A stretch of DNA of 64,000 bases. Source: an uncultured virus (IMG/VR IMGVR_UViG_3300023184_000091) (Duplodnaviria > Heunggongvirae > Uroviricota > Caudoviricetes). The notes beneath the pieces were generated by a model. The model was not told the origin of the DNA. It made no database searches and saw only the letters and a program-made list of their open reading frames with translations. Position 1 is the first letter of the stretch, and every line of letters begins with the position of its first letter. This document shows positions 1 through 64,000 of this stretch, piece after piece. The position numbers were made by a program, and so were the translations under genes. The stretch lies in IMG/VR virus record IMGVR_UViG_3300023184_000091; one strand, written 5' to 3'.

Positions 1-13
1 TCAGGATAAAAAA

Positions 14-232
14 TTAAAACCGATTTTTTTCTTTTAGACCTTGCTCAGGTTTCTTGTCGGGCAGGATCGTTGCCAACATAAGTATTGCGGCTAACATAAA
101 GCTTCCGAAGCAGAATGCCATCTCGTTGAGAACGCCGGCAAAATGAATGTAGGTTTGGACGTCACCAGTTGCGGTGAATATCCCGATTAGCATGCAGATT
201 GCGAATCCGATAAAGTTTAATAGATTTTTCAT
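14..232 (-). CDS. small membrane protein, hypothetical
   Basis: 72 aa ORF with two hydrophobic stretches, downstream of an early promoter at ~259-295. Confidence 0.7.
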   Translation of the reverse strand: MKNLLNFIGFAICMLIGIFTATGDVQTYIHFAGVLNEMAFCFGSFMLAAILMLATILPDKKPEQGLKEKNRF

Positions 233-295
233 GATGTGGTTTGTTTAATTGGTTAACCCAAATATAAGATAATGGATTGGGATAAAAAAATAAAT

Positions 296-484
296 TTAGA
301 GAATTATTATTCCTAAGTCCATTAGGTCTGCTCTGAGTATGATATCATTATTAAATTTTTCTAATCCTGTTTGTGTGAATATCACTGTTGGTCCCTGAAG
401 AGACATAACGTAATCTGTATTAGCAAATCCTGATTCTGCTAAGAATTTTTCTGCTTTTTCGATGATGAGTCTTTTTGATGACAT
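296..484 (-). CDS. hypothetical protein
   Basis: 62 aa ORF with its own early promoter. Confidence 0.7.
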   Translation of the reverse strand: MSSKRLIIEKAEKFLAESGFANTDYVMSLQGPTVIFTQTGLEKFNNDIILRADLMDLGIIIL

Positions 485-561
485 GGTGTATGAGGTTTAA
501 TTGGTTGTCATAAAGATAAGAATAATTCCCCAGATAAAAAAATAAATCTGGGGAATATTTT

Positions 562-723
562 TTAGGCTTCAGGTCCAATCAAATCCCAGGCAGTTTCTCC
601 GGTGGATTTGTTATTAAAAAGAATTGTGTAATTCGGGTCCATGCCGGAATTAAGAATATCATCAAGTAGTTCATTAAGTGATGAAAATGATTTTGTGTAG
701 TAAGAGCAGTCTAGTGTGTACAT
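562..723 (-). CDS. small hypothetical protein (MYTLDCSYYTKSFSSLNELL..., 53 aa)
   Basis: Read manually, below the ORF-track cutoff; lies between two early promoters. Confidence 0.65.
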   Translation of the reverse strand: MYTLDCSYYTKSFSSLNELLDDILNSGMDPNYTILFNNKSTGETAWDLIGPEA

Positions 724-1249
724 ATGAGTTTGAGTTAATTGGTTAACTCAAATATAAGTATTTAGTCTGAGATAAAAAAATAAAACCCAAACATTTTTGA
801 ATGCGGGTAATAGAGGTTAAGAATCTAAAACCTGTTGACTGTCTCTGTACCGCGGTCAACGTTCCTTGGACTCTTTCCAGATGCATCCGAATTCATCCAG
901 AGTGTACCAGGATATGGTCTGGATATAACCTGGATTAATCAGGCTTGGAACGTTGGCAACGGTATAAGCATAGAGAGAATCGCAAAAGCTCCGGGGATTT
1001 CCTGGGGTTTACCGCGAGTTGCTCTGTCGGATACAATGCTCCGGAACGTTGGCAACGTTTTGTGCATAGAGAGAATCGCAAACTTCATAGAGATTTTTCC
1101 AGAGAGTCGCCGGATTTTTCCCCGCATCTCCAGAGCGGGAACGTTGACCACGGTTTGTCTATAGAGCAGATCCGAAAAATCCCCGGTGGTTTCCACTAGG
1201 TTTTGCATAGGATTTAGCCAATCGGAATGATGCCAACGTTCCGGACCTT

Positions 1250-1352
1250 TTTTATCATGGTGTTATCTGATGCTTATCATGTGGTTATCATGAGGGTTTC
1301 AGATGTATCCAAGATGTTTTCAGATGTCGTCAAGATGTTTTCAGATGTTATC
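1250..1352. repeat. phased short tandem repeats (TTATC x4, AGATG x5, 10-11 bp period)
   Basis: TTATC at 1252/1263/1274/1285; AGATG at 1301/1312/1322/1333/1343. Confidence 0.85.
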
Positions 1353-1417
1353 AGTCGCGGGAACGCTGACAACGGTATAAGCAATAGACAGCAATAATAG
1401 TTTATTGCTTGTTCTTT

Positions 1418-1711
1418 CTAATAATTGGGGTGAGTATTCGGTCTGATATTTCGAATACTACTATCACCACTCCCAACACAGCAGCTCCTGCTATGCTTAT
1501 AAAGCCCACTGCTAACACCAATGGTAGTCTTATTAATCTTTTCATATCTTCTTTTTCTTTTTCTTATACGAAGCTTACATGGCTTCTTATCCTTTACAAT
1601 TTCTGTGGCCGGCTTTCCTGAGTTGAGATGTGTGAAATACTTAGCAGGTTCTATAACTTCCTTCTCACATGAGATAAGAAAGAAAGGTATAATCAGAAGT
1701 GATTTATTCAT
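1418..1711 (-). CDS. putative small lipoprotein
   Basis: MNKSLLIIPFFLISC lipobox-like N-terminus. Confidence 0.5.
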   Translation of the reverse strand: MNKSLLIIPFFLISCEKEVIEPAKYFTHLNSGKPATEIVKDKKPCKLRIRKRKRRYEKINKTTIGVSSGLYKHSRSCCVGSGDSSIRNIRPNTHPNY

Positions 1712-1882
1712 GTATGTATTTATCAGATTTTATAAAAATGCCAAAAACCCCTTCGCGCGGGAGTATCTTAGCACCATACTATGTATAGGGAGTTACGCAT
1801 TTTCCACGCATCTTCGGGACGGGAACGTTGACAACGGTTTTACCCTGAGCTTCATGTATTTTAAATACTAAACATTTTCCCA

Positions 1883-1907
1883 CAAAAAAGGACCCGAAGG
1901 TCCTTTA
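1883..1907 (-). terminator. intrinsic terminator with cUUCGg loop
   Basis: aaaaaaggacccgaaggtccttt on +, giving a hairpin plus U-tract on -; same element at ~9420-9443. Confidence 0.75.
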
Positions 1908-2327
1908 GCAATTTTTCAAACGGTAAAATTAGATTAGCAACTTATTGCTCCACCCTGATGGTCACGTAACCATTTAATCATTTCTGGAGATAATACTGCG
2001 GAAGGATTCTCTTCTGTCTTTTTCATATTTATATGAATTAGTTGGTTTAATGTAAAGATAAGGAATTGGGTTTGGATAAAAAAATAAAATGTGAAAATAG
2101 TTTGATTCTTAACGTTTGGTGTTTAAGATGTTAATGCAGATGAAACAGATGTAGCAGCCAGGGAACGTTGACAGCGGTTCAACCCAGCTCTAAGCTGGAA
2201 ACCCTCTTCTTCTTTTTTCTCCAGATAGCCTTCTTTTTCCCAGAGTGTTTCCCACCTGATCTAGGCGCGGGAACGTTGACAACGGTTTTACCCTGAGATG
2301 CGGATTACTTTGGTAATTTTTACCCCA

Positions 2328-2355
2328 CAAAAAAAGCAGACCGAAGTCTGCTTTC
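2328..2355 (-). terminator. intrinsic terminator of the gcagac-cgaa-gtctgc family
   Basis: Hairpin plus U-tract after the DUF6011 gene; relatives at ~5340, 6832, 7378, 7916, 11449 (-) and 26113, 26878, 28435 (+). Confidence 0.75.
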
Positions 2356-2378
2356 TTATTGACTATGAGATCAACAAC

Positions 2379-2882
2379 CTATCCTTGTTTGAAGAATAGG
2401 TCGTCGACTTTGATTTGTGTTTGGGCAAGAATTGTTTGTAGACAATCAGGACCGAAGCCTGTGTTAATACTCTCAGGGTGAGTGAGAGGTAATGAGCATC
2501 GGCAACAACGTCCTTCGTGCAATAAAGAAACCTTCTTATCCCTTAGGATCTGTGGATTCTCTAAAGCATTCATAAGGAATTTCATAACCTGACCAAGTTG
2601 GCCTTCGCTTGGAACGTTGCGATGTAATTTGCAAATCATACTGTCTTTGAAAATTGTTCCGGCGAAAACATAGCCAGTTTGGCGATCGCCCAATAGGCTA
2701 ACGAACACGTAGAAAATCGGAAGCTTAATCTTACGGTCGTTCTTGTCCGTAAGTTGCTTAACCTTTACGGTCATGTGAGTTTCCTTCTCTGTGTTGCGGA
2801 ACGTGAGTACTGCACGACCTGCAAAGAAAAGAGTTGGAAGTGCGAGTGGGTTAACATTTGAACGGATAATTGGCTTTCTCAT
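2379..2882 (-). CDS. DUF6011-like Zn-binding phage protein
   Basis: C-terminal GRCCRCSLPLTHPESINTGFGPDC. Confidence 0.75.
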   Translation of the reverse strand: MRKPIIRSNVNPLALPTLFFAGRAVLTFRNTEKETHMTVKVKQLTDKNDRKIKLPIFYVFVSLLGDRQTGYVFAGTIFKDSMICKLHRNVPSEGQLGQVMKFLMNALENPQILRDKKVSLLHEGRCCRCSLPLTHPESINTGFGPDCLQTILAQTQIKVDDLFFKQG

Positions 2883-3061
2883 GGTGTATATGTTTTAATT
2901 GGTTAATGCAAATGTAAGTCCTTAACCCGGGATAAAAAAATAAAGCCCCAATCTTTCCTGAAAAAATTGGGGTTTATTTTAACCAACTTAACCAATAAAA
3001 CTTCCATGTAATGCCTGGATTAAATCCAGTGTGTTCAGCCGCGGGAACGCTGGACGTGTTC

Positions 3062-3400
3062 CTACGCTCTCTTCTTCTTTTTCGGTTTGTATTTTCTAGC
3101 ATCCTCGTTGTTCAGATCCCAGTAGAAGATTTCCCAATACCCTGAAAGGCTATAACCCATATCCCGATAAAGCTTTCTCACCTCTTCACTATTCTTTGTT
3201 AGCCCCATCCTCATGAACAACATCCAAAGGTGATTTAGATTAATGTCATTTTCAAATAGATTCCTAACCACCTTATCCTCTTTCCATCTCAGCGTACCAT
3301 GCTTATCCTCTATCACCTCATGCTCGTGGTGGGATTCAGTTTTAAAGATTTGTTTATAATCTTTAATGTCGTAAAGAGATTTTCTATCTATGGTTTTCAT
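3062..3400 (-). CDS. hypothetical protein
   Basis: 112 aa ORF. Confidence 0.7.
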   Translation of the reverse strand: MKTIDRKSLYDIKDYKQIFKTESHHEHEVIEDKHGTLRWKEDKVVRNLFENDINLNHLWMLFMRMGLTKNSEEVRKLYRDMGYSLSGYWEIFYWDLNNEDARKYKPKKKKRA

Positions 3401-3458
3401 GTTCTTTTATTTTATGTGCGGGCTCGTGCGTGCGGAGTATGTTAGCACCATACTATGT

Positions 3459-3728
3459 TTAGAGTAGTCCTAGTTGGCGTATGCTTCTTTCACCAAGCTC
3501 TCTGTTTATCTCTTCAATTGTTTGATGACTCCTTGGATCATCCTCGTCTGAATACCAAACTTCGAATGTGGTTTCGCCATTTCCGTATAGACTGCTCCCA
3601 ACACCACCACCTACAACGGAAGCGCTGGTTAAATTTGGTAATTCCAGAAATGCAGATTTACCGCCAGGAACTACCTGGTGTGGTTTAAACACCAGGTCTT
3701 CGAAGGAATAGATTTTTAGTTTTTGCAT
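3459..3728 (-). CDS. hypothetical protein
   Basis: 89 aa ORF (SLYGNGETTFEV). Confidence 0.7.
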   Translation of the reverse strand: MQKLKIYSFEDLVFKPHQVVPGGKSAFLELPNLTSASVVGGGVGSSLYGNGETTFEVWYSDEDDPRSHQTIEEINRELGERSIRQLGLL

Positions 3729-3959
3729 AGTACCAATCTTACGTTTTCGTTCTCGACAACATCAAAGGCTTTTCTTTCCGCCTCGATTTGAGTGTTAATC
3801 TTTTTAAGAGTTTCAATCATGTTTCGGAATGCTGCTTGCATTTCCAAAAATTCTTTTCTGTTTTCTTCGTTTGATTTCTTTGACATGGCGTTGGTTTGTT
3901 TTAATTGGTTAACTCAAAGATAAGAAATTAGTTCCTGATAAAAAAATAAAACGAGGAAA

Positions 3960-4184
3960 TTAATCCTCGTCTTCCTCGTCCAATGGAGCAAACATTTTTC
4001 TGCCCATGTTAATAAAGTTATCGTACTCTCTTTCTCCCATTGAAGTTTTTAACTCGTCAACAGCTTCGTGGTGTTCTTTAGCTTTTAATCTGGCTTCGTT
4101 CCAGTTGCCAGATTCAGTTAGTTCTTTAACTTCCCAGTTGGTATCTAATACTCTTCTGAAGATTGCTGATTGTTCGTCGGTCAT
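3960..4184 (-). CDS. hypothetical protein, weakly similar to 22405-22617
   Basis: Both start MT(D/E)xQ..(I/L)F and end with SMG..EY/AY....GRK. Confidence 0.7.
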   Translation of the reverse strand: MTDEQSAIFRRVLDTNWEVKELTESGNWNEARLKAKEHHEAVDELKTSMGEREYDNFINMGRKMFAPLDEEDED

Positions 4185-4248
4185 GATTTGGTTTGTTTTA
4201 ATTGGTTAACTCAAAGATAAGAAATTGGATCGGGATAAAAAAATAAAA

Positions 4249-4545
4249 CTACAAATCATTTAGAATTTCAAATGAACTAATTTTTCTTGACCCAACACCA
4301 GTTGCTAGTATAGAAACTATTTCTTTGTGTAAGTCCTCCACCTTTTTGAAATTCCTTGCACCCATCGGAAGGGAACGTTGGAGTTGCATATTTGATATAC
4401 TGAACCCTGTCCCACTGTCCTGCCATCCGCCGTAGTAGCTGTAGGAGAATGTGTTGTCGTCCCGCAATAGGACAGATAGAGTTTTTGAGTTTCCTTGTGG
4501 TCCGTAAGTCGGATCGAATAGGCGATAAATGATAAGTCTTTTCAT
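4249..4545 (-). CDS. hypothetical protein
   Basis: 98 aa ORF with its own early promoter. Confidence 0.7.
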   Translation of the reverse strand: MKRLIIYRLFDPTYGPQGNSKTLSVLLRDDNTFSYSYYGGWQDSGTGFSISNMQLQRSLPMGARNFKKVEDLHKEIVSILATGVGSRKISSFEILNDL

Positions 4546-4613
4546 GGTTGGTTTGTTTTAATTGGTTAATGCAAATATAAGATTCCCCACCGGGATAAAA
4601 AATAAAACTGTGA

Positions 4614-4913
4614 TTATTCCTCTAAATAATCACAGTCTTTACATAGGCCTGATTCCTCGGCATCACATTGGCATCCACAAGCATCACATACATCATCCCC
4701 AGGAAAGTTGGTATTGTTTGGAGAATACATCCACATATCATATTCGTCTGAATAATATACACCATACTCTTTTTGATACGCCTTACCATTCTCTGAAGTC
4801 CATTCCGGGAATGTTATAGCATCATCAGAATGTTTTACCGTTGACATATAGTCTGCTAACTCTTTTCTTGCTAATGCAATGAATTGTTTAATTGTTAATT
4901 CACATTTGGTCAT
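4614..4913 (-). CDS. hypothetical protein with a C-terminal Cys cluster (Zn-binding?)
   Basis: CDACGCQC...CKDC. Confidence 0.65.
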   Translation of the reverse strand: MTKCELTIKQFIALARKELADYMSTVKHSDDAITFPEWTSENGKAYQKEYGVYYSDEYDMWMYSPNNTNFPGDDVCDACGCQCDAEESGLCKDCDYLEE

Positions 4914-4992
4914 AATTACTATTTAGTTGGTTAATGCAAATATAAGATTCCAGGTTGGGATAAAAAAATAAAACAGAATAATTTAACTTACC

Positions 4993-5181
4993 CTACCCTT
5001 GTCGTTTGATTATTAGTTTTACCTCAGCAACTAATTCTTTTGATTCTGTCTTAACAGTTAACGGATTCGCTCCGGGACGATGTGTCTTAAAGAATTTAAC
5101 AATTGCGGGTACGTTTAGCATACCGCCATTAATTAATTCTACGATTTCTGCTCTAATTTCTGTGGTTGTCATTGCGTTCAT
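4993..5181 (-). CDS. hypothetical protein
   Basis: Start moved to the ATG downstream of the promoter at ~5200. Confidence 0.6.
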   Translation of the reverse strand: MNAMTTTEIRAEIVELINGGMLNVPAIVKFFKTHRPGANPLTVKTESKELVAEVKLIIKRQG

Positions 5182-5409
5182 ATTTGTCTTATTGATACTC
5201 AAATATAAGATAATAAATCGGGGTAAAAAAATAAATATGAACTATTACCGTGAGGTGTTTTCGGATGTAGAGACAGTTCGAAACGTTGTCAACGTTCCCG
5301 GGCTGCTTCCTTGTTTGCCTTGCATGAAACCTCGGAGCACAAAAAAGGCAGACCGAAGTCTACCTTTTGTGGGTAACCAACCCTTATCAAACACACATGA
5401 TAATGTTTT

Positions 5410-5607
5410 CTAGTCTTCTATTTCGAATCGGTCTTCTCCTGGAATGACGGAAAGGTTACGTCCGTTATCCCATTTAACTTGGATCTGACCTGCACCGTCC
5501 AGTTTAATAACTGTACCCATAGCGCCTGGTTCGATTGGTTCAGGATCTTCCATGAAGATCATTTTAATTCTTTTTCCTTCAATGTTTTTTGCTGTTAAGT
5601 GTTGCAT
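5410..5607 (-). CDS. DUF4314-like SH3-fold protein
   Basis: GKRIKMIFMEDP..GAMGTV..DGAGQIQVKWDNGRNLSVIPGED. Confidence 0.8.
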   Translation of the reverse strand: MQHLTAKNIEGKRIKMIFMEDPEPIEPGAMGTVIKLDGAGQIQVKWDNGRNLSVIPGEDRFEIED

Positions 5608-5821
5608 GGTCTTTTTCTTTTATTGGTTAATACAAAGATAAGCTTTATAGACGGGATAAAAAAATAAATTCAGGTTATTCCTCAGCATATAATAATAGCT
5701 GCAATTGTATCCGCAGCGCGGGAACGTTGACAACGGTTTTAGTGCATGCATCTATCAGAAAACCTTACAGCACAAAAAAGAGGATCCGAAGATCCTCTTA
5801 ACCAATTAACCAACTTAACCA

Positions 5822-6271
5822 CTAATCCTCATCATCGTAATCTTCTTCTTCCTCTTCTTCCTCTTCTTCCTCTTCTTCCCACTCATCCTCTTCCTCATCC
5901 TCATCTGGACCATAGAAGAAACCTTGAGCTTCGCAGGACTCCGGGTTTGGTAAATCTGCGTACTGAGCTACCACATCGTCCTCCAAGATCTCTACAAACT
6001 TAGGGTAGATCACTCCGGGAGTGTTGTCCCCGTTTGGATTGTCCTTGAATGTGAGGTCGATACCTAAGCTTCGGTCGGAAGCAAGTCCGTTTAACTCTGC
6101 TAAGAGTTCGTGAAAATCTTTACCTCCGAATTCACCGTAACCTTCATAATCAGGTTCAGTAAATACTCGTCCATCAGGAGTAATCATGTGGACAGTAAAT
6201 GTTGGTCGAGTTGAACAATTGTTTGCGATTGATTCTCCAGTATCGCATGTGTTCCAGCTAAAAAATCCCAT
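5822..6271 (-). CDS. hypothetical protein with a ~27-residue D/E tail
   Basis: MGFFSW...YEGYGEFGGKD...QGFFY, then a poly-acidic tail. Confidence 0.8.
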   Translation of the reverse strand: MGFFSWNTCDTGESIANNCSTRPTFTVHMITPDGRVFTEPDYEGYGEFGGKDFHELLAELNGLASDRSLGIDLTFKDNPNGDNTPGVIYPKFVEILEDDVVAQYADLPNPESCEAQGFFYGPDEDEEEDEWEEEEEEEEEEEEDYDDED

Positions 6272-6332
6272 AGTGTGTTTGTTTTATTTGGTTATGAAGT
6301 AAAAGTAAGATATCAGACCGAGATAAAAAAAT

Positions 6333-6650
6333 TTATTCAGGGGAAATATCTAGACCCATTGAATACATCATCGTGATGTAGAATCTCAGGGATTGTTGGT
6401 TAATAGAATCCGCTCTGTTAAATGCAGAGTGCAGATTATTGTCCAACACTGCTTGAACGAAAGATCCAGGATATGTGTTAAATCCTAATCTGTTCATCAT
6501 GATAGATGTTCCGATGGATATAACATGTTCTCTTGATTCGTTGCTCATGAGTATGTGCAGTGGAACGCCGGCCGATTCACCGTACTTTTCCAAGTAAGTT
6601 GTTACCTCTTTAGTTACTATTTCCTGTGCTTGATCTCTTGTTACTTTCAT
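6333..6650 (-). CDS. hypothetical protein
   Basis: PGSFVQAVLDNNLHSAFNRAD; 105 aa. Confidence 0.7.
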   Translation of the reverse strand: MKVTRDQAQEIVTKEVTTYLEKYGESAGVPLHILMSNESREHVISIGTSIMMNRLGFNTYPGSFVQAVLDNNLHSAFNRADSINQQSLRFYITMMYSMGLDISPE

Positions 6651-6876
6651 GTGTATGTCGTTTAGATTACAAAGATAAGGAACTGAACCGGGATAAAAAA
6701 ATAAAAACTGAAAAAATACTCCGCCGGAGAAAGTAATAAAAACAGATGCTTCTGCTGGAGAAAACAGTATGCAGCTGCGGGAACGTTGACAGCGTTCTTC
6801 GGATTCGCAGCTGTCGAAAACCTACGGCAACAAAAAAGGCAGACCTAAGTCTGCCTTCCAAAAGATTTTAAATCCT

Positions 6877-7185
6877 TTATTCATCTAATTCGTTTAGTGC
6901 TCCTGCAATTTCATTTACAGCCAGATCTGTAGCAAATGATGAATGCCCTCCAATGTGCCATTCTATTAGTTCATCCTCATCCAATACCCTGCCCTCCTTC
7001 CAATCATAAACCGTAAATACTTCACCCTCCTCATTCTCCATGACCCATTCGAAGTTTACCTTGTCCTCGCCATCATTCGTTTCCGAAAATGTGATTCCTA
7101 ATATTTTTCGAAGGTCAGATACTGATGCATTGAATACATCACCATGGAAGCTTGTTCCACTTGGTGTCTTTGATGTTTTTTTCAT
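6877..7185 (-). CDS. hypothetical phage protein
   Basis: DKVNFEW...FTVYDWK...EWHIGG. Confidence 0.75.
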   Translation of the reverse strand: MKKTSKTPSGTSFHGDVFNASVSDLRKILGITFSETNDGEDKVNFEWVMENEEGEVFTVYDWKEGRVLDEDELIEWHIGGHSSFATDLAVNEIAGALNELDE

Positions 7186-7431
7186 AATTGTTTAAGTTAG
7201 TTGGTTATGGTGCAAATATAAGATTCCGGATCGGGATAAAAAAATAAAATGTGAAATAATTTAATTCTTAACGTTTAAAGTTATGTGCAGGAAGTCTATG
7301 CATTTTTCCACGCATCTCCAGAGCGGGAACGTTGACAGCGTTCTTCGGATTCGCTGCGGTCGAAAACCTGCGGCAACAAAAAAGGCCAAACCGAAGTTTG
7401 ACCTTTTTAACCAATTAACCAACTTAACCAA

Positions 7432-7731
7432 TTAATATTTTGGTGGGGTGAAGAACACTATCGTGACTCCGCCTTCCCTGAAATCATCAGATTCCATTAC
7501 GCCATCCAACTTACCTTTATCTTCCCTATCGATGTTATACCATTTGGCAACATACCCAACCACGTCTGCATCTGCAAAGCCTATTGGCTCTGACCGACAC
7601 ATGGAACCTGTCGTATATCCTAACTCCTTTAATCTTTTCTCAGCATTATAGAATGCCTGAAATGTGCCCGCGGGCGGAAAGGTTTCCGTGTGAAGTATTT
7701 CCCTTCCTAAGTGTGTTTCTCCTTTTTTCAT
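7432..7731 (-). CDS. hypothetical phage protein
   Basis: GYTTGSMC..PIG...AKWYN. Confidence 0.7.
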   Translation of the reverse strand: MKKGETHLGREILHTETFPPAGTFQAFYNAEKRLKELGYTTGSMCRSEPIGFADADVVGYVAKWYNIDREDKGKLDGVMESDDFREGGVTIVFFTPPKY

Positions 7732-7963
7732 ATGTGTGGTTGTTTATAAAGCAAATATAAGATATAGGTTCGGGGTAAAAAAATAAATCTTAAAATACCT
7801 TCGCGGGCGTGAGTATGTTAGCACCATACTATGTATATGCATTGTCGGATCTGCCACAGAGCGGGAACGTTGACAGCGTTCTTCGGATTAGATGCAGGTG
7901 AAAACTTAGGGCAACAAAAAAGGCCAAACCGAAGTTTGACCTTTTTAACCAATTAACCAACTA

Positions 7964-8260
7964 CTAACTATATTCTAACATTGCTCTCACTTTTGCAAAG
8001 TACTTGTCAATGTCATTTGCGAACTTGAATGCTCTTGCCTTTGTTGGGGCATAGGCAAAGAACTCGCAGAACTCAGAATCAAACTCTATTCCTTTGCAGT
8101 TAATCTTTTCTTTGACGAAATCCTGAAAGTCATAAGCAGATTCAAACTCTTTAACAGTCATCGCTCTTTTAGCGTTGCCTGAGATTGTCCATTGACTATA
8201 GCCTTTAAGTCTATAGACTTCGAGACCTAATTCTAATTTTAATTCTGTTTCTGATGCCAT
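7964..8260 (-). CDS. hypothetical protein
   Basis: 98 aa ORF. Confidence 0.7.
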   Translation of the reverse strand: MASETELKLELGLEVYRLKGYSQWTISGNAKRAMTVKEFESAYDFQDFVKEKINCKGIEFDSEFCEFFAYAPTKARAFKFANDIDKYFAKVRAMLEYS

Positions 8261-8500
8261 GTGGATTGGGTTTAGTTGGTTATTAAAACATTTTAATTTT
8301 CAATCGTTGACGAACAGATTCGAAATCTGCACCAGTGACTTCATTCTTACAATCTGAGACTAAATCACATAGTTCATTAAAATCTTTAACCCCTGATTGT
8401 TTTGCTAACTTTAGTAACTCTTTGAATCCTTCTGTCATGATTATTTGGGTTTATTTGGTTAATGTAAAGATAAGATTATAGTTCGGGATAAAAAAATAAA

Positions 8501-8941
8501 TCACATCATTTTCATGAATCTATTTACTCTTTTAAATACAGAGAATTGTGCCTCGCTAACCCCAATATCCCTTAAATGTTTATCTATTATTTCCAAATCT
8601 TTCTGTGGCATTTTTTCAATAACTGCGACAGCTTGAAGGAACGTTGATCCTGTTCCCATCAGGGTGGCTATCGCTGTTGATGTCTTTACGGACAGAGCAC
8701 CGGGAATGTTGATTTTAATTTCACCGGTGTCATATTTATAAAAACCCCGCTCTTTGTTCTTTGCATGAACAACAGATAAATTAAATATACGGGCAACGTG
8801 ACCAATGTGCTTAGATGTTGTACGACTATATCTGCCGTGCTCGATTAACTTATCATCTTCGATATGTGCTACGATTGTATCATAGCTAATGATTTCATTT
8901 CCTCTGCGGAATAAGTTCTCTCTTAATTTTAATGTTTCCAT
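8501..8941 (-). CDS. hypothetical phage protein
   Basis: SYDTIVA...YSRTTSKH motif. Confidence 0.7.
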   Translation of the reverse strand: METLKLRENLFRRGNEIISYDTIVAHIEDDKLIEHGRYSRTTSKHIGHVARIFNLSVVHAKNKERGFYKYDTGEIKINIPGALSVKTSTAIATLMGTGSTFLQAVAVIEKMPQKDLEIIDKHLRDIGVSEAQFSVFKRVNRFMKMM

Positions 8942-9001
8942 GGTTGGTTGGTTTGGTTAATGTAAAGATAAGAATTCAGATTGGGATAAAAAAATAAAAC
9001 A

Positions 9002-9232
9002 CTAAAATAAATCTGTTGATTCAGATACACCAATTGGTCTATTAGTGTAATGTCCATCCATATCAATCACTTCACATCGTCCTGATATTCCGGATTCTTT
9101 ACGAAATGCAGTTAGTAATTTTTTACCTTCTGCAATAGTGTTTGCAATAACAGTTCCTTGCCAAGCCCATTGGTCTTTAGAGTTTACTATTCCTGCTGCA
9201 TACACTTTTTTAATTTTTACTTCTTGTGGCAT
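9002..9232 (-). CDS. hypothetical protein
   Basis: 76 aa ORF with promoter. Confidence 0.65.
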   Translation of the reverse strand: MPQEVKIKKVYAAGIVNSKDQWAWQGTVIANTIAEGKKLLTAFRKESGISGRCEVIDMDGHYTNRPIGVSESTDLF

Positions 9233-9466
9233 AATATAGTTGTTTTAGTTGGTTGAATGTAAAGATAATAAACTAGACTGGGTTAAAAAAATAAAATATG
9301 AAAATAATTTGGCTCTTAACGTTTACGGTATCTGCGGTAACCGTGCGGTAGAAAAGCTCGGGAACGTTGACAACGGTTTCGATCCAGCCTGCCTGATGCT
9401 TGGGGAAAGTTTGGAGCATAAAAAAGGACCCGAAGGTCCTTTAGTATTTTTAGATAAGGATGTGGT

Positions 9467-9970
9467 TTAATTTTCTAGTTTTTCGAATACTATATCCTTA
9501 CCGCCACCACTAATGATTTCATCAAATGCATCTTCATTAATGTTATTAGGGTATTCCTGATATTCATCATCGTCATCTTCATCAATTACTCTTCCATACT
9601 CCTCAACATAAATCTCAAAGCATTCCATGTGTACAGCATGTTGTAAATTGTCAAGGAACCTTGACAATAGAATTCCTGGGGCTAAATCTGAAGAACCTGT
9701 CACTGCTTTGATAACATTCTCTTTGTTGAATAGCTTTTCTAAGGTTTCTATTCCTTCTTGTTCCTCGTCTAGTTCGATTGTAAATTCACCTTGGTTTAGC
9801 TTTTCTAAAACAGATTTTTCATTCCCCTTTTTTGATCCCTGATCTAACATGTCTATTAGTATCTTGTGGTTGTGGATAGGCCAGTAACCCGGGGTTTCTG
9901 GATCATATCCTCCAGCGCATCCTGTTACTCTTATTGTACATCTGATTTTTTCTTTCTCTTGATTTTTCAT
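9467..9970 (-). CDS. acidic hypothetical protein
   Basis: 167 aa ORF with promoter and terminator. Confidence 0.7.
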   Translation of the reverse strand: MKNQEKEKIRCTIRVTGCAGGYDPETPGYWPIHNHKILIDMLDQGSKKGNEKSVLEKLNQGEFTIELDEEQEGIETLEKLFNKENVIKAVTGSSDLAPGILLSRFLDNLQHAVHMECFEIYVEEYGRVIDEDDDDEYQEYPNNINEDAFDEIISGGGKDIVFEKLEN

Positions 9971-10482
9971 AATATTTAGTTGGTTTGATGGAGCAGATAT
10001 AATCTATTAGATTTAGATAAAAAAATAAAACTAAAAATAATTTTATTTATTAAAGTTTGTTGGTTTCTCTACTAAGCCAATCTCTGAAATAAATTCCAGC
10101 TTCTAATTCTTCTCCTCTTAATGTCTCTAAAGATGTAATGTCTTTTTCTAATATATTTAATATGTTAGAATACACTGCCCAAAATTTAATTTTCTTTTCC
10201 ATGATTATAGTGATTAGTTGGTTAACTCCGCAGATATAAGATTCCAGATTCAGATAAAAAAATAAAATAAAAAATAATTATATTTATTTTTTAGATACTA
10301 AATCAGACCAAACAGATGTTGCAGCTGCGGGAACGTTGACAACGGTTTCGCTCCAGCCTGCCTGATGCTTGGGAAAAGTTTGGAGCATAAAAAAACTCTC
10401 CTTGGGGTAGGAGAGTTTAGTAATCCATTTCTTGGAGGCGGCACCTTTACACGGCCAGGATTCCCACTTGTGAAGATCTTTG

Positions 10483-10731
10483 TTAGTCAACCCAAACTTC
10501 TTTTGTTGTTGAAATGGAACGCCATGCGCTTTTTTCCAAATCAAAGAATGTTGTTACTGAACTGGGAGCCGAACCTCCTTTTGGGTGACCTGATACTGGG
10601 ATTCGAGATAAATCTCTTGTTCCCATTGCTATTCTAAGTTCTCCACCAACTTTGTGGAAGTAGAATTTAACTACGCCTTGACGTAATCTGTCTTTAAGTT
10701 GTTCGTGGGTGATTTTTTTAAGTGATGACAT
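10483..10731 (-). CDS. WYL_2/DUF2693-like SH3 beta-barrel protein
   Basis: GVVKFYFHKVGGELRIAMGT...FFDLEKSAWRS. Confidence 0.75.
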   Translation of the reverse strand: MSSLKKITHEQLKDRLRQGVVKFYFHKVGGELRIAMGTRDLSRIPVSGHPKGGSAPSSVTTFFDLEKSAWRSISTTKEVWVD

Positions 10732-11109
10732 ATAGTTTGTTTTAATTGGTTAATACAAAAATAAGGTATTGGACCGGGATAAAAAAATATTATTGAACTT
10801 TTTTATGTTTTATTTTTCGGGTATAATTCTTCTTAGACTTATAGATGTTTGGTCTAGTAGCCATTTTTATTTCCTGAATTGTAACCTCTATTGTTTTCAT
10901 AACGGGACAAAGATAATAACTCTATCCGGGGTAAAAAAATATTTCTAAAACTTTTCCTCCAGCAGAACTTCGCTGGAGAAACTGGTATCCGAATCCGGGG
11001 AACGTTGACAGCGGTTCTACCCTGTGCAGATCGGTTTGCATTTAGTATTTTATGTCCACAAAAAAACCAGACCTAATCAGATCTGGTTCGCATTCGGAAT
11101 TGGTAAATG

Positions 11110-11304
11110 CTATTTAATAGTTTTCCAACCTATGATTTTAATATCCTTTTCTCTTACCCCAATCCATAGATCTGAAGTGTTGCTCTTAACATTAATCTTA
11201 ATTGCTCTCATAGAACTAGAGTAGATAACAACGGTATCTTTTGGAACAACTACACCACTTACCTTAGAGCGTAGTTCTTTTTTAAGTATAGCTGCTTGTT
11301 CCAT
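11110..11304 (-). CDS. hypothetical protein
   Basis: ATG start MEQAAILKK preferred over the upstream GTG. Confidence 0.55.
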   Translation of the reverse strand: MEQAAILKKELRSKVSGVVVPKDTVVIYSSSMRAIKINVKSNTSDLWIGVREKDIKIIGWKTIK

Positions 11305-11498
11305 ACCATAAATATAACAATTATACTTACGAAATAAAAATTTATCTAAGCATTTTTTCGTTAAAGTTTCTCGCCTACGCACGAGGCCCACGCTCCCGCA
11401 CGTAGGCGCTTAGTATGTTAGCATCATACTATGTTTACGGGGGCATACAAAAAAGGCCTACCCTAAGGCAGACCTAATTTGTGGAAATGAAGTTTATT

Positions 11499-12593
11499 TT
11501 AGAAAGGACTTGGTACGAAGTTAGCCATATCAAAATCCTTTGTCATCATACGTGATGCTTCTACTTGAAGACGACGTCTATCGTAATCATCGATTTTGAA
11601 ACCGTTGTCATGACTAGCGAAGTGTGTTACCCCGTTAATCAAATCCCAAACTGTTGTTCCAGTCTTAGCACCTTTCTTTTGACCTGTGCTGAAGGTGATG
11701 GTGTCGATGTTTGCCGCATGAAATTTAGAACGTGTAGTGTGCAATGGCACCCAAGCTTCAAGTTCTTTATTGTCAGCATCAGAGAATGCTTTGAGCGAGT
11801 CGTGTGCACTCTCTAACTCGAATAGAGAAGCACGTGTGTTCATAGCTAACCTTAATCTGTTCTCGAACTCTAATGGGCGGAAGCCACGCTCGGCCAAAAG
11901 ATTTAATTGGCTCCAGAAGCTTTCCATTGAGCGTCCGTCCATTTGTCCTAGTGCCATGGTCTCTTCGAATGTCTTACCCATTAGACCGTTTGCACAAACT
12001 AATCGGTGTAAGAATGGACTTACCATGAAGCCTCCGGTAGGACTGTTGGTGAACGAAATTCCTCCGTAGAATTCCTCATCGGCTAAACCTTTAATACCCC
12101 AAACGTTCTTGGGTGAAGAGGTGTTGATAACCACACCACCATCGTTGTTGACTGAGAAGTCATTTACCTCCAGACCATACTTGTTAATGATGCTGGATGA
12201 GGTGTCCAAGAATGTTTGATTTGAAATCAAATCTCGTGGATCTTTTTGAACGTTGATGATTTCCCTAGTGTCGGGGTTAACCACTAATGATAACGTTGTG
12301 TTACCCTTAGCCTGCACCGCCACCTTTAGACGGTTAATAAGTTGTTGGCGTGCTTTGTCACCGAATGATGTGGTGAACGTTTTATCAAACCCAACGGGTA
12401 AGCCAACCACTTTACAGATACCTTTAAAGGCATCGCGGTTAATTCTGATCTGATGGTCCTCCAACTTCAGCGTTGTGTCGTTGATGATTTCGATATCCTT
12501 GATACTGACCTCTTTTCGGATAGGAGTTTTGTTAACTGCTATCTTCGCTTTGTCGTCGAAGGCTTGTTGTGATAATGTTTCGAATTTTGGCAT
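11499..12593 (-). CDS. DUF932-like protein
   Basis: FLHRLVCANGL and TVWDLINGVTHFASH motifs. Confidence 0.6.
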   Translation of the reverse strand: MPKFETLSQQAFDDKAKIAVNKTPIRKEVSIKDIEIINDTTLKLEDHQIRINRDAFKGICKVVGLPVGFDKTFTTSFGDKARQQLINRLKVAVQAKGNTTLSLVVNPDTREIINVQKDPRDLISNQTFLDTSSSIINKYGLEVNDFSVNNDGGVVINTSSPKNVWGIKGLADEEFYGGISFTNSPTGGFMVSPFLHRLVCANGLMGKTFEETMALGQMDGRSMESFWSQLNLLAERGFRPLEFENRLRLAMNTRASLFELESAHDSLKAFSDADNKELEAWVPLHTTRSKFHAANIDTITFSTGQKKGAKTGTTVWDLINGVTHFASHDNGFKIDDYDRRRLQVEASRMMTKDFDMANFVPSPF

Positions 12594-12667
12594 ATGGCTT
12601 TTATTTTTATTTGGTTTCTACAAAGATAAGAATTATGTACGGGATAAAAAAATAAAAGGACAGGTTT

Positions 12668-13675
12668 TTATAACCCGTCCTTCTCTTCCTCCTTAGCAAA
12701 ACCAAAGAGAGTATCAAATGCGTTTCCTTCACTTTCAATTAGAGTGCGTTCGTGACTTAAAGCCTCTCTAGCATTCTCATCGTTGCTGAAACGTTTTAAA
12801 TCATATTCAACATCACCCGTTGCAGACAGAGAATAAAACATTCTCTTATTGACAGGACCCCGTCTGTTCTTGTTAAACATCATATACTGGCTGCCTGTTG
12901 CTTGATCGTATCGTAGCTCAAGCATACCAGTGGTATTGTGTTTAAGCTTGTTAGAACCGACGAAAACGCCTCCTTTTGTAACCTGCTGGATAGCGATGAA
13001 TGTCGTGTGGGTTTTAGTATCGTTTCCTGCAAGGTTGTGAGAGATCATTAGGTCGATTAACCATTTTTCTGAACCCGCAGAGGTTAGTTTTAGTACCTCC
13101 TTAATGTCTTCTTGTACCTCAGCAAAAGAGTCGATTAGCACCACATCATAACCTGGCTTCAAAGCACTCTCGATTACCGTCTTAGGGTTGCTGTCGCAAT
13201 ATTCTCCAGTAAATAGAATATCAACCTCACCAAACTTAGGGTAACGCTGAACGTATCCATAAAGATCGATCCTTGTCATTTCCGCAGAGATGAATAGCAC
13301 ACGATAACCACTGCTTGCTAAATCTGATAGAATGTCTAGCGACACCGTGGATTTACCAACACCAGGATCGCCGATTAACATGAAGTTACATGCCTTAGGT
13401 ACACCTCCATCTGAAGTGAACACCTGATCTACCGGCTTACCTGTTTTCATCGGGATGAATAGGTCTGGTGAGAAGTATTGACCACTCATACGAACCAACT
13501 CCAGCGGCTTCTCAATAAATGCCGGCGGGGGTACGTGAGGCCCTACCTGGGATAAAGGAGGTAGACCTTGGTCTTGTCTTTTCTTAGCAGCAGCTAATCT
13601 GACTGCATCTGCGATACGAGCCTTAGCCTCATCGCTCATAGGTTTTCTTAATCCGTTTGGTTCTTTGTAAGCCAT
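12668..13675 (-). CDS. RadA/Sms-like RecA-superfamily ATPase (no Zn finger, no Lon domain)
   Basis: Walker A GDPGVGKST, LFISAEM, Walker B VVLIDS, QVTKGGVFVGSNKLKH, KNRRG. Confidence 0.8.
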   Translation of the reverse strand: MAYKEPNGLRKPMSDEAKARIADAVRLAAAKKRQDQGLPPLSQVGPHVPPPAFIEKPLELVRMSGQYFSPDLFIPMKTGKPVDQVFTSDGGVPKACNFMLIGDPGVGKSTVSLDILSDLASSGYRVLFISAEMTRIDLYGYVQRYPKFGEVDILFTGEYCDSNPKTVIESALKPGYDVVLIDSFAEVQEDIKEVLKLTSAGSEKWLIDLMISHNLAGNDTKTHTTFIAIQQVTKGGVFVGSNKLKHNTTGMLELRYDQATGSQYMMFNKNRRGPVNKRMFYSLSATGDVEYDLKRFSNDENAREALSHERTLIESEGNAFDTLFGFAKEEEKDGL

Positions 13676-13765
13676 GTTATATTGTTTTGATTGGTTATGC
13701 TGCAAAAATAATACTCTTAACCGGGGTAAAAAAATAAATCCGGGGTTAATTTTAAAAATATTTTA

Positions 13766-13975
13766 TTAACCCACAGTGTGGTAGTTAACCCGGTCTTTAT
13801 ACCTTCTAACCTTTCCGTTACCTAGATAAACATTCAGAACGTCTCCGTTCCATAACGCCAGTTGAACTGGTGTGCCAACATCAATAGTAATAAAGTTATA
13901 CTGGTCTTTGTAAACTTTAACGCGATTGTATTCTACTCGAACCACACCGCATTGGATAATTTTTGGATCCCACAT
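13766..13975 (-). CDS. hypothetical protein
   Basis: ATG start MWDPKIIQC after the promoter. Confidence 0.6.
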   Translation of the reverse strand: MWDPKIIQCGVVRVEYNRVKVYKDQYNFITIDVGTPVQLALWNGDVLNVYLGNGKVRRYKDRVNYHTVG

Positions 13976-14068
13976 AGTTGATTGATTTAATTGGTTATAA
14001 AGCAAAGATAATAAACCTAGCCGGGGTAAAAAAATATTTCAGATATATAGTTCAATATAAATATTAAC

Positions 14069-14887
14069 ATGGATAAGATAAAAAGTTTTGAAGAGTTTAC
14101 CATTAACGAAAAAGGTAGTGCATTAGGTTTTCTTGGTGGCATTCTAACTGGGGATATTAATATCTTCGGTAGTGCAGGGGTTAGCGGAACGACGCCAACA
14201 TCCCCAACAGGGATAAGTACGATAGGAAGTTATAGTCCAACTGGAACTTATACAGCAACACCGGGTAATGATGACTTTGCTTTATACATGCAACATCAAC
14301 AAGGTATTGCTGGGGCATCAGGTCTAGTTAAAGCACTTAACGGAACTGGTAAAATGCATCCTGATACGGTTAAGACCAAAGGCGGTGTTAAATACGCAAA
14401 CTTAGTTCAAAACGTACCTTCTGATAGACCACAAGTTAAAAAAGATATTATAGCATCATTAGACAAAGGAGACCAAAAAACTGCAGCAGGTCTATTTCTT
14501 AATATGTGGAAAGAGAAATGGTTTGCTAAGCAAACTCAGGCTAGGAACGCTATCAACATTCCCAAGAATTCCGTAGTCAAAGATGCTATTACTAAAGCAT
14601 CTTCTAGACACAAAGTACCGTTTGATTTTGCTATTACCGTTGCCCAAATAGAATCAGGTTTAAATCCAAAGGCAGGTAATTCTACATACAAAGGTCTTTT
14701 TGCAATGCAACCAAATAGCAACTACAGCGGAACAGTTACTCCAATGGGTAGTAAATGGAATGACCCTTATATTAATGCAGAAAACGGTGTTAAGTTGTTA
14801 AAGAATAACATTACACAATTCAAGAAAGCTTTAGGTAATGATTGGGCTTCTCTTAAAGTTGGAAGTTGGGCAAACAACTTAGCTTAA
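14069..14887 (+). CDS. lytic transglycosylase (SLT-like), probable virion protein
   Basis: VAQIESGLNPKA...YKGLFAM; N-terminal MDKIKSFEEF peptide; late promoter. Confidence 0.8.
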   Translation: MDKIKSFEEFTINEKGSALGFLGGILTGDINIFGSAGVSGTTPTSPTGISTIGSYSPTGTYTATPGNDDFALYMQHQQGIAGASGLVKALNGTGKMHPDTVKTKGGVKYANLVQNVPSDRPQVKKDIIASLDKGDQKTAAGLFLNMWKEKWFAKQTQARNAINIPKNSVVKDAITKASSRHKVPFDFAITVAQIESGLNPKAGNSTYKGLFAMQPNSNYSGTVTPMGSKWNDPYINAENGVKLLKNNITQFKKALGNDWASLKVGSWANNLA

Positions 14888-15034
14888 TTTTTCCACGCAT
14901 CTTCGGGACGGGAACGTTGACAACGGTTTCACCCACTGCATACTATTTTTCCCAATTATTAAACACAACAAAAAACCCAAGTCCTTTCGAACTTGGGTCC
15001 GGAGTCGAATAGTAAACTCCTTTAACCAACCAAC

Positions 15035-15469
15035 CTATTCAGCTTCTTTTACTAATACGCTTTCTAGTAGTACTGCCTCACGGTCATATGCACCAACGTG
15101 CCCATTTGCGAATAACCATTCCCCTGCTGCGGTAAAGATGTAGCCATACTCTTCAATGTCGCTTTTTACAAATTCATTCACGCTTCCGTGAGCTTTGATA
15201 ACTAAATCTTCTCCACGGTCACGGTGATAAGCTACCACAATACCTTCCGTTGAGTTTTCAAAATTGTGCTCCACACCTTCTGGGATTTCCGTTTCTGGTG
15301 CCAAAGAAGAAATTGATCCTAATGCGATTAGGGATTCAACTTTTTCCTGTGTTGTGTAATTCTCTAATAGTATTGGACCGTGGTGAGATGGATAACCATC
15401 CCAGTGACAATAAATTGAACGAACTGTTCCGTCTTGGTCTTCGATTGCGATTTTGGATCTTGTTGCCAT
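15035..15469 (-). CDS. conserved-looking phage hypothetical protein
   Basis: MATRSKIAI...SIYCHWDGYP. Confidence 0.75.
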   Translation of the reverse strand: MATRSKIAIEDQDGTVRSIYCHWDGYPSHHGPILLENYTTQEKVESLIALGSISSLAPETEIPEGVEHNFENSTEGIVVAYHRDRGEDLVIKAHGSVNEFVKSDIEEYGYIFTAAGEWLFANGHVGAYDREAVLLESVLVKEAE

Positions 15470-15542
15470 GTTTATAATTGTTTTAATTGGTTAGTGATGC
15501 AAATATAAGATACTGGATCGGGATAAAAAAATATTTTAGAAA

Positions 15543-15803
15543 TTATTCCATTTCTATTTGAGCATCTCTAATCGGATACCCTTTATAATCCTTAATGAAA
15601 GACATATCATTCTGTAGCCAAGCCGTTGCCATCATCCAGGCAGCCTTTTCTGTTGACCCAAATCCTAAGGCATACTCAGAGTCCTTACCCTCTTGGATAA
15701 TAAAGAAGCTAACTCCTTTTGGTCTGAATCCCTCGTCGAACTGTGTCTTGTATTCTACTGCTACCGCAGTCGGATACTTTGCTAAAACTCTTTTGTTATT
15801 CAT
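15543..15803 (-). CDS. hypothetical protein
   Basis: 86 aa ORF. Confidence 0.65.
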   Translation of the reverse strand: MNNKRVLAKYPTAVAVEYKTQFDEGFRPKGVSFFIIQEGKDSEYALGFGSTEKAAWMMATAWLQNDMSFIKDYKGYPIRDAQIEME

Positions 15804-15807
15804 ATGG

Positions 15808-16182
15808 CTATTTGTTATAAACTTTGTTACCTAAACTTACCAACTTACCGAATCTCATACCATCAGCAACAGAACCTTTGAACATCCAGTTGGGTGTTAC
15901 TCTTGGGTTATAAGAAACCCTTTCTGAATCGTTCATGGGGGTTAAACCCACATGGTCTATGATTTCTATCTCATCACACAGTATCCAGGAGCAGACAGTT
16001 TTGTTTGCCCCTTGGAATATTTTAAGCGATGTAGACTTTTGATTCTTTAACACACACCCAGTCATTACGAGTTGAACCCCTTCTGGAGCATGGTAGGAGA
16101 TCTCACCGTTAGGTCTTTCTATCTTCCACTTCATGAAGTTTTTTCCTGCTCCTAAATTAAATCTGACTTTGATGCTTTTCAT
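15808..16182 (-). CDS. hypothetical phage protein
   Basis: Start trimmed to MKSIKVRFNL downstream of the promoter at ~16207. Confidence 0.7.
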   Translation of the reverse strand: MKSIKVRFNLGAGKNFMKWKIERPNGEISYHAPEGVQLVMTGCVLKNQKSTSLKIFQGANKTVCSWILCDEIEIIDHVGLTPMNDSERVSYNPRVTPNWMFKGSVADGMRFGKLVSLGNKVYNK

Positions 16183-16246
16183 ATGGCTGAGGTTTGATTG
16201 GTTAACACAAATGTAAGATACATGACCGGGATAAAAAAATAAATTC

Positions 16247-16645
16247 TTATAATTCTGCAGTGAATCTACATTCACCATTATCTTCCACACATTTCTTAAT
16301 TTTGTTTCCCAAGTGAAGCCTTGCATAACTTTCCATAAGGTCTCGGTACTTAGCTTGACCAACCCCGAGTTGTCTAGCAATCTCGTCCGGATTGTAACTG
16401 TTGGATAAACTAAACACCTCATCCAGTTTAGGTTTGAACTCACCAATGTCTTTGATGCATGTTTCAATACCTTCGTTGATTGATTCAAGATCTTCTTTAG
16501 CAAAGAAGTATTCTAACCCACTAACTTCACCATCCTCTTCGTCTTGCAATTCAATTTCAGAACCACCGAAGTGGTTGGCATCGTCCGAGCTTTGTACGCC
16601 GAACCAAAATTTTCCTTCTATGTCTCCTTGATAGTAACGTCCCAT
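16247..16645 (-). CDS. hypothetical phage protein
   Basis: MGRYYQGDIEGKFWFGVQSS. Confidence 0.75.
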   Translation of the reverse strand: MGRYYQGDIEGKFWFGVQSSDDANHFGGSEIELQDEEDGEVSGLEYFFAKEDLESINEGIETCIKDIGEFKPKLDEVFSLSNSYNPDEIARQLGVGQAKYRDLMESYARLHLGNKIKKCVEDNGECRFTAEL

Positions 16646-16707
16646 TTGATTGATTTTTTTAGTTGGTTAATAATACAAAAATAAGATTCCTAATCGGGAT
16701 AAAAAAA

Positions 16708-16929
16708 TTATTCCGAATCATTTTCATCCCACTCAGCAATTACTTCATCGGCAAAGAAATCCCCTTGTGAGCCGAATCCGAATGCGACATCCTGTTTGAC
16801 CTTAGCCAGGACAAGACGGTTGCAGAACATGTTATCCTTTTCTTTCTCGAATTTCTTTGTAAGAAGTTCTAGGTTATCACTTAATTGATAAGTGTCTCCG
16901 TCTGGTGTGCACATGATAAGTATTAGCAT
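16708..16929 (-). CDS. hypothetical protein
   Basis: 73 aa ORF. Confidence 0.6.
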   Translation of the reverse strand: MLILIMCTPDGDTYQLSDNLELLTKKFEKEKDNMFCNRLVLAKVKQDVAFGFGSQGDFFADEVIAEWDENDSE

Positions 16930-16931
16930 AG

Positions 16932-17162
16932 TTATAGTGTTTTAATTAAGTTAAACTCTTCTTCTGTCATGATGATTACTTTGGCAAATCCCTGTTCTAG
17001 TTCTGCTGCCGCTCCCTCTAGAAAATATGCACGATACTCGTTGAAGTTTTCAAATTCATCATCAAACTCTTCATCATTCTCAGAGATAGTGAATCTTTCT
17101 AAGATTGGAGCTTTAAGGTATCCCCCTCTAGCTATTAGTACATATTTTTCTTCTGCTGCCAT
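16932..17162 (-). CDS. acidic hypothetical protein
   Basis: 76 aa ORF with promoter. Confidence 0.65.
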   Translation of the reverse strand: MAAEEKYVLIARGGYLKAPILERFTISENDEEFDDEFENFNEYRAYFLEGAAAELEQGFAKVIIMTEEEFNLIKTL

Positions 17163-17278
17163 AATTTGTTTTGATTGGTTAAAGCAAAAATAAGATTCCC
17201 AATCGGGATAAAAAAATAAAACACAAAAAAAATCCTAAGAAATTATCTTAGGATTTTACAAGAAGTTATGCTTAATAA

Positions 17279-17497
17279 TTAAGCTGTAACTGCTTTACGA
17301 GGGTTTGTCATTTTGAATGCTTGGTTAACAATCTTCATGTTAGAATACTTACCAGAAAGTACTTCACTCACTGTGCTTGAAGCATATCCAGTTTTAGAAG
17401 AAATAATTGCTTGGTCTCCTCTGCGGATTTTAGAAGCAATAACATTCATTTTTTGTTCGTAGCTGATTTTACCAGCTGTTGCTTTTTTGTTGCTCAT
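17279..17497 (-). CDS. small basic HTH DNA-binding protein
   Basis: GDQAIISSKTGYASSTVSEVLSGK, a Cro/XRE-like helix-turn-helix. Confidence 0.65.
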   Translation of the reverse strand: MSNKKATAGKISYEQKMNVIASKIRRGDQAIISSKTGYASSTVSEVLSGKYSNMKIVNQAFKMTNPRKAVTA

Positions 17498-17678
17498 AAT
17501 TTTATAGATTTTATACGTATGTTATAGTCAGAAAACGTGTGAAAGTTTCGTATGATGCATCAGGATGGAACCGCTGTCAACGTTCCCGCGCTGTGCATAT
17601 GTTTTTGGGTTTAAGCAAATCCCACAAAAAACCCCCGGACTTTTGGACCGAGGGCTAATTGCTTTGTAACCAAACAAA

Positions 17679-17951
17679 CTACTTAACCAATTTCTGTGTC
17701 TTTAAGTGTGTGTAAACTTCCTTAAGCTTTGTGTAATCCATGCTCTCAGTTTCATCTAAAAGAGTCTCAATGGCATCTGAACCTAAATCCATTTCCAATT
17801 CGCTCTCTTTCCAATTCTTATCAAGCATTAAGTATCCAAGACCGCAGAGTATGTTAAGATCCGCCGAGCTTATAAATTCATTGAGTGAATCTCTCATCAC
17901 GATATCGTTTACCAACTTACTCTGATTGCTATGTAGCTCTTGCGTTTTCAT
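17679..17951 (-). CDS. hypothetical protein
   Basis: 90 aa ORF in operon. Confidence 0.65.
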   Translation of the reverse strand: MKTQELHSNQSKLVNDIVMRDSLNEFISSADLNILCGLGYLMLDKNWKESELEMDLGSDAIETLLDETESMDYTKLKEVYTHLKTQKLVK

Positions 17952-17952
17952 C

Positions 17953-18219
17953 TTAGTCTTCTTTAGAGGTCTTACCCGAGCCTATCCTCGAATAACTTAA
18001 ATAAGTTAATATTAGTAGTGAACCAATATAACTTTTAAATGATGTGGTGATTCCGAATCCCATTAACTGTAAGCCCCAGATAAGTAACATTGGGATTAGT
18101 GCAAATGCCACTACGACCAATGCACCTAGGATAACTGCTATTGCAATTGCTCCTCCTGAGTTTAATGATCCTTCGGCGATCTTTTTAAATATCTTTACTA
18201 AATTATTTTTCATCTTCAA
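17953..18219 (-). CDS. membrane protein
   Basis: Long hydrophobic segments. Confidence 0.65.
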   Translation of the reverse strand: MKMKNNLVKIFKKIAEGSLNSGGAIAIAVILGALVVVAFALIPMLLIWGLQLMGFGITTSFKSYIGSLLILTYLSYSRIGSGKTSKED

Positions 18220-18228
18220 TTCTTTTTT

Positions 18229-18480
18229 TTAGATTTCCCAAGCCTCTCTACCGGAACCGCTGGTCCAGACAGATACATCATCGATTAGTATTTCCACGAT
18301 AGCACCGTACTCTGCTATTCTAGCATCTGTGTTCATACGTTTGATATAAGCACCTGGGCTCTTCACTTTATCATAAACGAAAACCTTTCCTCTTTCGTGA
18401 ATGGCTTTTACTGTGGATCCTCCTGGCTTTAAGCTTAGAGGGTTAGTTCTGTAGTTGTCTGTTACTTTTAGTTCTGACAT
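18229..18480 (-). CDS. hypothetical phage protein
   Basis: NPLSLKPGGSTV...YDKVKSP. Confidence 0.7.
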   Translation of the reverse strand: MSELKVTDNYRTNPLSLKPGGSTVKAIHERGKVFVYDKVKSPGAYIKRMNTDARIAEYGAIVEILIDDVSVWTSGSGREAWEI

Positions 18481-18488
18481 AATTTATT

Positions 18489-18824
18489 TTAGCTAAATGG
18501 ATCTAGATCCGGGTTAGGTATTAATTTCCAGCTCTTCTCCGCTCCCGGAGATCTGGCCAACATTATATTAGTAGCCTCCTCCTTAAGTTTCACTAGAGCC
18601 TCGTCATACTTACCCTCTTTGATGAGATTGTTAATATCTTTACATGCAGGGATAGGTAACTCTACCTGATAGACAACTGCGTGGCGGTGTCTGTTGGCAT
18701 TTGCTCTTAGCACCATCATGCTTAGTTCTCTAGGATCAACTTCGAATCCTTCTATTTCGGTATTGAAAGTAACTGGTCTGAAACTTTCTAATCCGTGGGC
18801 GTCTGCTATTCCGTAGTATTTCAT
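18489..18824 (-). CDS. hypothetical phage protein
   Basis: GIADAHGLESF...RANANRHRHAVVY. Confidence 0.7.
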   Translation of the reverse strand: MKYYGIADAHGLESFRPVTFNTEIEGFEVDPRELSMMVLRANANRHRHAVVYQVELPIPACKDINNLIKEGKYDEALVKLKEEATNIMLARSPGAEKSWKLIPNPDLDPFS

Positions 18825-19203
18825 GGTTTTGTTGTTGGTTATATTTACAAAGATAATATATCTTACCGGGATAAAAAAATAAAACTCAATAAAAAAGGAG
18901 GTGCTCCTTAGAACACGCTCCTTAGTTTTGAAAATTGGGCTATGATCTATATATTACGAGTTCCAATACTTTTTCTTGATTTGTAACAAATAACTCCAGG
19001 GTAGGTAATGATAGTAAAGAAAGAGTCTATCATGCTCTTCGGATGTGGGCTTAGTTAACTCTCCTAAACACCAGCTTCGGATTAGATCCTCTCTAATCTT
19101 TTCTTTCTCCTTTTTTATGCTTACCAATCTTGTAGCTCTAGACAGGAACCTCGCCGACGTTCCGCCCCGTCTTTTCGATTCTCTCCGAACGATGACGGTT
19201 TTT

Positions 19204-19410
19204 TTAAGAGTCCGAATCGTTCTCAGTAAGGTCCTTATAAGCTTGTGATCTTTTAAATTCATCGATTCTTGTTTGTAATGATGTTGAGCTTATAGTAATC
19301 CTGTCCTCTAGCACCTTAGCTTTTATTTCTGAGTGATTTAGATTTCCTTCTTGTGATAGATGTTCTGACATTATTTTAAATATCAAATCTCCTTCGTAGT
19401 TTTCGTACAT
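19204..19410 (-). CDS. hypothetical protein
   Basis: 68 aa ORF in operon. Confidence 0.55.
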   Translation of the reverse strand: MYENYEGDLIFKIMSEHLSQEGNLNHSEIKAKVLEDRITISSTSLQTRIDEFKRSQAYKDLTENDSDS

Positions 19411-19422
19411 TATCAGGGCTAG

Positions 19423-19620
19423 TTATTTTTCAGGCTTCTCTTCGGTTGTCAGAATATTGATGCTATGCATTAGAATTGTTAACCTGTCCTCTGGGTTAAT
19501 CACAGAGGAGTTTAGTTCTTTCTTAAGTGCTATTGCCTGAAGATAAATTGTTCTGGCAGTCTTCTCAACTTCTTTTCTATAGTTCTGTAGAAGAGATTCT
19601 GTCTTTGGGTCTGTAATCAT
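19423..19620 (-). CDS. hypothetical protein
   Basis: 65 aa ORF in operon. Confidence 0.55.
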   Translation of the reverse strand: MITDPKTESLLQNYRKEVEKTARTIYLQAIALKKELNSSVINPEDRLTILMHSINILTTEEKPEK

Positions 19621-19634
19621 TATTGCTATTTTTT

Positions 19635-19934
19635 TTATTTCTTTTTATTACACCTGTTCTTGATACAGATCATATTCTCTTTTGTAACCATGATGATCTC
19701 TGGTCTTACCTTAATGGTATCGGATTCCCAGATCTTAGCAGTAAGTCTAGACATAGCATCTCCATCTATTAGATACAAAGTATCCCTTTGCTGGGTTGGC
19801 TGTGCAAATTCTGCAAAACTGGGTTCTGGAAATTCCCTGTGTCTTTCCGTTGATGCCTGGCCCACAGGACCGCTGGTTGTCTTGCAAGCTGAAATGGCTA
19901 ACGCAAGAAATAAGAAGATAATCTGATTTTTCAT
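19635..19934 (-). CDS. putative lipoprotein
   Basis: MKNQIIFLFLALAISAC lipobox. Confidence 0.65.
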   Translation of the reverse strand: MKNQIIFLFLALAISACKTTSGPVGQASTERHREFPEPSFAEFAQPTQQRDTLYLIDGDAMSRLTAKIWESDTIKVRPEIIMVTKENMICIKNRCNKKK

Positions 19935-19944
19935 TTATTTATTT

Positions 19945-20256
19945 TTATAAGGATAGTTCCTTTTGTACATTATTGTCTGGGGTAATCTCGAATCCGGGCA
20001 TATGCTTATCTGCAAACGATTTAAGAAACTGGCATCTTTCATACTCCTCGTTGATAACGAATAACGCCATCATACGGTTAATAGCCTTTTGTATCTCCTT
20101 AGGGTTTGTACCATCAATAGCTTCTTTACCCTTTGTGCTTAACATCTCATAGGCATCATAGCATCCTGCTACAAATTCTTTCTTAGCTCTTTCGATAACT
20201 TTCTTCTTAAGCTCGTTAGATCTTTCTGATTGCTCGTCTTCTTCGTCGTCGTACAT
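19945..20256 (-). CDS. hypothetical protein
   Basis: 103 aa; C-terminal F..NEEYERC motif. Confidence 0.65.
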   Translation of the reverse strand: MYDDEEDEQSERSNELKKKVIERAKKEFVAGCYDAYEMLSTKGKEAIDGTNPKEIQKAINRMMALFVINEEYERCQFLKSFADKHMPGFEITPDNNVQKELSL

Positions 20257-20258
20257 AA

Positions 20259-20480
20259 TTATTCTTTTATATAGATTGTTTTACTTAATCCTAACTCTTT
20301 CACCTCACGATATAAAGTACCTCCTTCTGACATCATTTCCATTTCCGAACGAAATTCTGTTGAGGTGTCATTATAAACTTTCTCCCTCATTAACGCACCC
20401 CTAGCAGAGTAAAGCCTTCGTTTAATCTCCTCGTGGGAAGCTTTATTATCAGTGGTACATACAAATCTTATCGCTGCCAT
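20259..20480 (-). CDS. hypothetical protein
   Basis: 73 aa ORF. Confidence 0.6.
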   Translation of the reverse strand: MAAIRFVCTTDNKASHEEIKRRLYSARGALMREKVYNDTSTEFRSEMEMMSEGGTLYREVKELGLSKTIYIKE

Positions 20481-20530
20481 AGTTAATTCTCTATATGTAT
20501 TCTACTACAAAAAGTAAAAAAAGTTCTCAA

Positions 20531-20962
20531 TTATACCTTATATCTTGTTTTCAAATCCACTCTTTCTTTCTGCGAATTTTTTCTTGTGCTCTTCGCGGGA
20601 ACGACGGTGGGTAAGGTGGGTGTGGGCACGTAATTCTTTCTTGCATTCCTTCTCTCTTCGAACGTGTCGGCAAACACCCCCATTGTGGTGTTTTCATAGT
20701 CACAGTGAGGAGTATATGTTTCCATAAACTCGGTCTCCGTGATTCTCTTAGTACCAAGATCCTCGAATACCCCCTGTGATTCTCGATAGTGGGTAACTAT
20801 TACCCAACCATCTCCTTGAGAATGTTTGCTAACCAAAACGTACTCATAGGTGGGAACGTGGGAGTCCAGTGCCATGAATCTGGTGGCAAATCTGTTTTTT
20901 GTGCTGGTCTCGATATACGTTCTCATTATACCTGTGGGTTTGTTCTTAATTGGTTTAACCAT
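20531..20962 (-). CDS. hypothetical protein (start uncertain)
   Basis: 143 aa ORF. Confidence 0.6.
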   Translation of the reverse strand: MVKPIKNKPTGIMRTYIETSTKNRFATRFMALDSHVPTYEYVLVSKHSQGDGWVIVTHYRESQGVFEDLGTKRITETEFMETYTPHCDYENTTMGVFADTFEERRNARKNYVPTPTLPTVVPAKSTRKNSQKERVDLKTRYKV

Positions 20963-21099
20963 CCTTTAAATACTGTGCGCTCACGTGCACTCATATTGCG
21001 GTTAAACGTTGTGAAGTTACCTACTGAGTTCTTAAACTCTTGTACTAGCACTTCTAATGGGCGTGGGTTTTTTTCTGCGTTTTTCATCTTATGGTTGGA

Positions 21100-21714
21100 T
21101 TAAATGTTTACAATGTTTCCCTCTTCAGCAAATTCATAGTCTAGCCCGTCCTCTATCTTCTGCTCTATGTTTTCATCTGAGAAGTATTCCTTTATTCCTT
21201 TTGTTATTCTTATTCCTATTTGGGCGACGTGTGCTTCGAACTTTTCCGAGGCGCTCTCGATGATACTATTTATCACCCCGTGGCGAGGGTCTTCGGTGCT
21301 AAAAGGATTTTCAATTTCTATAACCGTCCTTCCGTTATGGTCTAGTATCTCTATTCCTATGTAGTGAAATATTTCTGGGATACCCAACCAGGTCTTAAAC
21401 ATTTTGTGATTTGTAATTTCTAGGGCTTCTGCTATTTGAACAGTTTCGAAGTAGTCTTCAAACTCTATACCCTTTCTGTTATTCTTGAAAACGAATTGGC
21501 CGTATCCATTATGGCTGTTACGGTCGTAATAATCCTCGCCAAGAAGAGCCACCATTTCTTTGTGGGGTGGCTCGAATAGAGAGCAATCATCAATAGCCCA
21601 GTCGTAAGCATCACGTGCTTGATCCTCTTCTATATCCTCTCTTACCTCTTGTATAGCTGTGGCCTTAGCCGATTCAGAAAGTTCTGAATATTTAAGTAGC
21701 GTTATTGTTCTCAT
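21100..21714 (-). CDS. phage protein, paralog of 43680-44360
   Basis: YSELSESAKATAI...SDENI....YEFAEEGNI. Confidence 0.75.
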   Translation of the reverse strand: MRTITLLKYSELSESAKATAIQEVREDIEEDQARDAYDWAIDDCSLFEPPHKEMVALLGEDYYDRNSHNGYGQFVFKNNRKGIEFEDYFETVQIAEALEITNHKMFKTWLGIPEIFHYIGIEILDHNGRTVIEIENPFSTEDPRHGVINSIIESASEKFEAHVAQIGIRITKGIKEYFSDENIEQKIEDGLDYEFAEEGNIVNI

Positions 21715-21788
21715 AGTTGACTGTTGGTTGGTTATAAAGCAAAGATAAGATTCCTGAATCGGATAAAAAAATAAAAATGGAACTTTTT

Positions 21789-22403
21789 TTAAATAATTAA
21801 ATCTGTTCCAGTTTCCTCTATCATAGATATCCTAAGCTTAAGATCTTCTATCTGTGAATCAATCTCTCTAATAGCAGCACCCTTCTTCTGAACCAAATCA
21901 TTCATCTCTTGATATCTGGCCTGGATTTTCTCGGCAATCTTAGGATGAAGCCATTTAGTATTAGTGATGCTAATCTTATCTTTTAGCTCGTTCTCATTTT
22001 CCACAGTAAGCTCGACCAACGTGTTTGGCCTATATGAATAGAAGTAGGGCTTTAACCCACGCTTATACAGATCCAACGTTTCTGCAACACTTAGTTCTTT
22101 CTTGGCTAACAACTTTTCAAGAGCGGATTGTTCGGGCTTAAAAAAGGGCTTCTTATAAGCTTCCACATCAGTCAGTGGTCGTTGTTGTCTAGCATCAGCA
22201 ATATCATTCATCAACTTATTTTCCATTTCTTCCATATCCAACCCTGACTGATCCCAGAAGGTCTCTGGCATTTCTGTTACCCGTTGGGTAGCTATCAAAT
22301 CTCCTTCCTGGTTCTCAACCCTTGATGCAACTCTCGGATAGTCCATATAACTATAAGGAGCTGCGAACTTTTCATATAACCCTAATAAATCTTTTTCATC
22401 CAT
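21789..22403 (-). CDS. hypothetical protein with a C-terminal coiled coil
   Basis: 204 aa ORF. Confidence 0.7.
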   Translation of the reverse strand: MDEKDLLGLYEKFAAPYSYMDYPRVASRVENQEGDLIATQRVTEMPETFWDQSGLDMEEMENKLMNDIADARQQRPLTDVEAYKKPFFKPEQSALEKLLAKKELSVAETLDLYKRGLKPYFYSYRPNTLVELTVENENELKDKISITNTKWLHPKIAEKIQARYQEMNDLVQKKGAAIREIDSQIEDLKLRISMIEETGTDLII

Positions 22404-22404
22404 A

Positions 22405-22617
22405 TTATACTTTTCTTTTTATTTTAATACCATATGCCTTTCTGCCTTTAACTAAAAGTTTCCCGTATGCTTCCACCCCCATGGAACGTCGGAGACTAAT
22501 TTTCTTTTTTCTTAACTCTTTAACTAAATCCCATTTTTTAATACCATCTTGCTCTAAACTAAATTCTAGATGCAAAATAAGAATCTCGCTAAAAAGAATT
22601 CTCTGGTTTTCTGTCAT
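22405..22617 (-). CDS. hypothetical protein
   Basis: 70 aa ORF, similar to 3960-4184. Confidence 0.6.
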   Translation of the reverse strand: MTENQRILFSEILILHLEFSLEQDGIKKWDLVKELRKKKISLRRSMGVEAYGKLLVKGRKAYGIKIKRKV

Positions 22618-22850
22618 TGTTTTATTTTTTAATTAAACATCGTATTCTTTTTTTTATTTCGAATACTAATACAAAAATAATAAAAACACGCGGGAATAAA
22701 AAATATTTCGGGAATAAAAAATATTTTTATAAAATGTTTAAAACTTTTTTTTATTTACTAAAAAAGAAAAAAGAAAAACAAACACCACAAAAAAACCGCG
22801 GGAACGTTGACCGCGGTTTCTGGATGTATTACCTTAAATCTTTTAAACGC

Positions 22851-23144
22851 TTACTCCATTCTTTTATAGTAGTCCTTATCCTTATCCTTATCCACCTTCT
22901 TGCATTCCTTGAACTCTTTAAACTTTTTAATTATCTCCTCCTGCTCTGGAGTAGATTTACTATCCCGATAAAGCCATTGAAAGAAAAGGAAGGAGACCAA
23001 CACGAAGATGGGTCGGCAAACACCCGGCCACTTAGTGGGATTCATTTCCATAGATGCCAGGGATATACATCCTCCAGCTAAAAATACCGAGAGAGCTAGG
23101 TATCCTAATACTCTCTTTGTTCTCGTTGATAACGTTTCTTCCAT
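22851..23144 (-). CDS. membrane protein
   Basis: Two hydrophobic helices, DKDKDK tail. Confidence 0.6.
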   Translation of the reverse strand: MEETLSTRTKRVLGYLALSVFLAGGCISLASMEMNPTKWPGVCRPIFVLVSFLFFQWLYRDSKSTPEQEEIIKKFKEFKECKKVDKDKDKDYYKRME

Positions 23145-23918
23145 TTGGGTTGTGTTATTTGATATTATATATTATAGCGCACAATCAGGAAAAGGATCCG
23201 GGTGCCCGGGTGAGTATGTTAGCATCATACTATGTACTGGCCTTCTTACCCTTACTCTTCTTGGATAGCGTCTTCTTAGCCAGCGAATCCCTCGTGGGGT
23301 TTACCGTCGGTTCCAGCTCTTTAGATTCTGAAGCTGGTCTTTTAATTTCTGTGATTCCTATTCTCATGGTTTAGCTTTTAATCCGGTTCCGCATTAGTTG
23401 AAGGTAGTTGACCTGACTACTGTATGAAGAATCCCTGGGAGATATAACAAAGGTTCCGATTTCGAAGAGTGTGGCTTCTCTGTCTTCCCTGATGATTCTC
23501 ATCATTTGGTTTATGGTCTCGCTCTTGTCAAACGAGTTGGCAAGTACTGATTTTAGTTCTCTCTCGAGATGCGATGTGTCCTTCATTCGAGGAACATCTT
23601 GATTTGGTTTTGTCATAGTGTTTCTATCCGAACTTGAATGCCAGGCAACCGATCCCTGCAAACCAGGCAGCTATCGAAACCCATATAATCAAGTCTTGTG
23701 TTTTTTTATTTAACTTCATGAGGTAAATATAAACATAAATTACGGGGATAAAAAATAAATCGCGCCCTAGTTAGTATGTTATCATCATACTATGTTTGGG
23801 AGGAGAATCAGGAGCCGTCTGTTGGGAACGCGGGCTCACAAAAAACCCGAGAACGTTTTTTATCCTCGGGGTTAATGTTTATATTTGTAGTGGTGGGGTT
23901 AAGTTAACCCTTATTAAC

Positions 23919-24467
23919 CTAAGCCTCTGGGAAGGCCTTGGACAGCACACTGGCTGCCCTTTTATACTCGTCCATCGTGGATGTGCTAGGGTTATAATAC
24001 CTTCTACCCTCTCTAGGCTTACTGTAGTTCACGTAGTCCTCGATCAAAGCCTCGGCTAACGGTAGGTCTATTTTAAATAGCCTCTCACCATCCTTTTCAT
24101 CCCAAGCCTCTTTGCCCTCTAGGTGTTCGTTAGCCTTTAGTATATCCGTGGCGATGCAAGCGTACTCATCATCCTCAAAGCCCTCAGCCCTTTCCCTATC
24201 GTCATCCTCACCTGCTGGGTAGTAGTAGAGGTAGTCTTCATAGTCTGATTCGATATCTGTGACATCCATCACCCATAGGGAGTTGTCGCTTTTTCTCTTA
24301 AGGATAGCGTCATCACCCGGCGTTCCCAACACCACGAAATCTCTTCTGGCTTCTGGGTACTCGATGTCCGCAACCGGCTCCGGATCCTCGGGTTGGTTCC
24401 AAGGGGCACTAGGATCGCTGTCCCACCAATCCCCTTCGTATAGCTTAAACGACTTTAGATTCTTCAT
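23919..24467 (-). CDS. acidic putative virion internal protein
   Basis: Late promoter; MKNLKSFKLYE N-terminus. Confidence 0.7.
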   Translation of the reverse strand: MKNLKSFKLYEGDWWDSDPSAPWNQPEDPEPVADIEYPEARRDFVVLGTPGDDAILKRKSDNSLWVMDVTDIESDYEDYLYYYPAGEDDDRERAEGFEDDEYACIATDILKANEHLEGKEAWDEKDGERLFKIDLPLAEALIEDYVNYSKPREGRRYYNPSTSTMDEYKRAASVLSKAFPEA

Positions 24468-24479
24468 ACGCTATATATC

Positions 24480-25062
24480 ACCCTGAGGTGCAAGGGCTTT
24501 TTCACCACAGACCTCGATGGGAACCCGGCCTCCAAATAGAATATACTAGTAAGGTTCCGTCTCTTATAGGCAGAGAGCATGGACGTAATGTCCAACCAGA
24601 TGTCCAAGCTAATAGAGAGCATACACCTAAGGAAGATCCATAGAATCCTAGGACCGAGGCGAGGCGGAGAGATCCCAGCCCAATAGGGATCATACGAGGC
24701 GGTAAATCGGGGCGGAGACTTAGGAGCCCAACCGGGGCGGAGAGTTCTTGGGCAACCTTACCACAAATCTCCACAATTTACCACTTTACGACACAATTAT
24801 CTAAAATGTTAATAAGTCTGACAGGACCGTGGGAATCTGAGTCGAGACCGGGCCGGATCTCTGGGAGATCGGGGAAATCTTAGAAATCCCATATACCCAC
24901 CCTGGGTGGTAGCTCAGCCCTCTAGAGGGGTTGCCAAGAGGGGCCAGAGTTCGCTTGTACGTCTGGGTAGTATCTTAGTAACATACTATGTTCTGGGCTT
25001 TGTTCCGGGATCCCTATGATTGGGGGATGCTGTCCCTATAGATAGGGGTGATGGTTGGGGAT
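24480..25062. other. non-coding, relatively GC-rich block with phased repeats (candidate origin, terminus or packaging region)
   Basis: CCAC at 24761/24771/24781 (ACAC at 24791), repeated GGCGG(AGA), hairpin-like segments at 24890-24930, one motif-B copy. Confidence 0.5.
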
Positions 25063-25064
25063 AC

Positions 25065-25484
25065 TTATAGCTCTACTCTACTCCAGGTACCATCTGAGTT
25101 TAGTGACCCAGAGTACAGGTAGTTCTGTCTCCACTCTCTGGGAGATATGAGGCTTAGGAACTGTGAGCCGTCTGCCTTCTCATATAGATGATACACCTCT
25201 CCTAGTACAGGCTCGAATGATCTACTGGCTGAGTAGAGTTGTAGGTTTAGAGTGTAGTCTTCTTGTAGCTTCCTTATAAGGTCTGCTATCTCGTCTGTTC
25301 TCTTCTGTAACGACTTAGTGACCTTATGTGCCTGTAGGGAGTTGAATGCTGTTAGGTCTAGTCTCTCTATCTTAGGTGCTGCTACGTGGTGTGGGTATGA
25401 TAATAGATTAGGTTTTAGTTCTACCTTGTCTATATGTGATTGTGTACTCATGCTTCTACTTAGTTGTTCTCTATCTATCTTCAT
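25065..25484 (-). CDS. DUF2452-like protein
   Basis: FEPVLGEVYHLYEKADGSQFLSLISPREW. Confidence 0.75.
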   Translation of the reverse strand: MKIDREQLSRSMSTQSHIDKVELKPNLLSYPHHVAAPKIERLDLTAFNSLQAHKVTKSLQKRTDEIADLIRKLQEDYTLNLQLYSASRSFEPVLGEVYHLYEKADGSQFLSLISPREWRQNYLYSGSLNSDGTWSRVEL

Positions 25485-25630
25485 CTATAAGAGACGGAAC
25501 ATTATCTATATCTATTTGGAGGCCGGGCCTGGTTGGGAATAAAGGCCGAAAAGGCCCGCTTTCATTTTTTATGTGCGTAAATCTTTCGTACATTTGATGA
25601 TATATAAACCAAACAAAAAAATAAATTAAA

Positions 25631-26065
25631 ATGCAACACATTAAATTATTTGAAAGCTTCACAACATCTGATTATAAGGTTGTAGGTGTTTTTACTGAAA
25701 CTGAAATGTCGGTAGGTGTTTTTCCTCGATCGGAAGCTGAACTAATCTACTCAAGACTACGTAGGGCTATTCCGGATAATTCAGATTATGCATCCGTTGA
25801 AATAGTTGATCTTCCGGAAGATCATGATCTAGTTGTGGTTCCAATGGGAGGAAGAGGAATATCAACATCAAATGCCGAAGAATTAGGCGGTTACAATCTT
25901 AATGACGTTGAAGATGTGGTGGAGCTTGGCCAATCATATGATTACAGCGATCCTGATCAGATGATATTTAAAGCTGATAGAAATCTGGGAGGATTTGTTG
26001 TTTTGGATTCTTCTGGACAAACTAGATTAGCCCCAGCAAGAGAGATAGAGAATCTGATATCTTAA
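25631..26065 (+). CDS. putative virion internal protein
   Basis: Late promoter; MQHIKLFESF. Confidence 0.7.
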   Translation: MQHIKLFESFTTSDYKVVGVFTETEMSVGVFPRSEAELIYSRLRRAIPDNSDYASVEIVDLPEDHDLVVVPMGGRGISTSNAEELGGYNLNDVEDVVELGQSYDYSDPDQMIFKADRNLGGFVVLDSSGQTRLAPAREIENLIS

Positions 26066-26178
26066 ATGATATAGAACATAAAAAAAGAATAAAACAGATC
26101 TAATATATTTTTAAAAAGCAGGCTTCGGTCTGCTTTTTTTGTGGACGATATATAAAACAATTAAAAAAACATAATAAA

Positions 26179-26859
26179 ATGAAAAACCTAAAAACGATTA
26201 CCATTTGTCTCTTTGCATCGCTACTTATAGCTGGATGCTCAGACACGGTACAAAAAGTGCAAGTTGCTCAAGAGAACGAGGCTAAAGCCCTTAAAATTCA
26301 CGAAGGTGCTTTTGCTTTCTGTGGAGCATCTGCTGCAGTGCCTACAGGCAATAAGATCATTATTCAAGGCGTGGAGTTCGATGAAGGCTGTGCTATCTGT
26401 CCAGTTCTAACCGGACCTTCCATCTCTAATCTAGACATGTATGGCAGCGGAGGTACTTGGGGAGATTTCGCAGTGGCGTCCAACTTTCAAACACCAGACG
26501 GAACAGATAAAACAATCTGGAGCCTATTCTGGTACTTTGACACCACTACCACTATTCCCCAGTTCAACCCTGCAAGCAAGCAGTGGGAGTTATCTTCTCC
26601 AGTGAACAGATCATTTACTATTAATCTGGATTCACCAGCAACATCTGAGAGCAACATGTTTGCTATGCCGGGTGTGATTTTTGACACCACTGCATCTGGA
26701 ATCGTCTTAGCTAAAGTCTACGGACCACTTAACGAAGCAGCAATTCCTTTACGTAAAGCAGTAGCTGTTAAGAACGGAGAGACTTCAATAACTGCAGCAA
26801 AAGAAGGATTTCCCTACCCAGTAGGTACGCCAATCCCGACAATGCCAAAGAAAAAGTAA
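26179..26859 (+). CDS. lipoprotein, unknown function
   Basis: LLIAGC lipobox; FAFCGAS and CAICP motifs. Confidence 0.75.
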   Translation: MKNLKTITICLFASLLIAGCSDTVQKVQVAQENEAKALKIHEGAFAFCGASAAVPTGNKIIIQGVEFDEGCAICPVLTGPSISNLDMYGSGGTWGDFAVASNFQTPDGTDKTIWSLFWYFDTTTTIPQFNPASKQWELSSPVNRSFTINLDSPATSESNMFAMPGVIFDTTASGIVLAKVYGPLNEAAIPLRKAVAVKNGETSITAAKEGFPYPVGTPIPTMPKKK

Positions 26860-26983
26860 ACCACTCACAATTAAATTAAAGCAGACAGTTGTCTGCTTTT
26901 TTTGTGGGCTTAAACGTCGAAACTATTCCGCCCGTCTGTTCTATAATTGATTCATATCCAATATAAACTAAAATAATAAAAAA

Positions 26984-28414
26984 ATGAAAAAACTACTAAG
27001 TGCTCTCGGTATCCTAACCGCACTCTTCATTGTCTCTTGTAGCAATGAGACTGATGTGAGATACGTGAGAAAAAATGCAAACAGCACAGAGGCCCAGGCA
27101 GACATTGAGGCCATGCAGAAAGCAATGACGATCATGAAGGCTAAAGATTGCAACGATCCAACAAGCTGGTACTACCAGGCAGCTATGCACTGGATCCCAG
27201 ATCAGATTGATTCAAATAAGTTGTGTGCTTCATACAGCGATTGGAGCGAGTTAAAAATGGCATGGGACGAGTGCACACACTCTAACAGTGGAGCGGAAGA
27301 GATCAACTTCCTTATCTGGCACAGAATGTACATCTGGCATTTCGAGAAGATTGTGAGAAAGACATCAGGCAAGGCAGACTTCGCTTTACCATACTGGGGC
27401 TACACCAACTACGATGAGTCTGATAAAGTTATGCCAGAAGGCTGGAGAAACGCACAGAGCTCTTTATACGAGGATGCAAGAATCGAATCTTTAAATAACG
27501 GCAGACCTATTGAAGGAGCAGCACGCAGAGCAATCGATGGAGGTTATCCTAAGTTGATGGAGATCACTGACTACCAAACATTCAACTCCAACTTTGATAG
27601 GGGTATTCATGGCACCATGCACAACTACATCGGTATGGGTAATCATATCCACACCACATACTATAACAGAATCATGCAGAAGGAATCTTTAACTGGTTTA
27701 ATGGCTCAAGTTCCCACGGCAGCATTCGATCCTATCTTCTGGGCACATCACTCAAACATCGACCGAGTTTTCCAACAGTGGTTAAGTTCACCTAACGGTC
27801 AAAAGATCACTTTGGAACAGTTAAAGGCTAATCCTTGGAAATATCAATTCTTTGATGAGAACGGTAAATCTGTTGTTTACACACCAGAAGAAATTTTGGC
27901 TGTCGTGTACAATATGGATTATGACTATGATGACACTAGGGTTCAGCTAAACTCAAACGCTCCTGATGCCGTAGTTGGTGTTAAAGAGGTTATCGCATCT
28001 GCATCTCCGAATATTAATTTAGAAGGAAATGTAACACACATCGGAACTTTAACTAGTCCTGCTAATTATGATCACGCTAAAACGTTATTGGAGATTTCGA
28101 TGACCTTTGACGAAATCCCAATGGGAGTCTACGAAGTGTATGTTAATCATAACGGATCGGCATTCGATCCTAGCAGCAAATCATTTGTCGGCATCATGTC
28201 TTTCTTTGGCGCCACACACGGTGATCCAAGAAACAAGCAATGCTTAAAAGGATGTTGTAGTCCTGTTAGTGAAGACGGTAAGCTAATGACTGTCTTTAAA
28301 TACGAGCTCAACACATCTGCATCTTATGATGTTGTGATCTACAAAGTCGGCGACGACGCATCTGGCAAGGGTCTAAAAGCCAACAAGCTGGAGATCAGAA
28401 ATTATAAAATGTAA
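26984..28414 (+). CDS. tyrosinase / polyphenol oxidase (type-3 copper), lipoprotein
   Basis: CuA His set (MHW, CTH, FLIWHRMY), LPYW, CuB set (HGTMHNYIG, AAFDPIFWAHHSNIDR); FIVSC lipobox. Confidence 0.9.
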   Translation: MKKLLSALGILTALFIVSCSNETDVRYVRKNANSTEAQADIEAMQKAMTIMKAKDCNDPTSWYYQAAMHWIPDQIDSNKLCASYSDWSELKMAWDECTHSNSGAEEINFLIWHRMYIWHFEKIVRKTSGKADFALPYWGYTNYDESDKVMPEGWRNAQSSLYEDARIESLNNGRPIEGAARRAIDGGYPKLMEITDYQTFNSNFDRGIHGTMHNYIGMGNHIHTTYYNRIMQKESLTGLMAQVPTAAFDPIFWAHHSNIDRVFQQWLSSPNGQKITLEQLKANPWKYQFFDENGKSVVYTPEEILAVVYNMDYDYDDTRVQLNSNAPDAVVGVKEVIASASPNINLEGNVTHIGTLTSPANYDHAKTLLEISMTFDEIPMGVYEVYVNHNGSAFDPSSKSFVGIMSFFGATHGDPRNKQCLKGCCSPVSEDGKLMTVFKYELNTSASYDVVIYKVGDDASGKGLKANKLEIRNYKM

Positions 28415-28495
28415 AATTTACCAACCAACTATATAAAAGCAGACTCCGGTCTGCTTTTTTTGTGGGATATATAGATGAAAATAGTCAAACCCTAA

Positions 28496-29311
28496 ATGTC
28501 AACATCAAGACCATTCACATACAACACAGGATCCGCCATACCTGGAACAGACCAAGTTGGAGATCTAGCAATAGGATATCCAACATCAGGATTTGAATCA
28601 ACAGGATTACAATGGTGGGCAGGACCGGATGAGGATCTAGGATACGTGATAGGTAAGCCTGTTGCAGGAAATAATCAGCCAAATCCACTTGGTATACCAG
28701 CATCTGTTGGCTTCAACAGATCGACTGCCCTAACAGACCCTTCGTTCATTAGTATAGCAAACGCGGTAGCTGGACCTTCTGGACCTTTTGCTTCCGCAGC
28801 TAATGCAAAGACCTGGCTTAATGCTAATGGTTATTGGACTTCTTATGCGGGAGGTACAGGGGGAGCTGGTGGAACGGGAGATTTTAACGTAAGCATTACA
28901 CAGGTTGGATCTGATGTGGTTTGGTCTGGATCAGGTAGCTTCAATCTAACTGCATTGACATCTGCAGGAACTACTACTATAGGTGGAGGATTCCAAGCAA
29001 ATCAAGCTATCTGGGCGATTGGCCCAGTCACTTCAGTAGACATATATAGCGGAGCAATAACATATCCAACAACCTTTGGAGGTAATGGTGTTGGTGTAAC
29101 ATCAAATACAGGTTCAACATACGGTATTCTTCCAGGTGGAAGTGGACGTACATTATATGTTCCTCTTGGGTACACCTCGAATTCATTTATTAGTGGAACC
29201 TCAACCTACAACAGTACAACAATTGCAGGTATGGGATTAACCCCTGGAACATACACTTGGAGTTGGGGCTCATCACCAAATACGAGTACATTGGTAATGG
29301 TAATCGGCTAA
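28496..29311 (+). CDS. Gly/Ser/Thr-rich putative virion structural protein
   Basis: Late promoter; two beta-rich domains joined by a GGTGGAGGTG linker. Confidence 0.6.
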   Translation: MSTSRPFTYNTGSAIPGTDQVGDLAIGYPTSGFESTGLQWWAGPDEDLGYVIGKPVAGNNQPNPLGIPASVGFNRSTALTDPSFISIANAVAGPSGPFASAANAKTWLNANGYWTSYAGGTGGAGGTGDFNVSITQVGSDVVWSGSGSFNLTALTSAGTTTIGGGFQANQAIWAIGPVTSVDIYSGAITYPTTFGGNGVGVTSNTGSTYGILPGGSGRTLYVPLGYTSNSFISGTSTYNSTTIAGMGLTPGTYTWSWGSSPNTSTLVMVIG

Positions 29312-29317
29312 TAGATT

Positions 29318-29794
29318 ATGTTTAAGTACATCTCAGAAATATTATCACAGTTTACTAGGACGCAGAGAATAATGGCACTCATAATGGTTCTTACAACCAT
29401 TACCATTATTTCTCTCGCACCTAGTCTTATATCATCGATAACTATGGATAGGCATGAACTCGAGGATAAGATCACAAAGCAGACAGAAAGAATATCCTCA
29501 TTGGAGAATCTTGTTGACACATTAGATCAGAAAATTAGGGAGAGCCAAAGATCTTGTACACAGGAGATATTTACTAGGGAAGAAGAATTTATTAAGATGC
29601 TAGATGATATTAAAGCTGAAGCATACAAATGCAGAGAATCTAACACAACAGCCAAGATGCTTATTAAAACCGATGAATCAGACGGTGAACCTGTTATGAA
29701 AATGCAGCAAATCCCAATCCCTGAATCAAAGACAGATATTTCTCCTATACTGAGAAAGATTGACAGGATGAAAAGAGAGATTAAGAAGAATTAA
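29318..29794 (+). CDS. membrane-anchored coiled-coil protein (spanin-like?)
   Basis: One N-terminal TM helix followed by heptad repeats. Confidence 0.5.
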   Translation: MFKYISEILSQFTRTQRIMALIMVLTTITIISLAPSLISSITMDRHELEDKITKQTERISSLENLVDTLDQKIRESQRSCTQEIFTREEEFIKMLDDIKAEAYKCRESNTTAKMLIKTDESDGEPVMKMQQIPIPESKTDISPILRKIDRMKREIKKN

Positions 29795-30250
29795 TTACTT
29801 CTCATCAGGTGGGTAGATATCTTCAATCCAACTAGGAACTTCATCTAAAAGTTCCATCTTATCCGAATATCCATACTTTTTATAATCCTTTAGTGGAAGC
29901 ACAGAGTACCTTTCTTTTTTATCTTTAGAAAATTGTTTGTGTGCAAAGTCAAGTACAAGATCATCAATTAGGATTGCTATATGTGCATCTTTAGCTTTTT
30001 CTGTCTCTGGAAAGTAAACTATCCTAACTGGTGTTCCGTTATTCTCGCACCATTGATAAAACTCCTGAACATACCAAGCACAGTTACCTTTCTTCTTATT
30101 GAATTCCTTGCCCACTCTTAGATCGTAGTTCTTTCCCAGATCTCTTAGAAATTGATCTGCAATGTTTTCTACACCTGGTTTGCTAACTTTAAAGCTGGTA
30201 GGAACCATTCGATTCTCGTAATCATCAAATGTCACTATAAATTTCATCAT
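29795..30250 (-). CDS. putative virion protein with a Cys-His-Asp (papain/transglutaminase-like) motif set
   Basis: KGNCAWY, DAHIAIL, VLDF; late promoter; MKFIVTFDDYE. Confidence 0.5.
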   Translation of the reverse strand: MMKFIVTFDDYENRMVPTSFKVSKPGVENIADQFLRDLGKNYDLRVGKEFNKKKGNCAWYVQEFYQWCENNGTPVRIVYFPETEKAKDAHIAILIDDLVLDFAHKQFSKDKKERYSVLPLKDYKKYGYSDKMELLDEVPSWIEDIYPPDEK

Positions 30251-30285
30251 GCTCTATATATCCTGTTTGACGAGTAGCATATATA

Positions 30286-30376
30286 GTGTATCCGGCGGGT
30301 ATAAACCCCCATTTTAGGACCGGAGTGGTTACGATCACTGAAAGACGGGAACTCGCTACTCTCGTCTTTCTTTTTT
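30286..30376 (+). ncRNA. candidate small structured RNA
   Basis: catatatag upstream; stems TCCGG/CCGGA, GGGT/ACCC, GTGGT/ATCAC, AAAGACGGGA/TCTCGTCTTT followed by a T-tract. Confidence 0.45.
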
Positions 30377-30405
30377 GGATATATAGAGCAAACAAAAGAA
30401 TAACT

Positions 30406-32484
30406 ATGCCAACAAAAATAGAGAAATACTCAGACTTTGACACTAGTAAAGAAGGTGATCTTAAACCAAAAGAAGGTAAGGGTACTCCATTACTAGATTC
30501 ATTGGGAAGAGACCTAACTAAATTAGCAGCAGAGGGTAAAATAGACCCAGTGATAGGTAGGGATAAAGAAATATTTCAAGTATTACTTGTTCTTTCTAGA
30601 AAAACAAAAAATAATCCTGTTATTATTGGTGATCCCGGTGTTGGTAAAACAGCAATCGTAGAAGGTATAGCCCAAATGATATATGATGGTGAATGCCCTG
30701 ATTCACTAAAAGGTAAAAGAATAGTTTCACTTGATATGGGTTCTTTAATGGCTGGTGCATCTGCACAGGGTGAATTTGAAAAGAGATTAAAGATACTACA
30801 AAAAGAGTTACTTAATAACCCTGACGTTATTCCATTTATTGATGAAATCCATTTAATGGTGAATCCTAGTATATCGATAGATGCAGCAAATATGTTTAAG
30901 CCTGCTTTAGCTAGAGGTGAAATGAGATGTATAGGAGCAACAACATTAAATGAATTTAGAAATTCTATCGAAAAAGACGGAGCACTAGACAGAAGATTTC
31001 AGAAAGTTATTATAAACGAACCTAGTATTACCGATACGATAGAGATTTTAAATAAGATAAAAAATAAATATGAAGATTATCATTCAGTAAAATATACAGA
31101 TAAAGCTATTGATGCTTGTGTTAAATTAAGCGGAAGATATATTACCGATAGATTTTTTCCAGATAAGGCAATAGATTTATTGGACGAGGTTGGCGCAAAG
31201 GTTAGACTACTAAATCCAAAACAAACACCAAAAGAAATACTTGACGTAGAAAAACAAATTATTGATATAATAAATAAAAAAGAGGATGCTTTAAAAGCTC
31301 AAAAATGGGAAGATGCAGCAGAATATAGAAATGAAGAAGCTGCAAAATTAGGTGATTTAGAGGTGATTAATAATAAATATAAAGGCATAAATGATATTAT
31401 TATAGATGAGGATGAGGTTGCTAAGGTATTAGCAGATAAAACAGGCATTCCTGTTAATAAGATAGGAGAGGATGAAGGTGAAAAGTTATTGAGGATGGAA
31501 AAGGATCTCTCAATTGAAATTATAGGTCAAGATGATGCTGTTTCAAAAATATCTAAATCATTGAGAAGAAGCAGGGTGGGATTAAAAGATCCAAAAAGAC
31601 CTGCAGGGGTATTCTTATTTCTTGGTTCTACCGGAACAGGTAAAACGCAAACTGTTAAAACCCTTGCTAAATATTTATTCGGTAGCGAAGATAGCATGAT
31701 TAGGGTGGATATGAGTGAATACAAAGAAAAACACAATGCTTCTAGAATGATAGGCTCTCCTCCGGGTTACGTTGGATATGGAGAAGGTGGACAACTAACA
31801 GAAAAAGTTAGACGCAAACCATACTCAGTTGTTCTTTTTGATGAGATCGAAAAGGCTCATCCTGATGTATTAACTTTAATGCTACAGATATTTGATGATG
31901 GATTTTTAACAGATGGTCAAGGTAGAAAGATTGATTTCAGAAATACCATAATAATAATGACATCCAATATAGGTAGTGCAGCAGTTCAAAATATGATTGC
32001 TCCTGTAGGATTTGCCCAAACAACTGCAGCTAAGCAGGAAAATTCAAAGGACATCATAAAAAAAGAATTAGAGAAAACATTTCCCCCCGAATTCATCAAC
32101 AGAATTGATGATATCATTATATTCTCTAAACTAGGTAAGCCTGAGATCTATAAGATAATTGATGTGGAAATAAGAAAACTTGCTGAAAGATTAAAGGGTA
32201 TGGGATATAATCTAACTATAACAGATGCAGTTAAAGACTTTTTAATAGAGGTTGGATATGATCCTAATATGGGTGCAAGACCATTGAAAAGAGCAATACA
32301 AACATACATAGAAGATCCTATATCAGATGAAATTCTAAGAAAAAATATAGTTGATGATATAGATTTAGATTATGATTTTGACAAGAAGAAATTTATAATT
32401 AATGGTAATCTAATAACAGAAAAATTAAACAAAATTAAGTTATTTGAACATTTTAAAATGGAACTTAAAAGATTATCCCTGTAA
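30406..32484 (+). CDS. clpC: ClpC/ClpA-family AAA+ chaperone lacking the N-domain
   Basis: DPVIGR, GDPGVGKT, FIDEIH, UVR-like middle coil, GSTGTGKT, GSPPGYVGY, GARPL; ATG at 30406 follows a late promoter. Confidence 0.9.
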   Translation: MPTKIEKYSDFDTSKEGDLKPKEGKGTPLLDSLGRDLTKLAAEGKIDPVIGRDKEIFQVLLVLSRKTKNNPVIIGDPGVGKTAIVEGIAQMIYDGECPDSLKGKRIVSLDMGSLMAGASAQGEFEKRLKILQKELLNNPDVIPFIDEIHLMVNPSISIDAANMFKPALARGEMRCIGATTLNEFRNSIEKDGALDRRFQKVIINEPSITDTIEILNKIKNKYEDYHSVKYTDKAIDACVKLSGRYITDRFFPDKAIDLLDEVGAKVRLLNPKQTPKEILDVEKQIIDIINKKEDALKAQKWEDAAEYRNEEAAKLGDLEVINNKYKGINDIIIDEDEVAKVLADKTGIPVNKIGEDEGEKLLRMEKDLSIEIIGQDDAVSKISKSLRRSRVGLKDPKRPAGVFLFLGSTGTGKTQTVKTLAKYLFGSEDSMIRVDMSEYKEKHNASRMIGSPPGYVGYGEGGQLTEKVRRKPYSVVLFDEIEKAHPDVLTLMLQIFDDGFLTDGQGRKIDFRNTIIIMTSNIGSAAVQNMIAPVGFAQTTAAKQENSKDIIKKELEKTFPPEFINRIDDIIIFSKLGKPEIYKIIDVEIRKLAERLKGMGYNLTITDAVKDFLIEVGYDPNMGARPLKRAIQTYIEDPISDEILRKNIVDDIDLDYDFDKKKFIINGNLITEKLNKIKLFEHFKMELKRLSL

Positions 32485-32498
32485 AGAATTAAACAATT

Positions 32499-33341
32499 AT
32501 GATAGACGTAAAATATGGATTTGAGATAGAGGATGTAAGGAGGTTCATAGAAAAACTTACCCCTTGTAAGAAGGTGACGTTCATCACTACTTCTAGTAGG
32601 AGTCCGTACGTAGAGAAGTTTGGAGAAAGCCCAAAATCATCTCAGCTAGCTAAAAACTTAGCAGAAAAACTAAATCAACGTGATGTTAAGGTTGAGATCA
32701 TAGATGCTGCTAAATTAAATATACACAACTGTTTAGGATGTGTTAGTGAGCTTCATGGTAATAACTGTGGCGCTAAAGAATCTGCTGTTAAAGACGATGT
32801 TAAGAACCCACACGGACATCTTAGATGCTGGGCATCACATGATTTTGAAGATGATGAGCTTTACAAGATAGCAAATGCAATCTATGATAGTCAAGCAGTT
32901 GTATTCTTTGGTTCTCAGAGATGGGGAAGTGTTAATGCAATCTACCAAAAAGTAATAGAAAGACTTGATTGGATGGAGAACATGCACAGCACACTCGGAG
33001 AGAAAAGCACGATCGATAATATAATGGCAGGTTTGGTTGTTATCGGACAGAACTGGCAGGTTGATCAAAGTCTAACCACACAGAAGAAAGTCCTAGAATT
33101 CTTTGGCTTTCAAGTGCCAGAAGAACTTTTTATGGGTTGGCAATATACAAGAGATGCTAATGAGGAATCACCTGAATCTTATCGAGATGCAGTTGACACT
33201 TTTGAGGTTGCTTGGAACACCCCATTATTTCATTGGGAGAAAGAGAAAGGAACTGAATTAAGCACTGACGGGAAACCAAATGAATCTGATACAACTTTCA
33301 GAACGTTCAACGAATTCATAAACGAAGTAAAGGATATTTAA
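32499..33341 (+). CDS. flavodoxin-fold NAD(P)H-dependent oxidoreductase (iron-sulfur flavoprotein-like)
   Basis: TTSSR, IHNCLGC...C...C, DDELYKI, VVFFGSQRWG, QKVIERL. Confidence 0.7.
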   Translation: MIDVKYGFEIEDVRRFIEKLTPCKKVTFITTSSRSPYVEKFGESPKSSQLAKNLAEKLNQRDVKVEIIDAAKLNIHNCLGCVSELHGNNCGAKESAVKDDVKNPHGHLRCWASHDFEDDELYKIANAIYDSQAVVFFGSQRWGSVNAIYQKVIERLDWMENMHSTLGEKSTIDNIMAGLVVIGQNWQVDQSLTTQKKVLEFFGFQVPEELFMGWQYTRDANEESPESYRDAVDTFEVAWNTPLFHWEKEKGTELSTDGKPNESDTTFRTFNEFINEVKDI

Positions 33342-33346
33342 TACAA

Positions 33347-34420
33347 ATGAGAATTTTACCATATAAACTTTTTGAATCATATAGTAAAAGGAATCTTTTA
33401 TTCGAAGAATTTATTCCTTCGGGTAATGCGGAATGGCCTAGCAACTGGAAAGAAATGCCAGAGTGGAAAACGTTACAGGATCTAGGATTTATTGAGACAA
33501 CCACTGACAGACAGACCAGACTCAATACAATTATGCTGAGCAATACAAGAATTAATTATCTTTATCCTGCTGGTATAGTTCTGCAAGCATCAGGATACAT
33601 TAGGGATAAAGGCGTTAGCTCTGGATACATTAGTAATAAGTATAACAATCTTTCAGATATGCTAAATTATTTGATTGACCGATACTCTAAAGAATTAGAA
33701 AGAAATACCTCAAGTGAAAGAACTGGACCACTAACTCCAGAACAAATAAATGCTATAAACTCATTCACGCAAGCCCCTTGGAGATGGAACACAAAAACAG
33801 AATCTGTTGATGTTGACGGTAAGGTTAGAGTAATGAATTCAGCTGGTTTAGATAAAGATGTAATTGGAACTTTTAAATTTGGAAAAGTAAAGGGTGAATT
33901 TGAAATACAAGGAAGTCATTTTGAGCTTGACACATTAGAAAATTTTGCTCCTGATTATGTCGGAAAGAATGTAATGATGTTTAGCACGGAGCTAAAGGAC
34001 ATGAAAGGATTTCCTCCAACGGTAAAGGGCAGAATATGGATAAGCGGAGATATAGGTTCTTTAGAAGGTATACCTATGGAAGCAGAAGAATTATCGACTG
34101 ACTATTTTATTGCCCAACCTTGGAACATTAAGAATGCTTTAATCATTCTTGATCAAGGTGGAGTACAGATAGAAGATAAAAGATCAGATGGAGAAGTGAT
34201 TAAAAGGCATTGGGGAGATAATCCGGAGGGAAGTAAAAAAGCTAGCCAGCTGGCTTCAACTGTTTTAACAGATAATATCCTTGATGAATATTTCAAGAAG
34301 AATCCTCTTAAACTGCATATTCTTGATGACTATCCAGAAATTAAATCTGGTGTTCTAAAAAGAACAGGTATGAAAGATCTTTCTGGAGTAGGCAAAGGAT
34401 TACATGGCGGCTGGTTCTAA
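33347..34420 (+). CDS. putative virion protein with LRR-like repeats
   Basis: MRILPYKLFES; repeats TLENFAPDYVG, DMKGFPPTVKG, SLEGIP. Confidence 0.6.
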   Translation: MRILPYKLFESYSKRNLLFEEFIPSGNAEWPSNWKEMPEWKTLQDLGFIETTTDRQTRLNTIMLSNTRINYLYPAGIVLQASGYIRDKGVSSGYISNKYNNLSDMLNYLIDRYSKELERNTSSERTGPLTPEQINAINSFTQAPWRWNTKTESVDVDGKVRVMNSAGLDKDVIGTFKFGKVKGEFEIQGSHFELDTLENFAPDYVGKNVMMFSTELKDMKGFPPTVKGRIWISGDIGSLEGIPMEAEELSTDYFIAQPWNIKNALIILDQGGVQIEDKRSDGEVIKRHWGDNPEGSKKASQLASTVLTDNILDEYFKKNPLKLHILDDYPEIKSGVLKRTGMKDLSGVGKGLHGGWF

Positions 34421-34443
34421 GTTATATAAAAAAATACAATACA

Positions 34444-34845
34444 ATGGAACATATATTAGAGTACGAACAATTCTCAGGTGAATCATTAAATGAAGCAGAA
34501 ATCATTTATGATGGCGTTAAAATAACACCATCGAATGATAAAACAGGTAGAATTATTTTATCCTATGGATCAACAAAGATATTTTATAAGATCAAAGCAA
34601 AAGTACAAAAAATTGGTATAACATGGTATGATGGACCAATCTCTGTTGTTGCTGCATGGAAAAACGATAAAGGCGAATGCTGGGTTAATGATAATACAGA
34701 TAAGCTATTTAAACTTGATCAGAACACTTTAAAAACACTTGCAGCAAAGGCAAAAGCAAAAGCTTCAACAATAGCATTAGCCGGAACTGGTGAGGTTAAA
34801 GGAGTTGAGGGATCATACAACGCAACACTAACTAAAGTTGCTTAA
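34444..34845 (+). CDS. putative virion internal protein
   Basis: MEHILEYEQF...LNE. Confidence 0.7.
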   Translation: MEHILEYEQFSGESLNEAEIIYDGVKITPSNDKTGRIILSYGSTKIFYKIKAKVQKIGITWYDGPISVVAAWKNDKGECWVNDNTDKLFKLDQNTLKTLAAKAKAKASTIALAGTGEVKGVEGSYNATLTKVA

Positions 34846-34869
34846 GCATAAAACAAAAGAACAATAACA

Positions 34870-35502
34870 ATGAAACACATTAAATTATTTGAAAACTACC
34901 TATTTGAAGCTGCAAATGCAGAAATCTTAGAATCACCTAAGGTGGTAAATGGTGTTGATACAAAAGAGTATTTGGCTAAAGTTAAAGGTGAGACAACTGA
35001 AGATAGAAATAAAAATAATGATTACCTTGCAGATTGTAAAAAGTTTGCAGATTCGCTTAAAGGCAAATCTTTAAAGGTTCCTAATTATGGATTAGTCCCT
35101 AAGTCAACTTTTAAAATGGAAGGATTCGCGGATTGCTGCTTTGCTATAAAGGCTGAGGGTAACGGATCTGGTGTTTGGAACAACTCAACTAGAGTGGAAG
35201 AATCTAAGTTGGAAAAAGGGTATTTTCCTTTAGCTTTCGTAGCTGGTTATGTTACTAAGGATAAAGGATTTGCTGATATGGATTTCAATGCAGATATAAA
35301 CGGTCAAAAGAAAGCCATCAAAGCAGGAGATAAAGGATATTATGGATACCTAAATATTCACAGGAGAGAGGGTAAAGATCTTGATCTAAAATCGGTTCCT
35401 GAGAAATTTACAATGCAGGAGCTAATAGCTTTAGATCCACAATGGAAAGCTTATTTTCAAGGTCTATGTGCTATAGCAGACAAATACGGGGTTAAACAAT
35501 AA
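34870..35502 (+). CDS. putative virion internal protein
   Basis: MKHIKLFENYLFE. Confidence 0.7.
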   Translation: MKHIKLFENYLFEAANAEILESPKVVNGVDTKEYLAKVKGETTEDRNKNNDYLADCKKFADSLKGKSLKVPNYGLVPKSTFKMEGFADCCFAIKAEGNGSGVWNNSTRVEESKLEKGYFPLAFVAGYVTKDKGFADMDFNADINGQKKAIKAGDKGYYGYLNIHRREGKDLDLKSVPEKFTMQELIALDPQWKAYFQGLCAIADKYGVKQ

Positions 35503-35505
35503 ACA

Positions 35506-35540
35506 TAAAAAAGGTCTGATAATAATATCAGACCTTTTTT
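35506..35540. terminator. bidirectional intrinsic terminator
   Basis: aaaaaaggtctgat-aataat-atcagacctttttt between convergent genes. Confidence 0.8.
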
Positions 35541-35558
35541 GTTCCCTGATGTTATTGC

Positions 35559-35972
35559 TTATTCAAAAGTGATAACGATCTTAGCCCCAGTTTGTTTAGC
35601 CAATTTTGATAAACTAGCAAAATCCATAGAGATGTTTGTTTGCTCAACCACTCGTGGTTCGCTAACAGACTTAGTAGACTTGGCTGGTTTATTAGACTGA
35701 ACCATCGAGTCTGAACCCCATCTACGTGTTTTGGTACCTAAAGTTGTCGGAGCCATTACCTTCTTTCCCTTAGAAGAAGCCAATCGGGCTTTAATTCCCA
35801 ACATACTTTTACGTCCCCAAACAGATGCCTTAGTACGTCCTAATGCAACAGCAATTTGGTCAGTGGTTGATTTGTTGGATGCCATTTCTTTTAGAATTGC
35901 ATCATCTTTCTTTGTCCATAAAGCGTTGTTGGACGGAGCTTTCGGGTTAACCGGATTTTTTGTGTAAGCCAT
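35559..35972 (-). CDS. Myb/GcrA-like HTH DNA-binding protein
   Basis: WTKKDDAILKEM...TTDQIAVALGRTKASVWGR. Confidence 0.7.
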   Translation of the reverse strand: MAYTKNPVNPKAPSNNALWTKKDDAILKEMASNKSTTDQIAVALGRTKASVWGRKSMLGIKARLASSKGKKVMAPTTLGTKTRRWGSDSMVQSNKPAKSTKSVSEPRVVEQTNISMDFASLSKLAKQTGAKIVITFE

Positions 35973-36076
35973 ATTTAATTATTTAAAATTATGTAGCAAA
36001 TATAAGAACCTATTACGGGATAAAAAAATTTTAGGGCATATTTTTTCCGATATATAGTAAAAATAAAGATTTTTAG

Positions 36077-36475
36077 ATGCTACACAGATTTAAAGAATGG
36101 AATTCATTAAACGAAATGATAAGCTCTAGCGAGCTTGATCTTGTTGAAGATTATGCCGATAAATTATTCAGAGAGCTTGGATTAGATGTTGAATTCAGTA
36201 AACATTTTAGGGAGAGAGTTAACGATCCAAGAAACAGTAAGCAGATAACACCAGCAGAACTCATTGGGCTTTTTAAGAGAGCATATTCTAAATCAGGTAA
36301 GAAAATTTCTGAAATGCCTCCTAATGCAGAAGCAGTTCTTCAGGATATGAGAACAGATCTCAATACACCATTTGTTATTGAATTTGATACAAGAAACGGT
36401 GAGCTAGATCTTGTACTTAAGACTATAATGAGAAAGAAGGGGTTTCAAACAACTAATGACAAGATAGTCATATAA
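36077..36475 (+). CDS. conserved-looking phage late protein
   Basis: Late promoter; MLHRFKEWNSLNE; VEFSKHFRERVND..KTIMRK. Confidence 0.7.
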   Translation: MLHRFKEWNSLNEMISSSELDLVEDYADKLFRELGLDVEFSKHFRERVNDPRNSKQITPAELIGLFKRAYSKSGKKISEMPPNAEAVLQDMRTDLNTPFVIEFDTRNGELDLVLKTIMRKKGFQTTNDKIVI

Positions 36476-36498
36476 ATTTTCAAAAATAATACGCATTA

Positions 36499-36891
36499 AT
36501 GATATCACTAATTTTTATTGTCATAGCCGGAATTTTAAATTCGATCATGGATCTCTGCGGTAAATTCGAAGAATCAATCTTTAGTAAAATTGAAGGAATG
36601 AGATCTTTTATGGAGGGAGGAAGCTCTTGGAGAAACAAATATAAAAACGGTGATCCCTTACAAGGTCCTAGATTTTTCTTATCAACGAAGGCTTTAGTTT
36701 TTCTTACCGATATGTGGCACCTATGCAAGACGTCAATGCTTTTAATGATGTGCCTGGCCATAGCTTTATATACACCAATTTTTACCTGGTATATAGATGC
36801 TATAATATATTGGGTACTTTTCGGAACATCATTTTCAATATTTTATGATTATGGATTTAGGCTTAAGAAACATTGGAAAATGCCCTGGTAA
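36499..36891 (+). CDS. membrane protein
   Basis: Hydrophobic; SWRNKYKNGD, VFLTDMWHL. Confidence 0.7.
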   Translation: MISLIFIVIAGILNSIMDLCGKFEESIFSKIEGMRSFMEGGSSWRNKYKNGDPLQGPRFFLSTKALVFLTDMWHLCKTSMLLMMCLAIALYTPIFTWYIDAIIYWVLFGTSFSIFYDYGFRLKKHWKMPW

Positions 36892-36982
36892 TACTCCTAT
36901 TTACAGGAACAAAAATGATGTAATCACATACAATTAGTTAATGTAATTTATTATAAAAATAAAAAAATAAAAAAATAAAAAT

Positions 36983-37516
36983 ATGTCAACAGCACATTTT
37001 AAAATAGCAAATAGTTCAAATGTACCTGTATGCTATGCAGTATACGAACAACCTAAAGCAAACAATAATCCTTCCAAACACGGTGTACTTAAACCTGGTG
37101 AATCAAAAGAATGGAACTCAGGAAGTCTAATGGTAGGTAATTATGATGTATGGGCTCTTGTAGTCGGAGACTCAAAAGATCATACAGAATACACATGTAT
37201 TGATGGGAGTAAACCGCTCTTCCCTGGTGAAGATGTTATGAAGGTTTATTTCGAGGATGGCTTATCCAACTGGTTGGGAACATTGGATAAAGCAGACATG
37301 GAAGCTTTCTCCGATGATGATCTAAAACAAACATTAGGTGAAGATATGACTACATCGGTTTGCCCTACTTTTTATTGGAACGGTATGTCAACTCATACAG
37401 TAAAAATAACAGGTGGGCCTGAACTAGTTCAAGAACCCGAAACCGGTTTATATAGAATAGGTAAACCAGGTGAGGAAATAGAAGCAACTGAATTACTTTG
37501 TTATAGAGCAAGCTAA
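36983..37516 (+). CDS. hypothetical protein
   Basis: 177 aa ORF. Confidence 0.7.
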   Translation: MSTAHFKIANSSNVPVCYAVYEQPKANNNPSKHGVLKPGESKEWNSGSLMVGNYDVWALVVGDSKDHTEYTCIDGSKPLFPGEDVMKVYFEDGLSNWLGTLDKADMEAFSDDDLKQTLGEDMTTSVCPTFYWNGMSTHTVKITGGPELVQEPETGLYRIGKPGEEIEATELLCYRAS

Positions 37517-37527
37517 AAATTAAAAAA

Positions 37528-38829
37528 ATGAAAATGAAAAAATTATTACTATTACTATTCGCTGCTGTATCATTAGCATCGTGTAAATTTAACGGATCAA
37601 CAGCTAGCAGCGATTATATTATGGTGTGGGAAATAGACCCATCGCAGCAAGTATCGATTCAAGTAACAGCGGGAGGACCTAATATATCACCAGGTGCTAA
37701 CGGACAAGTAAATCCTGGATATCCTTATGAATACTGCACAACAGGTACCGACAATTGGATGGTGGTAAATGTTTACGGTAAACCTAACGCTCAGGATTAC
37801 ATCTCAACAACAACAATAGCTGTTGATGATAATTTTCCGCAATCTCAGGATTCTAATGGTGATCCTGACGGGGTACTTATCTTCACTTATGTAAAAGACA
37901 CCGTTATTGATAATGGAACTCGTCACATTTATACGATCAAGGCTAGTCAGGCAGTTTCTACCCCTCCTATCATTTCTAATGGATGGAAAAGTGGAATGGG
38001 TAATACAAATACAACATTGATTACTCCTGGATCTTATTGGGTTCAAGATTATGGATTTAATGATATAGGTAGATGGACAGTTAATGGTGATGCTATTTAC
38101 CAATCAACATCTGCTTCAACTGTTGCCACATCACCAACGTTCGGAAGTAGAGCATATCCAATAGATATAATAAATTCAGATTATGATTTTGACTCGAATG
38201 CACCAGGAACAGGATTTGAAGGTGTTTGGCAAATAGATATTAAAATTGGTTCTGATGGAGCTAGTAGCAATTTATATTGTGAAACCTTTTATTTGGCAGA
38301 AAGAGCTAATTTAGCTTGGGGATCTTTGAATTATAGCGATGGTAGTGATGCTGGTGGAGATGCAGGTCACTCTAGAGAAATTGATATAATGGAAACTAAA
38401 TGGAATGGTGGTTCATCAACAGAATTTGGTCCGCAGGTAAATTTACCTAATGGGGATAATACAGGATGGAACCCAACATCAAATTATATAAACACCAGGA
38501 TGGCTAATTGGTCCGATGTAGGTGGAGCACCAACTACAGATTTCATTACATTTGGCTGTTATATCAACGATGGTAATTTATGGTTCTATGCTTATAAATC
38601 AGACGGAACACAATGGTATTGCTCTGATGTAATCCCCATGACAAATAAAGACTATGATCAAAAATCACCATTCGTTCCTTATATCGGAACCTGGACTGAT
38701 AGTAAAACTACAACACCTGGAGGGTTTGAAACAGGGTATAAGAACTTTGTTTATAAAACAGCAACACAAATTGGATCAGTTAACCCTAAATCAAATCCAG
38801 GATCATTTGGTCCTGCATTACTAAAATAA
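37528..38829 (+). CDS. lipoprotein with a GH16-like glycoside hydrolase motif
   Basis: SLASC lipobox; REIDIMET matches the GH16 ExDxxE motif. Confidence 0.6.
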   Translation: MKMKKLLLLLFAAVSLASCKFNGSTASSDYIMVWEIDPSQQVSIQVTAGGPNISPGANGQVNPGYPYEYCTTGTDNWMVVNVYGKPNAQDYISTTTIAVDDNFPQSQDSNGDPDGVLIFTYVKDTVIDNGTRHIYTIKASQAVSTPPIISNGWKSGMGNTNTTLITPGSYWVQDYGFNDIGRWTVNGDAIYQSTSASTVATSPTFGSRAYPIDIINSDYDFDSNAPGTGFEGVWQIDIKIGSDGASSNLYCETFYLAERANLAWGSLNYSDGSDAGGDAGHSREIDIMETKWNGGSSTEFGPQVNLPNGDNTGWNPTSNYINTRMANWSDVGGAPTTDFITFGCYINDGNLWFYAYKSDGTQWYCSDVIPMTNKDYDQKSPFVPYIGTWTDSKTTTPGGFETGYKNFVYKTATQIGSVNPKSNPGSFGPALLK

Positions 38830-38977
38830 TACGAGAGATGAAGACTACTTTATTATGTATATTAATTGCTCCAGCGGTAGTCTGGGGCTGGACAGCAACG
38901 ATATTCTTTATCGTAGACTATATCAGGTCACGTAAGAATTAAGAAAAAGGCGAGAATTAATTCTCGCCTTTTTTATT

Positions 38978-39346
38978 TTACTTTATCCCTTCAATGATCT
39001 TGTTAATCTCTCCTAAATGATATTTGTTGCTCTTAACGCTTTTCATTTTCTTATCTAAGAAAAGATTATGGGTAATAACACACTTAGAATTGTTACCATA
39101 GTAAGTAATAGAGTTGTCTATATTAATTGGATACAGCTTGTAGTCATTCCTATCCCTCTTTTCTAGATAGTAAAATTCACCATCCTTTACCATCACTTTG
39201 AAGTAACTAAACTCGTTGTAGTCGTACTCACGGTAAAAACCTTCTTTAATCCATTCGGTAGTTGCTTTCGGCTTAATGAAGGTGTGTGCTGATGTTTTCG
39301 TTAGGTAGCTAACGATGTCTTGTTTGATTTGTTCTTTTGTTTTCAT
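38978..39346 (-). CDS. hypothetical protein
   Basis: 122 aa ORF. Confidence 0.65.
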   Translation of the reverse strand: MKTKEQIKQDIVSYLTKTSAHTFIKPKATTEWIKEGFYREYDYNEFSYFKVMVKDGEFYYLEKRDRNDYKLYPINIDNSITYYGNNSKCVITHNLFLDKKMKSVKSNKYHLGEINKIIEGIK

Positions 39347-39369
39347 GATTTTTATTTTTTTATTGTTAA

Positions 39370-39999
39370 TTATTTTTTAATCCATTGGTAGTAACCTTCC
39401 ATTACCCCATTTTCGTGTTTTTCAAAAAGACCTGATTTGTAAACTGATTGAACGTTATGAGGATTAGATCCTTGGTCCTTTCCGTTCCCATCGTAAACCT
39501 TCCAGGTGTAGTAGTGGTGCATATTCGGTTTCAGTGTCTGATCGTCAACCAGTTTATTCTGAAACCACGTCCATCCTTTATCTGAGTTAATCAAAGCTCT
39601 CTCCACTCCTTCTGTCTCGAATCTAGTGTGCATTTCTACCGCACTGTCGTAGGCTTCTTTTGCTTGCTTTAGGATTACGTTTTCCCTTTCCTTCCTTTGT
39701 TCTTCAATGGAATATCCAAGACTGAATTTGAACTTAGATTCAATCTCTTCCCACGAAGGAATACGATATGTGCAGATTAAATTATCAACGAAATCGTCTA
39801 TTTCATCACAGTGGATATCGACCTTGTTGCCTTGGGTGCTGTAGTTCCAGTTACCTTCTTCATCAATGTAACTGTAAGGTCCATCCCAATATCCGGGTTT
39901 TAGTTCTGCGAATTTGGGTACTCCGCCATACATTCTTACGTGCGCTTCTCCACCCGGATCAGCTTCTTGTAACATTTTAATAAATTCACTTGTTTTCAT
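39370..39999 (-). CDS. hypothetical phage protein
   Basis: LQEADPGGE...KPGYWDGPY. Confidence 0.75.
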   Translation of the reverse strand: MKTSEFIKMLQEADPGGEAHVRMYGGVPKFAELKPGYWDGPYSYIDEEGNWNYSTQGNKVDIHCDEIDDFVDNLICTYRIPSWEEIESKFKFSLGYSIEEQRKERENVILKQAKEAYDSAVEMHTRFETEGVERALINSDKGWTWFQNKLVDDQTLKPNMHHYYTWKVYDGNGKDQGSNPHNVQSVYKSGLFEKHENGVMEGYYQWIKK

Positions 40000-40013
40000 A
40001 ATTGTTTTTTTAT

Positions 40014-40355
40014 TTAATTTTTAGGATTACATAGGGGCAAATGAGAAAGGCCTTTACGAATCTCCGGCGATCCATAAAGGCACAATGATGTATACTCGTC
40101 TACGTCAGGCTCAAAAAACAATGATGCCTCTGTTAGATGAGAATATTTCTCATGAAGTTTTAATAAATGTTCTTGTGATTTTGCGGAAAGACAAATAATG
40201 GAGTTTGACTCCTCTTTCCATTTGCCGAATGTTTCTGGATGCTCGTAAGCAAAGTCGGCGATTGAATGTGTGGACTGGACCACTTGGTAACCTGGGTTGA
40301 TGTCTTGTCTGGTTACTATGACAAGTTTCGGTTGTTGAAATTTAATCTAGTTCAT
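40014..40355 (-). CDS. pth2: Pth2-family peptidyl-tRNA hydrolase with an in-frame TAG at codon 3
   Basis: ATG AAC TAG ATT AAA TTT CAA CAA CCG then KLVIVTRQDINPGYQVVQSTHS (Pth2 N-terminal signature), IICL, EPD...TSLCL...LSHLPL; TAG at 40347-40349 is in frame with the tracked 40014-40283 ORF. Confidence 0.75.
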
Positions 40356-40399
40356 GTTCATTATATATTTGTTTTTAAAAAAGTTTCGATTCTTAAAAA

Positions 40400-40630
40400 T
40401 AACACCCTAATTTATCCAACTTACAGGTGTCGTGGCTGTCCTCCAGAGCTTGACCCGAAAAGAGTACAAGTTAGAGTTAGGAATAAACTACTGAGCGAAT
40501 CACAACTAGTAAGCTCTTTTGGTGCAGATAGTTAATCTGAATAGAACTTTGTCCTATTAGCAATCCCATATGGCCATCACACCATTTCCCATCGTTCAGA
40601 GCTGAACTATCCGTTGTCTGTTACGGAACG
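40400..40630 (-). ncRNA. candidate structured RNA
   Basis: No convincing ORF; serial hairpins CCGT/ACGG, GTTCAG/CTGAAC, AATAGGAC/GTTCTATT, CAGAT/ATCTG, AAAAGAG/CTCTTTT, ACACC/GGTGT. Confidence 0.4.
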
Positions 40631-40632
40631 TG

Positions 40633-40702
40633 TAGTCAGGACAGGAATCGAACCTGCTCTCGCCCTTATGATCGGGTGCGTATACCAACACGCCACCTGA
40701 CT
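40633..40702 (-). tRNA. atypical tRNA-like gene (CAT within a shortened anticodon arm)
   Basis: AGTCAGG/CCTGACT acceptor, GCGT/ACGC D-stem, GGTTCGATTCC T-arm; anticodon arm only CCC-GATCATAA-GGG. Confidence 0.6.
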
Positions 40703-40705
40703 ATT

Positions 40706-40852
40706 TTATTTCCACCAATATTCTCCGTAAGTCTTCTTCATGTAATCATCTACCTCTTGTTTACCGTCAACCTTTTTAATGGTATTATCGTATATCCAAC
40801 CAAGAGCATAACCTACACAAAATCCAATAATTACTAGTATTAATGTTTCCAT
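40706..40852 (-). CDS. small single-TM protein
   Basis: METLILVIIGFCVGYALGWIY; the longer tracked start overlaps a tRNA. Confidence 0.55.
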   Translation of the reverse strand: METLILVIIGFCVGYALGWIYDNTIKKVDGKQEVDDYMKKTYGEYWWK

Positions 40853-40866
40853 AATTTTAATTTTAG

Positions 40867-40965
40867 TAGTCAGGACAGGGATCGAACCTGCATACTGTGG
40901 AGATTTAATTGACTCCTTCACGCTCCTTACAGGGGCGCCGCCTCAACCAATTGGGCTACCTGACT
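40867..40965 (-). tRNA. atypical tRNA-Tyr(GTA)-like gene with a ~29 nt variable arm
   Basis: AGTCAGG/CCTGACT acceptor; CGCCC-CTGTAAG-GAGCG anticodon arm; GGTTCGATCCC T-arm. Confidence 0.6.
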
Positions 40966-40971
40966 ATTTTT

Positions 40972-41124
40972 AAAACCCAGCATCACTCAGATGGGTATTT
41001 GTTACCTTGTCACAATCCGTGCCTGCAGTTCGGTTAGCTATTCCGTCCTTGCCCAACAGCTTTATGTTGGCTTATAATTGGCTATTTCAAAGTAACTCAC
41101 ATCCTTATTTGTGATGTGGGTTTT
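40972..41124 (-). ncRNA. candidate ~150 nt structured RNA
   Basis: Ends pair (AAAACCCACATCAC / GTGATGCTGGGTTTT); inner GTTACTTTG/CAAGGTAAC; CCAACA/TGTTGG hairpin; flanked by tRNAs. Confidence 0.55.
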
Positions 41125-41126
41125 TG

Positions 41127-41206
41127 TGATCCTAGCAGGATTTGAACCCGATGCTATCTGTTTTAGAGGCAGACCCGACTTCCACGCCGTTTTAAGCTCT
41201 AGGACC
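41127..41206 (-). tRNA. amber-suppressor-like tRNA (anticodon CUA)
   Basis: GGTCCTA/TAGGATC acceptor; TCTGC-CT CTA AA-ACAGA anticodon arm (anticodon at 41164-41166); GGTTCAAATCC T-arm; enlarged D region. Confidence 0.7.
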
Positions 41207-41260
41207 ATTCCATTTACTCTACAAATATAATCCATATTCACGGATTAAAAAAATGTAGAG

Positions 41261-41545
41261 CTATTTATTTTCTTCTTTTTTCACATTGATCCATTCTGGA
41301 CCTGTTTTTAGAAACTCTTCAAACCTCTCTGCTACAGTTGGACCTGATCCGATAGCTCCATAGGTACCTGGGCATAGTTTATTAAGGAGAAGGTGCATTT
41401 GACTGATTTCCTTCTCAATATCATATATTCTATCTCTTGAAGCGCTTGAAGAGATGGTATGATTGTTTCCTTGACTATCTATAACTGAGATAATATCTCC
41501 AATAACCTGAATATCCCCGTGGTTAGGTAATTTAACGTTCATCAT
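41261..41545 (-). CDS. hypothetical protein
   Basis: 94 aa ORF. Confidence 0.6.
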   Translation of the reverse strand: MMNVKLPNHGDIQVIGDIISVIDSQGNNHTISSSASRDRIYDIEKEISQMHLLLNKLCPGTYGAIGSGPTVAERFEEFLKTGPEWINVKKEENK

Positions 41546-42595
41546 TTAGAATACGAATGGTTCAAAATTTTTGTACTTGAAATTCTTGTGTATAGAGTTA
41601 TAGTCTGAAATCTTCAGTATAATTTCCTTAGATCCTCTTTTATCTGGTTTGACTGCGATCACGTCAGTGTCCATAACTCTTATTATGCGACCAAGGTAAT
41701 CACCCTCGGCTTCAAAGTATCTTCCTACTGAATCCTCGTCAAATTCTCTAGGGTAAATTCTAATCCCTTTGTGTAAAACTTCCTCTATAATCTCACCACC
41801 TTTTGTCTCCGTTAATTTGGTCACTGTGTATTTCCCTGTGATCTTTTTAACGTTAAAGACGTCCATGAACACCGAAGGTGGTTCATTGTGGATGTTTACC
41901 TCCTCGATAATTGATTTCACAACATCTATCGTTATGACCTCAAGGTTTGATATTGCGGATAGCAATTCTCCTTTATGTTTTTTATACTTAAGAAGATCGT
42001 CAACAATCTCTTCGATGATCTCAGGTGAAAGATCCTTAAAAGTTTTTTGGTATCTAATTCTGCTAGGCCTCTGTAATAGGTTCTCGTTGATGTAAGTGTT
42101 GTTTGTGGTAAGCATGAATAGCTTTCTTGACGAAGAAGTTAGCACGCCGTCCATCACTGTCAAAAGTTCCGAATCCTCACCAAACACTTTTTCATACTCG
42201 TCCATCATTACAATTACATCCTGTTCGATCTCGTTCAGATAATCTGGTATTCCTCCCCCATCTGGATTTTCGTTTACCAGAATCACCGGAAGATTTAGAC
42301 GATTGCATATCACCTTAGCTGTTACTGTCTTTCCTGTACCTTTAAGACCGTTTAGCAGAACCCCTAGATTTTTATTTGTCGAATTCCAAGTTTTGATCAC
42401 CCTCTCAATAAGAGAAGTTTCCAAGCCATACAGCTTGTGCCCAAATTCAAATTTTTCTTCAATCCTATCAAGATAGAATCCAAACATTGTTTTGTTCAGC
42501 ACATACACTCCAGCAGGAAGTTCCTTAATGTGCTTAGTCGTTTCCCCCAGGGTAAAGTTATTACCGTCTTGGTTCCAAATATTTTTACTCTCCAT
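41546..42595 (-). CDS. AAA+ ATPase
   Basis: GLKGTGKT, MMDEYEK, LTTN, RPSRIRY. Confidence 0.85.
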   Translation of the reverse strand: MESKNIWNQDGNNFTLGETTKHIKELPAGVYVLNKTMFGFYLDRIEEKFEFGHKLYGLETSLIERVIKTWNSTNKNLGVLLNGLKGTGKTVTAKVICNRLNLPVILVNENPDGGGIPDYLNEIEQDVIVMMDEYEKVFGEDSELLTVMDGVLTSSSRKLFMLTTNNTYINENLLQRPSRIRYQKTFKDLSPEIIEEIVDDLLKYKKHKGELLSAISNLEVITIDVVKSIIEEVNIHNEPPSVFMDVFNVKKITGKYTVTKLTETKGGEIIEEVLHKGIRIYPREFDEDSVGRYFEAEGDYLGRIIRVMDTDVIAVKPDKRGSKEIILKISDYNSIHKNFKYKNFEPFVF

Positions 42596-42677
42596 AGTTC
42601 TTTAATTTTAGCAAAGATAATATAGCACTACGGGATAAAAAAATAAAACGGTGAATTATTTTATGAATATATAGATT

Positions 42678-43388
42678 ATGAAGCACATTAAGGAATATGA
42701 GGAATTTGGTCCGGACGAATCAATCAACGAGAATATAATTGGTGACATATGGGAAAGGTTTAAAGCTTTAATAAAAAGACTATTTGTAGGTACGCCTGCA
42801 CCTGCGCCCAAAGCTAAAGTTCCAACAGTTCCACCTCAGATAGAAGGACAGCACATGCTATACCTTCCTCATCAGCAGGGACCTTCCGGAGCAGCTAAGA
42901 TTGTTAAGATAGCTAAGGGTAAAGAAAAATTAGATGCAGCTTTAAGATCTAAGCTTTTAAATAATATGCCATCATCAGATCCTAATTATAATAAGGTTAA
43001 AACTTCAATTGATAAGGATGCAGTTTTAGCTTTCCTTGATTATCAGAAAAACACATGGATGAATTACGAAAAGGATGCTTTGAGTAAAATAAAGGCACCA
43101 GAAAATCTAAATGTAAAGAAAGCAATAGAAAAAGTTACCAATAAACAGTTCCCTATCGATTTCCTTACCACTGTTGCTTACAAAGAATCAAGGTTTAATC
43201 CCAATCCTCCAACCAATAAATCTTATCGAGGTCTATTCCAGATAGGTGATCTAGCTTGGAAACAGTTAAAGACGATAAATCCTACAAGATATAAAGGTGC
43301 TAAACCTCCATTGAACACAACACTTAATGCTCAGGCAGGACACGATTATCTTAAATGGTCATATGATCAATTCGAGAAACTAGTATAA
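42678..43388 (+). CDS. lytic transglycosylase (SLT-like), paralog of 14069-14887
   Basis: VAYKESRFNP...YRGLFQI; MKHIKEYEEF. Confidence 0.8.
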   Translation: MKHIKEYEEFGPDESINENIIGDIWERFKALIKRLFVGTPAPAPKAKVPTVPPQIEGQHMLYLPHQQGPSGAAKIVKIAKGKEKLDAALRSKLLNNMPSSDPNYNKVKTSIDKDAVLAFLDYQKNTWMNYEKDALSKIKAPENLNVKKAIEKVTNKQFPIDFLTTVAYKESRFNPNPPTNKSYRGLFQIGDLAWKQLKTINPTRYKGAKPPLNTTLNAQAGHDYLKWSYDQFEKLV

Positions 43389-43440
43389 ACAAAAAAGAAG
43401 CTAACAATAGCTTCTTTTTTGTGATCGATTGGAGGTTAAA

Positions 43441-43626
43441 TTAAATACTAGAAAAGATCCAATATAAAAGAAGACCAATTCCAAAACCAACTAAGCTTAA
43501 AACTGCGTAATAAGCTATGGTTTCATTATTGGCAACTTGTCTTTTAGATCTCCCCTGATAAGAATCATAATCCCAATTGATGTCGTCATTTAATTCGACC
43601 ACTGGTTTTTTCTTTTGCTTTGCCAT
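43441..43626 (-). CDS. small membrane protein
   Basis: C-terminal TM helix. Confidence 0.6.
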   Translation of the reverse strand: MAKQKKKPVVELNDDINWDYDSYQGRSKRQVANNETIAYYAVLSLVGFGIGLLLYWIFSSI

Positions 43627-43679
43627 CGCATTCAGGTTTTTCTGTTATATTATTATTTGCTGGTATTTGTTTCAATGAT

Positions 43680-44360
43680 TTATATCATATTTCCTTCTTC
43701 GTCGAATTCATGTCCACCTGATGATAGATCATTAGCTATATTTTCGTCTGATTGAAGTTCATCGTGGTAATTTTCGAGATCTCTATATAATTTTTTGCTT
43801 TTTTCTCTAGCCCAATCTGTAATTATTGGATCTATTCTTTCACATACATCATTAACATCAATCTCTATAATCATACCTAGACCTAGATCGAGTTCGATCT
43901 CTTCTTCTCCGTCAACCTCAACGTTTGCCGAGATTGTGTTGTAGTGATAATGGGTTCTGTCGTTTCTTTGTATAGTGATGTAGATGTTTTCTGCAATTGA
44001 AGCTAAAGCGGTATCAAACTTTCTTGGTGTCCTATCACCTAGACCTACCGATGCTGGGGTTATTCCGATCTCTTTTAGAAATAGTTCATTGTCTTTCACT
44101 TTTCCAGTAAAAGAAGCACCGTCTCCTTGTGAATAGAATCCAGAAAACTGGCAATCAATATCGGCCATACCAATCGCTTCCATTTCTTCAGTGAATCCCT
44201 CTATGATAGGCTCCCACCAGTCGTATGATTCTGTACTATAGCCTCTGTTGTTATCGATGGCATGCTTCTTAGCCTCCGGAGATAGTTCATCAAATGTATA
44301 TGATTTCTCACCTTCTGATTCGGATAGATGGAAAAATTGGGAGTAGTTAAGGATCTTCAT
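43680..44360 (-). CDS. phage protein, late paralog of 21100-21714
   Basis: YTFDELSPEAKKHAI, FSGFYSQGDGASF, SDENI...HEFDEEGNMI. Confidence 0.75.
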   Translation of the reverse strand: MKILNYSQFFHLSESEGEKSYTFDELSPEAKKHAIDNNRGYSTESYDWWEPIIEGFTEEMEAIGMADIDCQFSGFYSQGDGASFTGKVKDNELFLKEIGITPASVGLGDRTPRKFDTALASIAENIYITIQRNDRTHYHYNTISANVEVDGEEEIELDLGLGMIIEIDVNDVCERIDPIITDWAREKSKKLYRDLENYHDELQSDENIANDLSSGGHEFDEEGNMI

Positions 44361-44387
44361 AATCCTATATATCGAATAAAAGCTCGT

Positions 44388-44705
44388 TTAAAAGCGTTTA
44401 GCGAGCTCGTTTATCTTTTCAATATCTTCATTAGATAAACGATAATAAGCTTCGCTAAGCTTAGCTAAACTGCCTAAAAACTCATCGTGCATGAATGTAT
44501 TGTCAGAAGATATACCAGAACCAATTATTGCGGAAGAACTTTGCGGAAAATGCTCTCTGATGCTCTTGATCAGCTCTTTCTTAAGCTCAGAATCATCTGC
44601 ACATTCCTCGACTACTAGGCCGATTAAATTAATTTTTTCTCTTCTACTGCATTCGCTTACGAAATCACTTGGATCTATGTCCACTTCTGTGCTAAAATCT
44701 GGCAT
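44388..44705 (-). CDS. hypothetical protein
   Basis: 105 aa ORF. Confidence 0.65.
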   Translation of the reverse strand: MPDFSTEVDIDPSDFVSECSRREKINLIGLVVEECADDSELKKELIKSIREHFPQSSSAIIGSGISSDNTFMHDEFLGSLAKLSEAYYRLSNEDIEKINELAKRF

Positions 44706-44728
44706 ATTTTTTTTTTATTAATGTTTTG

Positions 44729-44801
44729 TAGTGACGACGGGATTTGAACCCGTAACCTTGAACGTATAAGGTTCCTGCGCTAACCGTTGCGCCACGTCAC
44801 T
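44729..44801 (-). tRNA. tRNA-Ile(TAT)
   Basis: AGTGACG/CGTCACT acceptor, GAAC-CTTATAC-GTTC anticodon arm, GGTTCAAATCC T-arm; no encoded CCA. Confidence 0.85.
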
Positions 44802-44808
44802 ATTTTTG

Positions 44809-44882
44809 TGGTCCCTGAGGGACTTGAACCCCCGACCTCCGCATTATGAGTGCATTGCTCTGACCAACTGAGCTAAAGGACC
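44809..44882 (-). tRNA. tRNA with a CAT anticodon (probably Ile2/lysidine type, otherwise elongator Met)
   Basis: GGTCCTTTAGCTCAGTTGGTCAGAGCA...CTCATAA...GGTTCAAGTCC...AGGGACCA; no encoded CCA. Confidence 0.88.
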
Positions 44883-45066
44883 TTTTGTTATTAATTATAC
44901 TCAAATTTAAGAAACCGTTTCGGTTTTAAAAAATTTTTTTGGAAAAAAACCAAACTTTTTCCAATATATAGATGGAATAACTCGAATTCCGCAGATTTTT
45001 TTCCACTATGGAGTCAATTTGTGAAAATATTTTCCACTATGGACGATTCAAACAGTAAAACAACTA

Positions 45067-45273
45067 ATGAAATTAAAGAGACTAAAAACCATAGCGCTCA
45101 TCCTGGCAACGTTTTTCAATCCCTTGGGATTCGATGCACTATTTGCGATAATTACAAAGTGGACGGGATCGTATTTAATCACAGACATCTTATTCTATTT
45201 GGCGTCTGCTTCCTTCTTTGCACTATATTTCTTTCTTGGAAAAATTGAAAAGGAAAAAGGATTAGAAAAATAA
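45067..45273 (+). CDS. small membrane protein
   Basis: LATFFNPLGFDALF, two TM segments. Confidence 0.65.
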   Translation: MKLKRLKTIALILATFFNPLGFDALFAIITKWTGSYLITDILFYLASASFFALYFFLGKIEKEKGLEK

Positions 45274-45277
45274 GATC

Positions 45278-45463
45278 CTAATCTATATCTCCGCTTAGCA
45301 GAAAAAATAAGCAATCTTTCAAATACCCATCTTCGAGTTCATCGAAAACATCTCTAGGTGCCTTATTGGATACCAATTCAAATACTTTCTGTACAGCTGC
45401 TTCCCCGTAAGTTTCTGAAGCCTCCCTAACCGTATTTGCCTTTATTACTGTTGCCTTTATCAT
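45278..45463 (-). CDS. hypothetical protein
   Basis: 61 aa ORF. Confidence 0.5.
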   Translation of the reverse strand: MIKATVIKANTVREASETYGEAAVQKVFELVSNKAPRDVFDELEDGYLKDCLFFLLSGDID

Positions 45464-45502
45464 TTTTACCTAAAGCTTATTTGTTAGTGATATATAACTA
45501 CG

Positions 45503-46078
45503 ATGAAAAATCTTCAAACATTTGCCTTATTTGAGTCTTCTTCGTATAATTATACGATCGATGATGTCAAAAAGTTGCCGTTGTTTAATTTATTAGAAAA
45601 GCTTGGTTTTTATGATTCAACCTCATCTACAATATGGAGACATGGTAATATGAGAATCTATAATGATGTTCTCTATATGAATGATCCATCTGAGTGTATA
45701 ACTATCTACGGCAACGGTCCAGTTAGAAAGACAGTTAAGGGTATGTTTGGAAAGGGTGCACCTCATATACTAAAGAACTTCAATTCTAATATCTCTTCAT
45801 TAGCAGACTGGAATATCAGATTTGCTTATTTAGTTAACTGGTCTAGAAAAAGATATGCTAAACAGGGATTAGCTTTTGATCTATCTAAAATTCCTAATAT
45901 AGAAAGTTATCTGGAATCTATCTATAAAGAAGATATACCAATCTTTATGAGCATGTACAAAGATTTAGATTCAAAATCTAAAGAATTGTTTCTGAAAAAA
46001 ATAGGGAAGACAGAGGATGATCTAAATAAATTGGTTGCTCTTTATAATAAAGCCACTAACATTATGAAATGGACTTAA
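45503..46078 (+). CDS. putative virion internal protein
   Basis: Late promoter; MKNLQTFALFES. Confidence 0.7.
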   Translation: MKNLQTFALFESSSYNYTIDDVKKLPLFNLLEKLGFYDSTSSTIWRHGNMRIYNDVLYMNDPSECITIYGNGPVRKTVKGMFGKGAPHILKNFNSNISSLADWNIRFAYLVNWSRKRYAKQGLAFDLSKIPNIESYLESIYKEDIPIFMSMYKDLDSKSKELFLKKIGKTEDDLNKLVALYNKATNIMKWT

Positions 46079-46500
46079 TCCATTCTTCTTAAGTCTCTTT
46101 CTACGTCTCTCTCCTTAATAGATTCCCTTTTGTCGTAAAGCTTTTTACCCTTAGCTAAAGCTATTTCAACCTTTAACCTATTTCTTTCATCTACAAATAT
46201 CTTAACCGGTATTATTGTTAGACCTTTGTCTAGTGAAGAGCTTAGTTTTTTTAACTCTTTCTTTCTGAGCAGAAGTTTCTTATCTCTAAGAGCTTCATGC
46301 TGAAAGGCTCCAGGACCGGGTGTTATACCCAGTCCCTTTACCCAAAGTTCATCTTTATCAAAAATGCAATATGTGTCAACCATGGAAGCCTTACCGTCTT
46401 TGATCGCCTTTACCTCGGTGCCTAATAGGCATATCCCTGCAGTATAGGTGTCGATGAAAGTGTATTCGAATTTGGCCTTACGGTTAACTATTGATTGCAT
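46075..46500 (-). CDS. smpB: SsrA-binding protein SmpB
   Basis: NRKAKFEY, AGICLLGTEVKAIK, KLLLRKKE, LAKGKKLYDKRESIK. Confidence 0.95.
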   Translation of the reverse strand: MQSIVNRKAKFEYTFIDTYTAGICLLGTEVKAIKDGKASMVDTYCIFDKDELWVKGLGITPGPGAFQHEALRDKKLLLRKKELKKLSSSLDKGLTIIPVKIFVDERNRLKVEIALAKGKKLYDKRESIKERDVERDLRRMD

Positions 46501-46512
46501 TATTATTTTATT

Positions 46513-47364
46513 TTAATCCTCTGAAACTGCTCTTCCGATTTGTGATTCCCAATCTTTATCAGTTCGAACTTCTCTGTTCTTTTCGATTGAAGCATTTAGT
46601 ATTGTTGGGGAAATCCCCATTTCTTTAGCAACATATTGTAAAGCTGCAATATCCTTAGGGAAACAATGTCCTCCGTATCCTAGATCTCCATCAGGACCAG
46701 GAACACCCCAATGGGAATTACCTAGTCTTTCGTCATAACGAGCATATTCAATTACCTTATCATAATCAATATCAAGTTCATGACAGATCTGATACATCTC
46801 GTTAGCAAAAGAAACTTTAGTAGCTAGGAAAGTATTTGTAACATACTTAATCATCTCCGCAATGGTCGAACTTGTTTTAATTATGTGAACTTGTGGAAAA
46901 GCCTTAGAGAATATTTGTTTAACCTTTGTTGTACCAGGTCTTTCACCTCCGATGATGATTCTATTTTGATTTTTGTAATCATCGTTAGCATTAGCCTCTG
47001 TTAAAAATTCTGGATTGAATACTATATCAATGTTATCGAATTTTTTATCAAACATCTCTGTTGTTCCTGGTGGAATTGTCGATTTGATGATAACGATATA
47101 ACCTTTTTTGTTGTGTTCATTTACACAATCAGAGATCTCGTTTAGAGCTGAAGATATGATCGAAAGATCACACTCTCCTGTTTTTCTCATTGGTGTAGGC
47201 ACACATAAGAAAGTAACCTCTGTGTTTCTTACTACTCCAGATATACCTATAGCATTACTAAATTTGTTTGGATCTTTATCGAAAGCAAATACGTCGAAGT
47301 AATTTTTCATTCCTTCGTAAACAGCATTGCCAACAAATCCCTGCCCTATAATTCCAATATTCAT
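46513..47364 (-). CDS. ugd: UDP-glucose/GDP-mannose dehydrogenase family (no C-terminal domain)
   Basis: GIIGQGFVG, CVPTP, KSTIPPG, NPEFL, GYGGHCFPKD. Confidence 0.88.
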   Translation of the reverse strand: MNIGIIGQGFVGNAVYEGMKNYFDVFAFDKDPNKFSNAIGISGVVRNTEVTFLCVPTPMRKTGECDLSIISSALNEISDCVNEHNKKGYIVIIKSTIPPGTTEMFDKKFDNIDIVFNPEFLTEANANDDYKNQNRIIIGGERPGTTKVKQIFSKAFPQVHIIKTSSTIAEMIKYVTNTFLATKVSFANEMYQICHELDIDYDKVIEYARYDERLGNSHWGVPGPDGDLGYGGHCFPKDIAALQYVAKEMGISPTILNASIEKNREVRTDKDWESQIGRAVSED

Positions 47365-47370
47365 ACTAAT

Positions 47371-48054
47371 CTATTTTTTCTTCGGATCTTTTTTAACAAC
47401 AACCTCATCGATGATTCCATATTTAACTGCTGCATCAGCACCTAACCAAAAATCTCTCGTTGCGTCTTTCATTACCTGTTCGGGTTTCTTTCCGCAATAC
47501 CCTCCAAGAAGATCGAAAAGAATTTTATTGCACTCTTCCCATTCTTGCATATCAATCTTTGCATCCTGAATATTACCTCTGAATCCTCCGCTCGATTGGT
47601 GTAACATCACTTTGCTAAATCTAAGTGAGCTACGTTTTCCTTTAGTTCCTGCACCTAATAGTACAGATCCCATTGAAGCTGCCATCCCGGTATTAACTGT
47701 TCTGATATCTGCAGAGATGTATTCCATTACATCAACCATGGATAAACCAGACTTAACTGATCCACCAGGAGAATCGATGTGCATAGTGATATCCCTGTTA
47801 TCCACAGAGTCCAAATACATTAACTGTGCTTGAACCACTGTTGACATATTATCATTAACTTCACCAGCAACCCAAAGAATACGATCACGCATTAAACGTG
47901 AGAAGATATCCATTTGTGTTACCCTCATTTCCCTTTCCTCTAAAATATAAGGTGTCATTGATGCTTGGATTTGCTTATCGAAATAATCTAGTTTCAATGA
48001 AGAAATCCCATGTTCGCTTCTAGCGTACTTTTCAAATTCTGATTTTTGGTTCAT
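47371..48054 (-). CDS. clpP: ATP-dependent Clp protease proteolytic subunit
   Basis: MDIFSRLMRDRI, IDSPGGSV, GMAASMG, MLHQ, RDFWL. Confidence 0.95.
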   Translation of the reverse strand: MNQKSEFEKYARSEHGISSLKLDYFDKQIQASMTPYILEEREMRVTQMDIFSRLMRDRILWVAGEVNDNMSTVVQAQLMYLDSVDNRDITMHIDSPGGSVKSGLSMVDVMEYISADIRTVNTGMAASMGSVLLGAGTKGKRSSLRFSKVMLHQSSGGFRGNIQDAKIDMQEWEECNKILFDLLGGYCGKKPEQVMKDATRDFWLGADAAVKYGIIDEVVVKKDPKKK

Positions 48055-48063
48055 ATTCTATTT

Positions 48064-48396
48064 TTAATTGTTTTCTTTTTTTAACTCATCCCACACCACT
48101 TTTGTTTTATAAAAGCATGTGAGTTTAATTCCTTGCTCAACAAATTCCATCGCTTCAACTACAAGCCCTTCCCATTCTGATTCATAGTAACCCATATCAG
48201 CTCCGGGTTGATTCCCATGTTCGGCTGTGGTGTAAGGTCCTCCTGGAGGATCAAACATTATAAGCTTATTGTCATCGGTGACTGAAGTCCGATAAAAATC
48301 TGAGTATCCTGACATTATAAATTCAGTCAGAGATATTCTTTCAACTACTATCGTATCTGAATGCCGATTTACATAACTTGATCTCTTAATATCCAT
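48064..48396 (-). CDS. hypothetical protein
   Basis: NRHSD...FDPPGGPY. Confidence 0.65.
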   Translation of the reverse strand: MDIKRSSYVNRHSDTIVVERISLTEFIMSGYSDFYRTSVTDDNKLIMFDPPGGPYTTAEHGNQPGADMGYYESEWEGLVVEAMEFVEQGIKLTCFYKTKVVWDELKKENN

Positions 48397-49606
48397 ATCC
48401 TCCTTTATTTTTTCTATTTACGAAATATTCTTTTATTGGATCATATTCTGAATCAATTTCATTTGCGATCGCCCACCAGCATACTAATCCTGTTATGATT
48501 AATGTTATAAAGAAAGTTGTCCACTTAGCCCATGTAGGTGGCTCCACAGTAACATATGAGAATTCTTTGAAATCTTTTCTTGTGAACTCTTTATCTACTT
48601 GCGTCCAAACTGATTCTGCAATATAATCTGGCTTGAATTTTTTGTGGTCCATAATCATATCCCTTACATCAGGAATGATACGTCTTGCAGGTGACCAAGT
48701 AAAAGGTCTAGCCCATTGGAGTTCTTTTGTCTTGCTACTTAACCCAACACAAACCACTAGTTCGTTATCATTACCACCATCCCAATAAGCTTCCTGCATA
48801 TTAGCTGATAAAGAAGGCTTGTCAACAAAAAATAGAAAGTATATCCTTGCATGTTTCTTTACCCCTAGATAGCCGTTTAGAAATTTTGACCACTGCTTCA
48901 TCGTATCAGATTCGCGTCTGGACATCCATTTAACTTTATCTAATCCCAATACAGTTTCTTGCTGGTGATCATTTATTTCAGGATAATCAAACAGACCGTA
49001 GTTTTTAACGTCATCTTCTGTAACCTCTGGATAATCAAATGCGGTGTGTGCAGCTTGAACCCTATTCTCGTACCAGTGATCTGTTGTTGTTGCCTCTGCG
49101 GTCATTGGATCATTATTCCAATTTACCCTATACATGTCTCCGTCTTTACCGCAACCAAACCCACCGTCATTAATATCTCTGTTCAATTCAACGAACTCCG
49201 GGGTGTCTTTCCATTTCTTCACCAGATAATCGTAGAATTCTTTTGTTATTGTATACTCATTACCTAAAGAATTTACCACTGTCCAGTGTTCTGGGTTTTC
49301 GTCACAATATGAACAATCATAAGATATTGTTGTTGTGCAATTTTTACCGCAGCTTACCGTTCTCGTGCATGTTCTATGTACATAAGTTTCCCAATATTCA
49401 TAATACCTTGCCTCAGTAATAAGTGCTCCGTGATATTCTGTATCATTAACCCTAACCTTCTCTACTGTGAATTTGAAAATTCCAATAAAGATAAAGCAGA
49501 CGATTAAAGGAATTACGCCTTCCCACCAGGCCATATACTTCGGGAACCATTTCAGCATTACTAATGCTGCTATGATGGGAATGAGTAAACAAAACCAGAT
49601 CGACAT
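48386..49606 (-). CDS. membrane protein with a large extracytoplasmic domain
   Basis: Two N-terminal and one C-terminal TM helices; Cys cluster; WDGGNDNELVV. Confidence 0.75.
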   Translation of the reverse strand: MSIWFCLLIPIIAALVMLKWFPKYMAWWEGVIPLIVCFIFIGIFKFTVEKVRVNDTEYHGALITEARYYEYWETYVHRTCTRTVSCGKNCTTTISYDCSYCDENPEHWTVVNSLGNEYTITKEFYDYLVKKWKDTPEFVELNRDINDGGFGCGKDGDMYRVNWNNDPMTAEATTTDHWYENRVQAAHTAFDYPEVTEDDVKNYGLFDYPEINDHQQETVLGLDKVKWMSRRESDTMKQWSKFLNGYLGVKKHARIYFLFFVDKPSLSANMQEAYWDGGNDNELVVCVGLSSKTKELQWARPFTWSPARRIIPDVRDMIMDHKKFKPDYIAESVWTQVDKEFTRKDFKEFSYVTVEPPTWAKWTTFFITLIITGLVCWWAIANEIDSEYDPIKEYFVNRKNKGGYGY

Positions 49607-49664
49607 ATTTTTTTAGTTTATATAAAAGACCAGTCCTTTAGAACTGGTCTTTGTTTGTTTGTAA

Positions 49665-50219
49665 TTAAAATACACTCACGTCGTTATCCTTACCTGATTG
49701 GATAACGCCGTCAGTTTTATCTGATGTGATTGGTTTATAATTTAATTTGCTTCTACCAAATATAGATAGGATAAATCCCGAAGGGAATTTTGACATTATA
49801 TTATCGTGTTCTAGAACGATACCCTGGATCATTTTTTCCTCCATGAAGAATCCATCTCGTTGTCCTTCTACTGCACGGCTAAGATCTGCATATAAAGATG
49901 ATACTGCTTCATAGTTAGCATTCGGGTTGCTCTCTTGTACCCATTTCATAAATACCCCTTGTGCATCTTTACGCCCTGCCATAATGACATTGATATTGTT
50001 GGTGAATGAACTATCATTCTTAATTGCGATCTGAGATTTCTGTGAGATTGTTTTCCACATCTTATCATAGAAAGCCGTACGCTCATCCATCTTTTGTTTA
50101 AATCGATTTCTCAAATCCACCTCGTCATTTGAAGTTGATACCACACTGGAGAATACTCCAATGAACACGAATGCAATTAATGCAATAATTGCATACTTAA
50201 TGATTTTTCCTGTTTCCAT
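49665..50219 (-). CDS. LemA-like membrane-anchored helical protein
   Basis: N-terminal TM, helical body, C-terminal FPSGFI. Confidence 0.5.
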   Translation of the reverse strand: METGKIIKYAIIALIAFVFIGVFSSVVSTSNDEVDLRNRFKQKMDERTAFYDKMWKTISQKSQIAIKNDSSFTNNINVIMAGRKDAQGVFMKWVQESNPNANYEAVSSLYADLSRAVEGQRDGFFMEEKMIQGIVLEHDNIMSKFPSGFILSIFGRSKLNYKPITSDKTDGVIQSGKDNDVSVF

Positions 50220-50317
50220 TTTTTTTATATTTTTAAATTATAGTCGTAAAACTATAAAAAAATCCCGGATATAAAAAATAAATTATTGGTTTATCCCGGA
50301 TCCTTTAGTGTAAAATA

Positions 50318-50929
50318 GTGTATAACCACTATAAATTAATTAATATGAAGGAGAATCAGGAGTCACGTTTAATTTCAATCATAGGTGCGCCATCATCAGG
50401 AAAGAGTACATTAGCAACTTCAGTACATCACGGATTAAAGATATCTAAAAGAAATTCGGTGTTTGTTGGCGAAGCAGCAACTGACTATATCGCCGAATGG
50501 GGAATACCAGATACACCAACGGATCAGATCATAATATTTTACAAACAACTGGGAAGGGAGAGAATGTATGTTGGATCTAAGGAGTTTATTATCTGTGATT
50601 CTAGCTCTATTCTAAACTACTTCTATTTTAGATCTTTATTTAGTCCGGTTTTAAGCTTAAAAGATATAGCAACAATAAATCATCTACAGAAGGAAATATT
50701 AAAGTCTCTAAGTCAGTGGCACAAAATATATTATGTCCCACCGTTTCTTGATGATGAGGATCAGAACGATGGTATAAGATACCATAACAAAGAGCAAATA
50801 ATTAAATTGGATTTGATAATAAAGAATTATCTTGAGCTTGAAAGAATCCCTTATACTGACCTCTCATCAATACCGATGGACGAAAGAGATAAATGGGTTT
50901 TGAATGATCTTACTAAATCCCGTAAGTAA
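50318..50929 (+). CDS. NadR/AAA_28-like P-loop kinase
   Basis: GAPSSGKST, ICDSS, DGIRY. Confidence 0.75.
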   Translation: MYNHYKLINMKENQESRLISIIGAPSSGKSTLATSVHHGLKISKRNSVFVGEAATDYIAEWGIPDTPTDQIIIFYKQLGRERMYVGSKEFIICDSSSILNYFYFRSLFSPVLSLKDIATINHLQKEILKSLSQWHKIYYVPPFLDDEDQNDGIRYHNKEQIIKLDLIIKNYLELERIPYTDLSSIPMDERDKWVLNDLTKSRK

Positions 50930-51373
50930 TTAGAAAGTTGGTATAATAGCCCAAGGTTCAGCGGGAAGCCAATATTGCGCATCAGACATAATCTTTGGCA
51001 TTTGCTGTACTGTTATTGTATTTCTCCAGTTAGGTGTCTTATTCTTATTTAATCCTATGTTAAATCCTGTCATACCAACCCATTTTTGAAGGTATTCTTC
51101 TGTAGGCATAACCTTTTTACTTGATAACTTACCGTCTTTATACCCTATGATATGAATCTCATCATATAAATTAGCCATATAAACTGGTATTCCCGGCTTA
51201 TTGCCCACCTTCATTCTGGATAATTCGTTCACATATTTAACGGACATAAGAAAAACGTAGCTTTTATCACCTTGGTCTTTCTGTGGTTTACCCTTAATAA
51301 AAACCCATCCGCCTTGTGTCCAAGGTAGGGTGCCTTCATTTAGCCAGCTTTGGTATTCTAGTAAGTTTTCCAC
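50930..51373 (-). CDS. putative virion internal protein
   Basis: Late promoter; MENLLEYQSWLNE. Confidence 0.65.
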   Translation of the reverse strand: MENLLEYQSWLNEGTLPWTQGGWVFIKGKPQKDQGDKSYVFLMSVKYVNELSRMKVGNKPGIPVYMANLYDEIHIIGYKDGKLSSKKVMPTEEYLQKWVGMTGFNIGLNKNKTPNWRNTITVQQMPKIMSDAQYWLPAEPWAIIPTF

Positions 51374-51422
51374 ACCTTATATATCAATCCCATTAGATAT
51401 ATATAATAAAATTGAGCTTGCT

Positions 51423-51683
51423 ATGAAAAAATTCTTCATGGATCTTCTTTCGAGTCAAAGTGACACATCCAGCAAAAGATTTGCTGCACTTTTTACCCTG
51501 GCTAACCTTATAGCTATAACTTGGGTGGCTACTTTCAAGTCTAAAGACTATGTTACACCTGAGTTTATGTATGATGCTTTGGCATTAATAGCAGGGGGTG
51601 GATTAGGCCTAACCGTTATAGAAAAGATATTTTCATCCAAAAAGACGGATAAAACTGAGGACACAACAAAAACAGATATATAA
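51423..51683 (+). CDS. holin-like two-TM protein
   Basis: MKKFFMDLL..SSKRFAAL, two TM segments, charged tail; ATG after a late promoter. Confidence 0.55.
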   Translation: MKKFFMDLLSSQSDTSSKRFAALFTLANLIAITWVATFKSKDYVTPEFMYDALALIAGGGLGLTVIEKIFSSKKTDKTEDTTKTDI

Positions 51684-51686
51684 AAC

Positions 51687-51926
51687 ATGGAAAATATTAA
51701 ATCTTATGAATCTTTCTCTGATATGGAGATAAAAGAATCAAACGGCATGAACGAAAGCTGCATGTCTCCAGCATCTAAAATGGCTTTAGAAAGCCTTTGT
51801 GAAGCTATGCTTTGCAAAGAAGCTGGTGAATATCACAACGACGAAAACCCTGAACATACCTATGAAGGATATGTTATGGAGTGTGCTAACTACATGAAAG
51901 AGTGCATGGGACAACAGTATAATTAA
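51687..51926 (+). CDS. putative virion internal protein
   Basis: MENIKSYESF. Confidence 0.65.
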   Translation: MENIKSYESFSDMEIKESNGMNESCMSPASKMALESLCEAMLCKEAGEYHNDENPEHTYEGYVMECANYMKECMGQQYN

Positions 51927-51941
51927 AAATAACAACATAAA

Positions 51942-52412
51942 ATGGAAAACATATTAGAATTTGAAACATTTAATCCTCAAGCTGCAGGATCTGCACCAGC
52001 AGGAGAAGAAGTAGCACCACCGGTTTTTGGTAACATAGATTTTACCATGTCAGGAGTATCTGATGATGCTATGAAGCTTATCGCAGGACTTATGGCTCAA
52101 TCGGTGTTAGCATCAGGTGAAGCTGAAAAGATCGCTAGAATGGCAGATACAGATCCAACTTCGGCGGCATCTTATCTACAAAAGAAAGTAGAGGGAATAT
52201 TAGCTGAAGTTCCAGGATTAACCCCTGCATTTATTCAGTCGATGAAATCACAGTCTTCAAATGTTTCTAAGATGATGGTCCAGACCATACCTGGATTACT
52301 TGGTAACCTAACTGATAAAGACATCGAAGCAAACTCATTAAAGCCAGATACATCTAAAGCATCTTTCTTAAGTAAGCTTAGTGGATTTTTTGCTGACAAT
52401 CAAGGAGCATAA
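51942..52412 (+). CDS. putative virion internal protein
   Basis: MENILEFETF. Confidence 0.65.
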   Translation: MENILEFETFNPQAAGSAPAGEEVAPPVFGNIDFTMSGVSDDAMKLIAGLMAQSVLASGEAEKIARMADTDPTSAASYLQKKVEGILAEVPGLTPAFIQSMKSQSSNVSKMMVQTIPGLLGNLTDKDIEANSLKPDTSKASFLSKLSGFFADNQGA

Positions 52413-52417
52413 TCACT

Positions 52418-52984
52418 ATGAAAAGTATAACATCATTCGAGAGCTTCACATCAGATGTAAACGAGGATTCTAGTGGTGCTATCATGTACACTACTGATGA
52501 TGTTAGAAACGCATTCGCAGAAGTCGAAGGTGATATAAAGGATTATTATGCTGTAGATGAGGATAGCGCAAAGATTACGCTTTCATGGAATCTTAGATAC
52601 GGTGATCTTGATGTAGAGGGAGCTTTAGATCACTTAGAGTTTGAATTTGATATAAATGGATTCGGAAGGAATCTTTTAAGAAATATTTCACACGATGAAG
52701 ATACAAAAGGACCGACCTTCACTAAAGATGAAGTTATGACCGCAATAGACAGTGCACATTATAACAAGGACATCTTCCTCGGTAGTTTCGACTACAATAT
52801 CAATAGCGCAAATGTATCTATTGAAGTTGATGAGAATAGGGATTCTACTGAATTGACAGTAACAGGTAAATTAGAAGATGATTCTATTGATATTAATGAT
52901 GGAGAAGTAGATGCCAGTGATATAATAGAAGCAATAATAGAGGAACTTCTTAAGGGAGTTGCTAGGAGAATAGATTACACATAA
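52418..52984 (+). CDS. highly acidic putative virion internal protein with an internal duplication
   Basis: MKSITSFESF; YTTDDVRNAF / FTKDEVMTAI repeats. Confidence 0.65.
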   Translation: MKSITSFESFTSDVNEDSSGAIMYTTDDVRNAFAEVEGDIKDYYAVDEDSAKITLSWNLRYGDLDVEGALDHLEFEFDINGFGRNLLRNISHDEDTKGPTFTKDEVMTAIDSAHYNKDIFLGSFDYNINSANVSIEVDENRDSTELTVTGKLEDDSIDINDGEVDASDIIEAIIEELLKGVARRIDYT

Positions 52985-52993
52985 TGCACCAAG

Positions 52994-53803
52994 ATGAAAA
53001 GAATTAAATTATTTGAGTCCTTTATAAAAGAAACTGCAATAGATCTACCAGATCCAAGCACAGCTGGTGAAGTTTTTGCTGGTGTGTTAGCAGGTAATAA
53101 AAACTCTAAGGAAGAACCAAAAGGTTCTAATACAGGATCGATGGTTAATCAATACCTATCATCAGTTGGTCTTAAACCAGGATTACCCTGGTGTGCAGCT
53201 TTTGTTTATTATATTTTTGATCAGGTTACTAGGAGACTCCATGTTAAGAACCAGCTTCCTAAGACAGGAGGGGTAATGAATATGTGGAATAGTTCAGATC
53301 CAGCATTAAGAATAAGCATAGCAGGGGCTAAAGCAAATCCCTCGCTAATAAAACCAGGACAAATATTTATTATGTCTAGACCTGGTAAGGGATTAGGCCA
53401 CACCGGAATAGTTATAGGTGTTGATGTTAATAAAAGGGAATTCATAACAATAGAGGGTAATACTAACGACCAACAATCAGGTGAGGGTGATAGAGTCGGA
53501 ATTAATAGAAGAAAACTTGATAAATTACCTCTCCTTGGATTTATAGATTATTTCAAAAATAACAGAACCCCTGAATTCGAGAAAGATATTATGTCAGCAA
53601 TAGACAGTAGTAAAATTCCTTTATCACCTTTAGATGGTGTACCTACTGATGCTGTTGTTAGTGGATATGAAGAGGGACCAAATGAAATTAAAACAAAACC
53701 AGCTGGATTCATCGCTAATCTTTTAGCTGGATTATCACAGACTGTTAGCGGAAAATTAGCGTCTGCTGAAGAAATAGAAGCTCAGCTATCTAAGCTTAAG
53801 TAA
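52994..53803 (+). CDS. CHAP-domain peptidoglycan hydrolase
   Basis: PWCAAFV, GHTGIV, TIEGNT; MKRIKLFESF. Confidence 0.85.
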   Translation: MKRIKLFESFIKETAIDLPDPSTAGEVFAGVLAGNKNSKEEPKGSNTGSMVNQYLSSVGLKPGLPWCAAFVYYIFDQVTRRLHVKNQLPKTGGVMNMWNSSDPALRISIAGAKANPSLIKPGQIFIMSRPGKGLGHTGIVIGVDVNKREFITIEGNTNDQQSGEGDRVGINRRKLDKLPLLGFIDYFKNNRTPEFEKDIMSAIDSSKIPLSPLDGVPTDAVVSGYEEGPNEIKTKPAGFIANLLAGLSQTVSGKLASAEEIEAQLSKLK

Positions 53804-53982
53804 TCTTAATAACTTCTTTATTTTTTATTCCTCCTAGAGTCCTTCTTCGCCCATAAGGCTCGTTTTCTTTGTCTAATAACCAGACATAAGTTTTATTGTA
53901 GGTCTTTTCGTCTACTAGATATTTTATACCTTCTATCTGATAGATCTGGTCAACCTCTAGTACCATCGGTTTTTCTTTTTTA

Positions 53983-54240
53983 TTATACATCTTGGTTTTG
54001 TTTAATTTCTGGGTACATCTCGTCAATCTCTATTTCTTCCATACCAAATCTTTCTTTTAACATATTTGTTATTGATAAAGGTCCTCCTGTATATTCTACT
54101 GAAGGCCATTGACCCCCTTCGCTTTCTAATATCTTGTGAGATATTGAATATTCATCAAGATACTCAAAAAAAGATTTATCAAATTCTTCGTTCTCCCCGA
54201 GAATAGTATCAACCTTTACAGTAACAAATTTAAAAATCAT
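53983..54240 (-). CDS. hypothetical protein
   Basis: GGQWPSVEYTG. Confidence 0.6.
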   Translation of the reverse strand: MIFKFVTVKVDTILGENEEFDKSFFEYLDEYSISHKILESEGGQWPSVEYTGGPLSITNMLKERFGMEEIEIDEMYPEIKQNQDV

Positions 54241-54243
54241 ATC

Positions 54244-54552
54244 CTATTTTCTTTTTTTAGCAATTTTATATACCTGTTTAATACCGACCTGTATGTGAGA
54301 TCTTGTCTTATAGGTACTATCCAAGTTAGTTCTATTTAACCAAACTGGTGATCCTTCTTCCATAACGTTTCTTGGTGGTATTCTTTCAGAGCTGATTACT
54401 GTATGAGTATCCACTGTGATATCAAAAGTGTCTTTTCCTGAAATGAGCATATCGCCATCGACAGCTTTTTCTATTGCCTTTTTATCTCCTGTTCTGCACG
54501 AAGATATTAATAGAGATGTGGCTAATAGTATAAAAAATATTTTATTTTTCAT
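54244..54552 (-). CDS. putative lipoprotein
   Basis: LLISSC lipobox. Confidence 0.65.
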   Translation of the reverse strand: MKNKIFFILLATSLLISSCRTGDKKAIEKAVDGDMLISGKDTFDITVDTHTVISSERIPPRNVMEEGSPVWLNRTNLDSTYKTRSHIQVGIKQVYKIAKKRK

Positions 54553-54592
54553 TTATTTATATCTTAGTGTAAACTATATGATTCGTTTCGAC

Positions 54593-55078
54593 TTAATGGA
54601 AAGAAAGTATTCCCCCTTTGGAAGCTATTTCAAATCCGTTCATGAAGTTATCATAAATCATTTCATAGTAACCATCATATGGATTTTTTGATTTAATTTT
54701 TTCGTGGAATGTTTCCCTGTTCTCTACAAAATCCTTGTGTAACTTGGCAGACATCTGAGGTCCAAAGTTACCTTCGCAGTCTGAAAAGTTTATCATCTCG
54801 TAGAATGCTTTACCCTCGTACTTCTCTTCTTCTACCCAAACTGTTTTGGAATCGACTCCAAGTGCTATTTGACTAAGAAGATTTCTAAAAACACCGTAGC
54901 CAGAATATGATCCAGCTCTAAATCTACATGTTTCCGCTTCGGTGTCTTCCACATACGTACCCTTCTCAATATCTTTAGCCTGATCTGTGTGGGGTTCGCC
55001 ACGGTAGATGAAAATTGTTGCTTCGTCAAGATTATCTGTCTTGTTGATTTTGCTGCATGCTGAAATGTCTAATCCCAT
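54593..55078 (-). CDS. conserved-looking phage protein
   Basis: MGLDI, FRAGSYSGY, INFSDCEG. Confidence 0.75.
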   Translation of the reverse strand: MGLDISACSKINKTDNLDEATIFIYRGEPHTDQAKDIEKGTYVEDTEAETCRFRAGSYSGYGVFRNLLSQIALGVDSKTVWVEEEKYEGKAFYEMINFSDCEGNFGPQMSAKLHKDFVENRETFHEKIKSKNPYDGYYEMIYDNFMNGFEIASKGGILSFH

Positions 55079-55088
55079 ATTTTTGTTT

Positions 55089-55328
55089 TTAAAAAGGTTG
55101 ATCTAATGCTAATGCCATCATGTGTGTTTCCCTTGCACCCCATTCTGTTAGAATGTTTGCAAATTGGTTTCTTGATAAACCATTTAGGAAGTAAGATTTT
55201 TCTTCTATCAGATGCTTAGGTGAATCCTCTGGTTCATTAAGATCTGTGATGTCATAGAAGTATCCAAGTGCATGATCGAAACCATACACTAGTTGCTTGT
55301 TTTCTTTTTTGATACTATATCTGCTCAT
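55089..55328 (-). CDS. hypothetical protein
   Basis: YGFDHALGYF. Confidence 0.65.
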   Translation of the reverse strand: MSRYSIKKENKQLVYGFDHALGYFYDITDLNEPEDSPKHLIEEKSYFLNGLSRNQFANILTEWGARETHMMALALDQPF

Positions 55329-55340
55329 GAGCGTTTTGTT

Positions 55341-55688
55341 TTAATAGTTTATTACGTGAACTGATAGGCCTTTTTCAGTTGCGAGATCTATCATATGTTT
55401 TGTACCTCTTGATACCCCGTCCCAGAATGCGATTAAGCAATCTGCATAATCCGCCATTTCTTTGTTTCTAATGTATCCTGCTGCTTTACCTTGTTTATCC
55501 CAGTCAGGAGTGAATTGACGCACGCTATAGCCTTTTAAACTGGCGTAGTGCTCACCTAACTTATCCGCTCCCCTAGCAGTACCACTTACAATCTCAGCTT
55601 CCCTGACATTTGCAAGTACTTCCTCGCACTTTGCATAAAGAAGTTGAAAATCTGAGAAGCCTCTGCTGCCTGCTATTATCACTTTCAT
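55341..55688 (-). CDS. SLOG-superfamily (YspA/DUF2493-like) protein
   Basis: MKVIIAGSRGF, IVSGTARGAD, AGYIRNKEM, FWDGVSRGTKHMI. Confidence 0.85.
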   Translation of the reverse strand: MKVIIAGSRGFSDFQLLYAKCEEVLANVREAEIVSGTARGADKLGEHYASLKGYSVRQFTPDWDKQGKAAGYIRNKEMADYADCLIAFWDGVSRGTKHMIDLATEKGLSVHVINY

Positions 55689-55771
55689 TTTGTTAATTTC
55701 TACAATATTAATCAATACCCTCGGGGGAAAAAAATAAAAAGGGAAAACTTTTTATGTTCTCCCTTTTTATT

Positions 55772-56662
55772 TTATTTCTTAAAGATCTTATTTATAAGAT
55801 GTGTTATTATATTGTGCCTTTTAATAGTGGTGTTAAGAGTATAGTATTTTAAATGAGCATTATCTGTTGCTACCAAAGCCATTCTCTTTTTGTAGTTAAG
55901 AACAGTATAAGGCATAAGATTATCAGGGCTTATCTCTTCAGTCTCGATTATCTCTGGCTCCATCTCATATTGGTATATTCCCTCCTGGCCTTCAAAGGTA
56001 TTAGATCCTATAACTATAGACTCATCATTCCAATGTAGCATTGGGTTGATTATCACAGAGAATTTGTTTCCGAGAGCACCAATCTTATGAATAAGACCTG
56101 TACTACGATCTAGATCTGGTTGATTAGGATCGTTATAAACGAATTGGGGTAGGTCCATTATTCTAGATCCCATAGCAGGTCCTACTATAATAAAATCAGC
56201 ATCAGATCTTCTTGATGTACTGTGGATTAAATTGGAGATGGAAACTATTTTTCTGAACATGTCGGAGTCTTCTTTTACCCTGAACTTAGGTTCATAACCA
56301 AACCACTCGTTAGCTTTAAAAACTATTTTGGACCAGCCAATCTTTTCGTTAACTGATCCAGCATACTTAATCATGTTATAGATAAGCTTATCCTGACCTC
56401 TTTTATCCTCTTCTTCCATAGAGGACATTAACATAGCCTTAGGATCTACCGAATGTAGCTTTTCTAGATCTGCTATTTGTTCTTTAGAAACTTTTGATTT
56501 AATCATATAAGTTTCTAAATGAAACATCTTTCTTAGAGTCTTCATGGAAACAGTATCATTTCCGTCCTGATCCTTTCCCGTGTACTCCATTGCTAAATAG
56601 AATATCTCTCCTGTTCCTTTATCTGTCTTATTCCAACAGATTCTATTTTTAATTTCTTGCAT
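55772..56662 (-). CDS. divergent T4 gp23/gp24-like capsid-protein paralog
   Basis: EQIADLEKLHSVD, SNLIHSTSRRSDADFIIV, IGALGNKFSVIINP recall gp23 ELAQDL..HG.D, AN.I...TRRG.GNF, G.L.GRY.VYIDP. Confidence 0.55.
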   Translation of the reverse strand: MQEIKNRICWNKTDKGTGEIFYLAMEYTGKDQDGNDTVSMKTLRKMFHLETYMIKSKVSKEQIADLEKLHSVDPKAMLMSSMEEEDKRGQDKLIYNMIKYAGSVNEKIGWSKIVFKANEWFGYEPKFRVKEDSDMFRKIVSISNLIHSTSRRSDADFIIVGPAMGSRIMDLPQFVYNDPNQPDLDRSTGLIHKIGALGNKFSVIINPMLHWNDESIVIGSNTFEGQEGIYQYEMEPEIIETEEISPDNLMPYTVLNYKKRMALVATDNAHLKYYTLNTTIKRHNIITHLINKIFKK

Positions 56663-56667
56663 CTTTG

Positions 56668-57000
56668 TTATTTGTCTTTTATATTAGATTTATCTTGTAT
56701 TTGTTTCAGCAATTCCTCATCGTCGAGTTCTTTTGATATCCTCAGCATCTCGGGTAATCCTAGTTCCTGCATGCTCATTACCAACTCTCCTATTCTAACG
56801 TCCATGTCTAGTTCTATACAGCACTCGATACAGAAGTCTTCGTCTATCTTAAATCCTGAATCGACAAGATCAACTGCTCGATCAAAAGCAGATAACGTTA
56901 TGACAGGGCCACCCTCAAGAAATTTACCTTCCCTAAGTTTATTGCAATAGTAAATAAATACTACTGCACCGTCCATCATTTCCTTGTCTTTCCAATCCAC
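56668..57000 (-). CDS. hypothetical protein
   Basis: 110 aa ORF. Confidence 0.6.
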   Translation of the reverse strand: MDWKDKEMMDGAVVFIYYCNKLREGKFLEGGPVITLSAFDRAVDLVDSGFKIDEDFCIECCIELDMDVRIGELVMSMQELGLPEMLRISKELDDEELLKQIQDKSNIKDK

Positions 57001-57007
57001 TTAATCC

Positions 57008-57271
57008 CTACTTTATCTTTTGTCCGAATTTTTCAAATATCCCATCCAATCTAGAATCTTTATTAGATTCTGTTATTGTTTCGCATATCTCTTTATCTAA
57101 CCTAGTCTTCTTTGAAAACTCCCACCATCCGCATTTAATACGATCCAGAGTTAATAACTCGATCCTGTGTGTTCTTGCCTGATAGATCTCAACCATTTCC
57201 ATTATTGGATTGGTAAGCTTTCTGATCTCCTCGTATGTTAGACTATTTTTGTCTATTGAATCCTGTATCAT
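57008..57271 (-). CDS. hypothetical protein
   Basis: 87 aa ORF. Confidence 0.6.
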   Translation of the reverse strand: MIQDSIDKNSLTYEEIRKLTNPIMEMVEIYQARTHRIELLTLDRIKCGWWEFSKKTRLDKEICETITESNKDSRLDGIFEKFGQKIK

Positions 57272-57316
57272 TTTCTTTATTTTTGTAAAGTATATTCTAT
57301 AGCCTAATATAAGAAA

Positions 57317-57772
57317 TTATTTCATAGTAATCCATGAAATTTCCCTCTGTAGTAGTTTATCGTTAACTGGAATAAGATCCACACTAATGACATCATTAAT
57401 TATAATCTCTGATGTTTCACTCTCTACCTTTCCTCTTATAGTGGGTCTGAAACTGGCGAGACCGTCGGAGAATATTTTTAATGCTTCCTTTCCGTTCCTA
57501 GTCATTCTGAATTTAACAACAGCCATAATAAAATGGTCTTCAATAAACAGACGATCTATTATGTGAGAAGCCTCTTCGAGCTTGGTCACATATTCCCCAT
57601 TATCAAGAAGTGCATCAACTAACTCTCCTGTAAAAAATTTTCTCTCTTTCAGAATTTCGAATATCTTAGCAGAGGATCTTTCGGTGTAGATGTTTCCCAC
57701 ACTATTGGGAACGCCTATCTCTATAAGCGGAACCTCTCTGATAACTGATTTAGCTTCCACTATTTTAAGCAT
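57317..57772 (-). CDS. degenerate T4 gp21-like prohead protease paralog
   Basis: PNSVGNIY, GEL, ASHII, TRNG; PTIRG where gp21 has SSRG. Confidence 0.5.
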   Translation of the reverse strand: MLKIVEAKSVIREVPLIEIGVPNSVGNIYTERSSAKIFEILKERKFFTGELVDALLDNGEYVTKLEEASHIIDRLFIEDHFIMAVVKFRMTRNGKEALKIFSDGLASFRPTIRGKVESETSEIIINDVISVDLIPVNDKLLQREISWITMK

Positions 57773-58053
57773 TATCCAAATGGATTTAGTATCTGTCTGT
57801 TAATAAGTATTGAATCCTCTTCGCCTCTTGATTTTATATTCAGCGAAATTGACTCTCCATAGCAGTTAGCCACAGCTACGTTAATATCATCTTCGTCCAT
57901 TCGTGAACCAAATGTTACAAAACCTGCACCTTCGCACTTTTGGTTATATCCAACCATTTCACTGTGTTGGATCGCTGCTGAGAAAACGATTGCGCTTCCC
58001 CCAACTATTACATACTTTGCTTTATACATTCTCTTCCTCTTTTTGTTGTTCAT
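57772..58053 (-). CDS. hypothetical phage protein
   Basis: AKYV..IVFS..HS...GAGF...CYGESISL. Confidence 0.7.
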   Translation of the reverse strand: MNNKKRKRMYKAKYVIVGGSAIVFSAAIQHSEMVGYNQKCEGAGFVTFGSRMDEDDINVAVANCYGESISLNIKSRGEEDSILINRQILNPFG

Positions 58054-58885
58054 AATTAGGAAAAAAAGATCTTAGATACTCTCTGTCCTGTGTAAAGATT
58101 GGTGTTTCTGGATCAGCCTCCCATTTAGATCTAGTAAAGATATGCTTATCGTCGATTACTTGTGTATTCGGTGTTTTTGCAACCGCTTTAATAGAATCAG
58201 ATTTGATAAATTTTCTTTCAACTTTACGAATTAAAGATCCTCTCTTTTCTCTTGGGCTGTAATTGTTCCAGTTGATCCCCTTTTGAAAGAGCATCTCCTG
58301 CATACCATCGGTCTTAACCCCATTTAATTCCTTAGGACTATAAAGACTTTGTGCAGCTGAACTGATAGAGTTTCTCGTAGCGTCTTGCTGCCTCCAGATG
58401 AAATAGTTTTCTACCTCAGCTGCAAAAGGAATTTGAAATACCCTAGCGTCAAATTGAGCCATATTAAATTGAGAGATGATTGCACGACCTTGCATTGGGG
58501 TTTGTTCATAATTACCAAACCCTCTCATTAATCTTAAACGATTAAATTCTGCAGTTGCCATTGATGCAGCAACTGAAGCCATCTTCTGTAGATTGTTGTC
58601 AAACCAAGCGTGTGTTCCCAGATCATCGAAATCTGTAATTAGAATTGAGATTTCATCAGACTGAACGTATGCAAATTTAGCACCCTGGATATTCTTACAG
58701 AGATAAGCTGCTGTTGCATCCATGTCTTCCATGAGCCACATATCAAAAGGTCTTTCCAAACCTTTTGTGTAAGTGTGGAAAGCCTTTCCATCAATTCTGA
58801 TTATAGTGTAACTTCTTCTTGGAAGTTTAGTTCTCGTTCTGTCTTCATAGAACGATTTCATGCGGTCTCCGAGTTCATCTTTCAT
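58022..58885 (-). CDS. thg1: tRNA(His) guanylyltransferase Thg1-like protein
   Basis: IIRIDGKAFHTYT, YVQSDEIS, FDAR, WRQQDATRNS. Confidence 0.92.
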   Translation of the reverse strand: MKDELGDRMKSFYEDRTRTKLPRRSYTIIRIDGKAFHTYTKGLERPFDMWLMEDMDATAAYLCKNIQGAKFAYVQSDEISILITDFDDLGTHAWFDNNLQKMASVAASMATAEFNRLRLMRGFGNYEQTPMQGRAIISQFNMAQFDARVFQIPFAAEVENYFIWRQQDATRNSISSAAQSLYSPKELNGVKTDGMQEMLFQKGINWNNYSPREKRGSLIRKVERKFIKSDSIKAVAKTPNTQVIDDKHIFTRSKWEADPETPIFTQDREYLRSFFPNYEQQKEEENV

Positions 58886-58891
58886 TTTATC

Positions 58892-59209
58892 CTAATTTTT
58901 AACTTTAAATCTTTTTAGTACTTTCATTCTATCAATCTCATAGCCCATAGCTTCTAAGCTTTTTGTATCGAAAATAACTTCTTCTTTATCCTTATCCAAC
59001 ATCAATCTATCATACTCACCTGACTCCTTATCTCTCACAACAAAGCACACCACATTTAACGCATCACTCTGCTCACCGCTTCCCCAAAGAATAGATTTCT
59101 TTCTAGCGTGCTGAGTGCTGATCTTATCATGGAACCATTCGTGGGTTTCTGACTCCCAGTAAAGCCCGTCCATTTCTAAAAATTCGTTTCTTTCTGACAT
59201 ATTATTCAT
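58892..59209 (-). CDS. hypothetical protein
   Basis: 105 aa ORF. Confidence 0.6.
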   Translation of the reverse strand: MNNMSERNEFLEMDGLYWESETHEWFHDKISTQHARKKSILWGSGEQSDALNVVCFVVRDKESGEYDRLMLDKDKEEVIFDTKSLEAMGYEIDRMKVLKRFKVKN

Positions 59210-59788
59210 TTAATAGTTTAGTTCTATTACTGATTTACTTAATTTTGCTAATGCTTCCTTATAATACTTCTGGTTGAAGCCTTCTTTGTTTCTAGGAGAA
59301 GGCAGAACGTGGACAAAGTGATTACGCTGACCGTAAAGCATATCAGAATCATCGTCGATAATGATGTAGTTTTCAATCCCAGATCTATCCATATACTGCT
59401 GTTGGGTATCTTTGTCCCAATTTATGTGGTTGAATTTTAGATCGTGCTCCAGATAGTGTTCTATCTCACATCCTCTAGGAATATTGTATCCGTTTATATC
59501 TCCTCTGAAATTAGGTGTGATTCCTATTATCTCTCCGTGCATCCCTTCAATCTCCCACACCTTTCTCATGAACTCTATCCCAGAACTTCTCCAGGTTGAT
59601 GAGATGACAATTTTCGCGCCAGTCTCATCAATCAAATTATTCAGGAGTTCTTTGCTCCATGAGCAAAATGATTGGTGGTGATCTTCTGTACCGTTCTCCC
59701 AATTCCACTTAGTGTAATTGCACTCACCACTTCGGTAAGCTTTCTCTGAGTTAAGAACTCCGTCGATGTCCAAAAATATTATTTTCAT
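59210..59788 (-). CDS. HAD phosphatase, Swiss-army-knife RNA-repair type
   Basis: IIFLDIDGVLNS, IVISSTWR, RGCEI, IIIDDDSDM. Confidence 0.8.
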   Translation of the reverse strand: MKIIFLDIDGVLNSEKAYRSGECNYTKWNWENGTEDHHQSFCSWSKELLNNLIDETGAKIVISSTWRSSGIEFMRKVWEIEGMHGEIIGITPNFRGDINGYNIPRGCEIEHYLEHDLKFNHINWDKDTQQQYMDRSGIENYIIIDDDSDMLYGQRNHFVHVLPSPRNKEGFNQKYYKEALAKLSKSVIELNY

Positions 59789-59793
59789 TTAAT

Positions 59794-60519
59794 TTATTTT
59801 AGTGCTAAAGATCTAATTGTTTCGCACTTTCTATGATACATTATTCTTATCAAGAATGAGGAGATCTTAGCAAATGTACGATCATCCTTGGTTCCCCATT
59901 GGGTACAATTTATTCTATCCATACACTCCTTTATCGAGTTCTTATTTTTCTCTGGATTATAAATAGCAGATTTGTACGAACTGTTAAATGTTCTGATGCA
60001 ATGCGATACCATTCTGTGAGTTGGAACGATTGAAAGATAGCCTGACATATCCCCCGATTTTTTCCATATCTGGTATTCCCATCGAAATGTGCTTGGCATA
60101 TATTGATTATGCTCAGGATATTTGTAACCCTTCTCTTTAGGCTTTATGTCAATCTTATATTTTCCTATCCGAAATGACTTTTTACTGTCTTCTATCTTTT
60201 TCTTTCCTAGATTGTAATAATGATTCCATGAATTCAAAGCAAATTCCATTCCTGAAACGCTTGCCTCCTTTAATCTTTTATTAGCCTCGCTCCAACTAAC
60301 ACCCTCAGGAGGTTTAGCATAGCAATCCCCATCTAGTATCCATGTAAAGTTGAGATGTGAAGCATCACACCAATCAACATTCAGACATTGATAGCCGTCC
60401 TTCATAGAAGGAGTACCGTTTGGATTTGATACGTGTTCGCTTAGATCTTCGTAACGACCCCGGTGGGTAACCTCTAGCTTAGATTTGCATACTGGGCAAT
60501 AGATAGATTTCTTCTCCAT
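59794..60519 (-). CDS. hypothetical protein with an N-terminal Zn-ribbon
   Basis: CPVC...YEDLSEHV...C...C. Confidence 0.7.
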   Translation of the reverse strand: MEKKSIYCPVCKSKLEVTHRGRYEDLSEHVSNPNGTPSMKDGYQCLNVDWCDASHLNFTWILDGDCYAKPPEGVSWSEANKRLKEASVSGMEFALNSWNHYYNLGKKKIEDSKKSFRIGKYKIDIKPKEKGYKYPEHNQYMPSTFRWEYQIWKKSGDMSGYLSIVPTHRMVSHCIRTFNSSYKSAIYNPEKNKNSIKECMDRINCTQWGTKDDRTFAKISSFLIRIMYHRKCETIRSLALK

Positions 60520-60520
60520 A

Positions 60521-61249
60521 TTATTTTTCGACTGTTGGTTTCAACCAGATATTTGTTCTAAACACGTAATCCATTAAGAATGGAAACTGCCACAGTTTCT
60601 TAAGTGTTCCTGCAGTATCATGTTTGAAGCACTTTAATAATTCTTCTCTAATTCTCTCCTCTGATACTACAGCCATATGAACTTCAAAGTCGTAATTAGC
60701 GATGACCCCTGCCATTTCGTCGGGTATAGTAAATCCTTTAGTAATGGAGAATCTGATGGCTCTTAATATTCTTAGAGGATCGTCATGAAATGTTTCCTCG
60801 CAAGGCAACGGGGTTCTTAGCAGACCTTTCTTGAGATCTGTCATTCCGTCAAAGAAATCTATGATTGTTCCATCATCATCTTTTGCCAAAGCATTCAATG
60901 TGAAGTCTCTTCGTTCAAGATCGTCGTACAAGGTTCCCGGCTTGACGATAGGCTGTCTAGTCCCTGGGATGTACCCAACTTCTTTTCTTGCCATCACAAA
61001 GTCAGCAACTCCTGAATATTTATGATCCTTGGGAAATTTTGCTCTGATGGTGAAGCATTCAGGAGTGGATAGGAATATTTCAAATCTCTCTGATGCTAAG
61101 TAAGATTCCAGTACGACAAACATGGAATGTGCTTCCGTATATTCTTCCAGAAGACTTTCGTTAGGAACTGCAACATAGTCGACGTCCTTAGATTCCAAAC
61201 CTAGAATCTCGTCTCTTACCTTTCCGCCTACTTCATAAAATTTGAACAT
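60521..61249 (-). CDS. cca: tRNA nucleotidyltransferase (CCA-adding / poly(A) polymerase class II), short form
   Basis: YEVGGKVRD, DVDY, DLERRDFTLNALA, DDPLRILRAIRF, SEERIREEL. Confidence 0.9.
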   Translation of the reverse strand: MFKFYEVGGKVRDEILGLESKDVDYVAVPNESLLEEYTEAHSMFVVLESYLASERFEIFLSTPECFTIRAKFPKDHKYSGVADFVMARKEVGYIPGTRQPIVKPGTLYDDLERRDFTLNALAKDDDGTIIDFFDGMTDLKKGLLRTPLPCEETFHDDPLRILRAIRFSITKGFTIPDEMAGVIANYDFEVHMAVVSEERIREELLKCFKHDTAGTLKKLWQFPFLMDYVFRTNIWLKPTVEK

Positions 61250-61296
61250 ATCTTTGTTTTTTAGCAAACATAACAAAAAAATACGGAGATAAAAAA

Positions 61297-61563
61297 TTAT
61301 TCTTCTTCATCTCCGTAATCTTTATCGTCGTTGTATGCCTTTAGGTTAGCATTTTCTATCGATAGCCTTTTTATATCGTCCTTTAGGATCTTTATATCAT
61401 CAAGCTTGTCCTTCATTAGCTCAAACCCAAATTCTATTATTCCGATTTCATTTTCCGTGAGATCGTCTTTAGAAACCAGGATTCTGTTTGTTACTAAATC
61501 ATAATATTGACCCTTTAAACTCTTAAGCATTTTATTCCTAAATAAGTTAACACCTCTTCCCAT
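61297..61563 (-). CDS. hypothetical protein
   Basis: 88 aa ORF. Confidence 0.5.
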   Translation of the reverse strand: MGRGVNLFRNKMLKSLKGQYYDLVTNRILVSKDDLTENEIGIIEFGFELMKDKLDDIKILKDDIKRLSIENANLKAYNDDKDYGDEEE

Positions 61564-62003
61564 CCAGGGAATTGCTCAGTTCCGAAATGAATGTGTTCTC
61601 CCCCGAAATCAGCTACACCGTTGGCAATTCTGTCATCGATAAGGAAATCACCTTTGACCAATCCCTTGTGGTGGCAAAGAATAAGCTTTTTGTTGGCAGA
61701 TTTACCTAAATGTGTTTCTACCCAAATTCTTTTCTCAGCCCATGCATCTGGATTGCTCCAAGGTGGTGTACTTAAAATGTAGGTCTCGTACTTATCCTGC
61801 AAAGCGGCCCATGCACTTATTGCACCTTCAATAGGCTCAAGATCTTTGTATGCAGTTGGATGCTTAAAGAGACTGTGTCCCTTTACCCCCTGTGCTTCTA
61901 ATTCCTTTGCTCTCTTGTCGAAATCACAGATAACTCCATCCATATCTATTAGAACGATAGGCTTTGTTATTTTAATGCTAGCTCTTAACCACGGTTGACT
62001 CAT
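61515..62003 (-). CDS. 5'(3')-deoxyribonucleotidase (NT5C, HAD)
   Basis: IDMDGVICDF, LSTPPW, EKRIWV, GDFLIDDR. Confidence 0.88.
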   Translation of the reverse strand: MSQPWLRASIKITKPIVLIDMDGVICDFDKRAKELEAQGVKGHSLFKHPTAYKDLEPIEGAISAWAALQDKYETYILSTPPWSNPDAWAEKRIWVETHLGKSANKKLILCHHKGLVKGDFLIDDRIANGVADFGGEHIHFGTEQFPGWEEVLTYLGIKCLRV

Positions 62004-62005
62004 AA

Positions 62006-62569
62006 TTATTTTTCAAAAAGGTTAATAAGATATTTGTACATTTTGTAATATTCGTGACCTGGATACTCAACTGTAATAGAATCACCACCGATGAAACCCA
62101 ATGATCTTGTGAACTCTGTATTTTCTTTCTTATACATCTCAAACATACGACTCTTGGTCATCTTTGAGTACTGGACGTTGGCAATACGATCACACATCTT
62201 TACAAAGACCGCACCGGGGGTGTTTCTGATACCCTCGTAGTATTTGTCGTTGGCACGTTCTTTACGATTCTTTCCTTTCTCATTCGAAACTGCATAGATG
62301 ATATCTGCTGCTTGTAGTCCGAGAACTTCTTTTACGTCGTTGTAAGAAACCCGTGTGTCTTCAATGAGATCGTGGCCATAAGATGCTAGTATAACATTAT
62401 CTCTGAATGAAGATTCCCCATCATTTGAGTCAGGTATTAGATGTATAAAGTCTTTAGCTGCCTGTGAAACCATTCTCAGATGAAATTCATAATTGAGGTA
62501 ATCATCGTATTTATGATTCGTGTTCTCGTGCTGATTTATGCACCATTTGATCTTATCTTCAGTCTTCAT
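62006..62569 (-). CDS. RelA/SpoT-type HD hydrolase (small alarmone hydrolase/Mesh1-like)
   Basis: H..HKY...YEFHL, HDLIEDT, VKMCDRIAN. Confidence 0.8.
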   Translation of the reverse strand: MKTEDKIKWCINQHENTNHKYDDYLNYEFHLRMVSQAAKDFIHLIPDSNDGESSFRDNVILASYGHDLIEDTRVSYNDVKEVLGLQAADIIYAVSNEKGKNRKERANDKYYEGIRNTPGAVFVKMCDRIANVQYSKMTKSRMFEMYKKENTEFTRSLGFIGGDSITVEYPGHEYYKMYKYLINLFEK

Positions 62570-62639
62570 ACCTTATATTTTTAGACAAAAATAATAAAAA
62601 GGTACGGGGTAAAAAAATAAATAATGGGATTTGTTGAAA

Positions 62640-63038
62640 TTATGAGAATTTCATGCGATCTTTAGCACTGAAATATTTAGGATCAATTTCCTTTTCTAGA
62701 TCAAATTCTATTCTTTGGACATTACCGTTCGGTGAAAATTGCCAATCTATTTTAGTTCCGAATTCTTCAGAAAGAATTTCTGCAATGTCGTCTATGTAGT
62801 AGGATATTCTTGGAGGTATTCTTCCATCAAAAGACTTTGGCCAATATTCAATAACAAATTTTTGGGTGTCATCAACATCTACGAAATCTACGTCCATTAA
62901 TCTGGAGTTGAAATGAGATATAATATCCTTCTTAGAAAGCTCAACCATTCTGGCTAGAAGTTCTATCCCTTCTTCATCCTCTTGCTTAGCCTTATCCGAT
63001 GGCAAGTTCCAGAGTTCATATAGTTTAATGTTCTTCAT
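62640..63038 (-). CDS. putative virion internal protein
   Basis: MKNIKLYE. Confidence 0.65.
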   Translation of the reverse strand: MKNIKLYELWNLPSDKAKQEDEEGIELLARMVELSKKDIISHFNSRLMDVDFVDVDDTQKFVIEYWPKSFDGRIPPRISYYIDDIAEILSEEFGTKIDWQFSPNGNVQRIEFDLEKEIDPKYFSAKDRMKFS

Positions 63039-63829
63039 TAGATGCCCTTTAATATTCTAGCTGATCTAAGGTATGCTTTGATAACCTTAAGAATATCAGT
63101 TTCTTCCATTTTCTCTAATCCTTTTATGATAGAATCTAAAGTATCTCTATCCTCTATATCTGAAATAGTATTTAAAATTGTTTTATCTGATGCGTAGATT
63201 TCTGCTATAATAGATCCAAGATCTTCACTGATCGATTCAGGTACTTCGCCTTTATAGAAGAAAGAATCTACTGCATTTTTATAGCTTTCTAGTACTTTCT
63301 TTTTCAGAATTGGCTTTAGTGAATCAGGTAGATTCTTTTTACCGACTTGAACCATTACCCGAACTTTCTTGATTTCGTCTATGATTTCTTCAAGGACTTT
63401 GTTTACTATTGTAACCACCTGATCTTTATTATCAGCGTTAAAATCTATATGAAATTCTCTGAACTTAGCTTTATGAGATGATGACTCAGATCCTAATATG
63501 TCTAGTAGATATTTTCCGCTGTCCATCTTTTTATCCCTAACAAACGTTATCCTCATCTTAGATGTTTCAAAATAATGAGGTATGAATTCTATCTCAGATT
63601 TTTCTAAAGCATCGAAGTATTCTTTAAGCGATCCTGCTAATATGTCGATAGCAAATTTGTGTGAGTATACATGTTGGAAAAATCCGGTGCTAAGACCTTC
63701 TTTTTTAAGATTCCCCGCAATTTTGCAGTTCTTTAAAATATACTCAAAATCATCCTGGGTTATTTTATATTCCTCAGGTGACTCAGATTCTAATAGCCAA
63801 TTTTTATATTTCAGTAGGGGATTCTGCAT
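63038..63829 (-). CDS. putative virion internal protein
   Basis: Late promoter; LLKYKNWLLE. Confidence 0.65.
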   Translation of the reverse strand: MQNPLLKYKNWLLESESPEEYKITQDDFEYILKNCKIAGNLKKEGLSTGFFQHVYSHKFAIDILAGSLKEYFDALEKSEIEFIPHYFETSKMRITFVRDKKMDSGKYLLDILGSESSSHKAKFREFHIDFNADNKDQVVTIVNKVLEEIIDEIKKVRVMVQVGKKNLPDSLKPILKKKVLESYKNAVDSFFYKGEVPESISEDLGSIIAEIYASDKTILNTISDIEDRDTLDSIIKGLEKMEETDILKVIKAYLRSARILKGI

Positions 63830-64000
63830 TCACTATATATCCCTCAGCAGGCTCTTCTTGCTGGCTGATCTGAACATCAACAACCTCTGAAGATCTCTCA
63901 ATCTTCTCAGGTTTGTGCGGTTTCTCCTTAAATGGTGAGATTTTCTTGTAAATGCACTCTATTTCATCAAAAGATAGATTACTTTTCTTTCCGTTAATGT

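What the first reader, a model, noticed from the sequence alone, without database searches (positions are those of the whole stretch)
40014..41252. Amber-gated peptidyl-tRNA hydrolase downstream of an amber-suppressor tRNA: candidate translational switch
Seen: the pth2 frame reads ATG AAC ATG AAC TAG ATT AAA TTT CAA CAA CCG AAA CTT GTC ATA GTA ACC AGA CAA GAC.... The Pth2 N-terminal signature (KLVIVTRQD...GYQVVQSTH) lies after the TAG (40347-40349), with no ATG/GTG/TTG between the TAG and that signature; the tracked GTG start would delete it. About 800 bp upstream on the same strand, first after an early promoter, is a tRNA with a CUA anticodon. Other genes are intact in the standard code and several end in TAG, so this is not genome-wide recoding. 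A class-2 promoter ends 4 nt before the second ATG, suggesting a near-leaderless Met-Asn-stop minigene. Established: such minigenes (lambda bar) cause peptidyl-tRNA drop-off, which Pth resolves. Inference: full-length Pth2 is made only on UAG readthrough (charged suppressor or limiting RF1), a sensor or feedback circuit for termination stress that I do not recognise as described.
Basis: partly seen in the sequence, partly recalled or inferred. Interest (0 to 1): 0.92.

Follow-up and report, generated by a model that had tools for sequence, protein, structure and literature searches.

The report
Amber-gated phage Pth2 with suppressor tRNA
A freshwater giant-phage gene for a peptidyl-tRNA-hydrolase-like enzyme starts with a few codons and then a TAG stop codon that is kept in every close relative, next to a phage tRNA that reads TAG, so the enzyme is probably made only when that tRNA overrides the stop.

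Summary
On the minus strand the gene reads ATG AAC ATG AAC TAG ATT..., and the Pth2-fold domain begins straight after the TAG (40347-40349). The TAG is not an error: two independent DNA runs carry it. It is not an accident either. An ATG, 1-7 sense codons, then TAG (never TAA or TGA) precedes the domain in 6 of 7 GenBank huge-phage homologues, including cultured Tenacibaculum phage pT24. The same holds in 28 of 31 IMG/VR loci and 79 of 79 analysable metagenome loci. The base after TAG is always a purine. A tRNA-like gene with anticodon CUA lies about 770 nt upstream (41127-41206). Default tRNA finders miss it, but covariation supports it strongly. The same kind of tRNA sits on the same strand near the gene in 17 of 28 and 37 of 80 related loci. 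Otherwise the window and the complete pT24 genome use the standard code, with TAG as an ordinary terminator. Best reading: the Pth2-like protein is made only when the phage's own suppressor tRNA reads the TAG. Re-initiation after the stop is unlikely, because the next codon can be GTA, AAC or ACA. The promoter claim and the "termination-stress sensor" purpose are untested. New variant of phage stop-codon recoding.

The parts
40350..40361 (-). Leader mini-ORF ATG AAC ATG AAC (Met-Asn-Met-Asn). The 6-base unit ATGAAC is doubled here; the 99%-identical relative L064 has a single ATG AAC.
   Evidence: Relatives carry an ATG plus 1-7 sense codons at this place.
40347..40349 (-). In-frame TAG (amber) codon followed by ATT. 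The proposed site of suppression.
   Evidence: Conserved as TAG in 28 of 31 IMG/VR loci, 79 of 79 analysable metagenome loci and 6 of 7 GenBank huge-phage homologues. Unchanged in contigs of two other DNA runs.
40014..40346 (-). Pth2-fold domain ORF (110 aa plus TAA stop). Invariant residues: R13, G19, Y20, Q24, H27, E79-P80-D81, T86.
   Evidence: Pfam PTH2 23.9 bits. PHROG phrog_1866, E 4.6e-15. Family profile against solved Pth2 2zv3, E 4.5e-8. AlphaFold2 pLDDT 94.3. Foldseek top hits are archaeal Pth2 and human Bit1, TM 0.72-0.78.
41127..41206 (-). Unusual tRNA-like gene with anticodon CUA. It has a 7-bp acceptor stem (GGTCCTA/TAGGATC), a 9-nt connector instead of 2 nt, a 5-bp D stem, the anticodon loop CUCUAAA closed by a C.A mismatch, and discriminator A. 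No CCA is encoded.
40362..40632 (-). 271-nt spacer between the tRNA-like genes and the leader ATG. No ORF with family support and no structure signal were found.
   Evidence: RNA fold z-score -0.96. No Rfam hit. Contigs from an RNA library cover 40409-40582; this is a weak hint only.
40633..40702 (-). Neighbouring tRNA-like gene with an 8-nt anticodon loop (GAUCAUAA). It shares acceptor and T arms with the next one. Its role in the gate is unknown.
40867..40965 (-). Neighbouring tRNA-like gene with anticodon GUA and a long variable arm (Tyr-like).

Best explanation
Proposed mechanism. The gene encodes a small Pth2-fold enzyme whose translation starts at the ATG of a 2-8-codon leader and meets a UAG almost at once. 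In a cell without a suppressor, release factor 1 (or peptidyl-tRNA drop-off) ends synthesis after a di- to octapeptide and no enzyme is made. When the phage's own tRNA with anticodon CUA is expressed and charged, it reads the UAG. The purine that always follows would favour this. The full protein (leader, inserted residue, Ile/Val, Pth2 domain) is then made. The TAG is thus a cheap on/off gate that ties this enzyme's production to suppressor-tRNA activity.

Shown:
- the TAG, its strict conservation and its specificity to TAG;
- the linked tRNA(CUA) and its conserved cloverleaf;
- standard code everywhere else examined;
- the Pth2 fold.

Inferred:
- that the tRNA is expressed, charged and reads this codon;
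- which residue it inserts. Lys or Gln is a guess from A73 plus U35; a second TAG inside the LR756501 homologue aligns mostly with Glu or Gln.
- the purpose. I think the most likely purpose is feed-forward coupling: the enzyme deals with tRNA-linked by-products of stop-codon suppression, such as dropped-off or stalled peptidyl-tRNA, and is made in proportion to suppression.
For: 1. Conservation. ATG + 1-7 sense codons + TAG precedes the domain in L001-L005 and pT24 (6 of 7 GenBank records examined). The same holds in 28 of 31 IMG/VR loci and 79 of 79 analysable metagenome loci, with 1 of 80 truncated. Pooled with a stricter motif, 104 of 107 loci have it. These comprise 80 unique contexts and 15 clusters below 60% identity. 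The sets may share contigs.

2. Codon specificity. The stop is always TAG, although TAA is the commonest terminator: 89 of 113 ORFs in the window. As a control, the stop of the head-protease gene is TAA in 50 and TAG in 3 of 53 unique relatives.

3. Context. The base after TAG is a purine in every case. IMG/VR: ATT 22, GTA 6. Metagenome: ATT 67, GTA 6, AAC 3, ACA 1, ATC 1, GTT 1.

4. Second TAG. LR756501 carries a second in-frame TAG inside the domain. It aligns with E in 20, Q in 5 and D in 3 of 38 subjects.

5. Linked tRNA. My structural scan finds tRNA(CUA)-like genes only on the gene's strand, with no hit on reversed or complemented controls. It finds 23 in the window and loci, covering 17 of 28 gated IMG/VR loci. 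It finds them in 37 of 80 metagenome loci held within 1.5 kb. Some end 35-80 nt before the leader ATG. ARAGORN at default settings finds CUA tRNAs beside the gene in L004, L005 (two) and pT24. Distant, weaker candidates exist in LR745206, LR756502 and LR756504.

6. The window's tRNA is supported by covariation.

7. Standard code otherwise. Window. Neighbouring genes in L004 and L005. Complete pT24 genome: 275 ORFs cover 91%, and stops are TAA 232, TAG 34, TGA 9. Its four tRNAs over the Rfam cut-off include the suppressor, and only one mini-ORF + TAG + long frame was found, which is this gene.

8. The TAG is confirmed in other samples.
Against: - No direct evidence that the tRNA is expressed, charged or decodes this codon. 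The window's tRNA fails default detection. It has an odd 9-nt connector and mismatches at the pairs that close the anticodon and T stems.
- 21 of 113 ORFs in the window end in TAG, so an efficient suppressor would extend many phage proteins.
- 11 of 28 gated IMG/VR loci and 43 of 80 metagenome loci show no CUA tRNA in the DNA held. In LR745206 and LR756502 the only candidates are far away and weak.
- The residue after TAG is nearly always Ile or Val, which a pure context effect does not fully explain.
- The pT24 pattern scan also returned 13 TAA cases and 1 TGA case, which I did not examine by homology.
- Internal in-frame TAGs in other genes of these large genomes were excluded only for the window and, roughly, for pT24.
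- The RNA-library contigs over the gene may be carried-over DNA.
Confidence: 0.7

Rival explanations
1. uORF coupling without suppression. The leader is a tiny upstream ORF that ends at TAG. Ribosomes that terminate there re-initiate at the very next codon (AUU, AUA or GUA as weak starts). The protein would begin at Ile/Val, and the mini-ORF would only tune the initiation rate.
For: The codon after TAG is ATT in most loci, and ATT is a known rare bacterial start (recalled: infC). ATT, ATA and GTA each differ from ATG or GTG only at the third base. In mycobacteriophages Bxz1, ScoobyDoobyDoo and Phabba the TAG is followed by a GTG that is the annotated start, with a Shine-Dalgarno-like GGAGG/GAAGG 7 nt before it.
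Against: The next codon is AAC (3), ACA (1), ATC (1) or GTT (1) in metagenome loci, and these are not plausible starts. A terminating uORF could use any stop, yet 0 of 104 pooled loci use TAA or TGA, although TAA dominates as terminator. It does not explain the second TAG inside the domain in LR756501. It does not explain the physical linkage to tRNA(CUA).
Confidence: 0.08
2. Release-factor sensor read by host tRNAs. Low-level natural readthrough of UAG by near-cognate host tRNAs makes a little enzyme. Output would rise when host RF1 is limiting, and the phage tRNA(CUA) would not be needed for this gene.
For: The gate is specific to UAG, the RF1-only stop. In the LR745206/LR756502 clade no strong CUA tRNA lies near the gene. 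A purine after the stop also weakens termination (recalled, from E. coli work).
Against: Every complete or near-complete genome with the gate that I searched holds at least a candidate CUA tRNA. In many loci the tRNA is the immediate upstream neighbour on the same strand, which is hard to explain if it is irrelevant.
Confidence: 0.08
3. Negative-feedback loop. The Pth2-like enzyme acts on the suppressor tRNA itself (aminoacyl or peptidyl form). More suppression would make more enzyme, which lowers suppression, holding readthrough of the phage's own TAG terminators at a set level.
For: Homologues sit beside a suppressor tRNA even where there is no gate. tRNA(UUA) lies right after the gene in LR745208 and L092/L093 and about 600 nt before it in Lak-A1 and Lak-B9. 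tRNA(CUA) lies 130-300 nt after it in Bxz1, ScoobyDoobyDoo and Phabba. The active-site motifs differ from solved Pth2. 21 of 113 ORFs in the window still end in TAG, so unchecked suppression would be costly.
Against: No evidence on substrate. The gene also tends to lie inside general tRNA clusters, which inflates adjacency. XacN1, CM1 and ZPAH1 homologues have no tRNA within 3 kb.
Confidence: 0.1
4. The gene is dead or dispensable. The TAG would be an inactivating mutation that has spread, and no protein is made.
For: Gene callers truncate it: the pT24 annotation starts at an internal Met, and the tracked GTG ORF in the window does the same.
Against: The downstream frame stays open and conserved (15 invariant columns over 23 sequences down to 32% identity). 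The TAG position is kept across 15 clusters below 60% identity. A pseudogene would gather further stops and frameshifts.
Confidence: 0.02

Closest known systems
Stop-codon recoding in phages (Lak and crAss-like phages; TAG read as an amino acid by a phage suppressor tRNA). Proposed to delay late and lytic genes in Borges et al., bioRxiv 10.1101/2021.08.26.457843; I read passages of it.
   Same: A phage-encoded tRNA(CUA), in-frame TAG in a phage gene, a host that uses the standard code, and the idea that translation of the TAG-bearing gene waits for the suppressor.
   Different: There, many genes (structural and lysis genes) carry in-frame stops, and coding density in the standard code is low. 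Here the window and the whole of pT24 are standard-code, and TAG ends about a fifth of the window's ORFs. One small early-looking gene carries the TAG, always within its first 3-9 codons. The word 'hydrolase' does not occur in that preprint.
prfB (release factor 2) autoregulation by an in-frame UGA early in its own gene (recalled textbook case)
   Same: A stop codon placed early in a translation-related gene, so that output depends on how well that stop is read.
   Different: prfB needs a +1 frameshift at a slippery site with an internal Shine-Dalgarno sequence. Here the frame continues straight through the TAG. The codon before the TAG is not fixed: 11 different codons occur. A dedicated tRNA is linked to the gene.
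Lambda bar-type minigenes and peptidyl-tRNA drop-off rescued by Pth (recalled)
   Same: Two- and three-codon ORFs (67 of 79 leaders) ending in a stop are the form known to release peptidyl-tRNA, the substrate of peptidyl-tRNA hydrolases.
   Different: bar minigenes are stand-alone and end in TAA or TGA. Here the 'minigene' is the in-frame start of the hydrolase-like gene itself, always ends in TAG, and can be up to 8 codons long. Drop-off was not tested.
PTH2-type peptidyl-tRNA hydrolases of jumbo phages, noted in Iyer et al. 2021, Viruses 13:63, PMC7824862; I read passages of it.
   Same: The same protein fold and family in large phages. That paper suggests a role in rescuing tRNA and ribosomes after tRNA damage.
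   Different: In the passages returned, that paper mentions neither an in-frame stop nor any link to suppressor tRNAs. 'Suppressor' occurs 0 times and 'amber' occurs only in a reference title.
Programmed stop-codon readthrough in viruses such as Q-beta A1 and retroviral gag-pol (recalled)
   Same: A stop codon that is deliberately read through in frame, helped by its 3' context.
   Different: Those extend a protein at its C-terminus at a low rate using host tRNAs. Here the stop is at the N-terminus, gates the whole protein, and the virus brings its own tRNA.

Membership tests
Pth2 (Pfam PF01981) peptidyl-tRNA hydrolase | Sequence match over the curated family threshold | tested here: met
   23.9 bits against a cut-off of 23 for the 110-aa form; marginal. 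Relatives score 26.3, 22.0 and 21.3 bits. The family profile hits solved Pth2 2zv3 at E 4.5e-8, and also 24bt, 1rzw, 1wn2 and 1q7s.
Pth2 (Pfam PF01981) peptidyl-tRNA hydrolase | Pth2 fold | tested here: met
   AlphaFold2 model has pLDDT 94.3 and pTM 0.88. Foldseek's first 15 ranked hits (13 rows listed) are all Pth2-type chains or unnamed relatives of that fold, with TM 0.58-0.78, and the next hit falls to probability 0.18.
Pth2 (Pfam PF01981) peptidyl-tRNA hydrolase | Conserved Gly-Lys and Asp-Ala-Gly..Thr motifs. I recall these as holding the catalytic Lys and Asp of the Sulfolobus enzyme; the source paper was not held. | tested here: not met
   In the HMMER alignment to 2zv3, the GK aligns with an invariant GY (Y20) and DAG aligns with an invariant EPD (E79-D81). 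R13, Q24, H27 and T86 are kept.
Pth2 (Pfam PF01981) peptidyl-tRNA hydrolase | Hydrolysis of peptidyl-tRNA | not testable with these tools
PHROG phrog_1866, the best phage family, is of unknown function.
Alternatively coded (TAG-recoded) phage | In-frame TAG in many genes, or poor coding density in the standard code | tested here: not met
   Window: ORFs cover 89% in the standard code, and no other supported mini-ORF + TAG gene was found. pT24: 91% coverage, and 5 TAG sites with long open frames on both sides against 14 for TGA and 23 for TAA.
Alternatively coded (TAG-recoded) phage | TAG abandoned as a terminator | tested here: not met
   21 of 113 ORFs in the window and 34 of 275 in pT24 end in TAG.
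Alternatively coded (TAG-recoded) phage | Phage-encoded suppressor tRNA(CUA) | tested here: met
Amber suppressor tRNA | Cloverleaf with CUA in the anticodon position, kept by compensatory change | tested here: met
   7 homologues: acceptor stem 100% paired with 6 of 7 pairs co-varying; D stem has 4 of 5 pairs co-varying; anticodon stem has 3 of 5.
Amber suppressor tRNA | Passes standard tRNA detectors | tested here: not met
   The window's copy gets 26.7 bits against a gathering score of 29 and is absent from default ARAGORN output. Copies beside the gene in pT24, LR756500, LR756501, L081, L084, L088 and L091 pass.
Amber suppressor tRNA | Expressed, aminoacylated, and decodes UAG | not testable with these tools
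   Only contigs were available. An RNA-library contig touches 41054-41084, next to but outside the tRNA.
bar-type minigene | Very short ORF (start, 1-2 codons, stop) | tested here: met
   Leader length is 2 codons in 43 and 3 codons in 24 of 79 loci. The window has 4, or 2 from the second ATG.
bar-type minigene | Causes peptidyl-tRNA drop-off or toxicity when Pth is limiting | not testable with these tools

The most novel reading that the evidence does not exclude
A Pth2-like enzyme and a stop-codon suppressor tRNA may form a conserved two-gene module. It is carried by large phages of unrelated hosts: freshwater and marine Bacteroidota phages, Lak phages of Prevotella, cluster C mycobacteriophages, and a high-GC huge phage. 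In the Bacteroidota-phage branch the module has closed into a circuit, because the enzyme's own message carries the suppressor's codon at its start. Enzyme output would then report, and perhaps set, the level of stop-codon suppression in the infected cell. That would make it a viral counterpart of release-factor autoregulation. It could also be the first foothold from which genome-wide TAG recoding evolves.
Probability: 0.2. Interest if true: 0.9.

Novelty: new variant of a known kind. Interest (0 to 1): 0.8.

Why it matters
Many phages that use the standard code carry suppressor tRNAs, and nobody knows what these are for. Here there is a concrete, deeply conserved target codon for such a tRNA, in a translation-related gene, in genomes that still use TAG as a terminator.

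If the gate works as read, three things follow:
- It is a minimal natural example of a virus controlling one protein by conditional reading of a stop codon.
- It links suppression to peptidyl-tRNA housekeeping.
- It offers a plausible first step towards the genome-wide recoding seen in Lak and crAss-like phages.

It can be tested directly, because Tenacibaculum phage pT24 and its host are in culture.

It also has practical consequences. Gene callers truncate this gene (pT24 annotation). Standard tRNA finders miss a whole class of suppressor tRNAs with a 9-nt connector and a mismatched closing pair.

My four library searches and the passages read turned up no description of it.

Tried and rejected
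- Whole genome of the window: none is held, so genome-wide statements rest on the 64-kb window and on pT24.
- DNA-level search of phage records with 39000-43000: no match.
- DNA search for the window's tRNA in five huge-phage records: chance-level hits only. I replaced it with a loop and T-arm pattern and a structural scanner. A first, stricter scanner missed most known cases. ARAGORN at 70% thresholds gave mostly noise.
- All-against-all BLAST of TAG-read-through ORFs, to find other recoded genes: swamped by near-identical loci aligning in non-coding frames. I kept only the internal TAG of LR756501 from it.
- Naming the suppressor's amino acid by likeness to typed tRNAs: my parse cut the sequences at 50 nt, so the result is void. 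I did not repeat it.
- Possible second readthrough target: the head protease at 47371-48054 ends TAG ATT and is in frame with the next gene. Rejected, because relatives end in TAA in 50 of 53 cases.
- Lak-B9 'MNI*I' upstream of its homologue: the stop is TAA, so this is not the motif.
- Structured RNA in the 271-nt spacer: z-score -0.96 and no Rfam hit.
- Sigma-70-type promoter: not above shuffles, and the scan does not cover Bacteroidota-type promoters.
- RNA runs: only short contigs (40123-40340; 40409-40582; 41054-41084). They give no starts, ends or strand, and DNA carry-over is possible. They neither prove nor disprove transcription.
- Catalytic residues of Pth2: the source paper is not held, and the paper I read did not give them.
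- Earlier notes of this scan: none.
Full report
What is in the window

The gene lies on the minus strand. It reads ATG AAC ATG AAC TAG ATT AAA TTT CAA CAA CCG AAA CTT GTC ATA GTA ACC AGA..., which translates as MNMN*IKFQQPKLVIVTRQD... It ends at a TAA at 40014-40016. The TAG is at 40347-40349. The first canonical start after it is the GTG at 40283. That start gives an 89-aa ORF lacking the first strand and the conserved Arg and Gly-Tyr-Gln residues. Pfam PTH2 scores 23.9 bits (cut-off 23) for the 110 aa that follow the TAG, and 19.4 bits for the GTG form. The window has 37.5% G+C and no N.

What the protein is

- A profile of 23 family members hits solved archaeal Pth2 (2zv3) at E 4.5e-8, and four further Pth2/Bit1 entries.
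- The AlphaFold2 model is confident: pLDDT 94.3, pTM 0.88.
- Foldseek's first 15 ranked hits (13 rows listed) are all Pth2-type chains, with TM 0.58-0.78. The next hit has probability 0.18.

By fold, then, this is Pth2. However, in the HMMER alignment the Gly-Lys of Pth2 aligns with an invariant Gly-Tyr, and Asp-Ala-Gly aligns with an invariant Glu-Pro-Asp. I recall those two motifs as catalytic, but I could not check this because the paper is not held. The best phage family, phrog_1866, has no known function. I therefore call the protein Pth2-like. Hydrolase activity is inferred.

The TAG is real and conserved

Contigs of two other DNA runs, from different samples and studies of lake or freshwater metagenomes, span 40291-40663 and 40306-40663 without a difference.

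The nearest GenBank relatives are uncultured huge phages of 462-735 kb and the cultured Tenacibaculum phage pT24. Their N-termini read:
- LR745206: MNN*INETKL
- LR756502: MKN*IEETKL
- LR756504: MT*ITKQP
- LR756500: MK*INNHKL
- LR756501: MS*IYKL
- pT24: MK*ITKNS

In each case * is TAG. Only the 57%-GC LR745208 has an ordinary GTG start. That makes 6 of 7 records with the TAG.

The wider collections agree:
- IMG/VR: 28 of 31 loci have an ATG, 1-7 sense codons and then TAG. The other three (L090, and L092 = L093) have ordinary ATG starts.
- JGI/ENA metagenomes: the best 80 of 194 hits were kept, a set biased towards close relatives. Of these, 79 of 79 analysable loci have the TAG, and one is truncated.
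- Pooled under a stricter motif: 104 of 107 loci have it. These comprise 80 unique contexts, 47 clusters at 90% identity and 15 clusters at 60% identity. Nine loci dropped out because my regular expression missed them, and two were truncated. The collections may share contigs, so the clusters, not the loci, are the fair count.

On a protein tree the gated forms fill a clade of 22 and three further deep branches (LR756500/501, L091, pT24). These sit in an unresolved backbone together with the ungated forms. Either an old origin with losses or several origins is possible.

It is TAG-specific, not just 'a stop'

No locus has TAA or TGA at this place, although TAA ends 89 of 113 ORFs in the window. 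As a control I followed the terminator of an ordinary gene, the head protease at 47371-48054, which ends in TAG here. Among 53 unique relatives it is TAA in 50 and TAG in 3. Ordinary stops drift towards TAA. This one does not.

The base after the TAG is always a purine:
- ATT 22 and GTA 6 in IMG/VR;
- ATT 67, GTA 6, AAC 3, ACA 1, ATC 1 and GTT 1 in metagenomes;
- ATA in pT24.

This fits what I recall of E. coli amber suppression being best before a purine. GTA, GTT, AAC and ACA argue against the next codon serving as a start.

The codon before the TAG varies: 11 different codons occur. There is therefore no slippery site for frameshifting or hopping.

LR756501 has a second TAG inside the domain, again followed by ATT. 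It aligns with Glu in 20, Gln in 5 and Asp in 3 of 38 subjects. Re-initiation cannot explain that.

The suppressor tRNA

ARAGORN at default settings reports only three tRNAs in the window, and none has anticodon CUA. Rfam gives a tRNA hit of 26.7 bits at 41127-41199, below the gathering score of 29. ARAGORN calls anticodon CUA there at 85% thresholds.

Comparison with relatives shows that the true 5' end is at 41206. The gene has:
- a perfect 7-bp acceptor stem;
- a 9-nt connector (GA plus seven bases) where tRNAs normally have two;
- a 5-bp D stem;
- the anticodon loop CUCUAAA, whose closing pair is C.A;
- a T arm, and discriminator A.

On seven distinct homologues, 91.6% of cells pair. 14 of 22 pairs change on both sides. 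None of 500 shuffles reaches the observed values. Sliding the partners drops pairing to 29-47%. The closing pairs of the anticodon and T stems are mismatched in 6 of 7 sequences.

My structural scan for CUA tRNAs gave 23 hits in the window and the earlier loci, all on the gene's strand, and none on reversed or complemented sequence. 17 of 28 gated IMG/VR loci have one within 4 kb. In the metagenome loci (1.5 kb or less on each side), 37 of 80 have one, all on the gene's strand and nearly all upstream, again with 0 control hits in 211.5 kb. In several loci (L073, L079, L084, L088, L160) the tRNA ends 35-80 nt before the leader ATG.

Canonical, high-scoring CUA tRNAs flank the gene in:
- pT24 (65 bits);
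- LR756500;
- LR756501 (two);
- L081 (two);
- L084 and L088;
- L091 (two).

LR745206, LR756502 and LR756504 have only distant and weaker candidates.

The rest of the code is standard

Greedy ORFs cover 89% of the window. Besides this gene, six other 'ATG, up to 6 codons, TAG, open frame' sites exist. Four have a canonical start within 0-8 codons. The other two are short frames without family support, and one of them lies on a terminator-like hairpin. I did not test these by homology.

Genes next to the homologues in LR756500 and LR756501 are intact.

In the complete pT24 genome, 275 ORFs cover 91%, with stops TAA 232, TAG 34 and TGA 9. Only four tRNAs pass the Rfam cut-off (five matches at E up to 1), and one of the four is the suppressor. 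The only mini-ORF + TAG + long frame without a nearby start is this gene. The same scan returns 13 TAA sites and 1 TGA site that I did not examine. Sites with long open frames on both sides of a stop number 5 for TAG, 14 for TGA and 23 for TAA, so there is no excess for TAG.

Wider pattern

Homologues without the gate also sit by suppressor tRNAs:
- tRNA(UUA) lies directly after the gene in LR745208 and in L092/L093, and about 600 nt before it in Lak-A1 and Lak-B9.
- tRNA(CUA) lies 130-300 nt after it in mycobacteriophages Bxz1, ScoobyDoobyDoo and Phabba. In those three the annotated GTG start is preceded by ATG TAG or GTG TAG, lying between a Shine-Dalgarno-like run and the GTG. This may be a relic or a coincidence.
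- Phabba's CUA tRNA has the same loop with a C.C closing mismatch as several of the freshwater ones.
- XacN1, CM1 and ZPAH1 homologues have no tRNA within 3 kb.

Some homologues are fused to a domain of about 190 aa. It is C-terminal in L083-L086, L094 and pT24, and N-terminal in XacN1 and CM1. Its Pfam HD match is weak (E 0.05). Its nearest named Atlas cluster is 'putative polynucleotide adenylyltransferase'. This is a lead towards work on the 3' ends of tRNAs. The window has no copy of this domain.

Reading

The simplest account of all this is that the phage's tRNA(CUA) reads the TAG. Full-length enzyme is then made only when that tRNA is active (confidence 0.7).

Placing the stop at codons 3-9 makes a failed attempt cost almost nothing. 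It may also favour the tRNA over release factor, because termination on very short peptides is slow; I recall this from work on minigenes.

Why this gene is gated is inference. I favour feed-forward coupling to the by-products of suppression. A feedback loop on the suppressor itself is the bolder alternative. The drop-off idea is untested.

Literature

Four full-text searches found no paper that joins a phage Pth2 with a suppressor tRNA or an in-frame stop.
- The jumbo-phage review PMC7824862 (passages read) notes PTH2 but not this.
- The pT24 announcement PMC5502841 (whole text read) reports four tRNAs and no recoding.
- The recoding preprint 10.1101/2021.08.26.457843 (passages read) does not contain the word 'hydrolase'.
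- Supplements were not consulted. The tables of recoded genes in that preprint could bear on the claim.

Noticed in passing
window 40633-40702 and 40867-40965 (minus strand): Two tRNA-like genes share the same acceptor and T arms. One has an 8-nt anticodon loop (GAUCAUAA). The other has anticodon GUA and a long variable arm. ARAGORN with introns allowed joins them into one 'tRNA-Tyr' with a 260-nt intron. Contigs of another run join 40707 to 40861, so some strains seem to lack the stretch between the two.
   Followed up: partly
window 58022-58885 (minus strand): A Thg1-like tRNA-His guanylyltransferase (phrog_4717, E 7.7e-86). This is a second enzyme in the window that acts on tRNA ends.
   Followed up: no
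L083-L086, L094, L007 (pT24); L133, L134 (CM1, XacN1): The Pth2-like domain is fused to an HD-like domain of about 190 aa, in either order. The domain's nearest named Atlas cluster is 'putative polynucleotide adenylyltransferase'. The fusion hints at a joint role at the 3' ends of tRNAs.
   Followed up: partly
L006, L092/L093, L131, L132: Ungated homologues lie next to tRNAs with anticodon UUA (ochre-type suppressors), including in the Lak phages of Prevotella.
   Followed up: partly
L130 (Bxz1) 2480-2500; L136 (ScoobyDoobyDoo) 2970-2990; L297 (Phabba) 1170-1185: In mycobacteriophage homologues the annotated GTG start is directly preceded by ATG TAG or GTG TAG. A tRNA(CUA) follows the gene within 130-300 nt. 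Phabba's record labels it tRNA-Arg(tct), but ARAGORN reads CUA.
   Followed up: partly
L019 (LR745206 388064-388143) and L027 (LR756502 401809-401887): tRNA-like genes with anticodon UCU, almost no D arm and a long variable arm. LR756504 and others also hold tRNAs with 6- or 8-nt anticodon loops.
   Followed up: no
L005 (LR756501), second TAG 34 codons after the first: A second in-frame TAG lies inside the Pth2-like domain, again followed by ATT. This 735-kb phage has two adjacent CUA tRNAs and may use TAG as sense more widely.
   Followed up: partly
whole window: TGA is almost unused as a terminator: 3 of 113 ORFs of at least 60 aa, against 21 for TAG and 89 for TAA.
   Followed up: no
window 42663-42680 (plus strand): ATG AAT ATA TAG ATT ATG precedes the 236-aa ORF at 42678-43388. 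The look is the same (mini-ORF, TAG ATT), but an ATG follows at once, so it is probably chance.
   Followed up: no
window 40350-40361: The leader ATGAAC is tandemly doubled here and in some metagenome relatives (MNMN, MHMN). The 99%-identical L064 has one copy.
   Followed up: yes
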